Below are positions 1 to 11,768 of a stretch of 11,768 bases of DNA, one piece after another. The notes beneath the pieces were generated by a model. The model made no database searches, was not told the DNA's origin, and saw nothing but the letters and a program-made list of their open reading frames with translations. The stretch's first letter is position 1, and each line of letters opens with the position of its first letter. Position numbers and translations under genes: made by a program. This DNA comes from Deinococcales bacterium (GTDB lineage: Bacteria > Deinococcota > Deinococci > Deinococcales > JAAFIG01). Location: assembly GCA_043778225.1 (NCBI GenBank), contig JAYWGM010000106.1, positions 1-11,768 of the forward strand, written 5' to 3'.

Positions 1-50
<50 letters not shown>

Positions 51-149
51 AGGAGTTCTCAAAGTTAGCTCGAGTCACCCGCAACGGTGATGCTCGAGAC
101 AACTGCTTATTGCACTCAAACATCAAGGAAAAACCTTGTTTGAATTATT

Positions 150-188
150 GTGCCTCGAGATTAATGTCTCGAGGTGCTTTTTTGTTTT
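150..188 (+). terminator. Intrinsic terminator of the 16S transcript
   Basis: Stem GTGCCTCGAGA (150-160) / TCTCGAGGTGC (167-177), 11 bp with two G-U pairs and a 6-nt loop, followed by TTTTTTGTTTT (178-188). It sits 2 nt from the stop of the convergent serine hydrolase gene. Confidence 0.85.
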
Positions 189-190
189 GG

Positions 191-1330
191 TTATTTCTGA
201 TTTTCTTTCAGAATTTTTAATGCAGCTTCTTGATAAGCAACAATGTCCTTAAACTCCGAGCTTTCCCCTTGTCCTAAACGCAAAATAACAGCCTTTAAGT
301 GCGGAATGACAAAGATGTATTGTCCTAAAATACCATTAAAAAAAGTCATCGGTTTGTTTTCCAATTGACCAAGCCAAAACTGATAGCCATAAAAATTAAC
401 TTCTTTGTTTTCGGCATCCCTGAGTGTTAGATTGGGCTTTGTGGCTTGTGCAAGATAAGAACTCGAGACAAGTTGTTGGTTTTGCCATTTCCCATTTTGT
501 AGCACCAGTTGCCCAAGTCTAGCAAAGTCTCTTGGGGTGCTGTTAAAGCAGCAGTTACCTTTAGTTGTGCCGTTATCTTTGTCTAAACTCCAAGTTGCGT
601 TTTGTTCTGCTCCGATGTTTTGCCAAATTTTTTCACTGGCATATTGGCTGAGTGTTTTGCCTGTGGCGGCTTCGAGTGCCATGCCTAAAATCTGTGTATC
701 GGCGCTCGAGTAATACCAAACACTGCCTGCTGGGTGTTTAACGGTTAAACCAGTGACAAGTTTGCGTAAATCGTCGCCGTAATAAAGTTCTGTGGTTGGC
801 GAAGCAATCGAATTATAGGATTCATCCCAAGCCAAACCCGAAGTCATGGTCAGCAGATGTCTCAGGGTGATACTGGCTTTTTTGCCCTCTTTGAATTCTG
901 GGATAAAATCTGCTACTACTTGGTCTAAGCTACGAATTTTACCCTCTTCTAAGGCAATCCCAACCAGCATACTGACAATACTTTTTGCCATCGAAAAGGA
1001 TGCACTGTAGGCTTTGGCGTTATGTCCAGCCCAGTAACGTTCGTAAAGTAACTCGCCATTTTGGATGACCAAATAAGCAACTGTTCCATAACTTTCGATG
1101 GTTTTCAGCAGAGGCTCTTCAAGTTTAGTTTTGTTGTAATTACTGGCTAATTGCCAAGGTTGTGGTCTGCCTGCTTGTACAATACGACTGGCAAAAATTT
1201 GATGATCTTCGATGCCCGGTTCTTGATAGCTGATGACATTTTGGGCAAATGGTGTGCAGGCATAGAGCAGCAAACCACCCAGAATGCTTAGGGTTGAATA
1301 ACCCAGACTTTTGAATAACTGTTGTTTCAT
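191..1330 (-). CDS. Serine hydrolase, beta-lactamase class C / NylB-like family, probable lipoprotein
   Basis: SxxK motif FSMAKS, LRHLLTMTSGL, YYSS (Y-x-N equivalent), RDFARLGQLVL and GILGQYIFVIP. The N-terminal signal MKQQLFKSLGYSTLSILGGLLLYAC ends in a lipobox-like LYAC. The start is ATG 1330 or ATG 1339 rather than TTG 1366. Confidence 0.88.
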   Translation of the reverse strand: MKQQLFKSLGYSTLSILGGLLLYACTPFAQNVISYQEPGIEDHQIFASRIVQAGRPQPWQLASNYNKTKLEEPLLKTIESYGTVAYLVIQNGELLYERYWAGHNAKAYSASFSMAKSIVSMLVGIALEEGKIRSLDQVVADFIPEFKEGKKASITLRHLLTMTSGLAWDESYNSIASPTTELYYGDDLRKLVTGLTVKHPAGSVWYYSSADTQILGMALEAATGKTLSQYASEKIWQNIGAEQNATWSLDKDNGTTKGNCCFNSTPRDFARLGQLVLQNGKWQNQQLVSSSYLAQATKPNLTLRDAENKEVNFYGYQFWLGQLENKPMTFFNGILGQYIFVIPHLKAVILRLGQGESSEFKDIVAYQEAALKILKENQK

Positions 1331-1379
1331 GTTCCTCATTTTCCTCGATACCACAAAAAATTGCAAGGGTTATAGGCTG

Positions 1380-1385
1380 TATACT
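1380..1385 (+). promoter_or_regulatory. -10 box TATACT, 6 nt before ATG 1392 (leaderless-type promoter)
   Basis: TATACT-ttactc-ATG matches the -10/ATG spacing typical of leaderless transcripts in Deinococcus-Thermus. Confidence 0.55.
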
Positions 1386-1391
1386 TTACTC

Positions 1392-1529
1392 ATGTTCACA
1401 ATCATTTTGGCGACAAAATTGTTTGTCCCACCAGTTCGTTCTGAGGCGTTTGTGGGTTCTCGGTTGCTCGAGTTACTTGATAATGGATTATCGCGCAAAT
1501 TAACACTGACCGATGGGCAAGGGAGATAA
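1392..1529 (+). pseudogene. Truncated N-terminal remnant of a MalT-like LuxR-family ATP-dependent regulator
   Basis: MFTIILATKLFVPPVRSEAFVGSRLLELLDNGLSRKLTLT matches the MalT-family N-terminus (lLaTKLxxPpxR...RpRLlexLxxgLxrKLTLisAPAGfGKT). It stops after 45 codons, where the Walker A motif should begin. Confidence 0.7.
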
Positions 1530-1588
1530 TCAACTTAGCAGCCTTCGAATATTCGTAGAAAACTAACCTATTCCAATCCTGCGATGAG

Positions 1589-2095
1589 CTAAATCAACTC
1601 GAGCCGCATATAAACCTCGGTCAACCTCTCGCCTTCATGGCGCAGTGCATCGGGTTCTTTCCCCCACTCGAGAAAGCCTAAAGATTGATACAAGGCTAGT
1701 GCAGGGGCATTATGCTCGGCTACTGCCAAAAGCAGCGTCTCGAGTCCATCTATGGCTTTGGCTTGAGAAATCAGTTGCTCGAGTAAGCGCCGAGCTAAGC
1801 CTTTCCCTCGGTAATTTGGGTGAATATACACACCAAAAATATCGGCTTTGTGCTTGGTTTTGATTCGGTTTGAACATTCGCAACGCGCCAAGCCAATCAA
1901 AGTATCCGAATCAAATACCCCAAGCCCAAAAGAGACGCTGCTCGAGAACATGATTTTGATGCTTTCTAAACTGCGGTTTTGTTCGTCCATCACGCTCGAG
2001 CCAAAAGCCCGAGGCGATTCGGTCATGGCAAACACCCGTAAGTCCTTGAAGGCTTGGGCATCGGCTGGCTCGAGCTTACGAATGATGACTGCCAT
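1589..2095 (-). CDS. GNAT family N-acetyltransferase
   Basis: IRKLEPADA start, acetyl-CoA motif A (VYIHPNYRGKGLARRLL) and motif B (NAPALALYQSLGF); 168 aa. Confidence 0.92.
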   Translation of the reverse strand: MAVIIRKLEPADAQAFKDLRVFAMTESPRAFGSSVMDEQNRSLESIKIMFSSSVSFGLGVFDSDTLIGLARCECSNRIKTKHKADIFGVYIHPNYRGKGLARRLLEQLISQAKAIDGLETLLLAVAEHNAPALALYQSLGFLEWGKEPDALRHEGERLTEVYMRLELI

Positions 2096-2149
2096 GGTTT
2101 GACCTTTTAACCTTTTGACCTTGGTTTGACCTTTTGACCTTTTAACCCT
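2096..2149. repeat. 8-bp-period tandem array (CCTTTTRA / AAAAGGTY) arranged as 2 x 27 bp
   Basis: 2096-2122 ggtttgaccttttaaccttttgacctt and 2123-2149 ggtttgaccttttgaccttttaaccct fill the whole cdsA-GNAT intergenic space. Confidence 0.9.
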
Positions 2150-3018
2150 TAACTAAACACTGCCACGCTTAAAAAATAATATGCCACAGGCAGCGCAAAC
2201 AAGAGGCTATCTATACGGTCGAGTAAGCCACCATGTCCGGGCAAAAATGTACCACTGTCTTTTGCACCAAGGCTGCGTTTAATCACACTTTCGGCAAGGT
2301 CGCCAAGTTGGGCGGCTGATGACACCAGTATTGCAAAAAGCCAGATTTCCCAAACGCGCACTTCGGGTATAAAACTGCGAATCGCTTCTTGCAGAATAAA
2401 AACCATCAAGGCACTAAACGCCAAGCCGCCAATTGCCCCCTCCAAGGTTTTACTGGGGCTGATTTCTGGAGCGAGTTTGCGCTTGCCAAATAAACCACCA
2501 AAAATATATGCCCCAGTGTCGGAGGCATATGCGCCAACGGCGGCAATGATAGCGTACCAAAAACCAAGTACACCATTTGGGTAATAACGCAGCAACAAGC
2601 CAAACGACAGTAAAAACGGGATATACAGCATTCCAAATAAACTGGTCATGATTCGCTCGAGTGGGCGCTCGGATGGGCGCACAACCTCAACAATCATTAC
2701 CCACATCACATATGCCCACATCACGATTTCACGCCACGGGATTTTGGCGGGAATAAACCAGATGCCATCGCGTAGCCATGGCTGGCTGGCAAGCAGCATC
2801 AGCATCGCAAAAACATAGACACTGCGTCCGCCAACGGCTAATCCAGCTTTGCGAGCCATGTTGCGAAATTCGTATAAGCCGACACTGACTGCCACAGCAA
2901 TCATCAGGGTCAGGGTAATCCAACCAGCCCAAGTACAGACCACGACTGTGCCAAAGGCAATCAGTGACCAGAAAAGTCGTTGCGGTAAAGTGCTAAATGC
3001 ACCAGATTTGGCTGCCAT
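2149..3018 (-). CDS. cdsA: Phosphatidate cytidylyltransferase (CDP-diacylglycerol synthase)
   Basis: Multi-pass membrane protein with SDTGAYIFG, KLAPEISPSKTLEG, GDLAESVIKR and KDSGTFLPGHGGLLDRIDS. The likely start is ATG 3018 (MAAKSG...), preceded by TGgTAATCT, rather than TTG 3108. Confidence 0.95.
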   Translation of the reverse strand: MAAKSGAFSTLPQRLFWSLIAFGTVVVCTWAGWITLTLMIAVAVSVGLYEFRNMARKAGLAVGGRSVYVFAMLMLLASQPWLRDGIWFIPAKIPWREIVMWAYVMWVMIVEVVRPSERPLERIMTSLFGMLYIPFLLSFGLLLRYYPNGVLGFWYAIIAAVGAYASDTGAYIFGGLFGKRKLAPEISPSKTLEGAIGGLAFSALMVFILQEAIRSFIPEVRVWEIWLFAILVSSAAQLGDLAESVIKRSLGAKDSGTFLPGHGGLLDRIDSLLFALPVAYYFLSVAVFS

Positions 3019-3118
3019 AAGGTAAGAGATTACCACTGAACGGCTTCTGAGGCGAACTGTGCCATGGTTTGTTCTGGCTCGAGTTGGTCGGTTTACAAAA
3101 ATTATCAAAAGATTTATA

Positions 3119-3149
3119 AGATTTACTATTTTGTAAAAGTAGTGAATCT
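3119..3149. promoter_or_regulatory. Imperfect inverted repeat in the AT-rich divergent promoter region (candidate operator)
   Basis: AGATTTACTA-TTTTGTAAAAG-TAGTGAATCT has 10-bp arms with 1 mismatch and inner TTTT/AAAA symmetry. Confidence 0.4.
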
Positions 3150-3234
3150 ACTCAGAACTATTTTAATATATCGTTTTAGACAAGATAAATTGAGTTTTTA
3201 GGCTTTTTCTACCTAAATTTTTTATTGTAGCTTC

Positions 3235-3263
3235 TTGACAAATTTGAAAATATAAGTAAAGAT
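3235..3263 (+). promoter_or_regulatory. Candidate sigma70-type promoter for the SHOCT/DUF2089 operon
   Basis: Perfect TTGACA (3235-3240), a 17-nt spacer and a weak -10 AAAGAT (3258-3263). SD AAGGAG at 3291-3296 precedes ATG 3304. Confidence 0.5.
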
Positions 3264-3303
3264 ACTGCATAAGTTTTATAAATTATTGCCAAGGAGAAAA
3301 ATC

Positions 3304-4758
3304 ATGAGTCAGCAAAGCCGTATCCTCGAGTTGGTCGAAAAAGGCGCAATCACCCCCGAGCAAGCCCAAGAACTTTTTTCGGCACTCGAGACCAAAATCC
3401 AAGCCGAAGAACCGCAAGATTACGCCTTGCCTCGAGTTCCACCTGTTCCCCCAATGCCCCCAGTCCCACCTGTTCCGCCAATGCCTCGAATCCCGAGCGC
3501 CAAAAGTGGCAGACCACTGAATACGGGTGGGCTGAGTTTTGAGCAGATTGTGCAGATGGGGCAGATGGGCATCAAACCCGATTATGTCAGTCAGTTACAT
3601 CAGGCTGGACTCGAGCAATTGTCTTTCCAAGAAGTGCTGGCGCTTGGTACACATGGCATCAAGCCCAATTTTGTGCGTGAAATGTTTGACCTTGCCAAAG
3701 AACACGAAGCGGTCAAACTGACTTTTCAAGAAATTTTATCGTTCGGAATCCATGGTATCCAACCTAATTTTATCCGTGAGATGTACGAAATTGCGGCACA
3801 GACCAATCAGCGTCTTTCTTTTGCCCAAGTGCTGACTTTTGGGATTCATGGTGTTTCCTCGAGTTATATCCGCGAGATGTACGAACTGGCAAACGAATTT
3901 GGTGTAGCACAGCTTTCTTTTGAACGAATTGTTCACTTGCGAAATTCTGGTATCAGCCCAGACTATGTGCGGCAAATGCTGATGAGTGGAATGCTCGACC
4001 TCGAAAGCCTGACTGCCCCAAGTCGCCGCAACCGTGACCTTGAGCGTGAGCAACGCCAAGTGGCGCGAGAACAACGCGAACGCGAACGTGAAAAACGCGA
4101 AGCAATGCGCGAACTGAGCGAAAAACAAGAAGAAATAAGCGAAAAACAAGCCGAAATAAGCGAACAGCAACGTGAAGTGGCACGGCAACAGCGCGAAATT
4201 GCCAAGCTCGAAGCCAAGCGCCAACGGGTCAAGGTTCAACTCGAGCAAACCACCAAAACCGAAAAGCGTAGCGAACTCGAGGAGCAAATAGAAGAACTCG
4301 ATGATGAAATTTCGGATGCTGAGGACGAACTTGAGGAGGCTCAGGAAGCAGCTGAAGAACTCGAGGAAGAATTATCAGAGCTACACCAAGAACTCGAGGA
4401 GGCGCGGGCAGAAATCGAAACTGAATATGAACAAAATAATGAACAAGTCTCGATTGAAATAGACTCGAGTCTAGGACAAAAAATCAAGGGAAACATCAAA
4501 GCGGCTGTCACGATGCTGTCCACGCTGATTAAACCAAGCACGCCAGTCATGCCCGAAATGCCCGAACCCATAAGCAGCGCCTATGATTTTCAAGAACAAC
4601 TTGCCACGCTTGAGCCAGCCGCCAGAAAAGAAGCGCTTGAAGAGCGCCTTGCGGACAGCAACGCCGCCTTAGGTGTAACCCAAGAAGTGGCTGAACGCCA
4701 AAACCTCCAGGACTTGATTTCGCAATTACAAGCCGAACTCGGTAAACTCGAGGCATGA
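3304..4758 (+). CDS. Uncharacterised protein: N-terminal SHOCT-like domain, Pro-rich linker, five ~32-aa helical repeats, long acidic coiled coil
   Basis: RILELVEKGAITPEQAQELFSALE is SHOCT-like (YvlB/LiaX N-terminal type). It is followed by a PPVPPMP linker, repeats LSFxxIxxxGxxGIxPxY/FVREM and a Glu/Arg-rich coiled coil (~4024-4440). The SD supports ATG 3304. Confidence 0.85.
   Translation: MSQQSRILELVEKGAITPEQAQELFSALETKIQAEEPQDYALPRVPPVPPMPPVPPVPPMPRIPSAKSGRPLNTGGLSFEQIVQMGQMGIKPDYVSQLHQAGLEQLSFQEVLALGTHGIKPNFVREMFDLAKEHEAVKLTFQEILSFGIHGIQPNFIREMYEIAAQTNQRLSFAQVLTFGIHGVSSSYIREMYELANEFGVAQLSFERIVHLRNSGISPDYVRQMLMSGMLDLESLTAPSRRNRDLEREQRQVAREQREREREKREAMRELSEKQEEISEKQAEISEQQREVARQQREIAKLEAKRQRVKVQLEQTTKTEKRSELEEQIEELDDEISDAEDELEEAQEAAEELEEELSELHQELEEARAEIETEYEQNNEQVSIEIDSSLGQKIKGNIKAAVTMLSTLIKPSTPVMPEMPEPISSAYDFQEQLATLEPAARKEALEERLADSNAALGVTQEVAERQNLQDLISQLQAELGKLEA
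3436..3489 (+). repeat. 27-bp tandem duplication encoding the Pro-rich linker VPPVPPMP(P/R)
   Basis: gttccacctgttcccccaatgccccca / gtcccacctgttccgccaatgcctcga. Confidence 0.8.
3532..3990 (+). repeat. Five tandem protein repeats of 29-33 aa
   Basis: Units start at 3532 (LSFEQIVQMGQMGIKPDYVSQL), 3619 (LSFQEVLALGTHGIKPNFVREM), 3718 (LTFQEILSFGIHGIQPNFIREM), 3814 (LSFAQVLTFGIHGVSSSYIREM) and 3913 (LSFERIVHLRNSGISPDYVRQM). Confidence 0.9.
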
Positions 4759-5123
4759 ATAAATACCCGCTCATGACCAAAGACCCAATTACCGGCGAAG
4801 AATTGGTTGTCACTCGGCTCGAGAATAAACAGCGTGGACTTGTTTTAGAAGGCGAATTTGCTTTTGGCTGGATTGGTAAACTGACCTACGAACAACTCGA
4901 GTTCGCAGGATTACTGCTGCGTTTTCGTGGCAATGTCCAACGCCTTTCTGAAAGCCTCGGGGTCAGTTATAACACCGCCAGAGCCAGACTCGATGCCATT
5001 GTCGAAAGCCTAGGCGATGCTGACCCACAGACCAGCGACGATGTTTTAAGCCAACTCGAGCGCGGCGAACTGAGTTTCCAAGAAGCCCTCACACAGATTA
5101 AGGGGAAAAGGGGAAAAGGTTAA
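4755..5123 (+). CDS. DUF2089 family protein (HTH plus C-terminal SHOCT-like; putative transcription regulator)
   Basis: LVVTRL...EGEF N-terminal part, LTYEQLEF...RGNVQRLSESLGVSYNTARARLDAIVESLG HTH, and DVLSQLERGELSFQEAL SHOCT-like tail. It overlaps the upstream gene by ATGA. Confidence 0.88.
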   Translation: MNKYPLMTKDPITGEELVVTRLENKQRGLVLEGEFAFGWIGKLTYEQLEFAGLLLRFRGNVQRLSESLGVSYNTARARLDAIVESLGDADPQTSDDVLSQLERGELSFQEALTQIKGKRGKG

Positions 5124-5184
5124 AAGGTTAAAACAATAACTTTTGCCCTTTTTAGCCTTTGCCCTTTTAACCTTCGCCCTTAAC
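5100..5184. repeat. Bipartite 8-bp-period array: purine arm then pyrimidine arm (hairpin-forming)
   Basis: aagggg-aaaagggg-aaaaggtt-aaaaggtt-aaaa, spacer caataac, then ttttgccc-tttttagcc-tttgccc-ttttaacc-ttcgccc-ttaac. Confidence 0.85.
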
Positions 5185-5202
5185 TGGTAAACTTCTTGGG
5201 CT

Positions 5203-5661
5203 ATGGCAGACATAACCCCATTATTGACCCTTGAAACCCTTTCGGCATACCTCAAAAAGCGCGATGTCAATCATGAAATCGAGCAGCAGGAACAGAATCG
5301 TTTTATTCGTATGAACTGGAAATTTGAAATGGGCGATGCTGGCGTTATTTTAAGCCTCAACGATGCCCAAGGTGGCACGAGCCGCCTCGAGATTACCTGC
5401 GTGACCCATAACCAGTACCGTGGTCGTCGGGCGCAAGTGGTCGAGATGCTCAATGTCCGCAACCGTGAACGGGCTTTTACCCGCAGCATGGACGAAGACG
5501 GCAATATGTTCCTCGAGTATATTGGTTTTTACCCATCGTTTATGCCATTCCCAGAAGAGCTTTTTGAAACCATTTTTGGTGGCGCACTGGTGCATTTCCA
5601 AGACGATTACGCGACCCTCGAGGGTGTTCCAAGCCCAGCCGCCGCCCAAGCCCAAGCATGA
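5203..5661 (+). CDS. YbjN-domain protein (DR1245-like, type III secretion chaperone-like fold)
   Basis: [54 protein letters not shown] and [11 protein letters not shown] closely resemble the Deinococcus YbjN-like protein DR1245 as I recall it. Confidence 0.8.
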
Positions 5662-5668
5662 GGAGCAT

Positions 5669-5745
5669 AGGTTAAAAGGTAAAAGGGTTAAAAGGTTAAA
5701 AGTTATTTTTCCTTTTTTCCTTTTTCCCTTTTTCCCTTTTTCCCT
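5669..5745. repeat. Bipartite 8-bp-period array: purine arm then pyrimidine arm (hairpin-forming)
   Basis: aggtt-aaaaggt-aaaagggtt-aaaaggtt-aaaagtta then tttttcct-tttttcct-ttttccct-ttttccct-ttttccct, ending 2 nt before ATG 5748. Confidence 0.88.
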
Positions 5746-5747
5746 GA

Positions 5748-6149
5748 ATGACCCTAGACCATATTGGCATTGCCACGCCCGACCTCGAGTTGGGCAGTCT
5801 GCCTTATCTTGCCATGGGTTTGGTTGCCTTGCCCGATGAAGAAGTGAGTGGGCAAAAGGTGATGGTTCGGGCTTTTCAAGCCAAAGACAGCCTGATTGAA
5901 TTATTGATGCCTACTGACCCGAGCAGCCCAATTGCGGTTTTCCTCGAGAAACGTGGGGCTGGAATGCACCATCTTGCCTTTCGGGTCGAACATCTCGAGA
6001 CCGAAATTTTACGGCTCGAGGCGCAAGGTGCAGTTTTTATTAACAAAGAACCTCGAGTTGGGCGGGCGGGTACTCGGGTGGTGTTTTTGCATCCAAAATG
6101 GAGCGCTGGCACATTGATTGAATTGGTCGAGCATCGCTTTGTAGATTGA
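5748..6149 (+). CDS. mce: Methylmalonyl-CoA epimerase (VOC family)
   Basis: LDHIGIA, E.V..QKV, IELLMP...SPIAVFLEKRGAGMHHLAF and FLHPK..GTLIELVE, with the metal ligands H/E/H/E. Confidence 0.9.
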   Translation: MTLDHIGIATPDLELGSLPYLAMGLVALPDEEVSGQKVMVRAFQAKDSLIELLMPTDPSSPIAVFLEKRGAGMHHLAFRVEHLETEILRLEAQGAVFINKEPRVGRAGTRVVFLHPKWSAGTLIELVEHRFVD

Positions 6150-6176
6150 ATTGCTGTCTGATACAATAAAATTAGA

Positions 6177-6602
6177 GTGAAACGCGCCTATGTCAAACTC
6201 GGCTGGTGGTTACTCGCGTTTATTCACGTCGGGTTAATCTGGTCGTTCTCGAGTCGGTCGGGGAGCGAAGTTGGTTTACCGCCGCCTTACGATAAAGCGG
6301 CACATTTTTTTAGTTTTGCCCTACTTGGTTTTTTATTTGCTAAAGCCTTTGGGCAGGCGCGTCTTGGTTTTTTGCTGGCAGCGCTTTATGGCGTTATTGA
6401 TGAAATCCACCAGAGTTTTGTACCATTGCGCGATGCCAGTTTTTGGGATTGGTTGGCGGATGTGCTCGGGGCATATTTTGGGGCTGGCAGCGCTCCTCAA
6501 GCCAAAAGCGTGATGCAGACCAAGCAAGCTACTGAACCGCCCAAACCTCGAGAACTCGAGCAAATGAAAGAAAAGAAGAAAATAGGTATCACAAAGTCAT
6601 GA
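6177..6602 (+). CDS. VanZ family membrane protein
   Basis: DKAAHFFSFALLG and YGVIDEIHQSFVPLRDASFWDWLADVLG. GTG start preceded by TGaTACAAT (6159-6167). Confidence 0.88.
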   Translation: MKRAYVKLGWWLLAFIHVGLIWSFSSRSGSEVGLPPPYDKAAHFFSFALLGFLFAKAFGQARLGFLLAALYGVIDEIHQSFVPLRDASFWDWLADVLGAYFGAGSAPQAKSVMQTKQATEPPKPRELEQMKEKKKIGITKS

Positions 6603-6691
6603 TTCTGGCGGTATAAAATACAAGACTCGAGCCAGACTGCTTGATGCCACAATCAGCATTTCAGCCGCGTCTGTGATGACAGGTCAGTAAA

Positions 6692-7729
6692 TTATTTTGG
6701 CAAATTCTTTTGTAAATAACTCAGCCAGTTGCCACCCACTACCCCAGCCCGATGCTCGGGTGGCACAATTGCCCCAATTTTCTCGAGGTCGCTAATCGTC
6801 TCAAAGCCTTCTGGGGCTTCCTCTGCGCCAAATCCACCATCGGAATCTGAACCAATGCCAAGGCGCTGCCAGCCAATAATGCTTGCCATATGCTCAAAAT
6901 GCGCCTTGACCTGATGCTCGAACGTTACCAGTACGCGGCGGTCTTCTCGAGTCCAACGGGCATCTAAAAAGCTATTGAGCAACACCACCCCAACCCGCCC
7001 ATCTCGAGCCAGAATTTGCTGCAACATCGCATCGGTCAAATGCCGATTGGTGCTGGCGCGGAGTGCAAAAGCATTGCTGTGCGAGGCAATTAAGCGCGTG
7101 ATGCCAACCTCTAAACTTTCCCAAAAGGCTTCCCAGCTTTGGTGCGAAGCATCGAGAATCATTTGTTTACTTTCGACTGCCGCAATCAGTTCGCGCCCCA
7201 GAGCGGTTAAGCCACCGGGCATTTCTGTACCGCCAGCGTAGCGAGTTCGTCCCCAACTTGTGCCAAGAATTCGCACCCCACGCCCATGCCAATACTCGAG
7301 TTCAGACGGATTACGAATCGGGTCTGCGCCCTCCATTAAAATCACTAAGCCCGTTATTTTATCGCTTGCCCATAACTCGAGATGATGCGCCAAATCGGTT
7401 TGGCTAAGAATTATTCGCACTGCGCCACGCGCCGCCCAGCCTTCATAAACCGCTAGTTGTGCGACTGCCTGAGCGTGGGCTTGGTCTGGGGTGCTGTAAC
7501 CGCGTGGGTCAATCACATCTGGTTTTGTCCATTGCACGGCTGGTGCAGCAAAAAGGGTCGCAAATGCGACCGCTACACCCGCTTGGCGCAGGGCTGGCAA
7601 GGTCGTGGTGCATAGACCATGTTTGTTATTTGGCTCGAGCTTGCGGATTTCTTGTGGCGTTAGATGTTCTAAATCGCGCCCATAAAAAACTGCTCCAAAT
7701 GCCAAATCTAAATGTCCATCTATAATCAT
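6692..7729 (-). CDS. Membrane dipeptidase, peptidase M19 (renal dipeptidase family)
   Basis: IIDGHLD (HxD), ILMEGAD, GLTALGRELI, ILDASH, IASHSNA, RHLTD and IGSDSDGG. Confidence 0.93.
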   Translation of the reverse strand: MIIDGHLDLAFGAVFYGRDLEHLTPQEIRKLEPNNKHGLCTTTLPALRQAGVAVAFATLFAAPAVQWTKPDVIDPRGYSTPDQAHAQAVAQLAVYEGWAARGAVRIILSQTDLAHHLELWASDKITGLVILMEGADPIRNPSELEYWHGRGVRILGTSWGRTRYAGGTEMPGGLTALGRELIAAVESKQMILDASHQSWEAFWESLEVGITRLIASHSNAFALRASTNRHLTDAMLQQILARDGRVGVVLLNSFLDARWTREDRRVLVTFEHQVKAHFEHMASIIGWQRLGIGSDSDGGFGAEEAPEGFETISDLEKIGAIVPPEHRAGVVGGNWLSYLQKNLPK

Positions 7730-7734
7730 ACTCG

Positions 7735-7740
7735 AGTATA
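7735..7740 (-). promoter_or_regulatory. -10 box TATACT, 5 nt before the dipeptidase ATG (leaderless)
   Basis: The minus strand reads gggTATACTcgagtATG; no SD is present. Confidence 0.65.
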
Positions 7741-7778
7741 CCCAAGCTCATCTGACGAATGGGTTGGCTCGAGAAGGT

Positions 7779-8111
7779 TCAGTCTTGGGTTTCGTCCTGC
7801 ATCTGGGCAGCCTTATCTTGTACCCAACGGCGATAGAGGTCGGCTTTGTATTCGGATGCCTTGGCGCGGTTCATCAAGACCGCAATTGCGCCGTATAAGG
7901 ACAGCAAAAGCGCTAAAAGTTGTAAAACTGGATTGAATTGCAGCCCAAAAAACAACACCAAACCGAGCGGAATTGCCCAGCCCGAAAATGGCAATAAACT
8001 TGGGGCAGCTTTGCCACTCCATGCCTCGAGTTCGGCTAAGGTCATAAACTCTATTGTCTCTTTACCCTCGGCAAAAGTCGCCCATTCTCCAGCTTCGGTG
8101 GTGCTATTCAT
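7779..8111 (-). CDS. Small hypothetical membrane protein (110 aa, two hydrophobic segments)
   Basis: The start is reassigned to ATG 8111 (MNSTTEAGEW...), because the longer ORF from 8438 overlaps the SBP gene and its terminator. Hydrophobic stretches are WAIPLGLVLFFGL and VLQLLALLLSLYGAIAVLM. Confidence 0.72.
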   Translation of the reverse strand: MNSTTEAGEWATFAEGKETIEFMTLAELEAWSGKAAPSLLPFSGWAIPLGLVLFFGLQFNPVLQLLALLLSLYGAIAVLMNRAKASEYKADLYRRWVQDKAAQMQDETQD

Positions 8112-8117
8112 GTCAGT

Positions 8118-8123
8118 ATTGTA
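8118..8123 (-). promoter_or_regulatory. -10 box TACAAT, 6 nt before ATG 8111 (leaderless)
   Basis: The minus strand reads gagTACAATactgacATG. Confidence 0.65.
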
Positions 8124-8132
8124 CTCAGAATT

Positions 8133-8164
8133 AAAAAAACAGGAAAGAGCATAAACTCTTTCCT
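8133..8164 (-). terminator. Intrinsic terminator of the ABC substrate-binding protein gene
   Basis: Perfect 9-bp stem AGGAAAGAG (8141-8149) / CTCTTTCCT (8156-8164) with a 6-nt loop, followed on the minus strand by G-T7. Confidence 0.88.
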
Positions 8165-8181
8165 CCTTTTGGCTCGAGTCT

Positions 8182-9690
8182 TTATTTGGTTTTGAAGACG
8201 CGCACGGCGTTGGAATTTGGTGTCGGTTGTCCAGCCCACCAATTGTAGACATTCTTGCGGGTTGCGGCGATGTACGGCGCACTGAATGCCCAGATACCGG
8301 GAACTTGGTCAGCCAACATAATCTGCATCGCGGCGTACAGACGGTAGCGCTCCGAATCGGTGCTGGCAACAAGGGCTTTGTCGTTGAGGGCTTTGTATGG
8401 GGCATTGTTCCAGTTGAAGTAATAACCATCTCGAGCATAGCGGTCTAAGTCAAAGGATTCGGCGTGACCAATAATCGTGAGGTCGTAGTCTTTATTTAAG
8501 AAGACTTTTTGAATCCAAGTGTTAAATGGCACAAGTTCGATTTCGGCATTGACCCCGACATTGGCAAGTTGCTGCACATAAATTTCGGCGGTGCGGCGTT
8601 CGATTGGAAATTCGTTGGCAACTGTAAACTTGACTTTGAGGTTACTCTGACCCGCTTGGGCAAGAAGTTTTTTCGCCAATTCTGGGTTGTGCGGATTGCG
8701 ATTATTGAGGTCAATGTAATACTGTTGACCGGGCGAATTAAAGCTACCGATGACTGCGCCATAACCAAAAAAACCACCTTGAACGATTGCTTTTTTGTCC
8801 ATTGCAGCCGTAAAAGCTCGGCGTACCCGAATATCATCAAAGGGTTTACGTTTGTTGTTCATCGAAACGGTAATTTCGCCACTCGAGCTACCAACCACGA
8901 CATTAAAATCTTTTTTCAGGCTTTCGACTTGTTCGGCTGGAACATTGTAGCCAATCACATCTATATCGCCAGAGCGCAAACCGGCAATTTTGGCGTTTTG
9001 GTCATCGCCCAAAAAGCGAAATGTGACATTATCCAAATACGGCAGGTTTGCGACATGATAAGTATGGCGGTCTAAACGGACATTGACCCCACGATTCCAA
9101 GCCCCGAGCTTAAATGGACCTGTGCCAATTGGGTCGGTTTTGAGTTTTTCGCGTCCTGCTGCGGTTGAAAACATTTCGTTGGGTTGAATCGTGCTTTCGG
9201 CTCGAGCCAAGTTGTATAAAAATTCGTTGTTGGCTTTGGTCATCTTAAAGACAACCGTTAATGGGTCTGGGGTACTAATACTCGAGATGTCTTGGTAATA
9301 GGTTGGGCTGGTATGACCGCTTTTTTCGTCTCGAGCCACATCGAATTTAACTTTGACATCGGCAGAAGTAAAAGCACTGCCATTGTGGAATTTAACATTG
9401 CGCTTGAGCTTAAAAGTGTAGGTTAGGCGGTCTGGTGTGACTGTCGGCATGGCGGCTGCCAATTGCGGCGTAATCCGCCCATTTTCGGCAAGTCCGACTA
9501 AACCCTCGAGTACATTCTGGTGCATCATGCGGACAATTTCTGCGCCAGCGCCCTGACTGGGGTCTAGGAAGGCAGGTTCGACATTCATCGCCACCACCAA
9601 GTTGCCACCGCGTACAGGAGCGGGCTGGGACGATTGCGCCATTAAAAGTGCGGCGGCGGGAAGGGCGGCGAGCAGTGCAAGTTTCTTCAT
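8182..9690 (-). CDS. ABC transporter substrate-binding protein, family 5 (peptide/nickel, DppA/OppA-like)
   Basis: Signal peptide MKKLALLAALPAAALLMA, LDP, VLEGLV, YTFKLKRNVKFHNGSAFTSADV, PIGTGPFKL and PFDDIRVRRA. SD GGAGG (9695-9699, minus strand) supports ATG 9690. Confidence 0.95.
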   Translation of the reverse strand: MKKLALLAALPAAALLMAQSSQPAPVRGGNLVVAMNVEPAFLDPSQGAGAEIVRMMHQNVLEGLVGLAENGRITPQLAAAMPTVTPDRLTYTFKLKRNVKFHNGSAFTSADVKVKFDVARDEKSGHTSPTYYQDISSISTPDPLTVVFKMTKANNEFLYNLARAESTIQPNEMFSTAAGREKLKTDPIGTGPFKLGAWNRGVNVRLDRHTYHVANLPYLDNVTFRFLGDDQNAKIAGLRSGDIDVIGYNVPAEQVESLKKDFNVVVGSSSGEITVSMNNKRKPFDDIRVRRAFTAAMDKKAIVQGGFFGYGAVIGSFNSPGQQYYIDLNNRNPHNPELAKKLLAQAGQSNLKVKFTVANEFPIERRTAEIYVQQLANVGVNAEIELVPFNTWIQKVFLNKDYDLTIIGHAESFDLDRYARDGYYFNWNNAPYKALNDKALVASTDSERYRLYAAMQIMLADQVPGIWAFSAPYIAATRKNVYNWWAGQPTPNSNAVRVFKTK

Positions 9691-9867
9691 ACATCCTCCG
9701 TTGGAGCTAAAAAAGCATATCCATCTTACACAATCAATTGCTGTACCAAAGAATACGAACAAGCGTTTGTTTGGAGCGAGTCTAAGTATTCCTTGCCAAG
9801 AATTATCGCATAAAAATCAGGCGGCAACCATGTACCGAGAAACAATTCTCCGACAATACTGAGATGC

Positions 9868-9940
9868 ACCAATGTCGCGCTTGTACGAAGAACCAATGTC
9901 GCTCTTGTACGAAGAACCAATGTCGCTCTTGTACGAAAGA
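9868..9940 (+). repeat. 3 x 24-bp tandem direct repeat
   Basis: accaatgtcgcgcttgtacgaaga (9868-9891), accaatgtcgctcttgtacgaaga (9892-9915) and accaatgtcgctcttgtacgaaaga (9916-9940), with no spacers. Confidence 0.97.
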
Positions 9941-9957
9941 CAAAAGGCGCTTAAACT
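9929..9957 (+). promoter_or_regulatory. Candidate leaderless promoter of hrcA
   Basis: TTGTAC (9929-9934, inside repeat unit 3), a 17-nt spacer, TAAACT (9952-9957), then 5 nt to ATG 9963. Confidence 0.6.
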
Positions 9958-9962
9958 CTTCT

Positions 9963-10895
9963 ATGGTCTCGAGGCGCGAACAATTGCTTGAAATGGTGGT
10001 CGAGCAATTTATTTTGCAAAAACGACCTGTGCCAAGCCTTGACCTTGCTAACCCACTCGGGGTGAGTAGCGCCACGGTTCGCAATGAACTGGCAGCACTC
10101 GAGGAAATGGGTTTGTTGCGTCAACCCCACACCAGTGCTGGGCGTGTGCCGACCCGCGAAGGCTGGCGAACGTATGCCAATAAATTTATTCCACCTAAAC
10201 CGCTCCCAGAAGCCAGTTTGGAGCATCTGGAAATGGCAATTGGCAGTGTCGGTGGTGAACAACGCTTTAGGATGGCGATGATGCTTGCCTCGAGTTTAAG
10301 TGGCTATGCTGCCGTCATGACCCTCGCCCCCAAAGAAGCCCGCATCGAAACGATTTTATTATCGGTACTCGAGGGCGGACGGGTTTTGGCGGTGTTGCTT
10401 TTTGAGGGTGGCATGGCTCGAGAAATTGTGCTGGATGTCGGTTTTCGCCCCGAGCGCGATGTGCTTGAACGGCTCGAAAAAGCCCTGCGCGAACCGCCAC
10501 ACGAAAGCCATGAAATCCCCGCCAAGTTACAGCGTCTCGAGCAACAAGCCAGTCCAGCCGTGGCAAGCCTTGCCCAGAGCCTGCGCCAACGCTGGGGCGA
10601 AATTGCCACGGCGGTTTCTTACTCGAGTGGTGCAACTCCAGTTTTAACCGAACCAGAAAGCAACGATGTGGTTTTTTTGCGCGGTGTTTTGGATTTACTC
10701 GAGCGTCCCAACAGCCCAGCCAATTTGTCGCCTGGCTTGGTGTTAAGTGTGGACGACCCAGATGGTATCTCGAGCATTACAGTGGCGTTTAAGTCCAACC
10801 TTGGCAGGGCATCGGTCAGTATTTTAGGACCAACCCGAATGCGTTATGCCAAAGCCATCAGTGTGGCACAAGCGGTCGCCAATGCTTTAGGCTGA
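9963..10895 (+). CDS. hrcA: Heat-inducible transcription repressor HrcA
   Basis: RREQLLEMVVEQFI...PVPS, VSSATVRNELAALEEMGLLRQPHTSAGRVPT..G.R.Y and C-terminal ILGPTRMRY. Homology begins at ATG 9963; an alternative in-frame ATG lies at 9864. Confidence 0.93.
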   Translation: MVSRREQLLEMVVEQFILQKRPVPSLDLANPLGVSSATVRNELAALEEMGLLRQPHTSAGRVPTREGWRTYANKFIPPKPLPEASLEHLEMAIGSVGGEQRFRMAMMLASSLSGYAAVMTLAPKEARIETILLSVLEGGRVLAVLLFEGGMAREIVLDVGFRPERDVLERLEKALREPPHESHEIPAKLQRLEQQASPAVASLAQSLRQRWGEIATAVSYSSGATPVLTEPESNDVVFLRGVLDLLERPNSPANLSPGLVLSVDDPDGISSITVAFKSNLGRASVSILGPTRMRYAKAISVAQAVANALG

Positions 10896-11081
10896 CTCGA
10901 GCTACCTTTCAAGTCATGGGCTTGTAAACCAAAGTCGAGGGTTAAGAACTCGGTCACAATCAATTTACCCATATGCTCCTTTGGCTGCTTATCAGTAACC
11001 CATCATACTGTTACACCCTCGAAGAACTCGAGCAGAAAAAATTGAAGCCTCGAGCAAAGGCTGTGGCTCAAGGCTTTAAGG

Positions 11082-11112
11082 TATAATCCAAGAATCTTAA
11101 TTTTACTAGGAG
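11082..11112 (+). promoter_or_regulatory. -10 box and ribosome-binding site for the RelA/SpoT-domain gene
   Basis: TATAAT at 11082-11087, AGGAG at 11108-11112 and ATG at 11117. Confidence 0.55.
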
Positions 11113-11116
11113 AGAC

Positions 11117-11689
11117 ATGATAGCTCCAGAACGCTATATACAACTTGGATTACCATTAGACTATTTTCAAATTGCTCAAGAAATTAGCAGCCTGACCACA
11201 AATACCATTCCAACAGTGGATATTGGCACAGCCTATATGGATGCAAAAACAAGTGTCGAAGAATTTAGAATAGCAATGTCTAAACTTGCTAAAGGCTTAA
11301 AATGCAGTCATGTTTGTCGTCCTGGTACGGGCATAAAAAACCCAGACCGAATTCTCGAGAAATACTCAAAAAGTGGCGTTGTTCCAACCGATATTTTAGG
11401 TGCGAAACTTATTGCTCCATCGTTGCAACAAATGTATCGTCTGGCTCGACAAATCCCACGACACTTCACAATACTACAATTCAAAGACCGAGTTATCGAA
11501 CCGCAAAGAACAGGCTACCGAGATTTGCAATTTGTGATTCAATTTAAGACCATGCCAGTTGAATTAAAAATTTGCCACCAGATATTTGATGAAATAGACT
11601 CTGTAGAACACAAAGTCTACGAAATTACCCGTTCATTCCAAGGCATAACCAATATCCCAATTCGGCAATTTCATACCAAGTTATGTTAA
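11117..11689 (+). CDS. Stand-alone RelA/SpoT synthetase-like nucleotidyltransferase domain protein (divergent small alarmone synthetase-like)
   Basis: The motif order matches Syn1-4: IKNPDRILEK, TDILGAKLI, DRVIEPQRTGYRDLQ and PVELKI, followed by EHKVYE. No hydrolase, TGS or ACT domains are present. Confidence 0.75.
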   Translation: MIAPERYIQLGLPLDYFQIAQEISSLTTNTIPTVDIGTAYMDAKTSVEEFRIAMSKLAKGLKCSHVCRPGTGIKNPDRILEKYSKSGVVPTDILGAKLIAPSLQQMYRLARQIPRHFTILQFKDRVIEPQRTGYRDLQFVIQFKTMPVELKICHQIFDEIDSVEHKVYEITRSFQGITNIPIRQFHTKLC

Positions 11690-11768
11690 TCAGTTGTGTA
11701 TTTTGACTGATTAACCGACTAAAAGGAGTGATAAAAGACCGAATTAACGCTTGAGCGACAGTTTGACC

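Follow-up and report, generated by a model that had tools for sequence, protein, structure and literature searches.

Why does a single six-letter palindrome, CTCGAG, recur throughout this stretch of a Deinococcales genome? A reading of the sequence alone had counted about 71 sites in the stretch (11,768 nucleotides, hereafter the window), the first at position 69 and the last at 11354. Our recount agreed exactly, giving one site per 166 bp, whereas 200 dinucleotide-preserving shuffles of the window averaged 1.51 sites, contained at most 7, and never reached 71. Allowing up to one mismatch, 120 hits were obtained, comprising the 71 exact sites and 49 one-off sites (shuffle background ~36) spread over 18 variants at ~2.7 each, in keeping with the claim that single-mismatch variants occur only a handful of times apiece. 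The genes of the window encode a serine hydrolase, a GNAT protein, CdsA, a DUF2089 pair, a YbjN-like protein, a glyoxalase, VanZ, an M19 dipeptidase, SBP_5, and HrcA. The features referred to below are as follows.

69..11359, no strand: the 71 CTCGAG sites, lying in ordinary housekeeping genes and their spacers.
1..48, + strand: 16S rRNA gene, 3' end, at the contig edge, ending in GGATCACCTCCTTTCT, with no CTCGAG.
150..177, + strand: terminator-like hairpin, its 12-pair stem formed by the CTCGAG sites at 154 and 168 and followed by TTTTTTG.
3325..3330, + strand: CTCGAG in codon frame 0, CTC GAG (Leu-Glu), ORF 3286-4758.
3431..3436, + strand: CTCGAG in frame xCT CGA Gxx, CCT CGA GTT (Pro-Arg-Val), same ORF.
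3858..3863, + strand: CTCGAG in frame xxC TCG AGx, TCC TCG AGT (Ser-Ser-Ser), same ORF.
6547..6560, + strand: the two nearest neighbours among the window's sites, their starts 8 bp apart.
7731..7773, no strand: intergenic sites 7731 and 7768, in the spacer that separates the M19 dipeptidase gene from the next one.

We take the first 48 positions to be ribosomal by their likeness to the 16S rRNA 3' end; the fragment is too short for Rfam, a search of which gave no hit. The hairpin is the top-ranked terminator-like site in the window. Codons at 3325, 3431, and 3858 confirm that sites occupy all three frames, as the sequence-only reading had noted, and the sites that it listed as non-coding all fall outside Pfam-supported genes. 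The two intergenic sites at 7731 and 7768 are poorly kept, being present in one and none of four aligned relatives, respectively.

The source genome (G000) contains 24,877 CTCGAG sites, one per 162 bp or ~6,200 per Mb, an observed/expected ratio (O/E) of 26.7, and CTCGAG is its commonest hexamer. The suspicion that the excess might be limited to one contig can be set aside, as the word occurs on all 107 contigs at 4.0–10.6 sites per kb; only 3 of 749 5-kb windows, all low in GC, contain eight sites or fewer. CTCGAG accounts for 68% of the TCGA tetramers in the genome. Its nine one-off variant pairs stand at background level (O/E 0.15–1.41). It is ~32 times as frequent as the average variant, and by our arithmetic from these counts its population-scaled advantage would be about ln 32 = 3.5. 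The word is neither HIP1 proper (GCGATCGC) nor one of its derivatives built on the core CGATCG, the O/E of CGATCG being 0.20 and that of GATC 0.13.

Such an excess might arise from bias in codons, dipeptides, or composition, or from a mobile element or repeat present in many copies. In favour of such an origin are the 59% of coding sites that read CTC GAG (Leu-Glu) and the high-GC outgroups (G022), where codon preference by itself lifts CTCGAG and GAGCTC alike ~3-fold above one-off variants. With genes called as ORFs of at least 100 aa picked greedily rather than by a trained gene finder, CTCGAG occurs in the source genome at 6.18 sites per kb of coding DNA, 6.11 of non-coding DNA, and 6.55 of short spacers, corresponding to an O/E of 32 in all non-coding DNA and 39 in 1,275 short spacers, and its density neither rises nor falls near the starts and stops of genes. 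Shuffling codons while preserving amino acids (10 shuffles) left a mean of 2,372 sites against 22,402 observed, a 9.4-fold excess that is seen in all three frames. In the Leu-Glu frame there are 13,221 sites versus 1,664 in the shuffles; CGA makes up 88.9% of Arg codons in the context CT_G versus 13–14% elsewhere, and TCG 82% of Ser codons in the context C_AG versus 11–17% elsewhere. Outside the word CTC and GAG are rare codons (9% and 23%), GAGCTC occurs just 24 times in the genome, and the sequence flanking CTCGAG is nearly flat, so the sites do not derive from the copying of some longer repeat. We therefore reject an origin in codon use, composition, or repeats as extremely improbable. The excess thus withstands an amino-acid-preserving shuffle and extends to intergenic DNA genome-wide, two points on which the sequence-only reading had seen itself as vulnerable. 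The force acting on the DNA word itself also alters proteins, the Leu-Glu dipeptide being over-used (O/E 2.32) versus Glu-Leu (0.97).

A comparison across Deinococcota and orthologue alignments, both proposed with the sequence-only reading, support it further. All 18 family relatives carry CTCGAG at 4.3–6.8 sites per kb, making 19 of 19 genomes in five genera with GC contents from 48.7% to 60.6%, whereas 3.4 per kb is not surpassed in any of the 162 other Deinococcota genomes; three genera in another family of the order have moderate densities of 1.4–3.4 per kb. Most of the family genomes are metagenome-assembled and 57–94% complete (the source genome 89%), G013 being complete in a single contig. 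In alignments of the window with five same-genus genomes, CTCGAG sites are kept in 121 of 190 comparisons (56–69% each) versus 21–33% for other hexamers, approximately twice as well. Where both species have the identical dipeptide, the DNA is also identical in 73 of 96 site pairs versus 2,571 of 6,228 other pairs. These conservation tests are at the scale of the window and the relatives are not independent of each other.

CTCGAG therefore combines four of the traits that we used to define the HIP class, namely a short palindrome over-represented at least ~15-fold, found in and between genes beyond what codon use explains, common to the whole lineage, and, at window scale, with sites conserved above background. 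From the genome-wide check in the source genome and the 19 genomes, we regard it as practically certain that CTCGAG truly belongs with HIP1 among the highly iterated palindromes, that a directional force acts on it independently of coding, and that this force filled the family genomes to about one site per 150–230 bp and still maintains the sites. The label of a HIP1-like system outside cyanobacteria stands, now for the whole family.

The arrangement of the sites bears on what the force may be. The chance of meeting the next CTCGAG increases from 1.95 per kb at 6–12 bp to a plateau of ~7.5 per kb at 90–250 bp, so that neighbouring sites repel each other below ~90 bp, and genome-wide, gaps of 8–11 bp reach only 0.2–0.35 of the exponential expectation. 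The variance/mean ratio of counts is 0.81 in 200-bp windows, with over-dispersion at 2 kb and above. Spacing is thus more even than chance, in the short range only; Haemophilus uptake sequences are also evenly spaced.

Our preferred explanation, to which we assign a probability of roughly 0.4 as a whole, joins the HIP-kind word under directional force to a role as a mark of self DNA. That role is tentative: CTCGAG would most likely be read in DNA exchange, during uptake and/or homologous recombination from kin. Fragments or alleles bearing the word would be preferentially taken up or recombined, and word-bearing variants would spread by molecular drive and weak selection, a mode of spread already suggested for uptake sequences and, now, for HIP1 as well. 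Methylation may be part of the mark, by analogy with the N6-adenine methylation known in cultured relatives. A mark read in DNA exchange would account for genes and spacers having the same density, for a selection-like strength that is weak (~3.5), and for the scarcity of CTCGAG in imported islands; it would also account for the repulsion of close sites, because a short stretch would need only one word. Thermus and Deinococcus are naturally competent, and we know of no sequence-biased uptake in Deinococcota. Against a DNA-exchange mark, known uptake sequences are much longer than 6 bp, and a word of 6 bp has little specificity alone; the interference between close sites could reflect loss by deletion between neighbouring 6-bp repeats and not a coverage function; and no receptor, nuclease, or methylase reading CTCGAG was identified, nor any methyltransferase class shared by the whole family. 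Biased repair, moreover, would equally give the same density in genes and spacers and the conservation of sites.

Such repair or gene conversion, of a very-short-patch-like type, would be without function: a nuclease would correct near-cognate mismatches to CTCGAG and the word would be a by-product. Dcm/Vsr is known to affect word counts in E. coli, and the equal coding and non-coding densities, the involvement of all frames, and the weak and uniform apparent bias are as expected of such a process. Nocardia and Rhodopseudomonas have m5C CTCGAG methylases for which V. (Vsr-type) partners are listed (S3 Table of Blow et al. 2016, PMC4752239). However, the Vsr-type nuclease model PF03852 had no match in the source genome (the control matched 3 of 14 genomes), no C5 methylase (PF00145) was found in the incomplete genomes G002 and G010, TTCGAG and CTTGAG, the words that deamination would leave, show no depletion (O/E 1.37 and 1.41), and site-by-site correction predicts no repulsion between neighbours out to ~90 bp. 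We consider biased repair unlikely, and its Dcm/Vsr form, which calls for both Vsr and a C5 methylase, is not supported by these incomplete genomes.

A somewhat better contender, although still improbable in our estimation, is a methyl-directed repair mark of the type proposed for HIP1 by Elhai (PMC4390886), in which methylated CTCGAG would tell the old strand from the new or otherwise direct mismatch repair, and selection would lift a 6-bp word to the chance density of a 4-bp word such as GATC. The observed one site per 162 bp is of that order (one per 256 bp by chance for a 4-bp word), interference between close sites is expected if coverage alone matters, and orphan m6A CTCGAG methylases are reported from cultured relatives (PMC4752239). 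Outside some Gammaproteobacteria, however, MutL-dependent, methyl-independent repair is described as the rule (PMC4390886), no MutH-family nuclease was matched in the source genome (the control matched only E. coli), and no methylase is conserved family-wide.

The source genome encodes ~23 DNA methyltransferases, none assignable to CTCGAG and none with an orthologue across the family. At the thresholds applied, no methyltransferase class proved common to all family genomes, PF01555 not being found in G002, G013, and G014, PF02086 in G006, G008, and G010, and PF02384 (at 1e-30) in G002, G006, and G012, in addition to the C5 methylase gaps given above; PF07669 matched in 17 of 18, yet as unrelated proteins. 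Gene absences in the family are weak evidence because most of the genomes are incomplete. The search suggested by the sequence-only reading, for a CTCGAG or TCGA methylase lacking an endonuclease partner, yielded no assignable gene: the sole TaqI_C-type methylase of the source genome, with orthologues in only 2 of 18 relatives, is encoded beside a type II restriction enzyme, and no orthologue of a TaqI_C-type outgroup methylase was found in the family. The XhoI model PF04555 gave no match in the source genome, the control being equally silent. Of that reading's inference, a process acting on the DNA word and not codon bias has held, whereas an orphan methylase or biased repair agent behind it has gained no support in the source genome, no methylase being assignable and Vsr being unmatched.

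Other bacteria mark self DNA with over-represented Chi words, and CTCGAG might likewise be a recombination hotspot shielding the ends of self DNA from RecBCD or AddAB nuclease. Chi words are, however, asymmetric and far less enriched, and neither PDDEXK_1 (PF12705, the RecB/AddA/AddB nuclease) nor RecC (PF04257) matched in the source genome at its 89% completeness, leaving this a very improbable role. The word could alternatively be bound by a nucleoid or chromosome-organising protein, which is the reading of HIP1 preferred and argued for by Xu et al. (2018). The sites are conserved, regularly spread, and unlinked to gene starts or ends, and interference over tens of base pairs could be a protein footprint; on the other hand, no candidate protein was found and the methylation of the word in cultured relatives would be left unexplained. 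We think a nucleoid role unlikely, on a par with biased repair.

In its most specific form, the self-mark reading has a DNA exchange system discriminate kin by recognizing CTCGAG, which would be an "uptake/recombination sequence" that is palindromic and 6 bp long. This form is possible but doubtful. If true, the word would exceed every known uptake sequence in density several times over; it would have spread family-wide by molecular drive, taken weaker forms in related genera where the same word is methylated, and rewritten ~11,000 proteome dipeptides.

Among known systems, the uptake sequences USS of Pasteurellaceae and DUS of Neisseriaceae are over-represented in genes and spacers, family-wide, peptide-altering, sometimes placed in terminator hairpins, and evenly spaced, all of which CTCGAG shares. 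They are 9–12 nt long, non-palindromic, and far sparser at ~1 per kb, in contrast to the 6-nt palindrome described here. Restriction-modification systems of the XhoI/PaeR7I type, as in M. smegmatis (PMC7526240), recognize CTCGAG, but restriction targets are normally avoided, and a word that is 27-fold enriched and the commonest hexamer does not behave as one.

Orphan methylation of CTCGAG is a closer parallel. M.Mru1279II, M.Mch9957IV, and M.Mhy14884I of Meiothermus ruber, M. chliarophilus, and Marinithermus hydrothermalis are active m6A CTCGAG methylases, with 94–99.5% of sites detected and the cognate-enzyme column empty in S3 and S5 Tables (Blow et al. 2016, PMC4752239). Nocardia also has an orphan CTCGAG methylase, and there the word clusters at the origin of replication (Blow et al. 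2016). The Meiothermus methylases, like the moderate densities in three genera of another family, bear on the similar enrichment that the sequence-only reading had suggested for Meiothermus. The word is the same as here and no restriction partner is listed there, but what that account describes for such motifs is clustering at origins and not the genome-wide hyper-abundance seen here, of which our literature search found no published report.

HIP1 is a short GC-rich palindrome, 15- to 300-fold over-represented and described as having no settled function (Xu et al. 2018; Elhai 2015, PMC4390886). It reportedly promotes transformation, an effect that depends on methylation, and has been proposed as an uptake sequence (10.1101/2024.09.10.611283; PMC13756078). 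Both words lie in and between genes, are lineage-wide, have conserved sites, and are scarce in imported DNA. HIP1 has eight letters and belongs to cyanobacteria, whereas CTCGAG has six and occurs in a different phylum, at ~6,200 per Mb versus 300–2,700 per Mb for HIP1 (Elhai 2015). One-off variants are common for HIP1 and not enriched for CTCGAG, and HIP1 is accompanied by DmtA and DmtC, whereas no conserved cognate methylase was found for CTCGAG. For HIP1, a periodicity at 10–90 kb is taken as support for a chromosome-organising role; the spacing of CTCGAG was analysed at short range, on 107 contigs. Other short palindromes, 5- and 6-mers included, are reported in the HIP role, namely GGCGCC in Calothrix, GCsGC in Cyanothece PCC 7822, and rCCGGy in Oscillatoria PCC 10802 (Elhai 2015), but these are single strains of the HIP1-bearing phylum, each with a word-specific methylase, as opposed to 19 of 19 family genomes with none identified. 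CTCGAG is a second, denser counterpart of cyanobacterial HIP1, and under the DNA-exchange reading the two words would be independent inventions of one principle.

The window contains exactly 71 copies of CTCGAG, bearing out, site by site, a hand count made in the sequence-only reading, which had proposed a counterpart of HIP1, the highly iterated palindrome of cyanobacteria. Dinucleotide-preserving shuffles of the window gave a mean of 1.5 copies and a maximum of 7, with 71 reached in 0 of 200, and allowing one mismatch added only 49 sites over the 18 one-off variants, close to background. The genome to which the window belongs as contig C106 (G000; 4.03 Mb in 107 contigs, 89% complete, 48.7% GC) carries 24,877 copies, one per 162 bp and 26.7 times the base-composition expectation, and CTCGAG is the most frequent of all its hexamers. 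Nor is the enrichment limited to one contig: every contig of G000 has the word at 4.0–10.6 per kb, and only 3 of 749 5-kb windows have eight sites or fewer, their GC content (34–42%) being as expected of imported DNA. The word is sharp, with 68% of TCGA tetramers lying inside CTCGAG and the nine pairs of one-off variants having observed/expected (O/E) ratios of 0.15–1.41. Flanking positions are nearly flat, save for a depleted CCTCGAGG, so the sites are not copies of a longer repeat, and repeat copies were rejected as their source. The 243 copies of CCTCGAGG compare with about 800 predicted from flank frequencies, by our arithmetic a roughly 3-fold rarity, which suggests that this octamer, or CCTC/GAGG beside the word, is avoided in its own right.

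Features of the window
150–177: strong terminator hairpin built from sites 154 and 168, shortly after the 3′ end of the 16S rRNA
Genes, ordinary housekeeping: beta-lactamase-fold hydrolase, GNAT, CdsA, DUF2089 pair, YbjN-like protein
Further genes: glyoxalase, VanZ, M19 dipeptidase, SBP_5 binding protein, HrcA

The first 48 bases of the window are taken to be the 3′ end of a 16S rRNA gene. The spacer behind it, within 1–186, has four CTCGAG sites and is 80–92% conserved in relatives, and the hairpin at 150–177 implies that no 23S gene follows the 16S directly. Tandem units of 8 bp (GGTTAAAA/TTTTAACC-like) make up intergenic arrays at 2090–2155, 5093–5181 and 5653–5745; the arrays flank the YbjN-like gene in opposite orientations, forming long inverted repeats, and stretches like them have many matches across same-genus genomes. 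Three tandem 24-bp units at 9863–9951, which either directly precede the hrcA frame or lie at its 5′ end, would read as QCRxCTKx repeats if translated. The contig end (11673–11768), a stretch of about 97 bp that follows the last ORF, has copies of 82–94% identity on many contigs in five same-genus genomes and probably represents the terminus of a mobile element or a further intergenic repeat.

The excess is not a by-product of coding. With genes approximated crudely by greedily chosen, non-overlapping ORFs of 100 aa or more (3,531 genes, 89.7% of G000), the density is 6.18 per kb in coding DNA and 6.11 in the remainder, and the word is far from absent between genes: O/E is 32 outside ORFs and 39 in 1,275 spacers of 20–150 bp, picked as too short to conceal genes, where CTCGAG reaches 6.55 per kb and outnumbers the mean one-off variant 37-fold. 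When synonymous codons were permuted gene by gene, which keeps the protein and a codon usage already inflated by the word, 10 shuffles gave 2,322–2,426 sites compared with the 22,402 observed, so the enrichment survives an amino-acid-preserving null. The excess holds in all three frames (13,221, 4,514 and 4,667 observed; 1,664, 384 and 324 shuffled), and the frame assignments proposed for ORF 3286–4758 were correct (Leu-Glu at 3325, Pro-Arg-Val at 3431, Ser-Ser-Ser at 3858). Context-dependent codon tables and non-coding DNA took the place of a dicodon-preserving shuffle, which retains frame-0 sites by construction. CTC supplies 9% of Leu codons except before Glu and GAG 23% of Glu codons except after Leu, and 69% of Leu-Glu pairs are written CTCGAG. 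An Arg codon between ..CT and G.. is CGA in 89% of cases (13–14% elsewhere), and a Ser codon between ..C and AG. is TCG in 82% (11–17% elsewhere). The protein itself is affected, Leu-Glu having an O/E of 2.32 (19,108 pairs, about 10,900 above expectation) and Glu-Leu 0.97. Codon or protein bias as the cause was rejected on the non-coding excess and on the synonymous-shuffle excess in all frames. The protein of ORF 3286–4758 (490 aa) combines a SHOCT-like N-terminus with three internal repeats of 33 aa and a long coiled-coil segment rich in Glu, in which many of the Leu-Glu pairs are written CTCGAG.

In the 68 tRNA genes of G000 (ARAGORN) the word occurs 6 times where genomic density predicts 32.6, so the force yields to strong structural constraint. 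A tight tRNA cluster lies at G000:C19:9900–12800, with CTCGAG inside four of its members.

Neighbouring sites interfere with one another. The hazard of meeting the next site rises from 1.95 per kb at 6–12 bp through 4.75 at 18–24 bp and 5.9–6.3 at 30–60 bp to a plateau of about 7.5 at 90–250 bp, then declines at long range because of site-poor islands; heterogeneity cannot give a rising hazard. Variance/mean of the site counts is 0.81 in 200-bp windows, an under-dispersion that gives way to over-dispersion from 2 kb upwards. No tandem sites (gap 6) occur, since such a pair would contain GAGCTC, a word nearly banned from the genome. Interference fits a function for which one word per short stretch is enough, and deletion between close 6-bp repeats could contribute to it; a biased repair process that generates the word without any function seems to us improbable. 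Neither gene starts nor gene stops bring a change in density, and no more than 30 of the 349 close non-coding pairs are terminator-like, so a general role in promoters or terminators was rejected, although convergent spacers are richer at 9.5 per kb. That the evenly spread sites serve a nucleoid protein is a rival reading to which we give the same low probability as to biased repair.

The force keeping the word is still acting. Five same-genus genomes aligned to the window at 75–81% DNA identity kept 32/48, 18/29, 31/55, 18/26 and 22/32 of the aligned sites, 121 of 190 in total for this one window and these non-independent relatives, compared with only 21–33% of other hexamers identical in the same alignments. 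Among in-frame codon pairs encoding the same dipeptide in both species, DNA was identical in 73 of 96 CTCGAG cases and 2,571 of 6,228 others. Sites also turn over: the relatives hold 2–22 CTCGAG at places without a site in the window, and where a site is lost, the replacement is mostly synonymous for Leu-Glu (CTTGAA, CTCGAA, CTTGAG), though some alter the protein (CTCAAG, CTGGAT, CTCCAG, CTCGTG). Across G000, CTCGAG is about 32 times as frequent as the average one-off variant (24,877 versus 13,793/18), which by our arithmetic would correspond to a population-scaled advantage of about 3.5 under a simple mutation–selection or conversion balance.

The relatives of G000, 18 genomes which together with it span five genera of one family, are all dense in the word, and its density in the order is graded, running from depletion through a codon-level and a moderate excess to the extreme.

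CTCGAG across Deinococcota, with GAGCTC as a control word
Same family (5 genera): 18 of 18 genomes with 4.3–6.8 CTCGAG per kb; 0–568 copies of GAGCTC
Three genera of one other family: 20 genomes, 1.4–3.4 CTCGAG per kb
27-genome genus: 27 genomes, CTCGAG about equal in number to GAGCTC
77-genome genus: 77 genomes, CTCGAG depleted, 26–1,010 sites per genome

None of 162 other Deinococcota genomes (partly overlapping sets of 12 and 150) exceeded 3.4 per kb. Density does not track GC, a single-contig family genome having 4.6 per kb at 60.6% GC. In samples of 20 kb, CTCGAG outnumbered its mean one-off variant about 3-fold in a genome with GAGCTC just as common, indicating a pure codon effect there, 5–8-fold in three outgroups and 14-fold in the high-GC family member; in G000 the factor is 32. 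Among the viral contigs listed as matches (three sites within 78 bp), most were high-GC phages, in which GAGCTC is as common as CTCGAG and the excess thus a codon effect, and the family signature was established in no viral contig among these matches. HrcA relatives at 94% identity occur in four MAGs labelled Deinococcales or Deinococcota bacterium.

Active m6A CTCGAG methylases are on record in cultured Deinococcota, namely M.Mru1279II of Meiothermus ruber (99.5% of sites detected), M.Mch9957IV of M. chliarophilus (94.1%) and M.Mhy14884I of Marinithermus hydrothermalis (94.6%), all with an empty cognate-enzyme column, and the m5C CTCGAG methylases of Nocardia and Rhodopseudomonas are listed with V.-type partners (Blow et al. 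2016, PMC4752239, S3/S5 Tables). The main text of that paper has CTCGAG clustering at the Nocardia origin. G000 encodes about 23 DNA methyltransferases, found by profile scans with five Pfam DNA-methylase families that were then extended to 31 genomes. None of these candidates could be tied to the word: their NCBIfam and Pfam names give no specificity, and at the thresholds used each methylase family is absent from some family members among the 31 genomes (incomplete MAGs, near-complete ones included). All-against-all BLASTP split 19 gamma-class candidates into several unrelated groups. CTCGAG density in methylase genes was no use as a residence filter, most having 3–7 per kb even at 36–38% GC.

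The sole type II gamma-class enzyme of G000 with a TaqI_C specificity domain, a 650-aa methylase on contig C65, was rejected as a family-wide agent, with orthologues in only 2 of 18 family relatives (protein query, 31 genomes). Its gene is followed by that of a 264-aa type II restriction enzyme (PADLOC REase_II, E 4e-69), forming a complete pair of MerR-HTH/N6_Mtase/TaqI_C methylase and nuclease (locus L040, G000:C65:14500–17200) in a defence island beside a PIN toxin–antitoxin pair and a YhcG-type nuclease. The 264-aa enzyme has 3,944 homologues, none carrying a name, those in Betaproteobacteria being up to 74% identical; a search of the plasmid collection gave no match. Also discarded were a 501-aa methylase on contig C92, with one real homologue among the 31 genomes (43% identity, genome G006), and a TaqI_C-type methylase of outgroup genome G025, with orthologues only in G022 and G026. 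Four large methylases are type ISP-like or MmeI-like; the paralogues at G000:C1:34616–37834 and G000:C99:49951–52971 (about 1,000–1,070 aa) have type ISP coupler, methylase and specificity domains, with a nuclease or helicase part recognised in neither ORF.

An XhoI model found no match in G000, its positive control being silent too. Vsr and MutH had no match in this incomplete MAG; methyl-directed repair as the source of the word, a rival consistent with methylation in relatives, we regard as unlikely. PDDEXK_1 (RecB/AddAB-type nuclease) and RecC were equally without a match in the same incomplete MAG, and a Chi-like role is rejected or nearly so. Other palindromes are extremely avoided in G000, with GGCC at 131 copies in 4 Mb (O/E 0.01), GATC at O/E 0.13, one copy each of GGGCCC, GACGTC and AGGCCT, 3 of GGCGCC and 24 of GAGCTC, which together with the methyltransferase complement marks a restriction-rich lineage.

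Our preferred reading, to which we give a probability of only about 0.35, is that CTCGAG may serve as a self-DNA word in DNA uptake or recombination and would have spread by molecular drive and weak selection. It joins the uniform density, the weak selection-like strength, neighbour interference, the poverty of imported islands, the presence of the word at 3–5 per kb in even low-GC, mobile restriction-modification genes, its methylation in relatives and new data on HIP1. On the last point, recent studies describe methylation-dependent enhancement of transformation by HIP1 and propose an uptake-sequence role (10.1101/2024.09.10.611283, PMC13756078). Our literature search found no report of CTCGAG hyper-abundance in Deinococcota, nor CTCGAG paired with “highly iterated palindrome”; term searches found neither CTCGAG nor Deinococc in the text of Elhai (2015), and neither Deinococc nor Thermus in that of Xu et al. 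(2018).

In practice, CTCGAG flags imported DNA in family genomes, and it distorts codon and dipeptide statistics, a distortion to be allowed for in gene finding and in codon-based analysis of these MAGs. The graded series within the order permits gene content to be correlated with word density, and the orphan m6A methylases mapped in cultured Meiothermus and Marinithermus bring knock-out, transformation and mutation-rate work within reach.

To our knowledge, HIP1 has been without explanation for three decades and studied in one phylum only. An independent case, with one site per 160 bp and Leu-Glu raised 2.3-fold, therefore offers a comparative test of what such words do. A cognate methylase is among the criteria for such words, and none of the G000 candidates could be linked to CTCGAG. 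CTCGAG is nonetheless a HIP-type word in a new phylum, differing from HIP1 in the word itself and its length, and occurring at higher density.
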